Shown: positions 1-64,000 of the stretch, in pieces
Layout of the letters: the number at the start of each line of letters is the position of its first letter
Position numbering within the stretch: the first letter of the stretch is position 1
From: Botryllus schlosseri
Lineage: Eukaryota
Direction of reading: 5' to 3'
Assembly: GCA_051294905.1 (NCBI GenBank)
Contig: CM119371.1
Span: 6,946,001-7,010,000 of the forward strand
Length of the DNA stretch: 64,000 nucleotides
Translations under genes and position numbers: made by a program
The notes under the pieces: generated by a model
The model's input: the letters and a program-made list of their open reading frames with translations, nothing else
Told to the model about the DNA's origin: nothing
Databases searched by the model: none

Positions 1-1
1 T

Positions 2-1231
2 ACCTCCGATACAATAGATGGAATCATTCAATGATACGAGACTTGTATCACAAATTCCTCCTGGTTTGTCTTTTAATTGCATCCATTGATTAACGGGTGA
101 AGTATATATTTCCACATCACTTGTTGGGTTAGCAATACTTCCTCCAACAACGAATATCAATCCTGACAAAGCAACTGAGCGAGGTTGGTTTCCATGGTCA
201 CAAATCATATCTTTCATCTTTTCCCATTTCGAATTTTTACTCTCAAAATTGAGGCGATGAACTGATTTATTCCCACGCAAAACGTAGATATAATTGTCTA
301 GAGATATCGCCGAGAAACAGTGTTTCAAATTCTTAAACTTTTCATCATGAAACTTGTCTAGTTTTTCAGTTACTGGATGGAAGGATCGGATACAATCTGC
401 GTTATCATCAAAAAGAATTATCAATTCATCTTTGCCCATTTCGTCATCCATTTTGTGCGATGCTTTTAAAGCTTTCAAAAGATGTCCATTGATCAACTTG
501 TACAGTCCCAAGTCGTTAGTCAGAATTAGGTTTGATTCCAAAAGACGTTCTAAAAATACCGGAGACACCTCATCAAACTTGATTTCTTCAAGAAATTTGC
601 GCAAATATTCCTGATTTTTGCGATTTTTCCCGACCCAATTGAACAATAACGTTAGTTTTTCTTCTTCGCACAACTTTGATTGTTCTGACTTCACATAATC
701 GAGGATGTTAGTTTTTCCAATATTTCCAAATTCAGGTTGGTTTGATAACTCCATGATATTTTCATGAAAAAATATTCCGCATCGCATAGAGACGGCATCC
801 AATCCATACATATCGGCGACATTTCTTGTGGAAAAGTAATTCTTTACATCAACTGATATCTCCAAAACGTCAGACACTGCCTGTTTCACGTCATCCAAAT
901 GCATCATGATTGCGACATGAAGAAGATCATTCATCTTTTCATCAGGAATCTCAAATTTACCGGAATATATGAAATCGATGCAGTTTTTCACACACTGAGA
1001 ATCGACTTCTTTCAAAACAACTTTTCCTTCACGACTCTCTTTTGTATCGTGCTTTAACATAGCTTTGAAATAAGCACAACCAGCCGACAATACATTTCTG
1101 TGAGTGTAATAGACATCATCTCCCACTTGAATTGTGAAATCACAATTATCGTTCTCTTGCTTCATTCGATGTAATTCTTCCATCATCTTCACTGAATGTT
1201 TCTCTACATTTGAACATACAATCTGCACCAT
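2..1231 (-). CDS. Kelch-like BTB-BACK-Kelch protein, copy 1 (single coding exon, 3' end beyond the window edge)
   Basis: ATG at 1231 (MVQIVCSNVEKHSVKMMEELHRMK) is in frame with the Kelch segment at the window edge (DHGNQPRSVALSGLIFVVGGSIANPTSDVEIY...SIYCIGG). It is collinear with the other four copies. It is absent from the ORF track, presumably because its stop lies outside the window. Confidence 0.9.
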   Translation of the reverse strand, partial: MVQIVCSNVEKHSVKMMEELHRMKQENDNCDFTIQVGDDVYYTHRNVLSAGCAYFKAMLKHDTKESREGKVVLKEVDSQCVKNCIDFIYSGKFEIPDEKMNDLLHVAIMMHLDDVKQAVSDVLEISVDVKNYFSTRNVADMYGLDAVSMRCGIFFHENIMELSNQPEFGNIGKTNILDYVKSEQSKLCEEEKLTLLFNWVGKNRKNQEYLRKFLEEIKFDEVSPVFLERLLESNLILTNDLGLYKLINGHLLKALKASHKMDDEMGKDELIILFDDNADCIRSFHPVTEKLDKFHDEKFKNLKHCFSAISLDNYIYVLRGNKSVHRLNFESKNSKWEKMKDMICDHGNQPRSVALSGLIFVVGGSIANPTSDVEIYTSPVNQWMQLKDKPGGICDTSLVSLNDSIYCIGG

Positions 1232-1678
1232 GATTGTCAATCATCCACAATAGGCTATATAGAATGATGCTATGATTATTATGATATAGTCAAGCACTGT
1301 TTTTGAAGTAAAGATGATTAGTAGAGCGATTTTTTTGACTTCAAAAAGTCAAATTTTTTTTGAGCTCTGCATTTCGTTTGTATCGTAGATTTTGCACTGT
1401 CGGTGAAGTAATCATTTGATATTTTATAGCTTGTAGCCTATTTTATAGGCCTACCGTTACAGACGGCACATTGTCTGCTGATTGTGAATCATAAATGGTT
1501 TCAAGCCAACACACTTTCAGTAATAAGCATTGGTCAGAAACGAAATTTAGTAAGTAATTTTGGGACTCCAACTCCATTAAGCGAAAAATTTGCCAAACTC
1601 TGACTCCCCAGCCCTGGTTGCAGGGAACAGATAGGACAAAGTCAGAGAGACATTGAATTTCAAACGTAACCTGAACAC

Positions 1679-2304
1679 TAGGGATGTTAAAATTTTTTTT
1701 AATTTTTTCAAATTTTATCGGCTTAGTTGTCAAATCGCCAGGTTACTTAAAAAACGTTGCACACCAAATTTGACTCCATTCCAACCAGTAGAAGCCGAGG
1801 TCAGTCAAATTGAAATTTCGGTCATTTTTGAAATAACAGCAGAAATATATTTACCCGTATTTTACGTGCTTAATATTAGTTCATTTCCTTTTTATGGTCG
1901 TTAATTTCAGTGTGTACAGTACTCTATTTGAAAATGATATCAACGTCGTTTTAATGTGTCTATTTCAAAGAAGTGGACTAATTTCCAGCTAATCCACGTC
2001 ATGTCTTTTTTTCGTTTATTGGCGATGTTTTCATCCAAACCCCACCATAGGACCTTGTCAAGATCAAAACAAGTAGGAAAGACATCCCTGCCTATTCAGG
2101 CATACCTGGAACACGATTTTTGGTCTTGTCGGTGTGACGAAATTGGTCTTAGTAAATACTATTATTTCAAAAATGGCCGAAATTTCAATTTGACCGACCT
2201 CGGCTTCCACTGGTTGGAATTTGGTGCGCAACGTTTTTTTCGGTAACCTGGCGATTTGACAACTAAGTCGATGAAGTTTGTAATTTTTTTTTCGAACACC
2301 CCTA
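1679..2304. mobile_element. MITE family A (TAGGG...CCCTA termini, long internal inverted repeats)
   Basis: ~1717-1840 is the reverse complement of ~2150-2272. TSD lost, with an adjacent deletion relative to paralogues. Confidence 0.75.
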
Positions 2305-2876
2305 ATGTGCAACCTAAATGACATATTTTTCTAAGTCAAGAAAGAGACCATATATTTGCTTTGGCAATAGTCATGGTTAACAAATCTGCAAAAAGCAGTA
2401 GTTCTTGTCCTTTTCATAGCCGTGGCCCAATTTCCACCACTTGACCTCAGTCTTCTCGAAGCAGCGGCAATGCGGCAGGTTTAGGCCTAGCAGTTCATAT
2501 CAAACCATAGATCGTTCTCATGAGCACGAGAATGGCAAATGTATGTATCACAAGCTCAGCTTGTTTCGAACTATACAGTTCTTCTTCAACAAAATCTGTC
2601 CAGTTGACCAAGCCTGTCTGGACGGTATCTGCCATTTCGGGTCAATTGTTTGATTTGGGGGTCCGACTTGGATTGTTACTTAGGGCCTGCAGTGCGCTTC
2701 GTCGTGACAACCTGTGACCAAGGGAGGGGGTCTTGCGTTTGAATTTTGCAAACTCTTCGTTCGATTGAGCCGCCGCATCCTTAGTCGGTTTGGAACGTCG
2801 CGCAGGACTGGGCCGGTTCACGTCCTCCTCGATCTGCAAAAATAGAAGGGGGTCAGTCAATATTAGCATTGAAAAC

Positions 2877-3296
2877 TAGAGGTCGACCGATTATCGGCTT
2901 GGCCGATTATCGGCGCCGATATTTGGAACTTTCTCGAATATCGGTATCGGCCAATCTAGGCCGATATTGCGACCGATATTTTATATCCAACTACAATCTA
3001 CCTTTTCTGAACTGATCTGCAATTCTGTATCATGTTTTGATTTTCGAGTTATCCCAAATTTCAACGAATGTTCACAATTAAGCAATATGTCTTTTCGATT
3101 TCAGTTTTCTCGTTTGTTGTTAACCTTTCTGTGGCATGAACAAGTGCCATCTTGCCTAATATATAATATTTTTGGCGAAATAGTTCTCTGCTCCTTCCAT
3201 ATTAATATCGGCCTATGATATCGGTTATCGGCCTTGTGAGCGTCGAAATATCGGTATCGGTATCGGCCTGTAAAAATCAATATCGGTCGAGCTCTA
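2877..3296. mobile_element. hAT-type MITE with TATCGG subterminal repeats
   Basis: TIRs TAGAGGTCGACCGAT / ATCGGTCGAGCTCTA. Perfect 8-bp TSD TTGAAAAC (2869-2876, 3297-3304). The empty site is seen in paralogues. Confidence 0.9.
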
Positions 3297-3499
3297 TTGA
3301 AAACCCGGGATTTTAAGGTATATTTCTGATAGCGATTCCGGGATCAACTCTATTGAAATCCCGGGATTTAAAAAGCATCTACGAGACCTGACACTACTTC
3401 CACTTACATCATCATGACCTAGCATTCCGAGCAGAAAATGTTCCGGATGTGCAAAATATGCATTTCTGATTTCGTTGTAGCACAGATTGTGCAAGGTTA

Positions 3500-4045
3500 T
3501 GAATTCGTATATCAGGAAACTTTTTATTTGCGAATTCCGGGGATTCACTGAATAAATTAAAAAGTATGCCTAAAAAAAGGCTGCACACCAAATTTAGCTC
3601 AATTCCAACCAGCCAAAGCCACGGCAAAGCAAATTTAAGTTTTTTTTCCAGTTTTTTTTAGGTTTTAATGTCAACCCAAGGAAATTGTTGAGTTGCTTAA
3701 AAGAGCGATGCATAACAATTTTTGCTCACTGCCAACCCGTAGAAGCGGAATTTTTGCAGTTGAAAGTTCTAGATTTGCAAAAATAGCATTTATGGTGGGT
3801 AATTCCAGAATCATTGATGAAAAACTCAATTAACTTCGCTTCTACGGGTTGGAATTGCAATGAATTTCTTTTGCATCGTATTTGTAGACAACTTAACAAC
3901 GTCATGGGGCTGACAGTGGAATTTGCGTCGGGTTCTACTTGTAGGAATTGAGCAAAATTTTGTGTGCAGCGTTTTTTTACTCATCCTAACATTTTAATCG
4001 GTGCATCCTCAGGATACGGAAAAAGGTTATTTTTGGACCGCCCTA
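3500..4045. mobile_element. MITE family A, shared ancestral insertion (left end truncated)
   Basis: Palindromic ACACCAAATTT...AATTCCAACC core. Same right junction as the copies at ~24985 and 52932. Confidence 0.65.
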
Positions 4046-4590
4046 AAGCATGTAATCGCAGATAGCTATTTTTTGTGTCTATTCCGCGACAACTTATAGA
4101 CTTCAACCCCTTCGAATTTACTGGCAATCAGTGAGCCAGATTTATTGCATGATTTCTTTGTCATCTCGGAATGATAAATGCTGAATGTACGATTCTGTAG
4201 GCTGTAAGCATATGGTACGCTGACGGTAAGGAAGATAAGAAGATATGAAAATCCATGGGATTCCAATTGATTCACTTAAGACTGACATTGTCTGCATAGC
4301 GGACAGAATGTTTGCTATGTATTTATACATTGTCACCAATTCTGGATATGTTACAAAATTACACAGAAACTCACCTGTAGTCGTCGTGATTCCTGGAAAT
4401 CTCGATATCGAGATCTTGTCTTTTGGCAGGTGACAAAGAGCCTGAAAAAAATCTAATAATTATACGGCCGAAAAAGTAGAATTGAACGGTAAAACTAAAT
4501 AGTGGTTCGCCCAGCCACCTCGTACTGTATAGAGCAAAAAATGTCAGAAAACGCTGTCACTTGGCGTAGAAAATATGTTGGAGTCCAGAG

Positions 4591-5864
4591 AAGTGGTCGG
4601 GAACCTATGGCTCTTTTGGGTATAAGATATGGCTCTTTGCCAAATTTTCATTTTTGTCCTGAATTGATCAATATTGCGGCGACTTGTTGGTAAATTTTCA
4701 TCACGGCCAGAATAATTATTCTCATGGCAATACAAGTAAAGTATGACTATGAGAGGTAAAGACGATGCCGTCATCAGGTTTGGGGCTCGGACCCCACTTT
4801 CGAAAATCCTCAAATTAAGGTACTGTCGCACTGGCGACCAATATCACTCGCGAATTTTATGTAGGCCTACCCGATCCGAAATCTTGAATTGTGCGATACG
4901 TTGATTGATCAAATAGCATAGCAGACATGGTGACGCCCATATCACAACGCAGTTTTCAAATACACATTATCTTCCTGATCTACGGCGCGAAATGAACTGC
5001 CGTGGACGTGACATTCACAATTATGAACACGAATTACAAACAACGCCATAGCTATCCACGTTCATGATTGGTTAGTCGCTCTGTAGCACCAGCGAATACT
5101 TTCAGAATTGAGAGGTCGATCAGTATTTAGCTTTTCGGAATCAGTGTGACAGTTATATTCGATTAGTATATGGTATGATAAATGGTATGATGGATTGCAT
5201 CATCAACAGTGAGGCTTGCCCCGTCTGTGCCTTACCTCTCATTTCGAGCTTTATTTTCAAAGTTTCATTTCTGAGAAAATTTGGCGCACTCGACGAATCC
5301 CATGTAGTGTTTTTAAAATTATTATGACAATGACGTCACGAATAGGGCTGGGCAAAATCGAGTATGACGTGATAACAGAAGGTAATATGTGAAAGTTCAA
5401 ACATGTAGCCTACTTTTTATGCCACCACAATGAATTTATTGCCTGTTATCCATCACATTAAAGATACTTTGGTATGTTTTCGACCATACCGATTTTATTG
5501 CACTTGGTGACAGTGTTGTGGGATGATCATGACTTCGGAAATGTGCTAGTTCCAGTACCGTTCGTAGCTTTGTACTATATGTTTCGTATGTTACGAGACA
5601 GCCAATCAATGTTTCAAGGCTTCAACAGTGAAAATTACTGTTGAAACTATTATTCTCGTTGATAAATTAAATTCCAGTGGCGAGAAGCGTATAATTTCAG
5701 GCACTCGAAAAAATCGTCTTTTACTACTCAACTGGAATCATTGTTCCCAGCCCTAGTCACGAATTTTCAATTGTGACGTAACAGCTGATTTGCATGTATG
5801 GAGTTAAACTGGAGAAAAATAGGTCCAATAGGGCTCTTCGGACAAAAAATGTTCCCGACCACTG
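4591..5864. mobile_element. hAT/Charlie-like non-autonomous element containing a nested MITE
   Basis: TIRs AAGTGGTCGGGAAC / GTTCCCGACCACTG, degenerate 8-bp TSD, absent from paralogous sites. Confidence 0.7.
5343..5755. mobile_element. hAT-type MITE (nested)
   Basis: TIRs TAGGGCTGGG / CCCAGCCCTA. Perfect TSD GTCACGAA (5335-5342, 5756-5763). Confidence 0.9.
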
Positions 5865-6127
5865 GTCTACGGGGAAACGGTTCAGTTTGGTTAATTCATT
5901 CCATCTTTACGACATTACAGAGACGTCAGTGTCCATTTATACAATTTAGGAAGATTCGATTGTTCAATAAACTATGGCTTGTGCCCAATGTCACGCCAAC
6001 GATGAAAATAGCCATCTCATAAAAGAATTCAACCACAATCGCTACTAATGAATACAGAGGCGTGCACGAATGAATGCTTTACAACGGGATTTCAAGACCA
6101 TGCAGTACAGGTGAGGGTAGCTATTAG

Positions 6128-6387
6128 CAGAGGTGGTCAAAGTAGTCACCGTCGCTACTCAAGTAGAAGTAGAAGTAACGCCGGGATTTCTACTCAAGTA
6201 GAAGTAGGAGTGCTGGTTCACAAGTAAGTAAGTAAGTGGGCATTCTATGCTTATTTTTGCCTACAAAACTGAAAACTGTGAAGTAGAAGTAGTCTAAAAT
6301 CATAACTACTTAAAAAGTAGTTTGAGTAGGCAAAATCTACTTCAAGTACTTCAAAAAGTAGAAGTACTTCGTTACTGACCACCTCTG
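6128..6387. mobile_element. hAT-type MITE family B (AGTAGAAGTA-rich)
   Basis: TIRs CAGAGGTGGTCA / TGACCACCTCTG. Perfect TSD GCTATTAG (6120-6127, 6388-6395). Decayed relatives occur elsewhere in the window. Confidence 0.9.
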
Positions 6388-6849
6388 GCTATTAGCCATA
6401 CCTCAATTGTTCTATTAGCAGTCACGTAAGGTTCATTCAGTCTCTACACACCGGGGTAATACTTTCAGCATTGCTTCAAATTGAAAACTGATAACATTAC
6501 AACAGTAATCAATTCTTAAATACTTATGTAGGTTTGAATAGAATGTTGATGTCCATCCTAATCTAATTTGAAAATACACAGCCAGATAAAACTCACCTTG
6601 AATGATATTTGGTAAACTTGCCTGAAAGATGCCATTTGCTTCACTCAGATTGAACGAAAATCCTTGCCTGTGACGATAAAGAAATAATACATCGGGTTGG
6701 AAAAGATTCAAAATTCGAACTTTACAGTCACCTAATGTGTTGAGTATAATGTGAATAATTTTACTATTTCGAAACACCGCACCATAGCCTTGATGGCAAA
6801 TAATCGAATCCGATTTCATCGATTTTACGAAAAAATGAATTCAGAGTTA

Positions 6850-7688
6850 CTGTAATTTTCCGAATCTAGTGCGCCCCCATGTATAATATGCACCCTTAAA
6901 ATGACGTGTAAATTCTGGGGAAAAGCCTGTACCCATGTATAGTACGCACCCTTTATTCGCAGTACATGAATAGTTGTGTTTTAGTACACGATGTTGTTCT
7001 GTTTTGCGATGTCACTGTCGAACAATCATGACATAGCTATCGCTAATCATAATACAATTAACGGCATTGTCTCTAAACAAGAGTAGATAGTAGCCAAAGC
7101 CTGCGAGGTCGGCGACGAGATAGTTCAGGCTAGCGACACACGACATCTTGCGCACGAGGCCTATTACAATTGCAGATGCGATTGCTCAGGCCAACAGTTA
7201 TGTCTGGCGCACCAGTCCTGTTGGAGATGTGACTGATTACGCAAGCGAATATATCTTGCGCACATGGCCTCTTGTGTATGCGATTGTTAAGGCCTGTTGT
7301 TGACGCGATGAATCAGCAAGGATTGCCGCGCACGCTTGTTGCAATAAGCGACCTAATTTCACTCGCGAACAAACGGCAAACTAACTCAGCAAGAGATCGC
7401 GTGCTGTGCAGACGACACTCGTTAATTGGCAACACGCTTTTCGTTAATGGGCAACACGCTTTTCGTTAATGGGCAACACGCTTGGCAGCGCATTACACTC
7501 TATAATACGAATTACGGGCACGATGGCCAGATGCGCGATTGGAAACAAACATGAAGAAAGGTGTGATTTCAATTTTTTGATCGAGGGATATCTTTTTTAA
7601 GTCATGCTGTACCCATGTGTAATACGCACCCCCCTATTTTAGGGCAAAAATCGGTAAAATTTTGCGCATTATACATGGAAAATTACGG
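6850..7688 (+). mobile_element. Tc1/pogo-like non-autonomous element
   Basis: TIRs CTGTAATTTTCC / GGAAAATTACGG, TA duplication, empty site in copies B (~28030) and D3 (~58957). Confidence 0.85.
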
Positions 7689-8209
7689 TACTCACTTTTA
7701 ACTCCCGGACAGAATTGTCAGACATTGATGCGTGTCAGATTCCAACTGATCGATATCGGTTGAGATTGCCATGCAAAATTCTTTTATCATCAAAGCCAGT
7801 TCACATCCGACGACCAGACTTAAATTATATACCGTAAATTATGATCGTCTGATTTCAATCCACTGTAACAAATTGAAGAGTGGTTATGAAAAGAAAAATC
7901 AATGAAAGTATATGCACCACAGGTTGTTCAAGCCTGGCTATGTGCAAGCAGAAGTGGTATATAACAAGTTGCCGATAATCGCCTCGTATAAACAGAAACG
8001 AAATGGTTTAGTTTAAGAATGCATGCAAATTTGGTATCTTGATCATGGAAAACGAAAAACGAATGACTTTTTTGAATAAGCGTTCCCAAATTAATCGAAA
8101 ACAATAAAAAGAACAAGATAAACAAAAAGTTCATTCGATTTTATTACGTAGTTAAATATTGTTTATGCAAGATTCTCATACAATAAGATGGGTATATAAA
8201 CTTGTAACC

Positions 8210-10304
8210 CAGGGTTGTAATGACTAGAGTCATGACTCGATTCGAGTCCAATTTGAGTCCGACTTGAGTCACCATATTTTAATGACTCGACTTGACTCGA
8301 GTCAATTTTTGCATTGGCTGGTCTTGTAGGCCTACTTGACTTATTGTGCATGACTTGAACCAAGTCATATGACTCGAAACTAGGACGGCATGACAGACAT
8401 TTCATTGTAACTTCGAAGAATGGTAAAGTCACCAAGTTATTTCGTCTATTAGTCCCCATACTTGCTAAGTAGGGCCAAAACTGATTGTATTGAGGAAAAT
8501 TACAATATTGTGAATGCGATCTATTTGGACTCGAGTCACAACACCAACACGCTGACTCGGACTCGACCCTCTACTCACTAACTTATTCTCGGAATTGACT
8601 CGGTGGGGTAATTCCATGTCTGATCAACCAAAAAAAATTATTTTGTCACCACATAGTGCTTGAAATTTGCTGAAATTTGGCTCAAAACATCATGAAGTGT
8701 GGCTCACTAAATCGCAATTTATTTGAAATGAATTACTTGAGTAATTTTAAAGTTATCGCATGATGAAAAACATGCTTTTCATGCCCATTCAACCGTGAAA
8801 TTGTAGGGCTGTTTTTAAGTATATTTGGAATTGTCTGTAAATGGGCTACTTTGACCTTAGAATGTTGTTCACTTTGTTATGTTGTATAAATTGATCTATT
8901 CTATCATTCAAGTTCGAAATTAATGATTTTTGGTGCACGGCCCAGAATTTAGCTCAAGTTGAAAGACTGTGCCTCTGGAAATCACTCAAGCATGGCAATA
9001 TTTCAGGAGTCTCCCTCTAATTTCTGTCTACTTGAAAAAAGTTATGAAGGGTGGCAAATGAAAGCTGTTGTAACACAGATTCCTTAGAAAACAAGTTTTT
9101 ATGTAATATTTACTTACAAAGTTTTGAAAACAGGGTATATTTCAGGTCATGAAAATGTAGTGATTTTCCTAAAAAATGATGTTCGATATTGTAGTTGCTG
9201 TGTTACCTTGAGACAAACTCCAGCATGTTACTCATTTTCTAGAAATTCTTTGTTCCAACAGCTTTCATATGACACCATTTACAAAATTTTTGAAGCAGAC
9301 AGAAATGAGAGAGAGACCCCTGAAATATTCTTGTTACGCTTCAGTGGTTTCTGGGGTTAATGAGTTATATTTTGGGATGTCAACCAAAAATCCGCAATTT
9401 TTGTCCTGTATGATAGAATAGATCAATTTATACAACATAACAAATAGAACAACTCTCTAATTGTCAAAATAGCTTATTTACAGAAAATTTCAAATCAGCC
9501 TAAAAAATTACTTGATTTTCGCGGTTGGATGAGCATAAAAAGCTTGTTTTTTATCATGCAATAACTTGAAAACTACTTATGTAATTCATTTAAAATAAAT
9601 TGATATTTACTTAGATGTACTTCATGGTGTTTTGAGCCAAATTTCAGAAAAATCTGAAACTTAAGAGATACCCAATCCCTCTTTTGATTAATCTCAAATT
9701 GAATTACCCCATGGATTCAGAAGTATTTATGTAAAGTTAATTTAGAGGTACTATCCATCAAATATTAGTTAGCAAAACATGTCAGCCATGTTCCTCTCCA
9801 AACAAGCTTTCATATGACATGTTACTTTCCAATTTTCGTGTAGACAGAACTACGCTAGATATAATTGAAGTTCATGTTACGCATGAACGATTTTGAAAAG
9901 TGTCAGTATATGAGGTGGGTTTTAACCCTTGACCCCATTTGATTAAGTGACAATTTTCCCTTCAATAGCAAGAGTTTCTTCTATTCTATCATTAGACACC
10001 ATAACCCACTCTCAAGTACTTGACTATGCTGGTTTATAAACGTTACTGTAACAGGTAATGTTAAACTGATTGAACTTCATGGTTGGGTGAGCACAAAATG
10101 GCCATTTTAAAAATGCGATAACTTTGTGATGGGTTGACCAATTTTGACAAAATTAAGTTTGCTGCAGTCAGAACTGGATACCAGATTTACCCCTCCATTT
10201 TCATTGCAATCTGAGGACCCAGTGGTGACAAGAGCGGTTGATTTGACATGGACTTACCCGGTGGTGAATTGAAAATGACTGAAGTCAAAACTATAAAAGC
10301 GAAA
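8210..10304. mobile_element. hAT-type GACTCGAGTC-rich element with a nested element
   Basis: Starts CAGGGTTGT and is flanked by TTGTAACC (8202-8209, 10305-10312). The right TIR is eroded. The same left junction occurs at 37465. Confidence 0.65.
8606..10259. mobile_element. Non-autonomous DNA transposon with 4-bp TSD (Sola2-like by termini)
   Basis: TIRs GGGTAATTCCATGTCTGATCAACC / GGTTGATTTGACATGGACTTACCC, flanked by GGTG on both sides. The interior has long inverted repeats (~8606-9060 vs ~9250-9710). Confidence 0.6.
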
Positions 10305-11294
10305 TTGTAACCTAAGCTTCGTTTGGAAACACACACTGTTGTGAGTATACCTTTTGAAGAGTGAATAGCTTGAAGCATATATCGCATGCGGCTCAACAAG
10401 GAAGAGATAATTCTCACTCATTTGAAATTTCCATGTATTGAGTCAGGGTCGGTTATTTCATACGGAATTAGCGGAACTTTGAAACTTAAACCGCCTGCAG
10501 TAAGCAGTAGGTACAAAACTCCTGATATTGGCCGTATAACCATTGTGGAAACAATTGTAGGCTACAAGTCGTCATAATCATTGACCATGTCTATATTGAA
10601 TATGCCGAAGGAACTAAATATAATTATGATTGGCTGCATCAACTAAATCTGCCGGCAAGATCATGCATTGTGGTACAATTAATGAAGTATATTCCCACAA
10701 AATTACTGGTTACTATTGCTATTACGTTACGAATTTATCAAAAAGCAATTTACACTTGACAAATTACTGCCGCATTGAAATAAAAATACACAATTTTCAA
10801 TGGAATTATGACGGATATAACTTGATGAATTGAAAATATCAAATGTGAGAAACTTTATGTTCATTCATGTCGAAGCTGCAGACTTGTACAAACTACTAAT
10901 CGAGGTAGTTTAATGGTCAAGACTAGTTCTAATTACCGATTTCGAAAGCGAATAGTTCTAGTGTTGATTTTAGCGTGAATTCCAACAGTGGCATAGTCAT
11001 GGGTGGGATGAAAAACGTTACATTTCAAACTATAAACAAAATTATTTTTGAACGCCGATTCTATCCCCGATATTTTCAAGCTCATTTCCAATTCATTAAT
11101 TCACATTATCAGTACTGCAGTTGCTTCGGAATTGAAACTACTAAGTTGTGTTTTAATTTGCCAGTTGCGGATATTTAAAGCAGGTCAATTGTAGTTCCAG
11201 TAGCAAGTTTTGAAAAGTGAGTGGTTCTAGTTCTAGGTTGAGTTGCATTTTGAAGATCCAGTAATTTGCACAAGTCTGCTCAGGTGAGTGCAAT

Positions 11295-13125
11295 TTATCT
11301 CTTCACAAATATGGAACCATAAATTTGAAAACGTTGATCCACTTTTGGTGTCACTATCGTCCATTTGTCTTGCGATGTATCATACTTTTCAATTGTATCG
11401 GAGGTTTCGAAATTTGTTACTGCAAAAATCCACCTGTCAATGTGATACACAGAAACCCAATCGTGACAAGCATTCATAGAAGATAAAGAAGTCCAGTGAG
11501 CTGAAGTAACATCGTAACATTCTACGCTGTTGACTTTCATTCCTGGTGTCCAACCGCCGATCACAAAAATCTTTTGATCAACTGCAACAGCACCACTCGC
11601 ATACACAGGATATCTCATTGGTTCGAGATCAACCCATTCTGACGAGGATGGAGTGAATCTGCTGAATGTTGAAACTGGGACATCATCTAGTCCTCTTCCT
11701 CCAATACAATAGATGGAATCATTCAATGATACGAGACTTGTATCGTATATCGCTGTAGGTTTGTCTTTCAGTTGAAACCATTGATTCACAGGGGAAGTAA
11801 ATATTTCCACATCATTTGTTGCTTTAGCAGAGCTTCCTCCAACAACGAATATCGATCCCGAAAAAGAAACTGAGCGAGGACCATCTCCATGGTCACAAAT
11901 CATGTCATTCATTTTTTCCCATTCTGAATTTTTCCTCTGGAAATTGAGTCGATGGACTGATTTATTCCAACATAAGACGTAGATATAAGAGTCCAGAGAA
12001 ATCGCCGAGAAATGTTGTAAACAATGTTCCCTCTAAGCTGCGCACGTGCGCAAATGCGCAGTGCTGAAGCGGTCTCTGCGCACAAAAAACCTCCGTTGCG
12101 CACAAAAAATCCGGAATGATGACCTTTTTTTCAGTCGTTACACACTGTTGTCCAAGGGTCTGCGCAGTAAGTTGGTGATCGTGCGCAGACTCGTCAAAAA
12201 TTAGAGGGAACATTGGTTGTAAATTCGTAAATTTCTCATCATGACACTTCTCGACTTTCTCAGTTACTGGATTGAATGATCGGATACAATCTACGTTATC
12301 ATCAAAAAGAATTATCAAATCATCTTTGCCGATCTCTTCGTTTGTTTTCCGTGATGCTTTTGAAGCCTTCAAAAGATGCCCAGTGATCAGCTTGTACAGT
12401 CCAAAGTCGTTACTGATGATTAGGTTTGCTTCCAAAAGACGTTCTAAAAATGCCGGAGAGACTTCATTAAACTTGATTCCTTCAAGAAATTCGCGCAAAT
12501 TTTCCTGATTTCTGCGATTTCTTTCAACCCAATTGAACAATAACGTTAGTTTTTCGTATTCGCACAACTTTGATTGTTCCGACTTCACAAAATTGAGGAT
12601 GTTAGTTTTATCTATATTTCCAAATTTAGGTTGGTTTGATATCTCCATGATATTTTCATGAAAAAATGCTCTACATCGGGTAGAGACAGCATCCAGTCCA
12701 TACATATCGGCGACATGTCTTGTAGAAAAGTAATTCTCAACATTAACTGATTCCTCCAAAATGTCAGATACTGCCTGTTTCACATCTTCCAACTGCATCA
12801 TGATTGCGACATGAATAAGATCATTCATCTTTTCATCAGGAATTTCTAATTTGCCGGAATATATGAAATCGATGCAGCTTTTCACACACTGAGAATCGAC
12901 CTCTTTCAAAACAACTTTTCCTTCACGACTCTCTTTTGTGTCGTGCTTTAACATCGCTTTGAAATAAGCACAACCAGCCGACAATACATTTCTGTGAGAG
13001 TAATAGACATCATCTCCTACTTGAATTGTGAAATCACAATGATCGTTCTCTTGTTTCATTCGATGTAATTCTTTCATCATCTTCACTGAATGTTTCTCAA
13101 CATTTCGACACACAATCTGCACCAT
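11295..13125 (-). pseudogene. Kelch-like BTB-BACK-Kelch copy 2, frameshifted by a MITE insertion
   Basis: ORFs 11962-13134 (BTB-BACK) and 11295-11912 (Kelch) join in frame when 202 bp (194-bp MITE plus one 8-bp TSD) are removed. The junction reads ...KFTNLQHFSAISLDSYIYVLCWNKSVHRLNFQRKNSEWEKMND..., giving 542 aa with no other lesion. ATG is at 13125. Confidence 0.92.
12022..12215. mobile_element. 194-bp hAT-type MITE inside Kelch copy 2
   Basis: Perfect 15-bp TIRs CAATGTTCCCTCTAA / TTAGAGGGAACATTG. Perfect TSD GTTGTAAA (12014-12021, 12216-12223). Confidence 0.95.
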
Positions 13126-13710
13126 GATTGTCAATCAACTACAGTATATAATGATCCTACGATAATTATAATATAGTCAAACTCAAACACTGTTTTTGAA
13201 TTGAAGATGATTAGTAGTAATGATTATAGTAATGCCTGTCGAAAGAATCCTAATACGTATATCAACGTCACGAGTATGAATTGAATGAAATTAAACTACA
13301 CACAAGGTGAACACTGAATAGTGCTAAATCAGAGGCATCCCCGCCATAATGCAGTTATGAAAACTTCTTCCATCAATTTGCTTTACTTGTTATTCGTTGT
13401 ATTGACATCATGACACGAAACCAAAGAGTTATTGCGGTCGATAACCCTCACCAGTTACCACTACCTCGAGAATGATCGAGTTGATTATCCGTAATCTATA
13501 ATAATTTTATACTATGGTATATTCCAGGTGCGGCCGCATCTGTTTAATGCTCCAACCGAATATCACAAAGATTGGTTTTAAAAGACCAGCAAAACGAAAG
13601 ATCGCACTGATTTCACTATAGAGTATGACTGGAGTGACGACTCGATTGTTCTCCCATTGTTAGCCGGCAGAATGGTCACGGTCAGATGGATCCGATAGGG
13701 TTGGTGTTCA

Positions 13711-14920
13711 TACCTTGCAAATGGGTAACAAATCTTGCAAATGGGTAACGATTTACCTTGCATATGGGAAACAAATCTTGCAAATGGGTAACGATTTACC
13801 TTGCATATGGGAAACAAATCTTGCAAATGGGTAACGGTTTACCTTGCATATGGGAAACAATCTTGCAAATGGGCATGGACTGATTTCACCTTGCAAATGA
13901 CCAACAACGGTCGAAACACAAGGCATGGTGGGGTCATCCACCCACTAGTGGAGCAAGACCCAGATGGGTCCCCCCCACAAATTCGGCGAAATCCAAATCC
14001 AAATTAAAAAATCCAGATGCTCATTCAAAACTGACGGCAATTGGTGCGGTCGAAACACAAGGAGGGGTCATCCGCCCACCAGTGGAGCAAGACCCAGATG
14101 GGTCCCCCCCTCACAAATTCGGCGAAATCCAAAGCCAAATTTAAAAATCCAGATGCTCATTCAAAACTGACGGCAATTGGTGCTACCATATGACCCCTCC
14201 CCACCACCACCACCACCACCACCAATTCGAATAGATCCAAATCCAGATTTCCATCAAATCCAAATCTGAAAATCCACATTTTTATCCAAAACTGACGTCA
14301 CCCCTCCCCACCACCACCACCAATTCGAATAGATCCAAATCCAGATTTCCATCAAATCCAAATCTGAAAATCCACATTTTTATCCAAAACTGACGTCAGA
14401 TGTAGTTGGTGCTAGCATATATGCCCCCCACCAATTCAGCGAAATCCAACTCCAGATTCTCATCACGATTTACATTGAAATCAATCAGTTATGCAAAGGC
14501 AAGGACTTACCTTGTAATAGACGATAAATCCATCAGTTATGCAAAGGCAAGGACTTACCTTGCAAATGGGTAAGGATTTACCTTGCAAATGGGAAACAAA
14601 TCTTGCAAATGGGTAACGATTTTACCTTGCATATGGGATACAAATCTTGCAAATGGGTAACGATTTACCTTGCATATGGGAAACAAATCTTGCAAATGGG
14701 TAACGATTTACCTTGCATATGGGACACAAATCTTGCAAATGGGTAACGATTTACCTTGCATATGGGATACAAATCTTGCAAATGGGTAACGATTTTATAC
14801 CTTGCACATGGGAAACAAATCTTGCAAATGGGTAACGGTCTATCTTGCATATGGGAAACAAATCTTGCAAATGGGAAAGGCTTTACCCTGCAAATGGGAA
14901 ACAAATCTTGCAAATGGGAA
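13711..14920 (+). repeat. 43-bp tandem repeat blocks (left arm)
   Basis: Unit TACCTTGCATATGGGAAACAAATCTTGCAAATGGGTAACGATT, built of two related ~21-bp halves. Blocks at ~13711-13875 and ~14560-14920. Confidence 0.9.
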
Positions 14921-15353
14921 AGGACTGATTTCACCTTGCAAATGACCAACAACGGTCGAAACACACCACATGGTGGGGTGGTCCGCCCACCACTGCAGCA
15001 ACTCCCAGATGGGTTCATCCCCATATGACCCCTCCCCACCACCACTAGTGCGGTCAAAACTCACAACAGGTGGGGTCATCAGCCCATCAGTTGAGTGATA
15101 CCCGGATTATCCCTGCTATCAAGCAATTATGCCTACTTATGCTTACTTACTTTTCGCCATTTATAGTTTGTCAAACTAATAAATCTGCTAGATCACGACC
15201 AATCGATAAAGCCACCTGTCGCCAGTTCTAGTTGCGCAATCTGAAAATCCAGTTGGGGGTGATACTTACAGACAAAACGAAAGTGACCAATGGCCATATG
15301 TATTCAGAATATACAGAATATACACTTATACAGTGTAGGAGGAACGAATAGGC

Positions 15354-16476
15354 CTAGCAAAAATCGTGGCAATGTTCGCAATAAAAAAATTCTTTTGGTG
15401 CAGATTTCCCAGGGCTGCAATCCGTGTGGGTCCATCTATTGCAATTGTTACACTGGACCTAGAAAAATTATTGGAATTAATTCGCGTAACAAAATGACTG
15501 GAGTCAATCACTTAATACCCAGTCTGTGTTGTCTCCTGGTGGTGTCTCAGGAGGTGTCTCAAAGTAGCATTTCACACAATATTCGGACAACTCTTTCTCA
15601 TCTGTAGAGATAGTGGTTTACTGATTATACCGTAGCCGCCAAGAAGGCGTGGATATATGTATTTACTTGTTTTGTCGAGCAGCATTTGTCCGAATACCTT
15701 CCTGTACCCGACACAAGCATGCGTCGAATGGTTGAAGCCGAACTCCATACCTGACGCAGGAATCGATGCTCCGCCATCTTTACAATAGACTTCAGCAGCC
15801 TAAAGTTACACCGATATCATTAAAACTTTAGCTTGGCGGCAAACTTGCCACGCGAAATTATATAGGCATCACAAACCTTTAACACAAGTACGCCGCAATC
15901 AAAACCATCTTTCTGAACTTCCGGTCTTGTTTTTGGTATTATCGATGTCACATATCTTCGTGAAGAAAATGTCCGGCGGAATTCTCTCATCAATTTGTCA
16001 AGCTTGGGCACTTGTCTTTTTGTACCGATGATAGATTTTGCGACTTTATCAAACTCCGCCGCAGACATGTTATGCAATGCCTCTATGAGTCGATCTTCAG
16101 TCATCTCTCGACAGTCGGCCTCCAAAGATCCATCTGTTTTTGACACTTTACGATATTCCGTATTCAGTAAATAGGGCCCACTTCGACTTTGTTTTCCGAT
16201 GAATGGTGACCACTTTGACAAGTTGGGAGTAATGCACCACTCGGATACTCGCCTTTTCGGAAATCCCCGCAGTACCATATTGAGTTCGACTTTTTCCCAA
16301 AATTCATCACAATTGACTTCATCAATCTCTGGATCCAGATTAGACGGACTTAGTTGCGATGCTGGGCATCGAAAATTGATTTTTTTGCAGAGATCCATGA
16401 TCAATATCGTCGGGTGATTACCGCATAAGTCACAGCTGAAGGAGTATTTGTGATCAGAAATAGCTTCGAAATGCCT
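15354..16476 (-). pseudogene. Internally deleted, spliced KDZ/Zisupton-type (HMGXB3-like) transposase relic with SAP-like segment, Ulp1/C48 protease C-terminus and PHD finger
   Basis: Exons are ~16476-15877, 15799-15667, 15601-15519 and 15458-15354, with GT-AG introns of 77, 65 and 60 bp. The spliced product reads HFEAISDHKYSFSCDLCGNHPTILIMDL...DEFWEKVELNMVLRGF...WSPFIG...LLNTEYRKV...TEDRLIEAL...PEVQKDGFDCGVLVLK|AAEVY...YRKVFGQMLLDKT|NEKELSEYCVKC...DW|VQCNNCNRWTHTDC...FFYCEHCHDFC*. Confidence 0.8.
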
Positions 16477-16491
16477 TCCTTGATTGGTGGA

Positions 16492-16592
16492 TAATAATAA
16501 TAATAATAATATAATAATTTATAGAGCGCCGAATATAACAATATATCATTATTACACTAGGGCGCTGTACATAAAAGGCAATAAAATATAAA
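16492..16592 (-). mobile_element. Short retroposon 3'-end fragment with (ATT)n tail
   Basis: The minus strand reads ...TGTACAGCGCCCTAG...GGCGCTCTATAAATTATT(ATT)n. A second copy lies in the opposite orientation at ~46420-46513. Confidence 0.5.
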
Positions 16593-17689
16593 ATCCGCGA
16601 TTTACCAACGAAAAACTCACATAAATCCGCTTCTACTGGTCGGAATTGACTCAAATTTGTTTTGCAACGTCGTTGAAGACAGCTCAACAATTTCATGGGG
16701 TTGACAGAAAAATTTGGAGAATTATTTTTTTTTATTTTCTTGTTTAAATTAAAAAATTCAATTGGATCTTCGGAGCCCGCCTATACTTGTTCGAATTGAA
16801 CCAAATTTGGTGTGCAGCGTTTTTTAGGGTAACCTGACGATTTAAGAGGTGACCGGCTTGAATCGGGAAAAAAGTTATTTTTGAACAGCCCTACTGTCGG
16901 ATGGCCGGCGGGATACTGTTTCACACGTGAATGTGGACTCTGGACATATGCTCGTCGACTGTCGGATGACCGGCGGGATACATATATGTTCCACACGTTC
17001 ACACACACATGAGCATCGACGTAAAATACACATAATTATTGGGGTTATAATGATTGAAGGCGTCACAATTTTCTTTTACTCATCGTGGCGACAGGTGAGT
17101 AACAGAGGAAGGCACTGCCTCGCCTGAGCTCAAATCACTCGGATTGTTGTGTGTGCGTGTGTGTGTGTGTGGGGGGGGGTCATATGGTTGCACCAACTAA
17201 CTGACTGACTGACTAACTGACTAATTTAGTAATTAAGATTTGGATTTCGTCTAATTTGTGGAGAGGGACCAATCTGGCCGCTCCACCCTGTCGTGAATTC
17301 AAACTGTTCCTGCATGGCCATTAGCAAGGTCAAATCAATACTTGCTCATTTGCAAGGTAAAGCCTTTCCCATTTGCAAGATTTGTTTCCAATTTGCAAGT
17401 ATGCAAAAAGTAAGTAAGCATAAGTAGGCATAATTGCTTGATAGCAGGGATAATCCGGGTATCGCTCAACTGATGGGCTGATGACCCCACCCACCTGTTG
17501 TGAGTTTTGATCGCACTATAGCATCTGGACACTATAACATCTGGATTTTTTAATTTGGATTTCGCCGAATTTGTGTGTATGGGGGGGGGGGGGATGAACC
17601 CATCTCGGTCTTGCTGCAGTGGTGGGCGGATCACCCCACCATGTAGTGTGTTTCGACCGTTGTTGGTCATTTGCAAGGCGAAACCAGTC

Positions 17690-18710
17690 CTTTCCCATTT
17701 GCAAGATTTGTTTCCCATATGTAAGGTAAATCGTTACCCATTTGCAATATTTGTTTCTCACATGCAAGGTAAATCGTTCCCCATTTGCAAGATTTGTTTC
17801 CCATTTGCAAGGTAAAGCCTTTCCCATTTGCAAGATTTGTTTCCCATATGCAAGGTAAATCGTTACCCATTTGCAAGATTTGTTTCTCATATGCAAGGTA
17901 AATCGTTACCCATTTGCAAGGTAAAGCCTTTCCCATTTGCAAGATTTGTTTCCCATTTGCAAGGTAAATCGTTACCCATTTGCAAGATTTGTTTCCCATT
18001 TGCAAGGTATATTCTTGCTCATTTGCAAGATTTGTTTCCCATTTGCAAGGTAAATCCTTTCCTATTTGCAAGATTTCTTTCCCATTTGCAAGGTAAATCG
18101 TTACCCATTTGCAAGATTTCTTTTCCATTTGCAAGGTAAATTCTTTCCTATTCGCAAGATTCTTGCCCATATGCAAGGGCACACCTTGTCCATTTGCCAG
18201 GTAAATCGTTGGATTTCTGATGAATTTCAAGGTAAATCGTGATGAGAATCTGGAGTTGATTTCGCTGAATTGGTGGGGGGCATATGCTAGCACCAACTAC
18301 ATCTGGCGTCAGTTTTGAATCAAGATTTGGATTTTCGGATTTGGATTTGATCGAAATCTGGATTTGGATCAATCCGAATTGGTGGTGGGGAGGGGTCATA
18401 TGGCTGCACCATTTAACGTCCGTCAGTTTTGGATGAACATCTGGATTTTCGAATTTGGATTTGGATTTCGCTGAATTTGTGGGGGGGTGAACCCATCTGG
18501 GTCTTGCTTCACTGGTGGGCGGATCACCCCACCACGTCGTGTGTTTCAACCGTGTTGTTGGTCATTTGCAAGGTGAAATCAGTCCTTGCTCATTTGCAAG
18601 ATTGTTTCCCATATGCAAGGTAAATCGTTACCCATTTGCAAGATTTGTTTCCCATATGCAAGGTAAATCGTTACCCATTTGCAAGATTTGTTACCCATTT
18701 GCAAGGTGCG
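17690..18710 (-). repeat. 43-bp tandem repeat blocks (right arm, inverted)
   Basis: Reverse complement of the same unit. Blocks at ~17690-18160 and ~18590-18710. Confidence 0.9.
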
Positions 18711-18737
18711 AGCACCAACCCTACTCGCTGATTACGG

Positions 18738-19198
18738 TAGTTAACTCAAGTAATGTCCGTTGATTGTTGAAAGAATCATAATACGTATAATAACGTCACG
18801 AGTATGAATTGAAGGAAATTTAACTACACACAAGGTGAACACTGAACAGTGGTAAATCAAAGGCAAACCCTGCCATAATGCAGTTAAGAAAACTTCTTCC
18901 ATCGATTTGCTTTACTTTGTATTCGTTGTATTGACACGAAACCAAGGAGTTATTGCGGTCTAATACCACCACCTCGTGAATGATCGAGTTAATTATCCGT
19001 AATCTAAATCGTATTTTGGAACATTGTCAAATAATTTTATACTATGTTATATTCCATGGGCGGCCGCATCTGTTTCAAATCTTTTTTTTTTTCATCCTCC
19101 AACCAAAGATTGGTTTTAAAAGAGCAGCAACACGAAAGGTCACGCTGATTTTACTCCGTGTTTGGAAACGAAATCAGCGAAGCGTGTGGCTTGTCAGG
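18738..19198 (-). promoter_or_regulatory. Orphan copy of the conserved Kelch upstream region
   Basis: Collinear with 13210-13690 and 31264-31730, which lie immediately upstream of Kelch ATGs, but no Kelch CDS follows. Regulatory function is inferred from position and conservation only. Confidence 0.6.
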
Positions 19199-19234
19199 GT
19201 GGAGACCAAAAGTCCCCTACAGTGTTGGTTCGAT

Positions 19235-19362
19235 AATGTTCACAATAAGAGCAATTCTGTTCACAATAAGAACAGTCTCATGTTCACAATAAGAGCAGTC
19301 ATGTTCACAATAAGAGCAGTGTCATGTTCACAATAAGAGCATTCGTGGTATTCACAATAACA
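19235..19362 (+). repeat. 21-23-bp tandem repeat (ATGTTCACAATAAGAGCAGTC), probable transposon subterminal array
   Basis: About six imperfect units, starting just after the point (~19200) where homology to the Kelch upstream region breaks off. Confidence 0.75.
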
Positions 19363-22300
19363 ACAGCCGCTTAGCGCGTTATTTTAGACTTATCGGTGAC
19401 CAAAAGTGTGATTTTGTTAAATCTGCGACCGCTAAACCTCAGATCCTTAAACCACCTACCCTCGCTGGTTTAACTCGCTCAGTATTGACCTACGTCCAGT
19501 GTTTCCGCCAACTGCTCTCAATTAATGCCCAATGCAGTGGTTCTTATGCTATGTGTAACAGAACAGCAAAAGAACAAAACAAAGACTGATATGCAAGGAT
19601 AATTAGTTTTTGCATTTGCAGTGTAGTGTAGCCGTTACCAATGATATATATATTTATCATTGCGGTTACTGGCGGGGTAAACCTTGTGCTATCAGTAGCA
19701 ATTTTTCAGTTTATTAATATTACAATACAATACAATGCATTGGGTTATAATTTTCGTCTGATCAAGCTACATATACAATGTACAATGCGATAAGACACAA
19801 TGCAATGTAACGAACAGATAGGAGGATGTCGAACGACACGCATCAGTAGCGATCCTTTACTCAAACATCCACCTCGGCCTAGAGTGCCCGATGTCACAGT
19901 TCTTTTTCGATTTTGATCTTTTTTGAAGCCGCGGCCCTTTCAGCAAATTCGGCTCGCCAAGTAGGCCTACTTCATTTTTCCTTATCCGGCCCGCCCCCGT
20001 TCTAAACGTTCACCGTATAATAATCAGGTTGACAACTCGCTAGATTCACGATTTCATGCTTTCTACACAGTTTATTTTTACAAACAGTAGACAAGTAAGA
20101 AACCCAATTTTACGTGATTCATTTCGCAGTAAATTATAAGAGTTGACTTTTACGCAGATGAAAGCAACAGATAGAACGAAGACAGAGATACATTGAATTT
20201 CAAGCTTAACCTGAACACAGTCGTGTCTTAGAATATGGAACCTAAATTGCAGTTTCCCTAAGTCAAGAAAGAGACAGTGTTTCGGCTTCGGGAATAGTGA
20301 GGGTTAACATATCTGCAAGTAGTGATTCTTGTCCCTTTCCGTAGCCATAGCCCAATTTCCATTTTGCAAATGTGCCATGACCCACAACTATAGGCCTAAG
20401 TCTTCTTTTAAGCCATTGCAATATGGCAGGTTTAGGCCTAGCAGTTCATATCAAATCATAGTTCGTTCTCATGAGCAGAAGAACGGCAAATGTGTGTATC
20501 GCAAGCTTGGCTCGTTTCAAACTACACAGATCTTCTGTCGCCTTGACAGGGAAACTGGAAATTAGGGTGGAACATTTCCCAAATTATATTAGAATTAGAG
20601 CAAGAAACATTTCTCAAATTAGATTATAATCAGATTACTGGCATTTTCCTCGAATTAGGCAAAATCAGACATCTGATATTATCCAATTGTCCAAGTCTGT
20701 CTGAATCGTCTCCGCCTTTTTATTTAACTGTTTGATTTGGGCGTCCGACTTGAACTGTTACTTGGTGCCTGCAGTGCGCTTCGCCCTGTCACTAGATGTC
20801 GAAAAAATGAAGGAGGAGCTTTTCGTAACGAGTTCTCCCTCGACAAATTTGCAAATTTTGTCGGTGTCTGATTCCGTGGTCGTGACAACGTGTGATCCAG
20901 GGAGGAGGTCTGGCGTTTGAATTTTACGAATTATTCGTTTGAATGAGCCGACACATTCGTACTCGCTTTGGAACGTTGCGCAGCACTGGGCCGGTTCACG
21001 TCTTCCTCGATCTGCAAAAATAGAAGGGGGCCAGTCAATATTAACATTTGAATCCCGGGATTTCAAGGTTTATTTCTGAGAGTGATACTGGGATCAACTC
21101 TATATTGAAATCCTGGGATTTAAAAAAAACATCTACGAGACCTGACACTACTTCCACTTACATTGTTTTCTTGCAAAACTAGGCCTATAATACCTTACTC
21201 TTTACTTATTCGGAAATTTGTACTTCTACTTGTACTCGAGTAGAAATTTACGACGCTACTCGTCCTTCCATTTGAGTACCAACAATGAATACTTTGTTCT
21301 TCTCCTGAAACAGCGATGTCGAATGACCTCCAACCCCAACCTTCACCCACATTTGTCACCCACCTTTTTACATCGGGATCGACCGACTTTTCCTGTAGGC
21401 ATCCGTACCAATGGTGGGTCTTGGGAAACTTTCTGGCGGTTCACTCCCAGCTACTGGGTCGACCTTTTATTAATCGGGCGGCGTGACGGAAATCCTTCCC
21501 GAGCAAGGGTGACACTGGAATAAAAGGGGGTCAGTTTTTTGGACAACGCTAAGCAAATTGCGACAATGACTCGATTACAATCATAATTGTAAATATACAG
21601 CATCTCCTAAATTACATTAGAAGAAGTTTTGAAAAAATTAGATTACAATTATTGAATTTACGAAAACTTGCACATTGAATGAAGTTCAGTTCTTATTAAA
21701 TCACAGAGTTCCTTTTCATGAGAATGGCAAATTCCTGTTTCTTGACTCGATTCAAGCGATACAGTTCGTCTAGATCCATTTCAGGAAAGCCAGAAAATAG
21801 ATACGTTATAAAATTAGAGCATAGAAATATTTCATAAATCAGATAAGAATTACACAACTAAAAATATCTAGTTGTTCAAGTCTGCACAGTGGTGGTCAGC
21901 AACAAAGTACTTCTACTTTTTCCAAGTAATCCAGTATTTCCCCACTACTGGTAGCAACTAAAATTTCCGCTACTTTTACTTGTAATCCGTCATATTTCGT
22001 AACTTGACTACTTTTCACTATTTCCACTTTGTCAAGAGGATGTGTTATGTTCTTCTGATAAGAGAGATAGAGTGACTAAGGCGGAGAAATTCAGGGGCTG
22101 CTGTTGCGGAGTGCCCAGACTTTTTGTCGTGCCTTGCACGAAGTTATGGGGTGACCAATATCTTTCCACTAAAGTCTGGGTCAATATAATTGATGTTGAA
22201 GTTTGTGTGTTTGTGAAGTTCATGTTTGTGTGTTTGTGAAGTTCATGTCCATATGGCAGTTTCATGACATTTAACAGGCTCAAGGTTCAGCAAAACGTTT

Positions 22301-22806
22301 AAAATTATACGACCTGCCGTATTTCAGCTTCCTACCTAATAGGGCAAAACATCAATGTAGTCTCCGGGTAGAACTTATCCACATCGGTCATTGTCTTATT
22401 CACTACAGGCATGGTAATACGAGAGAGGTCGCCATAGCGCCGCATTCTCTAAAATGGAGCGCAGGTGAGAAAAAGAAGCCAAGAACCACTGTTCTACAGC
22501 AACAGTGTCCTTTTATAGGCTATTATATGATACATCCGAATCCTGATGCTGTTCAAATAGATATCTCTTGGGATGTAGAAACAGAAACCCAGCACTCTGC
22601 ACCGTCAGCATGTGAGTTTCCAGGTTTCGAGAGTGTGTTTATGACGGATTTGCAAAACTTCTTACATAATTCAGTAGTTTCAAAGACAGCAAATTCCACT
22701 TCTACCTGAAGTAGGCTACTTCTTGGTTGCTTGGAACAGCACTACTACTATTCATATTTGAGTGAATTTTTCAGCGTTACTTCAACTCGAGTAGCCTTCT
22801 TGACTA

Positions 22807-24112
22807 CCGTAATTTTCCGAATATAGTGCGCCCCATGGATAATACGCACCCTTAAAATGGCGTGTAAATTATGGGAAAAAGCCTGTACCCATGTATAGTA
22901 CGCACCCTGCATTCGCAGTACATGAATAGTTGTGTTTTAGTACATGATGTTGTTCTGTTTTGCGATGTCACTGTCGAACAATCATTAGATAACGATCGCT
23001 AATCATAATACAATTAACGGCATTGTCTCTAAACCAGAGTAGATAGTAAGCCAAAGCCTGTGAGGCCGGCGACGCGATAGTTCAGGCGTCTGACGGTTAT
23101 GTCGGGCGCACCAGTCCTGTTGGAGATGCGACTGATTACGCAAGTGATTATATCGTGCGCACATAGCCTCTTGTGTGAGCAATTGTTAAGGCCTGCCGCC
23201 CGGGTTGTAACCAAGTCACAGGCTTCGAGTCACAAGTCAATCTCACTTTTATAGTTTTAACTCGAGTCATTTTCAATTCACCATCGAGTCAAGTCCGAGT
23301 CCAAGTCATCGAGCAGAGGTTCGAGTCCGAGTCATGGTATTATGACTCGAGTTCGAGTCCAAGTCATTGTGTTGATTGCTCAGTTTTCAGTTGAAGTCTT
23401 GCTAAACCCACTTTTATAACTATTGTTTGGTGATATCAAATGGTTTGCGTTTATTTTATACTAATTTTCCTCTCTTGTAACAGTTTATGGTCGCCTTTTC
23501 AAGTACCACTACCAATAGACGAAGTCCCTATAGGGTGGTTACTATTCTTCGAAATCACAAAATGAAATCTCGGTCTTGGCCGTCTGAGTCTCGAATCATA
23601 TGACTTGGTTCGAGTCATGCGCAATGACTCGAGTCCAAGTTGAGTCAAAACACAGACTGACTCGAGTCGAGTCGAGCCATTACCGTATTTTGAGAAAATG
23701 ACTCGAGTCAAGTCGAGTCATCAGAAAATCGTGACTCGAGTCGAGTCATGACAACCCTGCCTGTCGTTGACGCGATGAATCAGCAAGGATTGCCGCGCAC
23801 GCTTGTAGCAATCAGCGATCTAATTTCGCTCGCGTACCAACGGCAAACTAACTCGCGACCTGTGCAGAAGACTTGTTAATTGGCAACACGCTTCTCTATT
23901 TGGCAGCGCGTTACACTCTATAATACTAGTTACTGGGCACGATAGCTAGAGGTGATGCGCGATTGGAAACAAACACGAAGAAAGGTGTGATTTCAAGTTT
24001 TTGATCGAGGGAGATTCTTTTCAAGGCTTGCTGTACCCATATATAATACGCACCCCCGTATTTGAAGGCAAAAAATCGGTAAAATTTTGCGCATTATACA
24101 TGGAAAATTACG
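22807..24112 (+). mobile_element. Tc1/pogo-like element (same family as 6850-7688) with a nested hAT MITE
   Basis: TA-CCGTAATTTTCC start, GGAAAATTACG end, collinear with 6850-7688. Confidence 0.85.
23200..23759. mobile_element. hAT-type GACTCGAGTC-rich MITE (nested)
   Basis: Termini CCGGGTTGT / ACAACCCTG, imperfect TSD CCTGCCGC / CCTGTCGT. Confidence 0.8.
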
Positions 24113-24123
24113 TTTCACACCTT

Positions 24124-24403
24124 GTTCGTTTGTTTTGAGGTATACATGGTGTTTGTCGACTACTATAGTCATTTGCACCAGGCCGATATTCTTCATGTTT
24201 ATTCCGAAACTGCCGACTTATAGCACGGCCCAATTCTGGGCTTTTCATAAGACACCGCTTACGCAGATGAGATGGGGAGGAGGAAGCCTACATAAACCTC
24301 CAGCACTTGGGTAGGAATTCTGAAGTCGACCCCGGTCGGACTCGAACCCGCAACCCATCGGTGTTGCAGCCACGGATTATAACACTGCGCTATCTCGCTG
24401 CAC
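24124..24403 (-). mobile_element. tRNA-derived SINE
   Basis: The minus strand has an A box (TAGCGCAGTG), a B box (GGTTCGAGTCC) and an AAAC-type tail. TSD TTTCACACCTT (24113-24123, 24404-24414). Confidence 0.85.
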
Positions 24404-24432
24404 TTTCACACCTTCTGATCATGCCTGCGGAA

Positions 24433-24985
24433 TAAGGTTGTTCAGAAATAACTTTTTATTCGAATTCCGAGGATACAGTGAATATATTGTTACGTTGCAT
24501 AAAAACGCTCCACACCAATTTTGCTCTTTCCAACCAGTAAAAGCCGACGTAGAGCCAAATCGAATTTTGGTCAACGCCATGAAATTGTCAAGTTGCCTTA
24601 AAGAACAATGCATAACACATTTTGGTCAATTCAAACTGGTAGAAACGAAGTTACTGCAGTTTAAAGTTTTGTATTTGCAAATATAGCATTGGTGGTGGGT
24701 AAGCCCTAACGCCAGAATTAATGAAAAACTCAATTAACGTCTCTTTTACGGGTTAGAATTGCGTCAAATTTGTTTTGCAGCATTTCCGTAGACAACTCAA
24801 CAATATCATGAGGTTTACAGCAAATAAAAATCAATTTTTTCTAATAAATAATAAATTTCAATTAACTCTGCGTCGGCTTTCACTGGTATGAATTGAGCCA
24901 AATTGAGCGTGCAGCGTTTTGATGGATAACCTAACATTTTAATAAGTGAATCCCTGGGAAAAAAAGTTATTTTTGAAAGACCCTA
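24433..24985. mobile_element. MITE family A, shared ancestral insertion
   Basis: Palindromic, flanked by an ATGCATGC-like duplication. Same site as 52443-52932 and ~57142-57690. Confidence 0.75.
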
Positions 24986-25142
24986 ATGCATGCAATCACA
25001 GATACTTAATTTTCGTGGCTATTTCGCGACAACTAAAAGACTTTACCCCCTCCAAATTTACTGGAAATCGGTGAGGCATATTTATTGCGTGATTTCTATG
25101 TCATCTCGGAATGAGTAAATGCTGGATGTAAGAGTCTGTAGG

Positions 25143-25327
25143 CAATGTTTCCTCTAATTTTTAACAAGTCTGCGCACACTCACCAACTCACTGCGCAGAC
25201 CCTTGGACAACAGTGCGTAACGACTAAAAAAAGGTCGTCACTTCGGACTTTTTGTGCGGAACTTGGATTTTATGTGCGCAGAGACCGTGTCAGCACTGCG
25301 CATTTACGCAGCTTAGAGGGAACATTG
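25143..25327. mobile_element. 185-bp hAT-type MITE, same family as the one in Kelch copy 2 (opposite orientation)
   Basis: TIRs CAATGTTTCCTCTAA / TTAGAGGGAACATTG. Perfect TSD TCTGTAGG (25135-25142, 25328-25335). Confidence 0.92.
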
Positions 25328-25900
25328 TCTGTAGGGTGTAAATATATGATGCGCTGATGTTAAGGAAGAAGCATGTTGACATGAAAATCCACGGAATTTC
25401 ACTTTGGACCGAATGGCTGCTTTATATATCTACATCCCTACCAATTCTGGATATGTTACAAATTTACACAAACTCACCTTTCGCCATCACGATTCCTGGG
25501 ATTCCTGATATCGAGATCTCTCCTTTTGGTAGGTGACAAAGCCTGAACGAAAATCTCATGATTACACAGATGTAAAATAGACTCAAACTGTAAAATTAAA
25601 CAGTGGTTCCACCAGTCACCTCGTACTGTATAGAGCAAAAAAATGTCAGAAAATGCTTTCATTTGGTGTAGAAAAATAAGTTCGTGTCCATAGGAAAGTG
25701 GTTTACTTCGGTTTATTCATTCCATCTTTACAACATTACAGAGACGTCTCAGTACCAGTTTATACAATTTAGGAATATTTGGTTGATCATTAAACTCCGG
25801 CCTGTGCCCAATTTCACACCAACGATGTAACTAACCATCTCATAAAAGAGTTCAACCACGATAGCCGCTAATGAATGCAGAGACATGCATGAATGCACGG

Positions 25901-27482
25901 TAGGGTGGTATAAAAATACCTTTTTTCTCTAAATTTCACTCGCTTAGTGATAAAAATGTCTGGTTTCCTCAGAAAACGCTACACACCAAATTTCAGAGTC
26001 AATTCCGACCAGTAAAGACCGTGCAATCTCAAATCGAAATTTCGACCATTTTTGAATTTATAGCATTTACGGTGGCCAATTTAGACACTTCGATATGACC
26101 AAATATCGTGTTCCAGGCATGCCTGAAGGGATAGTGATGCTTTTTTCATGGGTTTACATCTTGATCTTGATAGTGGGCTGTGATAGAGCTGAGATAATGA
26201 AATTGCCAATTTATGAAAAGTTAATTTGACACTGATTTGCTGGAAATGAGTCAATGAAATTGAAATATTCTCGTTAAAATGATGGTGACATATATTGGCA
26301 AATAAAATACTTTTAAGGCTAAAATCAGGCACCATGAAGAGAAAATGAACTGACGCACAGATCAAATACAGCAAAATGTATTTCCCAGGTTAATATCAAT
26401 GCCCGAAAGTGTCTTTTGTCGTGGCGATGTTGCCGATGTAGATTTGACGACATCGTGGCTGTTTTCATCGCAAAGCGTTAAGATATTTGCTTTTCCCGAC
26501 TCCTATAAACCTCTACAAGTCGAATTATGAATGCTGGGGCATTATTTTCGAATTTTAGAGGATCCGCATCATCATAGGCCATTTATACCGTAGCGAACTC
26601 ACGCCACCCAACAATGGGATGCTTGTGTGTCATGTTACCAGTAGGTTGATAACAATGATGACATATCTTCATTATATCAATAATTCTTCTGAACCACTTC
26701 ATATCATCCTCGAGATGTGGTGGTGAAAAATAACATGAAGAAAGAAAGCACTCGCAAGGAATGGGAAGAGCTAGAATGAGCCAAGGCATAAAAATCAACA
26801 TTGAAAATGAACTGTGACATTGGGCACTAGGCCGAGGTGGATGTCAGTTTAAGAGACCGCAACTGCGCATCTTTCGGCATCCTCCTATGTGTTCATTACA
26901 TCGCATTGTGTCTTATCGCATTGTGTGTGTCTTAATCGGATGAAAATATAATCTCCACATTATTGATCATTGTCTTTCCATACAATTGTCTTCACTTAAC
27001 CTAGTAATATGACAATGCGCTTTACTGTGGAGTGTGGAGTACTGTTATCCACAAGCTTGTTGGCTCTGATTACGTGAAATTCACACTGGTGCGACAAAAA
27101 ATATCGCCTCTAGTCTGAGAAATATACTTTACTGTATTTCACCTGCTTGGCAATTCATTTTCAGTGCTTTTCACGGGGCTCTTTCAATGTAGTTCCAGTG
27201 TAGTGTCATATCCATTTTTCATACATTAGCAATTTCATCGTCCGAATAACGCGTGTAAAAATCATCGCTTTTCCTTCAGGCATGCCTGGAACACGATATT
27301 TGGTCATATCGAAGTGTCGAAATTTTTCACCATAAATACTATAAATTCAAAAAGTGGTTGAAATTTCAATTCAAGATTGCCTTTACTGAAATTTGGTGTG
27401 TAGCACTTTTTAGGCAACCTGACAATTTTATGACTAAGCGATTGAGATTTGAAAAAAAAAAGTTTATTTTTGAACAACCCTA
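25901..27482. mobile_element. Longer member of MITE family A with ~250-bp inverted ends
   Basis: TAGGG...CCCTA termini. ~25950-26145 is inverse to ~27260-27450. Imperfect TSD ATGCACGG / TAGCACGG. Confidence 0.75.
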
Positions 27483-29570
27483 TAGCACGGTTTTCAATGG
27501 GATTTCGAGAACATGCAGCACGGGTGAGTATAGCTATTAGCCATACGATGACCTCAATTATTCTACTAGCAGTCACGCACGGTTCACTCAGTTCCTACAA
27601 ACCGGGATAATAACTACGGCGTAGGGGCAAATTGAAAACTGAAAATATATGACCCGGTTAGTGTAATGCGGATAGAATGTCGATGTACATATTAATTGTG
27701 GAGTGAAGATACGTAGCCGGAAAACACTCACCTTGAATGACAATTAGTAAATTTGCTTGAAAGTTGTAACTTGCTTGAATCTGATCGAAAGCAAATCCTT
27801 GCCAGTGCTAAAGAAAGGATACAACCGGGTTAGAAACGATTCAAATTCCAATTTTACAGTCACTCAATATCTTGAGACTTGTTGTTAAAGATAGATATAA
27901 AATCGTTTCTAGTGGTTTGAGTTGAGTTTATTTTGAATAATTTTAGCATATCGAAACTCTCCACTATTGCATTGATGGCAAATAATTGAATCTGATGTCA
28001 TTGATTTTGTAAAAAGATAAATTCAGGATTACTCACTTTCATCTCCAGGGTAGAATTGTCAGACATTGATGCATGTCAGATTCAAACTGATTGATATCGG
28101 TTGAGATTGTCATGCAAACTTCTTTTATCACCAAAGCCATTTCACATACGACAACCAAACCAGACCATTAAATGATATGTTATCCTATATTATGATCTTC
28201 TGATTGCAATCCACTGTAACAAAATAAAGAATGGTTATGAAAAGTAAAATCAATGAATCTATATACAGCACAGGTTGCTCAACCCTTGCAATCGTACCAG
28301 CAGATGTGGAATATAACAAGATGCCGATAGCCCAGTATAAAAACACATCGAAGTGGTTCATGTTGAGTATGCGTACAAATATGATATCTTGGTCGTGGAT
28401 GCGAAAAAACAATGTCAATTTTTGATTTTGTGCCCCTCACTTTGTCAAACACCATAAAAATGACATGATAAACAAAATTTCATCCAACTTTATTTTGAAC
28501 TCAATCATTGTTTATGCACAACTATCATAAAATAAGATAGGCATATAAATTTGCAAGAATGTTACCTAAGGTTTATTTGGAAGCACATACTGTCGTGAGT
28601 AGCCTATGCCTTTTGAAGAGTGAATAACTTAGCAAATATCGTATGCGGCACAACAAGGAAGACATCATCCACACTCATTTGAAATTTGCATGCATTGAGT
28701 CATTGAGTGCTGTGGGTTATATCATACTGAATTATCGGAAGGGTAAAGCTTATACAGCTTCCGGTAATCAGTCACTTCCCAACTCCTGATATTGGCCAAA
28801 TAATCATTGTGGAATCAATTTTACAAGTCATCAAAATCATTGACCCTGTCTATATTGAATGAATAATGGACTGAACAGATAATGGGCTGTAACAACTGAA
28901 ATTGCTTGCAGATTATGCACCGAGTAACAAGTAATGAAGTAGGCCTACACTTCCACAAAATTACTGGTTAGAAGTGCTATTACATTGAGCAAATGGTACA
29001 AATCTACTGAAAGTAATTTACACTTGACAAAATTTGAAAAACTGACGTATGGACTTCTGCTGCTTGGAAACATAAAAATGCACAATATTCAAAGCCATTA
29101 TGATGGATATAGGTTGACAAATTGAAAATTGTAATTGTGAGCGAAGTTCTAGCATCGTCGTTTGGCATGAACAGCGATACTGGTGTTCTGTTGTGTGATG
29201 TTCTTGTAGCTATTGTTAGCTCAGAGTCAACACTGCTAACAGTGGCGTAGCCACTAGCCAGGGTTGGGTTTTGGGGGTTGGAAAATGCCAAATTTCGAAC
29301 TCCAAACCCTGTTGTTTTTGAAACACCGATTCTATCTCCAATATATATATTTCTTTACTCATTTCCAATTCTGAAATTCACATTATGAGTTCTGCAGTTG
29401 GTTCAGAATTGAATAGACTTAATTGTGTTTTAGTTCACTATAGTTACAGATTTTTTAAGTAAGCTAATTCTAATAGCAACTTTTTAAAGTGAGTGGTTCT
29501 AGTTCTAGTTTGAGTTGTGCATTTTGAAAATCCAGTAATTTATACGAGTTAACTCTCCGCTGAGTGCAAT

Positions 29571-31190
29571 CTATGTCTTCATAAAAACGGATGTGTAAGT
29601 TCGACAACATTCATCAACTTTTGATTTCACTACAGTCCATTTGCCTTGTGATATATCATACTTTTCAATTGTATTAGAGGTTTTACAATCTGCTACTGCA
29701 AAAATCCACTTGCCAATGTGATACGCAGAAACGCATCCACGACAAGCATTCATAGAAGATAATGAAGTCCACTGAGCTGAAGTAATATCGTAACATTCTA
29801 CGTTGTTGACTTGGCATTCTCCACTCCATTCACCGATCACAAATATCTTCTGATAAACTGCAACAACTCCACTGTGACACACAGGATCTCTCATTGGGTC
29901 GAGATCAACCCACTCTGATGAAGATGGAGTGAATCTGCAGAATGATGAAACTATGACATAATCTTGTCCTATACCTCCGATACAATAGATGGAATCATTC
30001 AATGATACGAGACTTGCATCGTATATCGCTGTAGGTTTGTCTTTCAGTTGAAACCATTGATTCATAGGGGAAGTAAATAATTCCACATCACTCGTTGCTT
30101 TAGTATAACTTCCTCCGACAACGAATATCGATCCTGACAAAGAAACTGAGCGAGGCCAGTATCCATGATCACAAATCATATCTTTCATCCTTTCCCATTT
30201 TGAATTTTTGCTCTGAAAATCGAATCGATGAACTGATTTACTACGACATAAAACGTAGATGTAGGAGTCTAGAGAAATCGCCGAGAAAGATTTGAAATCC
30301 TTAAACTTCTCATCATGAAACTTCTCTACTTTCTCAGTTACTGGATTGAAGGATAGGATACAATCTGCCTGATCGTCAAAAAGAATTATCAACTCATCTT
30401 TGCTGATTTCTTCCTTTGTTTTCTGTGATGCTTTCAACAGATGACCATTGATCAACTTGTACAGTCCTAAGTCGTTACTGATAATTTGGTTTGATTCCAA
30501 AAGACGTTGTAAATATGCCGGAGAGACTTTCTCAAACTTGATCGCTTCAAGACATTCGCGCAAATATTCCTGATTTTTGCGATTTTTCTCGACCCAATTG
30601 AACAACAACGTTAGTTTTTCTTCTTCGCATAACTTTGATTTTTCCAACATTACAAATTTGAGGATGTCTGTTTTTTCGATATTTCCAAATTCAGGTTGGT
30701 TTGATATTTCCATGATATTTTCAAGAAAAAATATTCTACATCGCGTGGAGACGGCATCCAGTCCATACATATTGGCGACATTTGTTGTGGAAAAGTAATT
30801 CTCTACATTAACTGATTCCACCAAAACGTCAGATACTGCCTGTTTCACATCTTCCAACTGCATCATGATTGCGACATGAAGAAGATCATCCATCTTTTCT
30901 TCAGGAATCTCAAATTTGCCCGAATATATGAAATCGATACAGCTTTTCACACACTGAGAATCGACCTCTTTCAAAACAACTTTTCCTTCACGACTCTCTT
31001 TGGTGTCATGTTTCAACATGGCTTTGAAATAGGCAGAACCAGCCGACAATACATTTCTGTGAGTGTAATAGACATCATCTCCCACTTGAATTATGAAATC
31101 ACAATGATCGTTTTCTTGCTTCATTCGATGTAATTCTTCCATCATCTTCACTGAATGTTTCTCTACATTTCGACACACAATCTGCACCAT
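29571..31190 (-). CDS. Kelch-like BTB-BACK-Kelch protein, copy 3 (539 aa from ATG)
   Basis: BTB motifs CDFIIQV, HRNVLSAGSAYFKAM and CIDFIYSG, a BACK region, and Kelch repeats with GG...Y...W spacing. The ORF is uninterrupted. ATG is at 31190; the track uses an upstream TTG. Confidence 0.95.
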   Translation of the reverse strand: MVQIVCRNVEKHSVKMMEELHRMKQENDHCDFIIQVGDDVYYTHRNVLSAGSAYFKAMLKHDTKESREGKVVLKEVDSQCVKSCIDFIYSGKFEIPEEKMDDLLHVAIMMQLEDVKQAVSDVLVESVNVENYFSTTNVANMYGLDAVSTRCRIFFLENIMEISNQPEFGNIEKTDILKFVMLEKSKLCEEEKLTLLFNWVEKNRKNQEYLRECLEAIKFEKVSPAYLQRLLESNQIISNDLGLYKLINGHLLKASQKTKEEISKDELIILFDDQADCILSFNPVTEKVEKFHDEKFKDFKSFSAISLDSYIYVLCRSKSVHRFDFQSKNSKWERMKDMICDHGYWPRSVSLSGSIFVVGGSYTKATSDVELFTSPMNQWFQLKDKPTAIYDASLVSLNDSIYCIGGIGQDYVIVSSFCRFTPSSSEWVDLDPMRDPVCHSGVVAVYQKIFVIGEWSGECQVNNVECYDITSAQWTSLSSMNACRGCVSAYHIGKWIFAVADCKTSNTIEKYDISQGKWTVVKSKVDECCRTYTSVFMKT

Positions 31191-33572
31191 GATTGTCAAT
31201 CGACTATAATTATTCCACGATTACTATAATATAGTCAAGCACTGTTAGTGAATTAAAGATGATTAGTTAACTCATGTAATGCCTGTTGAAACAATCATAA
31301 TACGTATATAATATTATTATTATAATAATAATAACGTCACGAGTATGAATTGAAGGAAATTCAACTACACACAAGGTGAACACTGAACAGTGCTAAATCA
31401 GAGGCATCCCTGCCATTATGCAGTTATGAAAACTTCTTCATCGATTTGCTTCAACTTTTTATTCGTTGAATTGACACGAAACCACAGAGTTATTGCGGTA
31501 GATTACCACCACCTCCCGGAAGATCGAGTAGATTATCCGTAATCTAAATTGTATTTTGGATCATCGTAAAATTATTTTACACTATGGTATATCCCAGAGG
31601 GGCGGCCGTATCTGTTTCATGCTCCAGCCGAATATCACAAAGATTGATTTTAAAAGAGCAGCAACACGAAAGATCAAGTTGATTTACTCCGTGTTTGGAA
31701 ACGAAATCAACGAAGCATGTAGCTTGTCAGTGTCATCTGACGGATAACACTGGTCTCCAGGAATATTGCGCCCGGACTTCTTTGGACCTAATTTGGGGGC
31801 GCTGAATACGAATCTGACGTTATTTTTGCTCTATCATATCACGTTGTTAAGATATTATATACGTTGAATATTTCTACTTCTTCGAGGTAATCCAGTGTAT
31901 TTGGCTACTTGCAGTACTCACTGAACGGTAATGTTTTACAACTACTTCAACATCTACCTGAACAGTATGCTGGATGAACTAATTACATTTTCAATTCGGT
32001 TTTTGTAAAGTAGAATTTAGTTCAGGATAATATTCCACCACTATCGTGAGTTAAAGTATCATTAGAAACGCGTGCAATAGTCTCTGAATCACGGTCACTG
32101 GATATATTTTTCAAAGATTCTACCCATGGGAGGTGTCATCATAGTCATTCATAGTCATTTTGCGTTAGCTACAACGAGGCGTCTTGAAATTTCGCATGTA
32201 GCCACCTTCGACTAACTGTTGAATGTATGCGACCACCCTCCCACCGACCAAATATAGTTAGATACTTACTGACTTCTTCAGACCTTTCATTTCGTATATT
32301 CCACTTGAAATAGTTTTCAGATGTCTTGGAAATTATTACTTCTACTTATAATTGAGTAGAAGTGTAAGGCGTTACTTGTGCTACTTGAGTAGCAACGCCG
32401 ATCCCTTCGACCAACTCTAGATCATAGCAAAATATTACGGCAAATCAGAAATGTAAGCTGTCTGTATTTAGGACTGGCATTTAATCCTGCAAAACACTAG
32501 GAAAAAGCAGCGAAACCATATAAAAACACCACTAGAAATTAACCAATGCTCATCTCTGGCTATCTTCCTGCATAGAACACATGGTATTTGGTGTAGGCTA
32601 CAGAATGTCCTATGCCGAGACGGATAGGCTGTCCTAGAACCGATGCAAATTTAATTTTATTGTGAAGTAGCCGAACACGCACTTCAAGTTTCGTGTTAAG
32701 CTGCCGTTGATAAGCAGTTTCCATGCATTCATCTGGTTGTCTATAATAGACAATGCAAAAGAAGCCCTTTATACCATCGCAATAAACGAAAAGAAATAAA
32801 GCGTTCGGAAACAGCTTTCCTCTATTCCGATAAAATGTACGAGTAGCCTATATGAAAACCGGAGAAGAAGAATTTGCATGATAAGTACAGGCGTAGCAGA
32901 CATCCTCTTTCTTCTAATGTTACAAACAAGATTAAAGGGCCACATATTTAGGTTATAAGACTGCGACTAGGCGATGTAGAGAAGCATGCACATTGCACGC
33001 ACACACACTGAATGAGAAGTAGGGCCTACAGCAGAGAATATAAAAGACAAAGCTTGCCCTACTAATGGATACAATCTTTGAAAATATATGCATTTATGAT
33101 AGTTATGGGTCGGAACAACAGTTCAAGTAGTAATGGAAGCAAAATTTCAAAATGTCATCACAACACCAGCAATTCGGTCAAATCCTAATTTTCATCAAAT
33201 AGTAACGTCGGAATACTGAATAGTAGCTGCGACCCCCACCTATTTGGCCGATTCCATATCCGAAAATCCATATTTTCAACCGATACCACACCGCACTGAT
33301 TTGTTTTTGCCTTGCTGATGGGCAAGGATACCATGCAAATAGGCAAGAAATCAAGAACGGTCATAATTCGCGACAGGCTGAGGTCATCCGCAGTCCACCA
33401 TTTGTGCAAGGCACAGATGGGCCCTCTCCCTGCCAAATCTAAGTTTCTTATTTTTTTCTTAGTGTTTCGAAATCATAGTATGTCCGGGCGCCGATAAAAC
33501 GTTCTAGTAGGCATCCATAGGTGGTCAGTAACAAAGTACTGCTATACTTTGTCTAAGCAGGCCTATTTATGA

Positions 33573-33835
33573 TAGGGTGCATGACCATACGTCCTTATTT
33601 TTAAGGTTTCTGAAAATGTCCTTCTTTACAGCTTATACAGCTAATATAATGGATAGACTCGAGTGAAAATGGGCATAGATAGGATATTCGCGGTTCGATC
33701 GGAAGCGACGACCTTTCATTTTTAGTCAACCCACCAAATTTTTTAGCAAAAACGGCTGATTTCAATTTTGATCAACGAACTTTTCGGACTTCGTAAAGTG
33801 TCCTCTTGTCGCGACTCCAACATATGGTGACCCTA
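33573..33835. mobile_element. hAT-type MITE
   Basis: TAGGGTG...ACCATA / TATGGTGACCCTA termini, flanked by TATTTATG on both sides (slightly offset). Confidence 0.65.
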
Positions 33836-35201
33836 TATATTTATGCTAACTCACTTGTCGTCATTTGCAGTTTTTCAAATTAGTAGATCTGCTAGATCAT
33901 GACCAATAGATATGACACCTGTCATCAGCTCTAGTTATACATTCTGAAAATGTAGTATTTGTTACACTGTCAATTTACATTGCCAATTCTGGATATGTCA
34001 CAGTATTTCAAAGCAACTCACCATAAGTCGTCACGATTCCTGGATATCTTGATATCGCGATCTTGTCTTTTGACAGATGACAGAGCCTGATTGAAAATCT
34101 TACAATACCACAGCAATTAAAAATAGACTTGAACACTTTACGCCTTAAATGCAACCTGGATATAAGAACAGTAAAAGTAAACATTTGATCACCCAATCAT
34201 CTTGAACTGTATAGAGCAGAGGTCCTTGAACACCGGCCCGCCAAGTACATAAGAACTTTATGTGTATCAATTCCAAAACGCAAGAAGGCAAACCCTTGTT
34301 CATTATTGGAGAAATGTACACCAAATGTGAAGTTGATTTGGAAGTTTGTAATGCATATTCTGCATGGTGTCATAATAGGGAGTTCATGGTCTACTTTGGG
34401 CACACATAACAATGGTGCAACTGTTGTACAAAACTGTTTGAAAGTAGCCTACAACTTGTGATAGGTTACGTGTGAAAGCCACTGAAAATTTTTACCAAAC
34501 TTCCTTGACTTCCGACAGTGCAATTAATCACTTGTCAGTATAATAAAGACGACAGCAAACAGCAAAGACGCATTTCTTTTAGAGGATACTGAACACTCAC
34601 AATCAAGTTACTGCTATGTAACAGGAATTTGCGAGCTTCGATCACGGTCTCTAGTAACGAATACAGAGGCGTGCATGAATGTATGTCTCCAAATAAGATT
34701 TCAAGGAGAACATGAGACACAGGCAAGGATAGCTATCAGCCATAGCCATATCTCAATTGTTCTATTCGCAGACACGTAAGGTTCATTCAGTTCCTACAAA
34801 CCGGGGTAATAGCTTCAACGTAGCCTCAAATTGATAACTGATATCATTATGTCAGATACTTGGGTAGGTTCAAATAGAATGTCGATGTCCATCCTAATTG
34901 CGGATTGAAAATACGCACCCAGATAAAACTCACCTTGAATGGAAATTGGTGAACTTGCTTGAAAGTTGCAAATTGTTTGACTCTGATCGGAAGAAAATTC
35001 TTGCCTGTGATGATAAATAAATGATACATCGGGTTAGAAATGATTCAAAACTCAAACTTTGAGGTCACCAAATGTGTTGAGACTTGTTAAGACCGTTTAT
35101 CGGATCGTGGTTGAGTTGAGTATAAACACCCCACTATAGCCTTGATGGCAAATAATCGAATCCGAAATCATTGATTTTGTAAAAAGATAAATTCAGAATT
35201 A

Positions 35202-36909
35202 CCATAATTTTCCATGTATAATGCGCAAAATTTTACCGATTTTTTGCCCTAAAATAGGGGGGTGCGTATTATACATGGGTACAGCAAGCCTTGAAAAAAT
35301 ATCCCTCGATCAAAAACTTGAAATCACACCTCCATGTTTGTTTAAATCGCGCATCACCTCTAGCCATGGGGCCCCGTAATTCGTATTATAAAGTGTAACG
35401 AGCTGCCAAATAGAGAAGCGTGTTGCCAATTAACGAGAGTCGTCTGCACAGCACGCAATCTCTTGCTAAGTTGGTTTGCCGTTTGTACGCGAGCGAAATT
35501 AGGTCGCTGATTGCTGCAAGAGTGCACGTGCACGGCAATCCTTGCTGATTTATCGCGTCAACGACAGGCCTTAACAATCGCATTCACAAGGGGCCATGTG
35601 CGCAAGATACAGTGTTGGGATGACTCGAGTCACCTTTTTCGTACGACTTGACTCGAGTCACTTTGCTAGAATGACTTGACTTGACTCGACATATCAGAAG
35701 TGTGGATTGACTCGTGACTCGGAGCAAAATTCACGAGTCAATTTCAAGTCATCAAATAATCGGTGTCGATAAAAATCACAGTATCTTTCATATGATCGAA
35801 TTGCTCGCGAAACACCGGTGTAACCCTTGAGAGCGACTAATCATTCAATGATCTTGTGTTTCACTGAGTCTCAATTGTTCTTTCACAAATAAATTGACCG
35901 CAAATGAAGTGATCGACGTGTAGGATAGTTTACAATGTCGTGAACTAGTATAGTAAAGTAATTTAATAGCAAAATGTCTATTTCTGTTCTCACCTTAACC
36001 AAACCTCTTGCTTTATTGAAATAGAATTCGAATATAGTTTATATAGTCATCAACCAATGGCGCAGGCTCGAATTGTATCATATCAATTTGTAAATGGGTA
36101 ATGTATTGCATCTTATCAATTCGTTTCTCTATTCTCTGTTTTGGCTGGTAACTATAAACGGAGGTTATGCAATTACTTACGTAGTTTAGCAGTTCTACGT
36201 ATATGTGAGCGATACAGCGTCTTCTTGCGTGTATAGCCTATTTAACTCTATTTTCGTTCAGAATCAATGACCACTCAATCTGTATTTCAGACAGCTAGCA
36301 AAATGCAATGACCTAATCATGCCTCATACTGCGAAAAGGCAACATGACTTGACTCGTGACTCGACTTGACTGAAGTCACCTCCAAAAATCGAGTGACTTA
36401 ACTTGACTCGAGTCACCTTCGAAAATCGATTGACTTGACTTGACTCGAGTCAAAATGTGCAATGACTCGAAAGTACCGTAGTGACTTGATCCCAACACTG
36501 GCAAGATATAATCGGTTGCGTAATCAGTCGCATCTCCAACAGGGCTGCTGCGCCCGACATAACTGTTGGCCTGAGCAATCGCATCTGTCATTGTATTAAA
36601 CCTCGTGTGCAAGATGTCGTGTGTCGCTAGCCTGAACTGTCGTGTCGCCGACCTCACAGGCTTTGGCTACAATCTACTGTCGTTTAGAGACAATGCCGTA
36701 ATTGTATTATGATTAGCGATCATTATGTCATGATTGTGTGACAGTGATATCGCAAAACAGAATAACATCGCATACTAAACCGCAACTATTCATGTACTGC
36801 GAATGCAGGGTGCGTACTATGCATGGGCACAGGCTTTTTCCCAGAATATACACATCATTTTAAGGGTGCGTATTATGCATGGGGGCGCACTATATTCGGA
36901 AAATTACGG
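35202..36909 (-). mobile_element. Tc1/pogo-like element (family of 6850-7688), inverted, with a nested hAT element
   Basis: TA-CCATAATTTTCC ... GGAAAATTACGG-TA. The body is the reverse complement of 6850-7688. Confidence 0.85.
35610..36500. mobile_element. hAT-type element with GACTCGAGTC/GACTT subterminal repeats (nested)
   Basis: TIRs CAGTGTTGGGAT / ATCCCAACACTG. Perfect TSD GCAAGATA (35602-35609, 36501-36508). Confidence 0.92.
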
Positions 36910-38846
36910 TACTCACTTTTATCTCCCGGGTAGAATTTTCATAAATTGATGCATGTCAGATTCCAACTGATTGATAACGGACTTGAGATTGTCATGCAAA
37001 CTTCTTTTATCACCAAAGCCATTTCTCATCGGACAACCAGACCATTAAATGATATGTTATAAATTATGATCTTCTGATCGCAATTAACTATAACAAAATG
37101 AAGAGTGGTTATGAAACTCAATGAATGCACATTGCACAATTGTATATGCACCCCAGGTTGTTCAATGTTCAAGCCTGGCTACTGTACCAGCAAAAGTGAT
37201 ACCTGTAGCCTATATAACAAGTTGCCGATAGTCGCCTCATATAAACAGAATCGAAATGGTTTATTTTGAGAATACAGACAAATTTGGTATCCTGATCATG
37301 GATAACGGAAAGTGAATGACTTCTTTTAATCAAGGGGTCCTCAAATTCGTCACAAACAATCAAAAGAACATGATTAAGAAAAAGTTCATCCGATTTTATT
37401 ATGTCGTTAAATATTGTTTATGCAAGATTCTCATAAAATATGGCGGGCATATGAATCTGTAACCCAGGGTTGTAATGACTCGACCGGAGTCCGACTTGGG
37501 TCACCATATTTTGGTGACTCGACTTGACCAGAGTCATATTTTCAAATGCGCAAAATGACTCGAATCGGGTCAATTTTTGTATTGACTTTACTTGTAGGCC
37601 TACTTGATTCATTGTCTATGACTCGAACCAAGTAATATGACTGGAAACTAGGACGGCCAAGGCAGACATTTCATTGTAAATTCGAAGAATAGTAAAAGTC
37701 GCCACATGAGAGGTATTTCGTCAATTAGTCCTGATACTTGCGAAATGGGCCAAAAACTGATTGTACCGAGGAAAATTACAATATTGTGAATGCGAACCAT
37801 TCTATTTCACTCGGGCAGAGTTGAAAGAAGTGGGTTGGACCTGGTTGAACTCAAAAAACTGAACAGTAAACACAATGACTTTAAAGAGTGAATAGCTCGA
37901 TCATATATCACATGCGGCTCAACAAGTAAGAGATAATTCTCACTCATTTGAAATTTCCATGCATTGTGAGTCATTAAATACTGTGGGTTATTTCATACTG
38001 AATTAGCGGAAGTGTGAAAATTAAACCGTCTGCAGTAAGCAGTAGGTACAAACTCCTGATATTGGCCATGTAACCATTGTGGCAACAATTGCAGGCTACA
38101 AGTGATCATAATCATTGACCATGTCTATATTGAATAGGCCGAAGGAGCTAAATATATGATTGGCTGCATCAACTAAATCTGCCGGCAAGATCATGCACTG
38201 TGGCACAATTCATGAAGTATATTTCCACAAAATTACAGGTTAATATTAGTATTACGTTCATCAAATGATACGAATTTATCAAAAAGCAATTTACACTTGT
38301 CAAATTACTGCCACATTGAAATAAAAATGCACAATTTTCAATGGAATTTTGATAGATATGGATTGATGAATTGAAAATATCAAACGTGAGAAACTTTACA
38401 TTCATTCATGTCAAAGCTGCAGACTTGTACTAACTACTAATCGAGTTACTTCGACGGTCAAGACTAGTTCTAATTACCGATTTTGAATGCGAATAATTCT
38501 ACTGTTAATTTTAGTGTGAATACCAAGAGTGGCATAGTCATGGGTGGGTTGAAAACCGTTACATATCGAACTATAGCCTAAATAAAATTCTTGTTTGAAC
38601 GCCGATTCTATCCCCAATATTTTCAATCTCATTTATAATTCAGTAATTCACATTATCAGTAGGCTACTGCAGTTGATTCAGAATTGAAACTACTAAGTTG
38701 TGTTTTTATTTGCCAGTTACGAATTTTTGAAGAATGTCAATTCTAGTTCCAGTAGCCAGTTTTGAAAAGTGAGTGGTTCTAGTTCTAGGTTGAGTTTCAT
38801 TTTGAAAAACCAGCAATTTGTACAAGTCTGCTCAGGTGAGTGCAAT

Positions 38847-40466
38847 CTATCTCTTCACAAATATGGATGTGTAACTTTCAAAACATTGATCCACTTTTGG
38901 TGTCACTATTGTCCATTTATCTTGTGATATATCATACTTTTCGATTGTATGAAAGGTTTTGAAATTTGGTACTGCAAAAATCCACTTGTCAATGTGATAC
39001 ACAGAAACCCAATCGTGAGAAGCATTCATAGAAGATAATGAAGTCCACTGAGCTGAAGTAACATCGTAACATTCTACGTTGTTGACTTCCTTTATTCCAC
39101 TCCATCCACCGATCACAAATATCTTTTGATCAACTGCAACAACACCACTCCCACTTACAGGATATCTCATTGGTTCGAGATCAACCCACTCTGATGAGGA
39201 TGGAGTGAATCTGCAGAATGTTGAAACTTCAACACCATCTTGTCCTGCACCTCCGATACAATAGATGGAATCATTCAATGATACGAGACTTGTTACACGA
39301 ATCGCAGTAGGTTTATCTTCTAATTGAATCCATTGATTCACGAGGGAAGTAAACATTTCCACATCACTTGTTGCTACATTATAACTTCCTCCGACAACGA
39401 ATATTGATCCCGACAAAGTAACTGAGCGAGGATCGGTTCCATGATCACAAATCATATCTTTCATCTTTTCCCATTTTGAATTTTTGTTCTTAAAATGAAG
39501 TCTATGAACTGATTTATCCTCACATAAAACGTAAATATAAGGGTCTAGAGAAATCGCCGAGAAAGGTTTTAAATGCCCAAACTTCTCATCATGAAACTTC
39601 TCCACTTTCTCAGTTACTGGATTGAAGGATTGGATACACTCTGCGCCATGATCAAAAAGAATTATCAATTCATTATCGCCAATTTCTTCGTTCATTTTGT
39701 GCGATGCCTTCATAAGATGCCCAGTGAGCAGCTTGTACAGTCCTAAGTCGTTACTGATGATTGGGTTTGATTCCAGAAGACGTTCTAAAAATGCCGGAGA
39801 GACTTTTTCAAACTTGATAGGTTCGAGACATTCGTGCAAATATTCTTGATTTTTTCCATTTTTCTCAATCCAATTGAACAATAACGTTAGTTTTTCTTCT
39901 TCGCATAAGTGTGATTTTTCCAACATCACAAATTTGAGGACGTTCGTTTTTTCGATATTTCCAAATTCAGGTTGGTTTGATATTTCCATGATATTTTCAA
40001 GAAAAAATATTCTACATCGCGTAGAGACGGCCTCCAGTCCATACATATCGGCGACATTTCTTGTGGAAAAGTAATTCTCTACATTAACTGATTCCTCCAA
40101 ATAGTCAGATACTGCTTGTTTGATGTCTTTCAACTGCATCATGATTGCGACATGAAGAAGATGATTCATCTTTTCATCAGGAATCTCAAATTTGCCCGAA
40201 TATATGAAATCGATGCAGTTTTTCACACATTGAGAATCGACCTCTTTCAGAATGACTTTTCCTTCGCGACTCTCTTTGGTGTCGTGCTTTAACATCGCTT
40301 TGAAGTAAGCACAACCAGCTGACAATACATTTCTGTGAGTGTAATAGACATCATCTCCCACTTGAATTATGAAATCACAATGATCGTTTTCCAGCTTCAT
40401 TCGATGTAATTCTTCCATCATCTTCACTGAATGTTGCTCTACATTTGGACACACAATCTGCACCAT
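38847..40466 (-). CDS. Kelch-like BTB-BACK-Kelch protein, copy 4 (539 aa)
   Basis: Uninterrupted ORF with the same domain motifs as copy 3. Confidence 0.95.
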   Translation of the reverse strand: MVQIVCPNVEQHSVKMMEELHRMKLENDHCDFIIQVGDDVYYTHRNVLSAGCAYFKAMLKHDTKESREGKVILKEVDSQCVKNCIDFIYSGKFEIPDEKMNHLLHVAIMMQLKDIKQAVSDYLEESVNVENYFSTRNVADMYGLEAVSTRCRIFFLENIMEISNQPEFGNIEKTNVLKFVMLEKSHLCEEEKLTLLFNWIEKNGKNQEYLHECLEPIKFEKVSPAFLERLLESNPIISNDLGLYKLLTGHLMKASHKMNEEIGDNELIILFDHGAECIQSFNPVTEKVEKFHDEKFGHLKPFSAISLDPYIYVLCEDKSVHRLHFKNKNSKWEKMKDMICDHGTDPRSVTLSGSIFVVGGSYNVATSDVEMFTSLVNQWIQLEDKPTAIRVTSLVSLNDSIYCIGGAGQDGVEVSTFCRFTPSSSEWVDLEPMRYPVSGSGVVAVDQKIFVIGGWSGIKEVNNVECYDVTSAQWTSLSSMNASHDWVSVYHIDKWIFAVPNFKTFHTIEKYDISQDKWTIVTPKVDQCFESYTSIFVKR

Positions 40467-43400
40467 GATTGCTAATCAAGCACAATATATAATGATCCTA
40501 CGATTATTATAATACAGTCAAACACTGTTATTGAAATAAAGATTAGTTAACTCAAGTAAAATACCTGTTGAAAGAATCATAAAACTTATTAAGGTCACAA
40601 GTTGAATGAATGAATTGAAGGAAAGTCAACTACACATAAGATGAACACTGAACGGTGCGAGTGCCAGTATCCATTGTATATTGATAGTTTGCACGATGAC
40701 ACGAACCAGGGACCTCGTGGATTATCACTAATCTAAATGTTATTTTGGAACCTTGTAGCATAATTTTATACTACGGTATATTCCAGGAATGGCCATATCG
40801 GTTCGAATGCTCGAACGAATTATCACGAAGCTCAGTCAAAACAGCCGCAACCCGAAAGGTCATGCTGGTTTCACTACGTGTTTGGAAACGAAATCAGCGA
40901 AGCATGTGGCGTGGCAGCGCCATCTGACGGATAATTAGTTATTGGATTTGGAGTGTAGCGGTTACTGACGGGGTAATTTCAAAACACCACAAACTGCGAT
41001 ACAGTGAAAAAAGAGGGTGTCGAATCAGACACCCAACAGGACCTAGGCGATTTAGAGAAGAGGCATGCACACTGAATGAAAAGTAAAGCAGAGAATGAAA
41101 AATGGCAAGCTAATCCCACAAAAGCCAAGCTACAATCTTTCGAAATATATGCAATTATGCATTCACGATGATGTAGGAGCTATTCAGTGCAGTTCTTATG
41201 ACTCATAAACATGTGGCAGATTGATCACAAAGCTATTTTCTACTTTTCCAAATCCAAAGTGTTTAGGTTTATTAGTTATGCATAAACAAAAGTCCAAGTA
41301 GAAGTGGAAGTAAAATGTCACAACTAGGGTATGTAGTGCAATTAAGGAAAACGTACCCAACTACTGTGAACGGGTGCGTTCTTCAGCAATATATTCAGTT
41401 ACGATAACCGGTATTTTTACGAGTTTCTTCTACAATTTCATTAACAAAACTAATCAATACTTTAAGCAATCAAGGTCAGGTTATATTTTCATCTGAACTA
41501 GACAAGACAGACACAATGCGACGTGATGAACAGATACGAAGATGACGAAAGACCAGTTGCGGTCTTGCCTTGTGTCCGATGTCGCAATTACCTTTTCGAT
41601 GTTATAGTCTCTATCCCGCGAGTCTTTCTAGCTCTTTCCATTCTTTGTGGATATTCACTCTTCTATCAGGTGTTTCTGGGCTTTTTTGTCGTCATATAGT
41701 GAGACCAGCGACGCGGAAGAAGAGGAGCCCATAATATGCTAACGCCCAGAGCGGAATCGAATATGGGCGCTTATCGTCACCACAACGGTATCTCCCCCGC
41801 TATTATGTGCCAGTTACCCAAAACTACTTTTTACTTTCCAAAACCAGGGATATCTGGAATTAGAACTCTATATATCCCTGTCCAAAACTCAAAGTAGTTT
41901 GCATATATTCTGTTCAAGTAGTAGATTCTACTAATGTTATAAAACAGTGGTTCTGAACCTTTTTTCCTCCAGCGCCCCCTTTCAAAGCTTTGAGTGCTAT
42001 AGCGCCCCCCACACCATATTTTAAAGACTGTGATAAAATCAATTGGTAAAAGGACAGGCCGTAACAGCTATTCGCTTGCCCCCTCAAAAAACGTTGGTCT
42101 TCGGCCCCGATTGGGGGATAAACCTAACTTCCGTGGAGCTTTCCCCAAGACCCAGCGTCGCGTGATTTTGATGTTGAGCAAAGTTTTAGGAGGCCTGGTC
42201 GCCCAGGCGCGAAACTTTTCTCTTTATGACGGATGAATGAATCGGACAAGAATTGTCCTTGTTATGACACATTCAGTCCTTCACAGAACTGTTACAACTC
42301 GACGGCGAGTTGGACTGGAGCAATAGCTGCGAGTAATGACTGACTGAGTATAATTAACTGGCTAATAAGTCCGGACACAGTAAGTTTCCCCTTGTGTGTA
42401 TTGTAGAATGTCGATCAAACAACCCAGACTATATCGTACCGCTAAAAAATACGCTGGCATATACTCTAAATGAGAAATTACATTAATTAGAGTCAGATTC
42501 AGAGCGGCACGGAAACCCTGTTTACGACACGACCGCTTTCGGAGGGAATGATTTGTGATCCAGTTTCTTCTCGCATGCGGCGAGGTGACTCGAGCGTAAC
42601 GAACCATTGATACAGACAAAAATTCACCGTGACAAGAATATTGGTGATTGCATATATATCGCTATCATTTCCTATCCTGTCAGCCCACGCCGTAAGATTC
42701 ACCGATATCTTTGAATGAGCTGTTGTCTTGGACAATGCATGCACGTAATTAATAATTCAATATATTCGGGCGGGCCCGTTGGTCAAATTACTTCGTTGCA
42801 TGTTGTTATTTTGTGAGCTATTATCCGCTGGCTATAATAGTCAAAAGATATTGAAATCGCATGAAGTACTAAACCAAGACAATGATATATATCATTGACC
42901 AAGATAAGCACACGATTCAAAATTGGTATTTCTTCAATAGCAAATAATTTTTCTTCGTTGGATGTTATTTGTCCTGTGGGGTTCAGATTGCCACGACATG
43001 ACTATTCGGCACGGGCCATTTAAACTCGACAATCAGACATATTTATATCTAAATTTACGGTCAACATGAGGGCAATTCTTTTCAGCAAATCTTTTTTCGT
43101 TGACGATGTCTTGGCACATTTCTCGGAGTCCCATATTGGCTGAAACTTCATATGTCTTCGTGCCTCGTGCCTCGCCGAAATGCCTATAACTATTTTCGAT
43201 AAATAATGCGTCTTTTTTCGTGGGGGAAGGGTACCCAATATTTAAAACTTTGACAACGGTAATTCAAGCGTAGCGCGAAAAACTTGTATAAACCGTCAGA
43301 AATTGATGTGTAATTTTTGAGAGAACATATATGTAGCCAACATCGTCGAAAAATTTCAAGATTTGACACCTTTTGTCGAATCTTAATTTGCTCTGAAAAC

Positions 43401-43494
43401 TCGTTTACTATACTGCACCATCTGCTGCGAAGCCATTTTGCTCCAGCGCCCCCCGTACCGCCCCCTTCAAAATCAGAATAAGCAACAGATGGAC

Positions 43495-46400
43495 AAAAGG
43501 CAGAGATATATTGAATTTCAAGCCTAACCTGAACAAAGTCATGTCTTGAATTTAGCTCCTCCAAAGCGTCAGGTCCAGCAAACAACATCCCAATATTATT
43601 CAAAACACTGATACAAAGTGAAGATGTCGAACTAGCTGTCGTAACGAGAGCGAAAGTATCAAAACTTCTGTACAAACATCTGTACACGGTAGGGGTCTCT
43701 GTACATAGTAAATATTAGAATGTGCAACCTAAATTGCTGTAATCCCTGTCAAGAAAGAAACCGTATTTTGGCTTTGGAGATAGGGAGGGTTAACATATCT
43801 GCGAAAAGCAGCGCTTCCTGTACTTTTCATAGATGTGGCCCAATTTCCATTTTGCAAAGATGCCATAACCCACCACTCAGCCTCAATCTCCTTTCAAGAG
43901 GCGGCGATACGTCAGGTTTAGGACTAACAGTTCATATCAAATCATAACAAGTTCTCATGAGCCCAAGAATGGCAAATGTATGTATCGAAAGCTTGGCTGG
44001 TTTTGAACTATACAGTTCTTCTGTAGCCGTCACAGCAAAACCGGAAATTAGACTGGAAGATTTCCAAACTTATATTAAAAATTAGAGCAAGAAACATTTC
44101 ACAGATTAAATTAAAGTCAGATTACTGGCATTTTCCTCTAATTAGTCGAATAAGCCAATTAAAACTATCCAGTTGTCCAAGTCTGTCTGGACCGTACAAG
44201 CCTTTTTGGGTCAATTGTTTGATTCGGGGGTCCGACTTGGATTATTACTTGGTGCCTGCAGTGCGCTTCACCCGGTCACTAGATGTCGACAAAAGTGAAG
44301 TAGGCGCTTTTCGTAATGAGTTTTCCCTCGACAGATTTGAAATTTTGTTGGTGTCTGATTCCGTCGTTGTGACAACTTGCGACCCAGGTAAGGGGTCTGA
44401 GGTTTGAATTTTACGAATTCCTAATTTGATTGAGCCGACACATTCTTCCTCGCTTTGGAACGTCGCACAGGATCGGGCAGGTTCACGTCCTATTCGATCT
44501 GCAAAAATAGTAGGGGGTCAGTCAATACTAGTATTGGAATCACAGGATTTTAAGATATATTCCTGATCCTGATTCAGGGATTAACTGTATTGAAATACCG
44601 GGATACCGGGAAAGCATCTATCAGAGCAGAAGCGGCGCTAACTCTGCTATAAAAACAGCGTTACAATAACAATTAACAATCTTCAACACTCTACATAGCC
44701 GTGGTAATAATACCAACTATGGCACAACAATAAACTACGCCAGTGGTCTTCAATCGTTTTCGTAATGGTACACCATTTTAAAGGTCACTCAAAACTTGTA
44801 CATCCCAGTTCACATAATGCGTCGAATCCGTAGTAATCGTGATCAGAAGAGGCTGCAATCTATTAGAAATACGAATGCAAAAAACAAATCAGCGCTCTAG
44901 ATCACCGCTCACGGTATAACAATGGTTTTCAACCGAGGTCTACGAAACATAAATATAATTTGTGATATTCATATATATAATTTTTGCTTCATAACTGCTA
45001 AAACTTGATGGCTTACATCAGCCGATTGAGACAAGATATCAAACTTTCCAGGCTCGTTTTGATTGCCCGCAAACCCTTTAGTCGACCATTGTCACAAACA
45101 TTGGGCTGTTTTGTTTAGGTTTATGAAATAACTGAAAATTTGAAAAAAAAGGGTCAAACAGAGTATCCATAATCAGAAATCGCGTAAGCGATGATATTCT
45201 CGCTGCTCTCACGATTTTACGTCGGATTACAATGAATGAATGTGGCTTGAGAGTGTATATTTCTACATCACTGGGTTAAGGGGTAAAATACCTATCCTTG
45301 GTTTTAAATTTTAATCCAGAAATCACAACCCTAGTCAATACACGCATGCATTCAGTGTGGGACGATCCCCATAAAGTCGTCATCTTTCGTGGGTATCGCA
45401 CTTATTTTGGTAGCCCACAGTGAAAGAAAAATTGCACGGATGATAGGAATCTGATCTTCTACTTTTCAAAGTTCTTCAAGTAGGCTTTGTCTGCTTCTAC
45501 AACTACCTCAAGTGATTAGTTTTTATACTCTTACACTTCTACTTAACGGATTTTTAGGAAAAACTAGTTGCTTGTGGGAATAATTTTTGTGATACTTGCA
45601 ATTCTTACTCGAGTGGCAACAACTTCAAACTTACAGTTTTTTTCGGCAAACTAGGCCTACACTTCACTTATTTGGAGATTTCTACTTCTACTTGCACTGG
45701 AGTAGAAATTTACAACACTGCTTATCCTTTTATTCGAGTAGCGACGATGAATACTTTGACATCTGATCCTGAAACAGCAATGTCGATTCACCACCAACCC
45801 CAACCTCCACCCACCTATTTACATCGGGATCAACTGACTCTTCACATAGGCACTCGAAGCAACGGTGGGACATGGAAAACTTCCTGTTGGATCACCCGCA
45901 GCTAGTAGGGCGACCTTTGACCACTTGGGTGCCGTGTCGGAAATCCATCCCGAACGAGGTCGATGCTGGAATAAAAGGGGGCAAGTTTTTTTTTCGGGCA
46001 ACACTGAGCAAATCGTGACACTGACTCGAATACAATCAAAATTGTAAATACATAGTGTCTTCAAAATTAGATTATAAGTAAAATGATAGCTACATATTAT
46101 TTCCAAATGAGATTAAAAACAGAATTATATGTATATAGCTAACAGACTTTACCTATGTCCGAATTTACTGGAAAACAGTGCACAATATTTATTGCATGAT
46201 TTCTTTGTCAAATCAGAATGAGTAAATGCTGGACGTAGGCGTAGGTACGGTGTAATAACTGGTGTGCCATGCGAAGGATAGCAAAATATTACAAGAAATG
46301 ACATAATGGTATGGAAATGCATTCGATTTGCACTGCTTCATTTCACACTGATATTGTCAACCTTTCCACTAGTCATCTTGAACTGAATAGAGCACAAAAA

Positions 46401-47900
46401 TGCTCTCTCAAAGCATAGTCTTTTATATTTTATTGCCTTTTATGTACAGCGCCCCAGTGTAGTAATGATATATTGTTATATTAGGCGCTCTATAATTTAT
46501 TATATTAATATTATAGAAAATATTTTACTGTGCACAGGGGCGCGTTTCACTTCGATTTACTCATTTATCTTTATGGTATCAAATGGACGTCGTCGGGTGC
46601 GTTAAAACCATTTACGTAGGTTTGCTTGATCATTACACATTGCCCAGAGTCAATGGAATTGCCCATCACACAGAAGAGGTCAACCACAATCGCCACTAAT
46701 CGATACAGAATAGGCCCAGTGCATGAACGCATGTCTTTAAACAAGTTTTCAAGGAGAGCATGCTGTAAGCGTGAGGATTCGTCAATTAGCAAGTAGCCAT
46801 TGGACAGATTGTGTATTATTTAAGTGAAATTTGTTGCGCTTACTAGTGATAAAGAATATCATTTCAAAACTCCTAACTATTTGCATCGCTATTCTCCATT
46901 ATGCATTACTTGCAAATATTGTTAGTGCTATCACTGGTAATTGGCTAACAAAGCCTGCGACTCAACTTTGTAAAGGTCCTTATTTCGGTTCTTTTCTGAT
47001 CTTGCTCCTTGACTTTTACTTCATGTAGTTTTGACAGCTCTCGTGAATTTTTATTTTACTTCTTATTGAATATAAATTCCGCGGATGACTTCAACTTGAA
47101 CTGATGAGTTGGCGCAATATTAGAACGTTGGATTCTCGATCGGTTGGCAGAGGTTGTGAACGTAGTCTGCGTGACTACTCTAGTGAAAGTAGAAGTAATA
47201 TTGTAGACTGCTAGCTAAACACAAGTAGGCTAGAAGTGGCGAATTCCAAGACGTGTTAAAAGTACTTCAAGTGGACCAAAATATTGTAGATTTGGTCGAT
47301 TGCTTGCATACATTTAGCCATTAATCATAGACACGGCTAGTTTCGAAATTGCAAGTTGTATCCTCGCGATCAACACAAGATGACGAGCTACGGACGCACA
47401 GCCGAGCCGCCGAAAACTGCATTTTTCTTATTCGGGCTTTTTATTTTGTCAAAGTCGCATACATGGAGTTTAGTGCAATGCCTTGGATCACGTTTGCAGA
47501 CCTAGGGGATTTGAGATGCGATATTTGACTCGTTTTTTTTTTTGGGGGGGGGGAGGCATACTCATAGCAGTTTATCGGCGGTGACTACTTTAGAAATTGG
47601 ATTGCAATCCATTCATTCATAAAAAGGATCTAAATATAAATCTATAATGTAAAAAGTAAGCAGTTTTACCGAAAAACTTATATAGAAGCTGAAGTAACCA
47701 AAAACCCTCAAGTAAGTCGTAAAAGTAGGTAAAACCGACTTGTGTACCTTTGGATATGAGCTGGTAATTGCAATGTGAATAGAATACCAATGTCCGTGTC
47801 CATCCTAATTATGGGTTTAAAATCGCAGCCCGATAAAACTCCCTCGAATGACTATTGATAAACTTGTTTGACTCTGATCCCAAAAAAAACTTTGCCTGTT
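43495..47900 (+). pseudogene. Decayed plus-strand gene, copy D1 (partial)
   Basis: YLVPAVRFTRSLDV...SDSVVVTTCDPG (44219 ORF) and ATFDHLGAVSEIHPERGRCWNKRG (45865 ORF) match copies B and D2. Confidence 0.45.
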
Positions 47901-48262
47901 ACCGATCACAAAGTGGGTAAAATTCACCGGTTTTTGAGAATTCGATGTGTGGCTATGTTACGGCCTTCTAATGACAATTTCACTCATAAAAATGATCCCA
48001 ATTATCCAAAAGCTACTTTCTACTTTCCAAAACCCAATGTGTGAAAAGTAGTTTGTATATAATCTGCTCAAGTAGTTGCTGTTACTAATGGTATAAAAAG
48101 ATAGCCACTTCAGTACTCCCCTAAAGTGGTAGTACATTGTTATAGACCCCCTCTGGCAATATGTCAAAAAGATTATATGGAGCCGCGTGGACTCTCTCTC
48201 TCTCTTATACTGTAAAATCTGCATTCACCGTGTACCCTTTCTTATTCATGGTTGTCCTAAAT

Positions 48263-48508
48263 CAGGGTCGGGCAACATGCGGCCTGCAGACAGCTTCCGG
48301 TCGTATACGATAATGTCGCCGTCGTCTACATTCACCCGCAAGCCATCGTTTTCGACCATGCTTTACTCTCAAAGTTTATATTATGAATGATTTGTTCCTT
48401 GTATAGGTGGATAAAGACGCGATTGATGTATCGATTCAGCAACTCGGTACGCCAAGTACTTCATTTTTCTATATCCGGCCCGACGAACGGAGAAGTTGCC
48501 CGCCCCCG
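48263..48508. mobile_element. hAT/Charlie-like MITE
   Basis: CAGGGTCGGGCAAC / GTTGCCCGCCCCCG termini, TSD TCCTAAAT / TTCTAAAT. Confidence 0.75.
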
Positions 48509-49014
48509 TTCTAAATAGTCACAGCATATTAATCAGGTTGACAACTCGCTAGATTCCCAATTTCATGCTTTCAACACAGTTTATCTTTTACAAACTGTAG
48601 ACAAGTAAGAAACCCAATTATGCGCGATAAGCAACAGATATAACGAAGACAGAGAGACATTGAATTTCAAACTTAACCTGCACATGAACACAGTCGTTTT
48701 AAATTTCATGTTGATATATTTTAAAAACCTGCAATGCCAATGCCTCAGGTTCCGCATACAACAACCCAATATTATTCAAACCACCGAGGCAAAGGGCGAG
48801 AGAATCAAAAATTCTGTACAATCATCTGTACACAGCAAGTATAAAAATGTGCAACCCAAACTGCAGTTTCCCTAAGTCAAGAATGAGACCCGTGTTTCGG
48901 CTTTGGGAATAGTGAGCGTTAACATATCTGCAAAAGTAATGGTTCTTGTCCTTTTTCATAAACATGGCCCAATTTCAATTCTGCAAAAAAATATTCCGCG
49001 ACCCACCACACGGC

Positions 49015-49342
49015 GGTTCTATACCAATACCGAGAAAACCATTACCGAGAATGGCCAATGTCAAGAATATAGCTTACTGGGACTGACGTTGCTGAGAAAT
49101 GTATACCTGAGCATCGATACCCAATGTGGCAACGCCGTGATGCACTCCCACGACCTGTGCATATGCATAACATGCCTGCATTGCATATATTGCATTCTCA
49201 GTAATGTCCATTCTCGGTGGTGTCCATTCTCGGTAATGTCCATTCTCTGTGGTGTCCATTCTCGGTAATGTCCATTCTCGGTGGTGTCCATTCTCGGTAA
49301 TGGCATTCTCGGTAATGGTTTTCTCGGTATTGTCCGGACACC
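49015..49342. mobile_element. Mutator-like MITE with ~15-bp tandem repeats in its inverted ends
   Basis: Perfect 9-bp TSD CCACACGGC (49006-49014, 49343-49351). CAATACCGAGAAAACCATTACCGAGAATG is inverted at the right end. CCATTCTCGGT repeats at 49195-49330. Confidence 0.8.
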
Positions 49343-50844
49343 CCACACGGCCTCAAGTCTCCTTTCAAGCGGCGGCAATATGGCAGGTTTAGGCCTAGCA
49401 GTTCATATCAAATCATAGTACGTTGTCACGAGCAGGATGGGGAATATACGTATCGCAAGCTTGGCTCGTTTCCAACTACACGGTTATTCTGTAGCCTGTA
49501 CAAAAGCACCGGAAATTAGAGTGGAACATTTCCCAAATTAGATTATATTCAGATTACCGGCATTTCGCTCTAATGAGACAAAACACACAGCTGAAATTTT
49601 TCAAGTCTGTCTGGATCGTCTCCGCCTTTTCGGTTCAACTGTTTGATTTTTGGGTCCGACTTGGAATATAAATTGGGGCCAGCAGTGCGCTTCGCCCTGT
49701 CACTGGATATCGGCATAATGAAGTAAGCGCTTTCCGTTTAGAAATTCTCCCTCGACAAATTCAAGTTTTTGTCGTCGTCTGATTCCGTCGTCGTGACAGC
49801 CTGTGACCAAGGGAAGGGGTCCGTGGTTTGAATTTTGCGACTTCTTCGTTAAATTGAGCCGCCACATTCTTATTCGCTTTGGAACATTGCGCAGAACTTG
49901 CCGGTCTGCAAAAAATAGTAGGGGGTCAGTCAATACTAGTATTGAAATCCCGGGATTTTAAGGTATATTCTGGTTGCGATCCCGGGCTCAACTTCATCGA
50001 AATCCCGGGATTTCTCAAAAGCATCTACCAGGCCTTAAACTACTTCCACGTAAGTTTTTTTTTCGGCAAAACTAAGCCTACAATCCTTCACTTTTTTACT
50101 TATTTGGAAATTTCTACTTCTCCTTGTACTTTGATAAAAATTTGCGACACTACTAATCCTTCCATTTGAGTACCGACGATAAATACTTTAACCACTTCTG
50201 CTCCTGAAACAGCGATGTCGAATCACCTCCAACCCCAACCTTCACCCACATTCGTCCCCCCCCCTTCACACATCGGGATCAACTGACTTTTCCTGTAGGC
50301 ATCCGAACCGTCGGTGGGACCTGGGACACTTTCTGTTGGAACACTCCCAGCCAGTGGGCCGACCTTTGACCAGTTGGGTGACGTGCAGGAAATCCAACCT
50401 GAATGAGGGTGACGCTGGAATAAAAGGGGTTCAGTTTTTTCGTTCAACCCGGAGCATGTGACAGTGACTCGATTACAAATATAATTGTAAATAGTGTTTT
50501 ACAAATTAGATTAGCATTAAAACGATAGCTACAGTTTTTCCCAGAGTAGATTAAAATTGGAATTACTGAATTTGCTAAAACTTGGGCATTGAATGAAGTT
50601 AAGTTCATCAGAGTTCGTTCGCATAATCACGAGAAAGGCAAATGTCGATACAGCAAGCTTGGATTGCTTCAGAAATACGGTTCTCTATCATTTTCAGGAA
50701 AACCAGAAAATATATTAGAGATAGTGTTTGAGCATAGAAACATTTTACAAATCATATTAGAATTATGTAGTTGTCCAAGTCTGCACATGTGTCGTCACTA
50801 ACGAAGCTTTACGTTTTCGAAGTACTAGAGTGGTTTACCTAAAC

Positions 50845-51569
50845 CAGGGCTGGCCAACCTTTTTGGCCAAAGGGCCACATTCGAGTGACGAAATTTTGCG
50901 CGGGCAACTATCCACGCGAAGCGCGAAAATTGTTTGAAGTTCATAGGTCAATAATATTGTCACTTGACTATAAAACGGGCCCGCTGTATATCGCTGCGCT
51001 AAGTTTGCGAGGACTGGGCTATTCGGCGCATGGACATATCGATATCGAAAGCTGTGACCAACATGCGTCAATCATTTCGTGCCTAGGTTTCATATAGTCG
51101 ACGGTCTTACTGCGAGCGCAAACGCAAGGTCACATATGTTGCACAACACTTTGTCTCGTAATCCAGAATATAGTTAGACTCAATCTGATACATTAGGTGT
51201 TCTTCCATTTTCACGAAAGGGCAACAATATTAAAAACAAGAAATCGAGTGACAACATATTCTGCTAAGCTTGTAGAAAATTTTTACCTTTGATAACTATA
51301 TCGCAAATTATTCTGCTTTATTGTAGCGTACGTAGATATACCAATATGTAATGGCTGATGGATCTGTCAATGCGTCGTAACTGATCTGTTAATCATCACA
51401 TCTCAAGTATTGCGGCCAGACTAATCAAATTTTTGATTGGTATTGCAAGTTCAAAATCTGTGAAATCCATTTTTGATGATATTAGAAATTTTGGAAATTA
51501 CCTTGCAGGCTACTCAAAACCTTCTTGAGGGCCACATGTGGCCCGCGGGCAACGGGTTGGCCGGCCCTG
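50845..51569. mobile_element. hAT/Charlie-like non-autonomous element
   Basis: TIRs CAGGGCTGGCCAACC / GGTTGGCCGGCCCTG. Perfect TSD ACCTAAAC (50837-50844, 51570-51577). Confidence 0.9.
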
Positions 51570-52442
51570 ACCTAAACTTTTATATATTTTCCGCTTCTTT
51601 TAGTTTTACTTTGTCATGTTTCGTGACTTCCAACTTTTTTCTATTGACAGTTTGTCAAATAGAAGTGTCACATTCTTCCAATAAGAGAATAGAGTGACCA
51701 AGATTAAGAAATTCAGGCGCTGCTTTTGCGAAGAGCCCTGACTTTTTGTGGTGCTACGCGCGGATATACGGGTTGACCAATATCATTCCACTAAAGTGTG
51801 GGTCAATAAAATTAATGTTGCAGTCTGCGTGATTCATGTGCGTAGTTTCAGGTCGCCTAGTTGCCATTTAGCAGTTTCATGACATTAAGCTTGACTAAAG
51901 TTCAGCAAAACCTTTGTAATTATACGACCTGCCTTATTTAAGTTTGCTTCCTATTAGCTCAAAACATCAATGTAGTGTCCTGGTAGAATTTATCTACATC
52001 GGTCATTGTCTTATTTAGTAAATGCATTGCAATACAACTGAGGGCGCCACATTATCACATTTTCTGAAAGGGGGCACTTGGATGACAAAGAGGTCAAGAG
52101 CCCCTGTTCTATAGCAATGGTGTCATTTGTAGGCTATCACATGATAATTCGAATCCTCATGCTGTTAAAACATATATCTCCTGGGATGTAGCAACACGAA
52201 CCAACCTCTCTGCACCGTCAGATTCCATGTTTCGAGAGTGTAGTTATGACGAATTTTCAAAACTGCTAACATACTTCAGTAGTTTCGAAAGACAGCAAAT
52301 TCTACTTCTACCTGAAGTAGGTCACTTATGGGTTACTTGGAACTGCACTACTCCTACTCATACTTGAGTGAAATATGCATCACTACTTCTACTTGAGTAG
52401 TCTTCTTGACTACTTTGACAACTTCTGATCATGCATGTGAAC

Positions 52443-52932
52443 TAGGGCTGTTCCAAAATATATTTTTCGGATTCTCGGGATTCACTGATTACATCGTAAA
52501 GTTGCCTAAAAAAGGCTGCACACCAAATTTGGCTCGATTCCAACCAGCCGAAGCCGTGGCAGAGCGAATTGAAGTTTTTGAGTTTATTTTAAAAAATGAT
52601 TTTTATAAGTTTTAGATTTGCAAAAATAGCATTTATGGTGGGTAATCCCAGAATGATTGATAAAAAACTCAACTTCTCTTCTACCGGTTGAGATTGCGTC
52701 AAATTTGTTTTGCAACGATTTCGTAGACAACTCAACCATTTCATGAGGTTAACAGCAGAAAATAAAAAAAAAAGATTCAAATTTTTCTAATTAATCGTAA
52801 ATTTCAATTGACTTTGCCTCGACTTCTACTGGTATGAATTGAGACAAATTTGGTGTGCTGTTTTTTTTATGCACACTAACATTTTAATCAGCGAATCCTC
52901 GGGATACGGAAAAGTTATTGTGAACAACCCTA
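52443..52932. mobile_element. MITE family A, shared ancestral insertion
   Basis: TAGGGCTGTTC / GAACAACCCTA termini, palindromic interior. Confidence 0.8.
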
Positions 52933-55900
52933 ATGCACGCAATCGCAGACAGTTATTTTTTAGTGACTATTTCGCGACAACTTAACGACTTTACCCCCTC
53001 CGAATTTACTGGAAATCAGATAACCATATTTAGTGCATGAATTCTTTGTTCGCTCAGAATGAGCTGGATATAGGAGTCTGTAGGGTGTAAATATATGATG
53101 CGCTGATGTTAAGGAAGATAACATGTTGATAAGAAAATCCATGGGATTCCAATTGATTCATAAACACTGAAATTGTCTACATAGCGGACAGAATGTTTGG
53201 TATATATTTCCACATTGTCACCAATTCTGGATATGTTACAAAATTACACAGAAACTCACCTGTTGCCATCATTCCTGGAAATCTTAATGTCGGAATCGTG
53301 TCTTTTAGCCGATGACAAAGCCTGAAAGAAAATCTTACAATTACACAGCTGAAAAAATTGACTTGAACAATAAAATTAAACAGTGGTTCCATCAGCCACC
53401 TCGAACTGTATAGAGCACAAAAATGCTTTCATTTGGTGTAGAAAATATGTTAGTGTTCACAGGGAAACGGTTCACTTTGGGTTATTTAATCCATCTTTAC
53501 GACATTACAGAAACGTCACAGTGCATGTTTATACAATTTAGGAAGATTTGGTTGTTCATTAAACTTCGGCCTGTGCTCAATGTCCCATTAACGGTGCAAT
53601 CAAGTACCGGTATCTCAAAAAAGAGTTTAACCACAATCGCCACTAATGAATATAGAGGCATGCATGAATGCTTGCTTCTCAACGGGATTTCAAGAACATG
53701 CAGAACAGTTATTAGCCATACCTCAATTGTTCTACTAGCAGTCACGCGTGGTTCAATCACTTCCTGTGAAACGGGTTAGTAGCTTCAGGGTGGGAGCAAA
53801 TGGGAAACTGATAACCTCCGGATATGAGCTGGTAGTTGCAATGCGAATGGAATGTCGATGTACATACTAAATGTGGCTTGAAAATATAGCCAGATAAAAC
53901 TTAACTTGAATGATATTTGGTAAACTTGCTTGAAACATGCAACTTGCTTACTTCTGATCGAAAGAAAATCTTTGCCTGTGATGATAAAGAAACGATACAT
54001 CGGGTTAGAAACGATCCAAATTCGAACTTTACAGTCACCAAATGTGTTGAGGCTTGTTTTTACAGATAGAAATATGATCGTTACTAGTGGTTGAGTTGAG
54101 TTTATTGGTAATAATCAGATCATTTCGAAATTCTATAGCAGGGGTGGGCAATTATTTTCCTCCGTGGGCCAAATGAGAAGCAGAAAACACGTTGGCGGGC
54201 CGAGTGTAAAATTTTAGCTATATTCTCCAGCGTATTTCAATTTTATTTCTAAATTGCATTGTTAGGCCTAGTAAATGCTGCTCAGTGAATGTGTTGGTAA
54301 TGAGAAATTGACGGTTAATTAAAAATTATCCATTTGTCGTCATAATTGGCAACAATGTTAAACATGATACTTATTTCACTCTCATTAAACCCATATCCAC
54401 GTTCTGCTATTAAAACTCTGAAACAGTGGTTCTCGAGCTTTTTTAGGCACGCCCTTCTTTATGATAGTGAAAAATTCTATGCGCCTGCCTTATCATGATA
54501 TTACAAAACAATAAAAAGTGTGACCAGAATGCTAACAATCACAATCGATAGTTTGATGGCATGGGAGGTTCTGGCCGTTGATGAGAGAATTCTGTAACAT
54601 AAAAGTCAGAGAATACACAGAGCGAAGCTTTTTCGGCTTATTTTGACATGCCCGTTAATAATTTATGGGTGATAGATATGATGAATCACATAGTAATCGC
54701 AAGCACTGATTGACTTGTTTTACAAATTGTGGATTTGGAAACGTATCACGTATCAATTCGAAACACATGCCGTATAATGCGTAATGTGACATTGTCACAC
54801 TGACAATGGCAACAAAGAAGGTTTGAACTAAACTATATGGAAAGAGTAACTTCTTGCGACTTCAACTGCTAGTCATACTTTGCCACATTGCCTTTATTTT
54901 GAATATGGATAACGCATGTGAGGTGCGTAGACAATGTAATCATGGCATATTAATACAGGCAATATATTGAATCCATAGTAATCATAACCAGAAGAGGGAT
55001 GGGTTCCGCTGCAATCTATCGGAAATTCTAATGCTTGAAACTAATCAGAGCTCTGGATTACCAGATCACAATATAACAGTAGTTTTCAACAGGGGTCTAC
55101 GAAACACTTTCAGGAAATCGCAAACCGATTGATAAATATAATTTGTGATATTGGAAACTAGGGTAGATTATCTGAAGCAGTTTTGATTCATAACTTATGA
55201 AACTTTGTAGATTACATCAGCCGGATGGGCGTTTGAGACATGATATCAAACTCTGCCAGCTCATTTTAATTGACTGCAAGGCATGTTGTCGATGCGTCGA
55301 CCTATTGATACGAGCTTTTTGCTGTATCGGGCTGTTTCGTTGAGGTTTGCGGATTAACTGCAAATTTGGAATAGAAAGGTCAAAAAGAGTGATCATAATC
55401 AGAAACCGCTCAAACGATGACATGATTTTGCGTCGGTGAATTAATGTATCTTTGCCAATTTCGGGGTTAAGGAGTAAAAATCCCAATAATGAGATTTAAA
55501 TTTTAATCCCAAAACACCCCTAAAAATTCGCCATCTTCCGTGGGTCCTGCACTTATTTTGGTATCCCATCTTGAAAGATACTTTTCCAAACTCTGTAAGT
55601 AGGTTTACTCTACTTCTACAACTACCTCCAGTGGTTCGTTTTTCCACTCTTACACTTCTACTAAACAGATTTGTAGGCAAAAACTAGTTGTTTGTTACAC
55701 TTTGGCTCCCGTGGGAAGAAGTTTTGTGATACCTGCAATTCTTACTCGAGTGGTAACAATTTCAAACTACTTACATTACGTTTTTTTTTGCAAACTAGGC
55801 CTGGAATAATTAACTTTTTCACTAATTTGGAAATTTCTACTTCTACTAGTAGCCTACTTCAGTAGAAATTTACAACACTGCTTAGCCTCTTATTTGAGTG

Positions 55901-56668
55901 GCAACGATGAATACCTTGATATCTGCTCACGAAACAGCAATCTCGATTCAACCCCGACCTTCACCCACATTCGTCACTCACCTGCTTACATCGGGATTGA
56001 CCGACTTTTCCCTGTGGGAACCAACACCAATGGTGGGACCTGGAGCACTTTCTGGTGGATAACCCCACGTTGCTGGTTTGACCAGTTCGGTGGTGGGCCA
56101 GGAATCCATCCCGAATGAGGGGACTCTGGAATAAAACGGATTCTGTTTTTAGGGAAACATGAAACAAATTGTGACTCGATTATAATTGTAACTACAGTGT
56201 TTGACAAATTAGATTAGAATTAGAATGATAGCTATATAGTTTTCTTTTTCGAATGAGATTAGAATGAGAATTACAACTACTCGGTGTTTTCCAAATGATA
56301 TTAGAATTACAATTATAGGGAATTAGAATTACGGAATTTCTGAAAACTTGGCATAGCATGAAGTTCAGTTGATATCAAATTATAGTTTGTTCTGATAAGC
56401 GCGAGAAATTCAAATGTCTATACAGCAAGCTTGGCTCGTTTCATTGTCACTGTCTCACTAACTACAAGCATCGCAATGACTGCGGGCATCATACCATCAC
56501 ATTTTCTAAAAGAGGGCACTTATGTAAAAGAGGTCAAGAGCCACTGTTCTATATCAAGGTTATCATTTGGAGGCTATTACATGATACATTCGAATCATTA
56601 CGCTGTTAAAATAGATATCTCCTGGTTTTGAGAGTGTATTTATGACTGGTTTTCAAATCGAGCTTCAT

Positions 56669-56985
56669 CAGTGGTTCTCAACCTTTTTTTAGACACGACC
56701 CCTTTATGATAATGAGAAATTTTGCGCCTCCCTTATCGTCATATCACAAAATCCAACCGGGATGCTAGCAACCCCAACAGATTGTTTGATGGCATGGAAG
56801 ATCATGACTGTTGATGAGATAATTTAAAAATATGAAATTCGGTCTATATATATAGAGAAACACACGTGAATTGGAGGTAAATCGCGAAGATCGCGAAAAG
56901 TTTTTTCAGTTGACCGCTTCTTCGCGCCCCCTCAGATGCTTTGACGCCCCCTAAGGGGGGCTAACCCCCAGATTCAGAACCACTG
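56669..56985. mobile_element. hAT/Charlie-like MITE
   Basis: TIRs CAGTGGTTCT / AGAACCACTG, imperfect TSD AGCTTCAT / AGTTACAT. Related left ends at 41945 and 54424. Confidence 0.8.
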
Positions 56986-57141
56986 AGTTACATAATTCAG
57001 TAGTTTGAAAGACAGCAAATTCTACTGCTACCGGAAGTAGGCCACTTATGGGTTGCTTGGAACAGCAATACTATTACTAATACTTGAGTGAAATATGCAC
57101 ATTCTTGATTACTTTGACAACTTCTGATCATGCATGCGGAC

Positions 57142-57690
57142 TAGAGTTGTTCAGATATAACTTTCTTTTCGAATTCCGAGGATTCACTGATTGTATCGCT
57201 AGGTTGCCGTTAAAACGCTCCACACCAATTTGGCTCGTTTCAACCAGTAAAAGCCGACGTAGAGCCAATTGAAATTTTGGAAATTATTATGAATTTTTTT
57301 TCCTCAAATTTCACCGTCAAGGCCATAAAATTGTTAAGTTGCTTAAAAGAACAATGCATAACAATTTTTCTCAATTCAAGCTGGTAGAAGCAAAGTCACT
57401 GCAGTTGAAAGTTTTAGATTTGCAAAAATAGCATTGATGGTGGGTAATCTCAGAATTATTACCGTAATGAAAAACTCAATTAACTTCTCTTTTACGGGTT
57501 GGAATTGCGTCAAACCTGTTTTGCAACTTTCTGTAGACAACTCAACAATTTAACGAGGTTCACGGCAGAAAAATAAAATTCCAATAAATACCTTGATGAA
57601 TTTCAATTGACTTAGCCTCGACTTCTACTGGTAGGAATTGAGCCAAATTTGGTGTGCAGCATTTTTTTAGGCAACCTAACATTCTAATCA
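57142..57690. mobile_element. MITE family A, shared ancestral insertion (right end deleted)
   Basis: Collinear with 24433-24985 and has the same left junction. Confidence 0.7.
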
Positions 57691-59639
57691 GTTGTTTTTC
57701 TGCGACTATTTCGCGACAACTAAAAGGCTTTACCCTCGTCCAAATGTACTGGAAATCAGTGAGCCATATTCAATATGCATGATTTCTTTGTCAGTTCGCA
57801 ATGAGTAAATGCTGGATGTAGGATTCTGTAGGTTGTAAATACATGGTGCGCTGATGTTAGGGAAGATAATATGTTGATATGAAAATCCACGCGATACCAC
57901 TTGATTCATTTAGAACTGATATTGTCTACATAGCGGACAGAATGTTTGGTATATATTTCTATATTGTCACCAATTCTGGTGGTGGCACAAAATTGCACAA
58001 AAACTCACCCGAAGTCATCACGATTCCTGGAAATCTCAATGTCGAGATCTTGTCTTTTTGCAGGTGACCAAAGCCTGAAAGAAAATCTCAAAATTACACA
58101 TCCGATAAAATAGACTTCAACACTAAAATTAAACAGTTGTTCAATCAGCCACCTTGAACTGTATAGAGAACAAAAATGTCAGAAAATACTTTCTTTTGGT
58201 GTAGAAAATATGTTGGTGTCCACAGGGAAGTGGTTCGCTTTGGTTTATTCGTTCCACCTTTACAACGAGGGCTAGACAAAATCGAGAACCTGAGTGATTC
58301 GTTTCTGAATCACGTATTATGCTTCGAGTCGAGTATTCGAGTTTTACTCATTATGATGTCATAACAGAATGTAATATGTCAAAGTTCCAATATGTACCTT
58401 TTATGTCACCACAAAGAATATAACGCCTGTTATCCATCACGGGCAAGGATAGCTATTAGCCAACATCAATTGTTCTATTAGCAGTCACGTGCGGTTCAAT
58501 CGGTTTCTATAAAACGGGATAGTAACTTAAGTGTAGGAGCAAATTGAAAACTGACAATCTCCGTATATCATCCGGTTATTGTAATGATAATATTATGTCC
58601 ATGTTCATCCTAATTGTGGCTTGAAAATATGCAGCCAGATAACTCTCACCTTAAATGACATTTGGTGAACTTGCTGGAAAGTTGCAACTTGCATGACTCT
58701 GATCCAAAGAAAATCCTTGCCTGTGATGATAAAGAAAAGATACCTTGGGTTAGAAACGATTCAAATTCAAACTTTACAGTCTGCAGTCCCAATGTGTTGA
58801 TACTTGTTATTACAGATAAAAAATAAGATCGTTACTAATGATTACATTTGTTGTGAATAATTTTTATAATTTCAAAACACCCCAACACTAATGATGTCGG
58901 ATTTGATTGTTTGCCCTCGATTTAACAAAAAAATTGTAAAATGATAATTCGAGAATTACTCACTTTCATCTCCCAGGTAGAATTATCACACGTTGATGCA
59001 TGTCAGATTCCAACTGATTGACATCTGTTGAGATTGTCATGCAAACTTCTTTCATCATCAAAGCCATTTCACATCCGACGACCAGACTATTAAATGATAT
59101 GTTATATACCTATGATGATCTTCTGATTGCAATCCACTGTAACAAAATGAATAATGGTTATGAAAAGTAAGAATAATTAATTTATATGCAGCACATGTTG
59201 CTCAACCCTGGAAATCGTACCAGCGGATGTGGTAGGCCTACATAACAAGTAGCCGATAGTCGCCTCATACAAATATAATCGAAATGGTTCATGGTTGATT
59301 ATGCGCACAAATTTAGTATCTTGATCGTAGAGAACAAAAATGTGCCGACAGTTTTTGAATCAGCGCCTCCAAACATGTCAAAAACAATAAAATAACAAGA
59401 TAGGCCTAAACAAAAATTTCATCCCCTGTTATTAGGCCTACATGTTGATCACTCTTAATCCACGATTCTCATCAAGTAAGATAAGCAATCACACATACAA
59501 ACTTGTAACCCAAGCTCAATTTACAAGCACATACTGAGTATAGCCTACGTATTGAAGAGTGAATAACGTGAGCAAATATCGTATGTGGCTGATCAAACAT
59601 ACTGAAATACAGGATGATTAAAACTTGAACTGCCTACAG

Positions 59640-60412
59640 CAGGGGTGTCAAACTCAAATTGCGATGCGAGCCAGATCAGTCAACTAATTGAAAAATGTTA
59701 CCTTGCGCTCTTGCTTTTCAACATAATAGCATAAAAGCATATATATATAATAGATAATACACGGCTAAAAAGAGTTTTCAAAGTAGCAACAATGAAATTG
59801 GCAAAATAAGGTGATTGTCTTTTTGTATACAGTTCAGAACCGTTAAAACAATGGCAGCAACGACGATATAAGTTGGCGTATTCTATGCTCCCTTTGATTC
59901 AGTTGTAATCTGGCGCTAGTCTTGTATATGCATTGCAGTTACATACATTCATACAAGACATTTATTCGGACACGCGGCCGTTGGAATTTTGTTTATTATT
60001 ATTACATTGCAAGTCCAGATAGTTTCATGTCTGGGGACCTATTGGGTCGAAAGTGACACAGCAGTGCGTCCACAGATATGTCAATTATACATTTGTGCAA
60101 CCAATATATTTTGCATTTTCCATACCTAGCCTACTTTTTGGTCCATGTTTGTATAAAACTCTGAACTGGGTGTGCCTTTTTGAAATTAGACGTCAATTTC
60201 CCCGACTTATTATTACTAGTTGTAACTAGAGTGAAAGCACAGCACTGCAGTCGGGTGGTTATAATGGGGCCTATCAACATTGAAGTATTTCCTGAAAAAG
60301 ATCTTAACATTTGTTACAAATGTGCTAAATATATAGGAATTTTTAAACAAACGCAGCATTGCTTCGCGGGCTGGATGAAATCATCTGGCCGGATATAGGT
60401 TTAACACCCCTG
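59640..60412. mobile_element. hAT/Charlie-like non-autonomous element
   Basis: TIRs CAGGGGTGTCAAAC / GTTTAACACCCCTG. Perfect TSD GCCTACAG (59632-59639, 60413-60420). Confidence 0.9.
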
Positions 60413-60737
60413 GCCTACAGTAATCAGTAGGTTCCAGAATCCGGACATTTCAGGATTCAGAAGCAGACTTGTACAAACTACCAATCTAGCTGGTTGACGG
60501 TTCAGAGTAGCTCTAGTGGCAGATTTTGAAGAGAGTACCGTGGTTCTAGTGTCGTCGTTTGGCGTGAATTATAATACTGGTGCTCCAAAAACCGTCCATT
60601 TCGAACACTCAAACCCGTTCTTTTGAAAGACATATTCTATAACCAACTCAGTGATTTGACTTTCAAGTACTGCAGTATTTTTGGAACTGAAAATTCAGTT
60701 TTTGTACCAGTCTGCTCAGGTGATTCATGAGTGCAAT

Positions 60738-62369
60738 CTATCTCTTCGCGAATACGGATTTGTAAATTCGAAAACATTCATCTACTTTTGGTGTCACTCT
60801 AGTCCATTTGTCTTGTGATATATCATACTTTACAATTTCATGAGGGGTTCGTTCATCTGTTACTGCAAAAATCCACTTGTCAATGTGATACGCAGAAACT
60901 CGATAATGGTAAGCATTCATAGAAGATAATGAAGTCCACTGAGCTGAAGTAACATCGTAACATTCTACGGTGCTGACATTCTTTATTTCTCCACGCCAGC
61001 CACCGATCACAAATATCTTTTGATCAACTGTAACAACACCACTCGCACAAACAGGATATCTCATTGGTTCGAGATCAACCCACTCTGATGATGACGGAGT
61101 GAATCTGCAGAATGATGAAACCGCGACATCATCTGGTCCTGCACCTCCGATACAATAGATGGAATCATTCAATGATACGAGACTTGTTAAACGAATCGCT
61201 GAAGGTTTGTCTTTCAGTTGAAACCATTGATTCGCTGGAGAAGTAAATATTTCCACATCACTTGTTGCTCTGGGAGAACTTCCTCCGACAACAAATATCG
61301 ATCCTAACAATGAAACTGAGCGCGGATCAGTTCCATGATCACAAATCATATCTTTCATTCTTTCCCATTTTGAATTTTTGCTCTGAAAATCAAGTCGATG
61401 AACTGATTTATCACGACATAAAATGTAGATATACGAGTCTGGAGAAATCGCCGAGAAAGATTTTAAATCCTCGAACTTCTCATCATGAAACTTCTCTACT
61501 TTTTCAGTTACGGGATTGAAGGATCGGATACAATCTGTGTCATCATCATAAAGAATTATCAACTCATCATCACCAATTTCTTCATTCTTTTTGTGTGATG
61601 CTTTTGGAGCTTCTAAAAGATGTCTATTGATCAACTTGTACATTCCAAAGTCGTTACTGACAATTAGGTTTGATCTCAAAAGACGTTCTAAAAATGCCGG
61701 AGAGACTTTATCAAACTTGATTGTTTCGAGACATTCGTGCAAATGTTCCTGATTATTTCCATTTTTTTCAACCCAATTGAACAATACCGTTAGTTTCTCT
61801 TCTTCACATAACTTGGATTTTTCCGACTTCACAAAACTGAGGATGTTAGTTTTTTCAATATTTCCAAATTCAGGTTGGTTTGATATTTCCATGATATTTT
61901 CATGAAAAAATGCTCTACATTTCATAGAGACGGCAACCAGTCCATACATATCAGCAACATTTCTTGTGGAAAAGTAATTCTTTACATTAATTGATTCCTC
62001 CAAAACGTCAGACACTGCCTGTTTCACGTCATCCAACTGCATCATGATTGCGACATGAAGAAGATTAGTTATCTTCTCGTCAGGAATCTCAAATTTCCCT
62101 GAATATATGAAATCGATGCACTTTTTCACACACTGAGAATCGACTTCTTTCAAAACAACTTTTCCTTCATGACTCTCTTTTGTATCGTGTTTTAACATAG
62201 CTTTGAAATAAGCACAACCGGCCGACAGTACATTTTTGTGAGTGTAATAGACATCATCTCCTACTTGAATTATAAAATCACAATGATCATTTTCTTGCTT
62301 CATTCGATGTAATTCTTCCATCATCTTCACTGAATATTTCTCTACATTTTGACACATAATCTGCACCAT
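60738..62369 (-). CDS. Kelch-like BTB-BACK-Kelch protein, copy 5 (543 aa from ATG)
   Basis: Uninterrupted ORF with the same domain motifs. ATG is at 62369; the track uses an upstream TTG. Confidence 0.95.
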   Translation of the reverse strand: MVQIMCQNVEKYSVKMMEELHRMKQENDHCDFIIQVGDDVYYTHKNVLSAGCAYFKAMLKHDTKESHEGKVVLKEVDSQCVKKCIDFIYSGKFEIPDEKITNLLHVAIMMQLDDVKQAVSDVLEESINVKNYFSTRNVADMYGLVAVSMKCRAFFHENIMEISNQPEFGNIEKTNILSFVKSEKSKLCEEEKLTVLFNWVEKNGNNQEHLHECLETIKFDKVSPAFLERLLRSNLIVSNDFGMYKLINRHLLEAPKASHKKNEEIGDDELIILYDDDTDCIRSFNPVTEKVEKFHDEKFEDLKSFSAISPDSYIYILCRDKSVHRLDFQSKNSKWERMKDMICDHGTDPRSVSLLGSIFVVGGSSPRATSDVEIFTSPANQWFQLKDKPSAIRLTSLVSLNDSIYCIGGAGPDDVAVSSFCRFTPSSSEWVDLEPMRYPVCASGVVTVDQKIFVIGGWRGEIKNVSTVECYDVTSAQWTSLSSMNAYHYRVSAYHIDKWIFAVTDERTPHEIVKYDISQDKWTRVTPKVDECFRIYKSVFAKR

Positions 62370-62574
62370 GATTGCCAATCAAGCACAAAGGATCCTACAA
62401 ATATTAGTCAAACACTGCTGTATATTGAAGTAAAGATTATAGTTAACTCAAGTAAAATACCTGTTGAAAGAATCATAAAACTTATTAACGTCACGAGTTG
62501 AATGAATGAATTTAAGGAAAGTCAACAACACATAAGTTGAAGACTGAACAGTGCAGTTCTGCAGTCATGAATTT

Positions 62575-63560
62575 GGTTGCCAGTGAACCCGGCCCTCGGT
62601 GAACCCGGCCCAGTGAACCCGGCCCTCGGTGAACCCGGCCCTCGGTGAACCCGGCCCTCGGGAAATTTTGAAAATTAAGTGTATTAACAAGTATTAACAT
62701 GAATTATTAAACTAATAATGTTATTATCAACTGATTTGTCGATCTTGTAAGGAGGTCAGTGCATGCGTAGATCACGCAGTCACGGCGTGATCAGATCACG
62801 TGATCACGATTGCGTGGTCGGCTCAGTGTTGAATTGACTGCGCAAGGGGCGGACGTGCGAAGTTCGACATCCTCGTATCTGTTCATGACATCGCATTGGG
62901 TCTTATCGCATTGTACATTGTGTGTGACTTATTCAGATGGAAAATATATATCAACGATTGTTATTGCTCACATTTCAACCACGCGTGGTCTGCTCGTTAT
63001 TGCAACTGTAGGTTGAGGTGGGGTGTTAGGGTTGGGTTGGGTATAGGGGGAAGGGCGACATCAGGGTTCGGGGAGTGGGACATTAGGGTTGGGGGATATT
63101 AGGGTTCCCGGAGGTGGGATATTAGGGTTGGGGGAGGTGGGATATTAGGGTTGGGGGAGGTGGGATATTAGGGTTGGGGGAGGTGGGATATTAGGGTTGG
63201 GGGAGGTGGGATATTAGGGTTGGGGAGGTGGGATATTAGGGTTAGGGGAGGTGGGATATTAGGGTTGGGGTTAGGGTTAGGGGAGGTGGGATATTAGGGT
63301 TAGGGTTAGGTTAGGGTTATGATTAGGGTTAGGTTAGGATTAGGGTTACTAGGGTTACCGGAGGTGGGATATCAGGGTGGCCGGAGGTGGGATATTAGGG
63401 TTACCGGAGGTGGGATATTGATGTGAGCGTCGCGTTATCTTCCCCGCTTACTCAATCCTGAATACAAAATTTCCCGAGGGCCGGGTTCACCGAGGGCCGG
63501 GTTCACCAAGGGCCGGGTTCACTGGGCCGGGTTCACCGAGGGCCGGGTTCACTGGTAATC
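62575..63560. mobile_element. Non-autonomous DNA transposon with tandem-repeat TIRs and an internal telomere-like array
   Basis: GGTTGCCAGTGAACCCGGCCC... / ...GGGCCGGGTTCACTGGTAATC. GTGAACCCGGCCCTCG-type repeats form ~90-bp inverted ends. TSD ATGAATTT (62567-62574, 63561-63568; 9 bp CATGAATTT is also possible). Confidence 0.85.
63010..63420 (+). repeat. G-rich minisatellite (GGAGGTGGGATATTAGGGTTGGG)n grading into TTAGGG/TTAGG repeats
   Basis: Directly visible ~24-bp units at ~63110-63300 and TTAGGG variants at ~63270-63357. Confidence 0.9.
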
Positions 63561-64000
63561 ATGAATTTACCTCTTTCCATAAATTTGTTTTACTTTTTTA
63601 TCCATTGTATATTGACAGTTGACACGATGACACGAACCAAGCGCCCCGTGGATTATCACTAATCTAAATGGTATTTTGGAACCTTGTAGCATAATTTTAT
63701 ACAACGGTTTATTCCAGGAATGGCCATCTCGGTTTCATGCTCGAACGAATTATCACGACGCTTAGTTAATAGCCGCAAGCCGCAACCAGAAAGATCACGC
63801 TGACGCTGGTTTCACTCTGTGTTTGGAAACGAAATCAGCGAAGCATGTGGCATGTCAGCGTCATCTGACGGATAATTAGGTATTAGATTTGGAGTTTAGC
63901 GGTTACTGACGGGGTAATTTCAAAACACCCACCACAAAACTGCGATACAGTGAAAAAAAGAGGGTGTCGAAACGACTTGGAGTAGTCTTTCAAATCAGAC

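Follow-up and report, generated by a model that had tools for sequence, protein, structure and literature searches.

The window, a 64,000-nt stretch of Botryllus schlosseri contig CM119371.1, carries on its minus strand a spliced open frame that joins transposase, Ulp1 protease and PHD finger parts and lies inside a repeat-armed element of 5,034 bp. The coding part runs as an open frame from 16476 to 15877, passes through three GT-AG introns and a C4HC3 PHD finger, and stops at 15354. With the introns (15800-15876, 15602-15666 and 15459-15518) cut out, a single 963-nt frame results, which remains open over 306 codons across a deletion junction and all three introns and ends with the TAG at 15356-15354. 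The spliced peptide reads ...DCGVLVLK|AAEVY... and continues into a finger of the form CVKC-x19-CNNC-x4-H-x2-C-x12-CEHC. A sequence-only reading of the same DNA had quoted a peptide that is included in the minus-strand stop-to-stop frame 15820-16518 (232 aa). Its three introns proved exact to the nucleotide, as did the in-phase frame to the PHD finger and the stop; that the relic is also truncated at its 5' end and sits in a repeat-armed, non-autonomous element was absent from it. The features are given below in the direction of the minus strand.

13693..18726, minus strand: whole non-autonomous element, 5,034 bp; limits set by homology to the C16, C10, C3 and C2 copies
18692..18726, minus strand: 5' terminus, imperfect terminal inverted repeat starting GAGTAGGGTTGG; 35 nt match sibling ends
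17231..18691, minus strand: 5' arm, subterminal arrays of 43-bp units that repeat the terminal CTTGCAAATGGG motif, as tandem and inverted repeats
16592..17230, minus strand: 5' internal non-coding region common to siblings, 93-98% identical to C2, C10 and C3
16475..16591, minus strand: filler that contains an (ATT)n run and separates the 5' region from the truncated coding part; without homology to C5 or C16
15988..16474, minus strand: transposase fragment with the first putative catalytic-Asp strand and a SAP-like insert, equivalent to C16 residues ~570-731
16381..16434, minus strand: CDLCGNHPTILIMDLCKK motif, consensus CxxCGxxPxxxxxDxxxK, first beta strand of the predicted RNase-H-like core
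15988..16101, minus strand: SAP-like helix-extended-helix, second helix cut by the deletion; aligns to the SAP domain of P0016 (962-992)
15986..15987, minus strand: deletion junction; full-length copies have this AG as the splice acceptor of the downstream exon
15877..15985, minus strand: Ulp1 (C48) part of exon 1, joined in frame to the transposase fragment; carries the Gln and catalytic-Cys motif (EVQKDGFDCGVLVLK)
15800..15876, minus strand: intron 1, 77 nt, GT-AG; from sequence, read joints and the C16 copy
15667..15799, minus strand: exon 2, end of the Ulp1 region and linker; from sequence and reads
15602..15666, minus strand: intron 2, 65 nt, GT-AG; from sequence and reads
15519..15601, minus strand: exon 3, first CxxC of the PHD finger; from sequence
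15459..15518, minus strand: intron 3, 60 nt, GT-AG; from sequence and reads
15354..15458, minus strand: exon 4, remaining PHD finger (CxxC-x4-H-x2-C-x12-CxxC) and TAG stop; Pfam PHD E 1.9e-4
15101..15353, minus strand: 3' untranslated or internal region common to siblings, 98% identical to C3 (query 1246-2131)
13728..15100, minus strand: 3' arm, 43-bp arrays (13711-13873 and 14559-14944) with 136-bp and 98-bp repeats
13693..13727, minus strand: 3' terminus, ending ...CCAACCCTATCG; termini identical to those of siblings

The 5'-terminal 35 nt of the element are the same as the left ends of the C10, C3, C2, C6 and C1:304xxxx copies. Its two 35-nt ends are inverted copies of each other, imperfect in the first 4 nt, and lead into inverted arms of ~1.4 kb (13693-15100 and 17231-18726) that consist mostly of the 43-bp tandem unit and enclose the relic. 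Tandem arrays of the 5' arm lie at 17691-18178 and 18591-18707, and the inverted-repeat pairs formed between the arms are 85-98% complementary. The 5' internal region includes a ~300-bp repeat (16592-16897) that occurs at many loci, often as inverted pairs, with tens of genome-wide matches. At 16592/16593 read depth was high and loose read ends were seen. On the filler side, query positions 638-740 matched an unrelated C2 locus.

Perfect 8-bp target duplications were found around six of the seven elements checked, namely C10 (7.5 kb), C3 (11.3 kb), C2 (6.4 kb), C16 (12.7 kb) and the C6 and C1:304xxxx elements, which are arm-only derivatives of 1.9 kb. The window element has no target-site duplication such as a simple insertion would leave; its flanks, taatcagc and gatccatc, agree at four of eight places. 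It was probably rearranged after insertion; a deletion spanning two neighbouring copies, for example, would have this effect. A genome search for the reciprocal junctions of a two-copy inversion returned nothing convincing, with two matches of 2 mismatches each for one pattern and none for the other.

Splicing, transcripts and the deletion junction

The splices of the three introns are real and not due to chance, since all three GT-AG introns are kept at identical sites in the C16 copy, which is 85-86% identical, and all three were seen as joints in reads of public runs. The 77-nt intron was skipped in two contigs and in eight reads with six distinct starts, the 65-nt intron in one contig and in 1+1 reads, and the 60-nt intron in two contigs and in 1+4 raw RNA reads.

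Members of the family are transcribed and spliced, and the reads carry the letters of paralogues, not those of the window. At site 15391, where the window has a private T and the three siblings compared have C, none of nine raw reads showed T and all nine showed C; at site 15900 all 14 raw reads had T and none had the C of the window. Raw RNA depth was 0 over 16018-16503 and no read bridged 15987, in samples of ~6% and ~13% of two runs, with which a weak expression of the window copy would be compatible. Run X1, only presumed to be RNA, yielded one contig that stops at 15986 and one that starts at 15988; neither bridges the junction, and they continue into the upstream Ulp1 exon or into the core, as full-length copies do. 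The junction reads that the sequence-only reading had envisaged thus exist for all three introns, but they stem from paralogues rather than from the window copy. One contig of run X4, likewise only presumed to be RNA, keeps the 65-nt intron unspliced. An open reading frame arising by chance was considered and rejected on the introns kept in C16, the joints in reads and the PHD match of exon 4.

In alignments to L021, which holds the C5 copy, window positions 16474-15987 matched 3369-3856 at 90.6% identity and positions 15987-15327 matched 6413-7064 at 86.1%. KLDKLM|REFRR is therefore a deletion junction: relative to C5, 2,556 bp are missing at 15987, and the comparison with C16 agrees. The in-frame deletion that had been postulated at this very place is further borne out by the C10 sibling, 98-100% identical overall and 99.6-100% along this part, which continues from KLDKLM into the transposase core. 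The C3 sibling (96.9-98% identical) has acidic repeats and an intron just upstream of the fused exon. The loss took place at the DNA level, because the acceptor AG is still present at the junction and the 5' side has no GT; the junction letters shared by both sides amount to 2 nt at most. A real splice acceptor is found no more than 2 nt from the 3' breakpoint.

The deletion of ~2.56 kb removed the remainder of the core along with the acidic repeats and the Ulp1 exons with WLND, His and Asp, and the Gln/Cys segment is kept, in agreement with the earlier proposal that the His/Asp half of the protease had been removed. On the other side, transposase homology to C5 and C16 ends abruptly at 16474 against the (ATT)n filler, and the window copy is devoid of ~570 N-terminal residues, including the zinc fingers and the CxC4 cluster. 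Each sibling examined in the subfamily of the window has suffered different internal losses.

Full-length relatives and protein modules

The 200-aa exon-1 peptide had 27 matches in the 495-Mb genome, among them open frames of 1141 aa (C5), 1222 aa (C16) and 1355 aa (C11), so that full-length copies spanning the deletion, as the sequence-only reading had anticipated, are present. The C16 copy has terminal inverted repeats in addition to its 8-bp target duplication and would hold a stop-free gene of 10 exons and 1,497 codons, with nine GT-AG introns of 56-347 nt. Six of these nine introns are deduced from the sequence only, and the three in common with the window were seen as joints; the boundary ahead of the Gln/Cys exon is backed by one contig of a sibling copy. 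The putative gene encodes, in order, zinc fingers, the CxC4 cluster, the core with the SAP insert, acidic repeats, a complete Ulp1 domain and the PHD finger. Copies within a subfamily are 93-99.6% identical, and C16 is apparently an intact copy of a sister subfamily, with 83-84% protein identity to that of the window. The idea that an autonomous copy may still exist is supported to this extent, but none of the four examined copies of the window's own subfamily is intact. In BLAST searches the C11 protein gave nothing below E 4.7 against the C-terminal part of the window, and in tblastn against C16, C5, C3, C10 and the window the core alone was matched. The C11 frame has a Peptidase_C48 match of 22.8 bits (cut-off 20.7), with PHD and SprT-like matches below their cut-offs.

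The transposase fragment of the window is 90.4-90.6% identical at the DNA level to C16 and C5. Its CDLCGNHPTILIMDLCKK motif follows the consensus of alignment A1 and corresponds to strand 13-19 of the structure model; the motifs quoted earlier recur in the A1 family consensus. The core was modelled with low confidence (mean pLDDT 59.7). In fold searches the SAP domains of FAN1, SIZ1 and PIAS1 came out best (Z 6.1-7.6, residues ~107-175), and retroviral integrase cores and the ISCth4 and Tn5 transposases reached Z 4.4-5.5 over residues 5-342, a range that is common by chance. The model is consistent with an RNase-H-like fold that carries a SAP insert after the first strand. In that reading, the window copy would still have strand 1, which holds the Asp of ...IMDL, together with most of the SAP-like insert. 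The SAP-like module that had been proposed finds support in homologues, with Pfam SAP matches at the aligned place in 15 of 117 scanned, among them 5 of the 18 core-only A1 members, but not in the window's own sequence, as Pfam SAP matched neither the window nor the C16 peptides. Neither the exon-1 peptide of the window (200 aa) nor exon 2 matched any Pfam family at E <= 10.

For the protease, a custom Ulp1 profile was built from 10 homologue domains, taken from proteins with a match to Pfam PF02902 or to the domain of a relative. The joined C-terminus of C16 scored 39.4 bits against this profile (E 2e-14 for a one-sequence search space) and contains the complete His-Asp-Gln-Cys set in the order WLND; NHW, with YD 17 residues on; and Q..G.NCG. 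The single putative Ulp1 exons of C16 had no Pfam match, and unjoined exon fragments of C16, C5 and C3 matched the Ulp1 profile weakly with their order preserved. In the window relic, profile positions 166-183, the Gln/Cys segment, alone remain (5.1 bits); Pfam returned no C48 match at E <= 10, and the catalytic set is incomplete.

The PHD finger was described as complete from the sequence alone, and this description holds, as the C4HC3 spacing can be read directly and a Trp stands two residues ahead of the His. Exon 4 by itself matched positions 14-47 of 47 of the Pfam PHD profile at 21.8 bits, a score that stays under the cut-off of 24 because the first CxxC is located in exon 3. The same exon matched the PHD finger of P0062 in tblastn (E 0.014).

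Origin of the relic and rival explanations

With a probability of about 0.9, we interpret the window's minus-strand segment 13693-18726 as a non-autonomous, twice-deleted copy of a Zisupton/HMGXB3-like cut-and-paste transposon. The complete element would be ~12.7 kb in length and flanked by an 8-bp target duplication; its terminal inverted repeats would be imperfect and followed by subterminal ~1.4-kb arms of 43-bp repeats, and it would encode a single protein of ~1,500 aa that extends from zinc fingers to a C-terminal PHD finger. The window copy kept both ends, transposase residues ~570-731, the last Ulp1 part and the PHD exons with their introns, and lost the N-terminal 570 residues; the ~2.56-kb deletion at 15987 would also have removed core strands 2-5 and with them the second and third putative catalytic residues. 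Having lost most of the transposase core and the Ulp1 exons with WLND, His and Asp, the copy can encode neither transposase nor protease. That its frame is open is a matter of youth and of a junction that happens to be in frame, not of function. The deletion may have been caused by interrupted gap repair after excision. Differing internal deletions among siblings are the usual outcome of such interrupted repair. The arms are candidate binding sites of the transposase, the catalytic roles given to the named residues are putative as well, and a later rearrangement could account for the missing target duplication.

Cut-and-paste elements are well known to give rise to internally deleted, non-autonomous derivatives, with Ds of Ac, KP of P and dSpm as examples. 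The window element likewise keeps both ends and has lost its interior, and its siblings are each deleted differently. It differs from these derivatives in its junction, by which a long spliced open frame was kept by chance, and in having no target duplication.

The 306-codon frame, the intact splice sites, the transcripts of the family and a dN/dS of 0.28-0.32 for the retained transposase part, measured against C5 and C16, would also be expected if the truncated frame were a working gene of the host or the element whose SAP-like plus PHD product reads chromatin or inhibits the family's transposase in trans. A dN/dS of ~0.3, however, is expected from the divergence of once-active subfamilies and reflects selection on those lineages, not on the window copy. 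In addition, the frame has neither a start codon nor an upstream exon and its homology breaks off at 16474 against filler; in the ~6% and ~13% sampled of the two raw runs, RNA depth was 0 over 16018-16503 and the reads carried no window-private letters at 15391 and 15900; the siblings are each deleted differently, and the deletion interrupts the second helix of the SAP-like part. A working gene is therefore very unlikely. KP is a repressor of P elements, and by analogy deletion products with SAP-like and PHD parts, which would bind DNA ends and chromatin but have no catalytic parts, might act as trans-dominant regulators of the transposase or represent an early domesticated chromatin reader; this, too, we consider highly improbable.

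Even less likely is a capture of the Ulp1 and PHD exons from a host gene (transduplication). Such an event would agree with the introns that set these exons apart from the big exon and with their dissimilarity in BLAST to the Ulp1/PHD part of C11. Yet in C16 a single frame of 1,497 codons runs in phase through these exons and that of the transposase, and the order of core, Ulp1 and PHD, sometimes with a SprT-like domain, is also present in the single-exon C11 frame and in homologues of other animals, for instance P0009, P0004 and P0036. The smallest probability is assigned to a removal of the missing 2.56 kb at the RNA level, either through an oddly spliced transcript that was copied back into DNA or as a large intron. 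The position of the 3' breakpoint so close to a real acceptor and the in-frame junction would be accounted for, but the acceptor AG is still in the DNA at 15987-15986, the 5' side is without GT, all three downstream introns are retained and both transposon ends are kept.

Family placement and relatives

Pfam CxC4 (PF18717), a cluster which Pfam describes as 'associated with KDZ transposases', precedes the core in each of the three full-length frames, with 31.2-37.0 bits against a cut-off of 26.9. Searches with the core found 1,210 cluster representatives at E <= 1e-3 in a library of 1.84 billion proteins; the named relatives are 'HMG domain-containing protein 3(-like)' from the sea cucumber Holothuria, the tunicate Styela and fishes. 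The nearest Atlas language-model cluster is also HMG domain-containing protein 3 (score 0.97), and Atlas neighbours with PF18758 had scores of 0.90 (10% of members) and 0.85.

The KDZ core profile PF18758 has been used by others for defining Zisupton homologues. It matched none of the three full-length frames at E <= 0.1 and none of 117 homologues at E <= 0.001-0.01; a six-frame scan gave no match in the genome and likewise none in control genomes, and a profile search toward PF18758-labelled proteins returned 33 proteins, none of them so labelled. Since PF18758 never matches, we place the family with the Zisupton/HMGXB3-like, KDZ-associated elements and do not call it a member of PF18758. A link to KDZ proper is suggested by the Pfam description of CxC4, the names given to relatives in their sources and the language-model neighbours. 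The KDZ/HMGXB3-type transposase of the sequence-only reading is thus corroborated by the CxC4 matches and the HMG domain-containing protein 3 names, but not by the KDZ core profile.

The Zisupton superfamily was reportedly first described in fish, by Bohne et al. in 2012. Zisupton proteins carry SAP and Ulp1-type protease modules, a likeness to the family of the window. Excerpts of two reports state that Zisupton makes 8-bp target duplications (PMC12730594) and is multi-exonic with proteins up to 1,400 aa (PMC9297572). Measured by these excerpts, the window's family is alike in its terminal inverted repeats with 8-bp duplications (six of seven elements) and in its multi-exon gene, with ~1,500 aa here vs 'up to 1400 aa' (PMC9297572). 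The two are likened by such reported properties; PF18758 does not match the window's family. This family may also differ from Zisupton in its ~1.4-kb arms built from 43-bp repeats and in the PHD finger at its C-terminus.

With HMGXB3 and HMGXB3-like proteins the family has the motifs CxxCG..P, FW..V, WAP.IG, LNTE and TEERL in common. HMGXB3 is a single host gene, whereas the window's family consists of mobile copies at multiple loci with defined ends and target duplications, and Pfam found no HMG box in any of the three full-length frames. Fungal KDZ transposases combine PF18758 with CxC1-CxC7; of these features CxC4 is also present here (3/3 frames, 61/117 homologues) and CxC7 in two homologues, whereas the core of the window's family goes unrecognised by PF18758. 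No TET/JBP gene was seen with the window's family.

The relic itself is of little weight, as it cannot act, and its value lies in the family behind it. This family belongs to an already-known kind of transposon and is well preserved and transcribed, with one apparently intact copy. To our knowledge, descriptions of Zisupton/HMGXB3-like elements that include complete termini as well as a gene model are few; the family in this genome, with clear ends, 8-bp duplications and an apparently complete gene for transposase, Ulp1 and PHD finger, can serve as a reference for annotation. Multi-exon transposon genes are easily mis-annotated as host genes, and relatives bear the name 'HMG domain-containing protein 3'. 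The family also provides natural material on the origin of vertebrate HMGXB3.

The accessory domains vary among the relatives. In 27 long homologues Pfam detected CxC4 (19), Peptidase_C48 (6), PHD (3), UCH (3), SprT-like (2), PHD_5 (1) and SAP (1). In 72 further homologues it detected CxC4 (36), SAP (9), Peptidase_C48 (8), UCH (2) and CxC7 (2), and OTU, Josephin, PHD and SprT-like once each. The protease slot is thus occupied by Ulp1, UCH/USP, OTU, Josephin or SprT-like domains across relatives, which suggests that Zisupton/HMGXB3-like elements in general use the removal of SUMO or ubiquitin marks as a strategy.

Deletion breakpoint and arm-only derivatives

The 3' breakpoint of the deletion in the transposase relic (window 15986-15987; positions 6411-6413 of L021, the full-length copy on contig C5) falls 2 nt ahead of the first base of an exon. 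The acceptor AG was kept at this breakpoint and is now part of an in-frame Arg codon. Two derivatives of about 1.9 kb in the same genome (C6:13981405-13983345 and C1:3040573-3042520) consist of the arms only. Both have the two termini, are flanked by perfect target duplications of 8 bp (AAATATAG and GAACTCCC) and are MITE-like members of the family of the window element.

Paralogous copies and the protease slot

A more distant paralogue on contig C11 (frame at 2155-6222 of L023, C11:16814501-16824500) showed 65% identity over the shared part. In this paralogue, a metalloprotease motif of the SprT-like type is encoded together with the core, the repeats, Ulp1 and PHD in a single 1,355-aa frame that is free of introns, whereas the lineage of the C5, C16 and window copies has nine. 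Within this lineage, the C5 copy contains about 5.7 kb in its 5' region (positions ~1848-7516 of the composite L024+L021) that are missing from the C16 copy and presumably represent a nested insertion.

The C-terminal protease slot differs among homologues of the transposase family (P0012, P0039, P0105 and the A2 members), being occupied by Ulp1/C48, UCH/USP, OTU, Josephin or SprT-like modules, which suggests a repeated exchange of ubiquitin/SUMO-removing modules. Some homologues carry two protease modules in one protein, and two members possess an F-box.

Repeats and the neighbouring host gene

Two features flank the element:
11962-13134, minus strand: 390-aa open frame with BTB and BACK domains, a short distance past the 3' end of the element
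19236-19366: 21/44-bp tandem repeat, a short distance outside the element

The 390-aa frame (BTB, E 6.7e-22; BACK, E 1.5e-11) is an exon of a Kelch-like host gene. Within the 5' region of the element, a repeat of about 300 bp (window 16592-16897) looks like a distinct small non-autonomous element or a SINE-like repeat. Its read depth in public sequencing runs was very high. It occurs at tens of further loci, often paired as adjacent inverted copies (e.g. C1:35404656-35405278).
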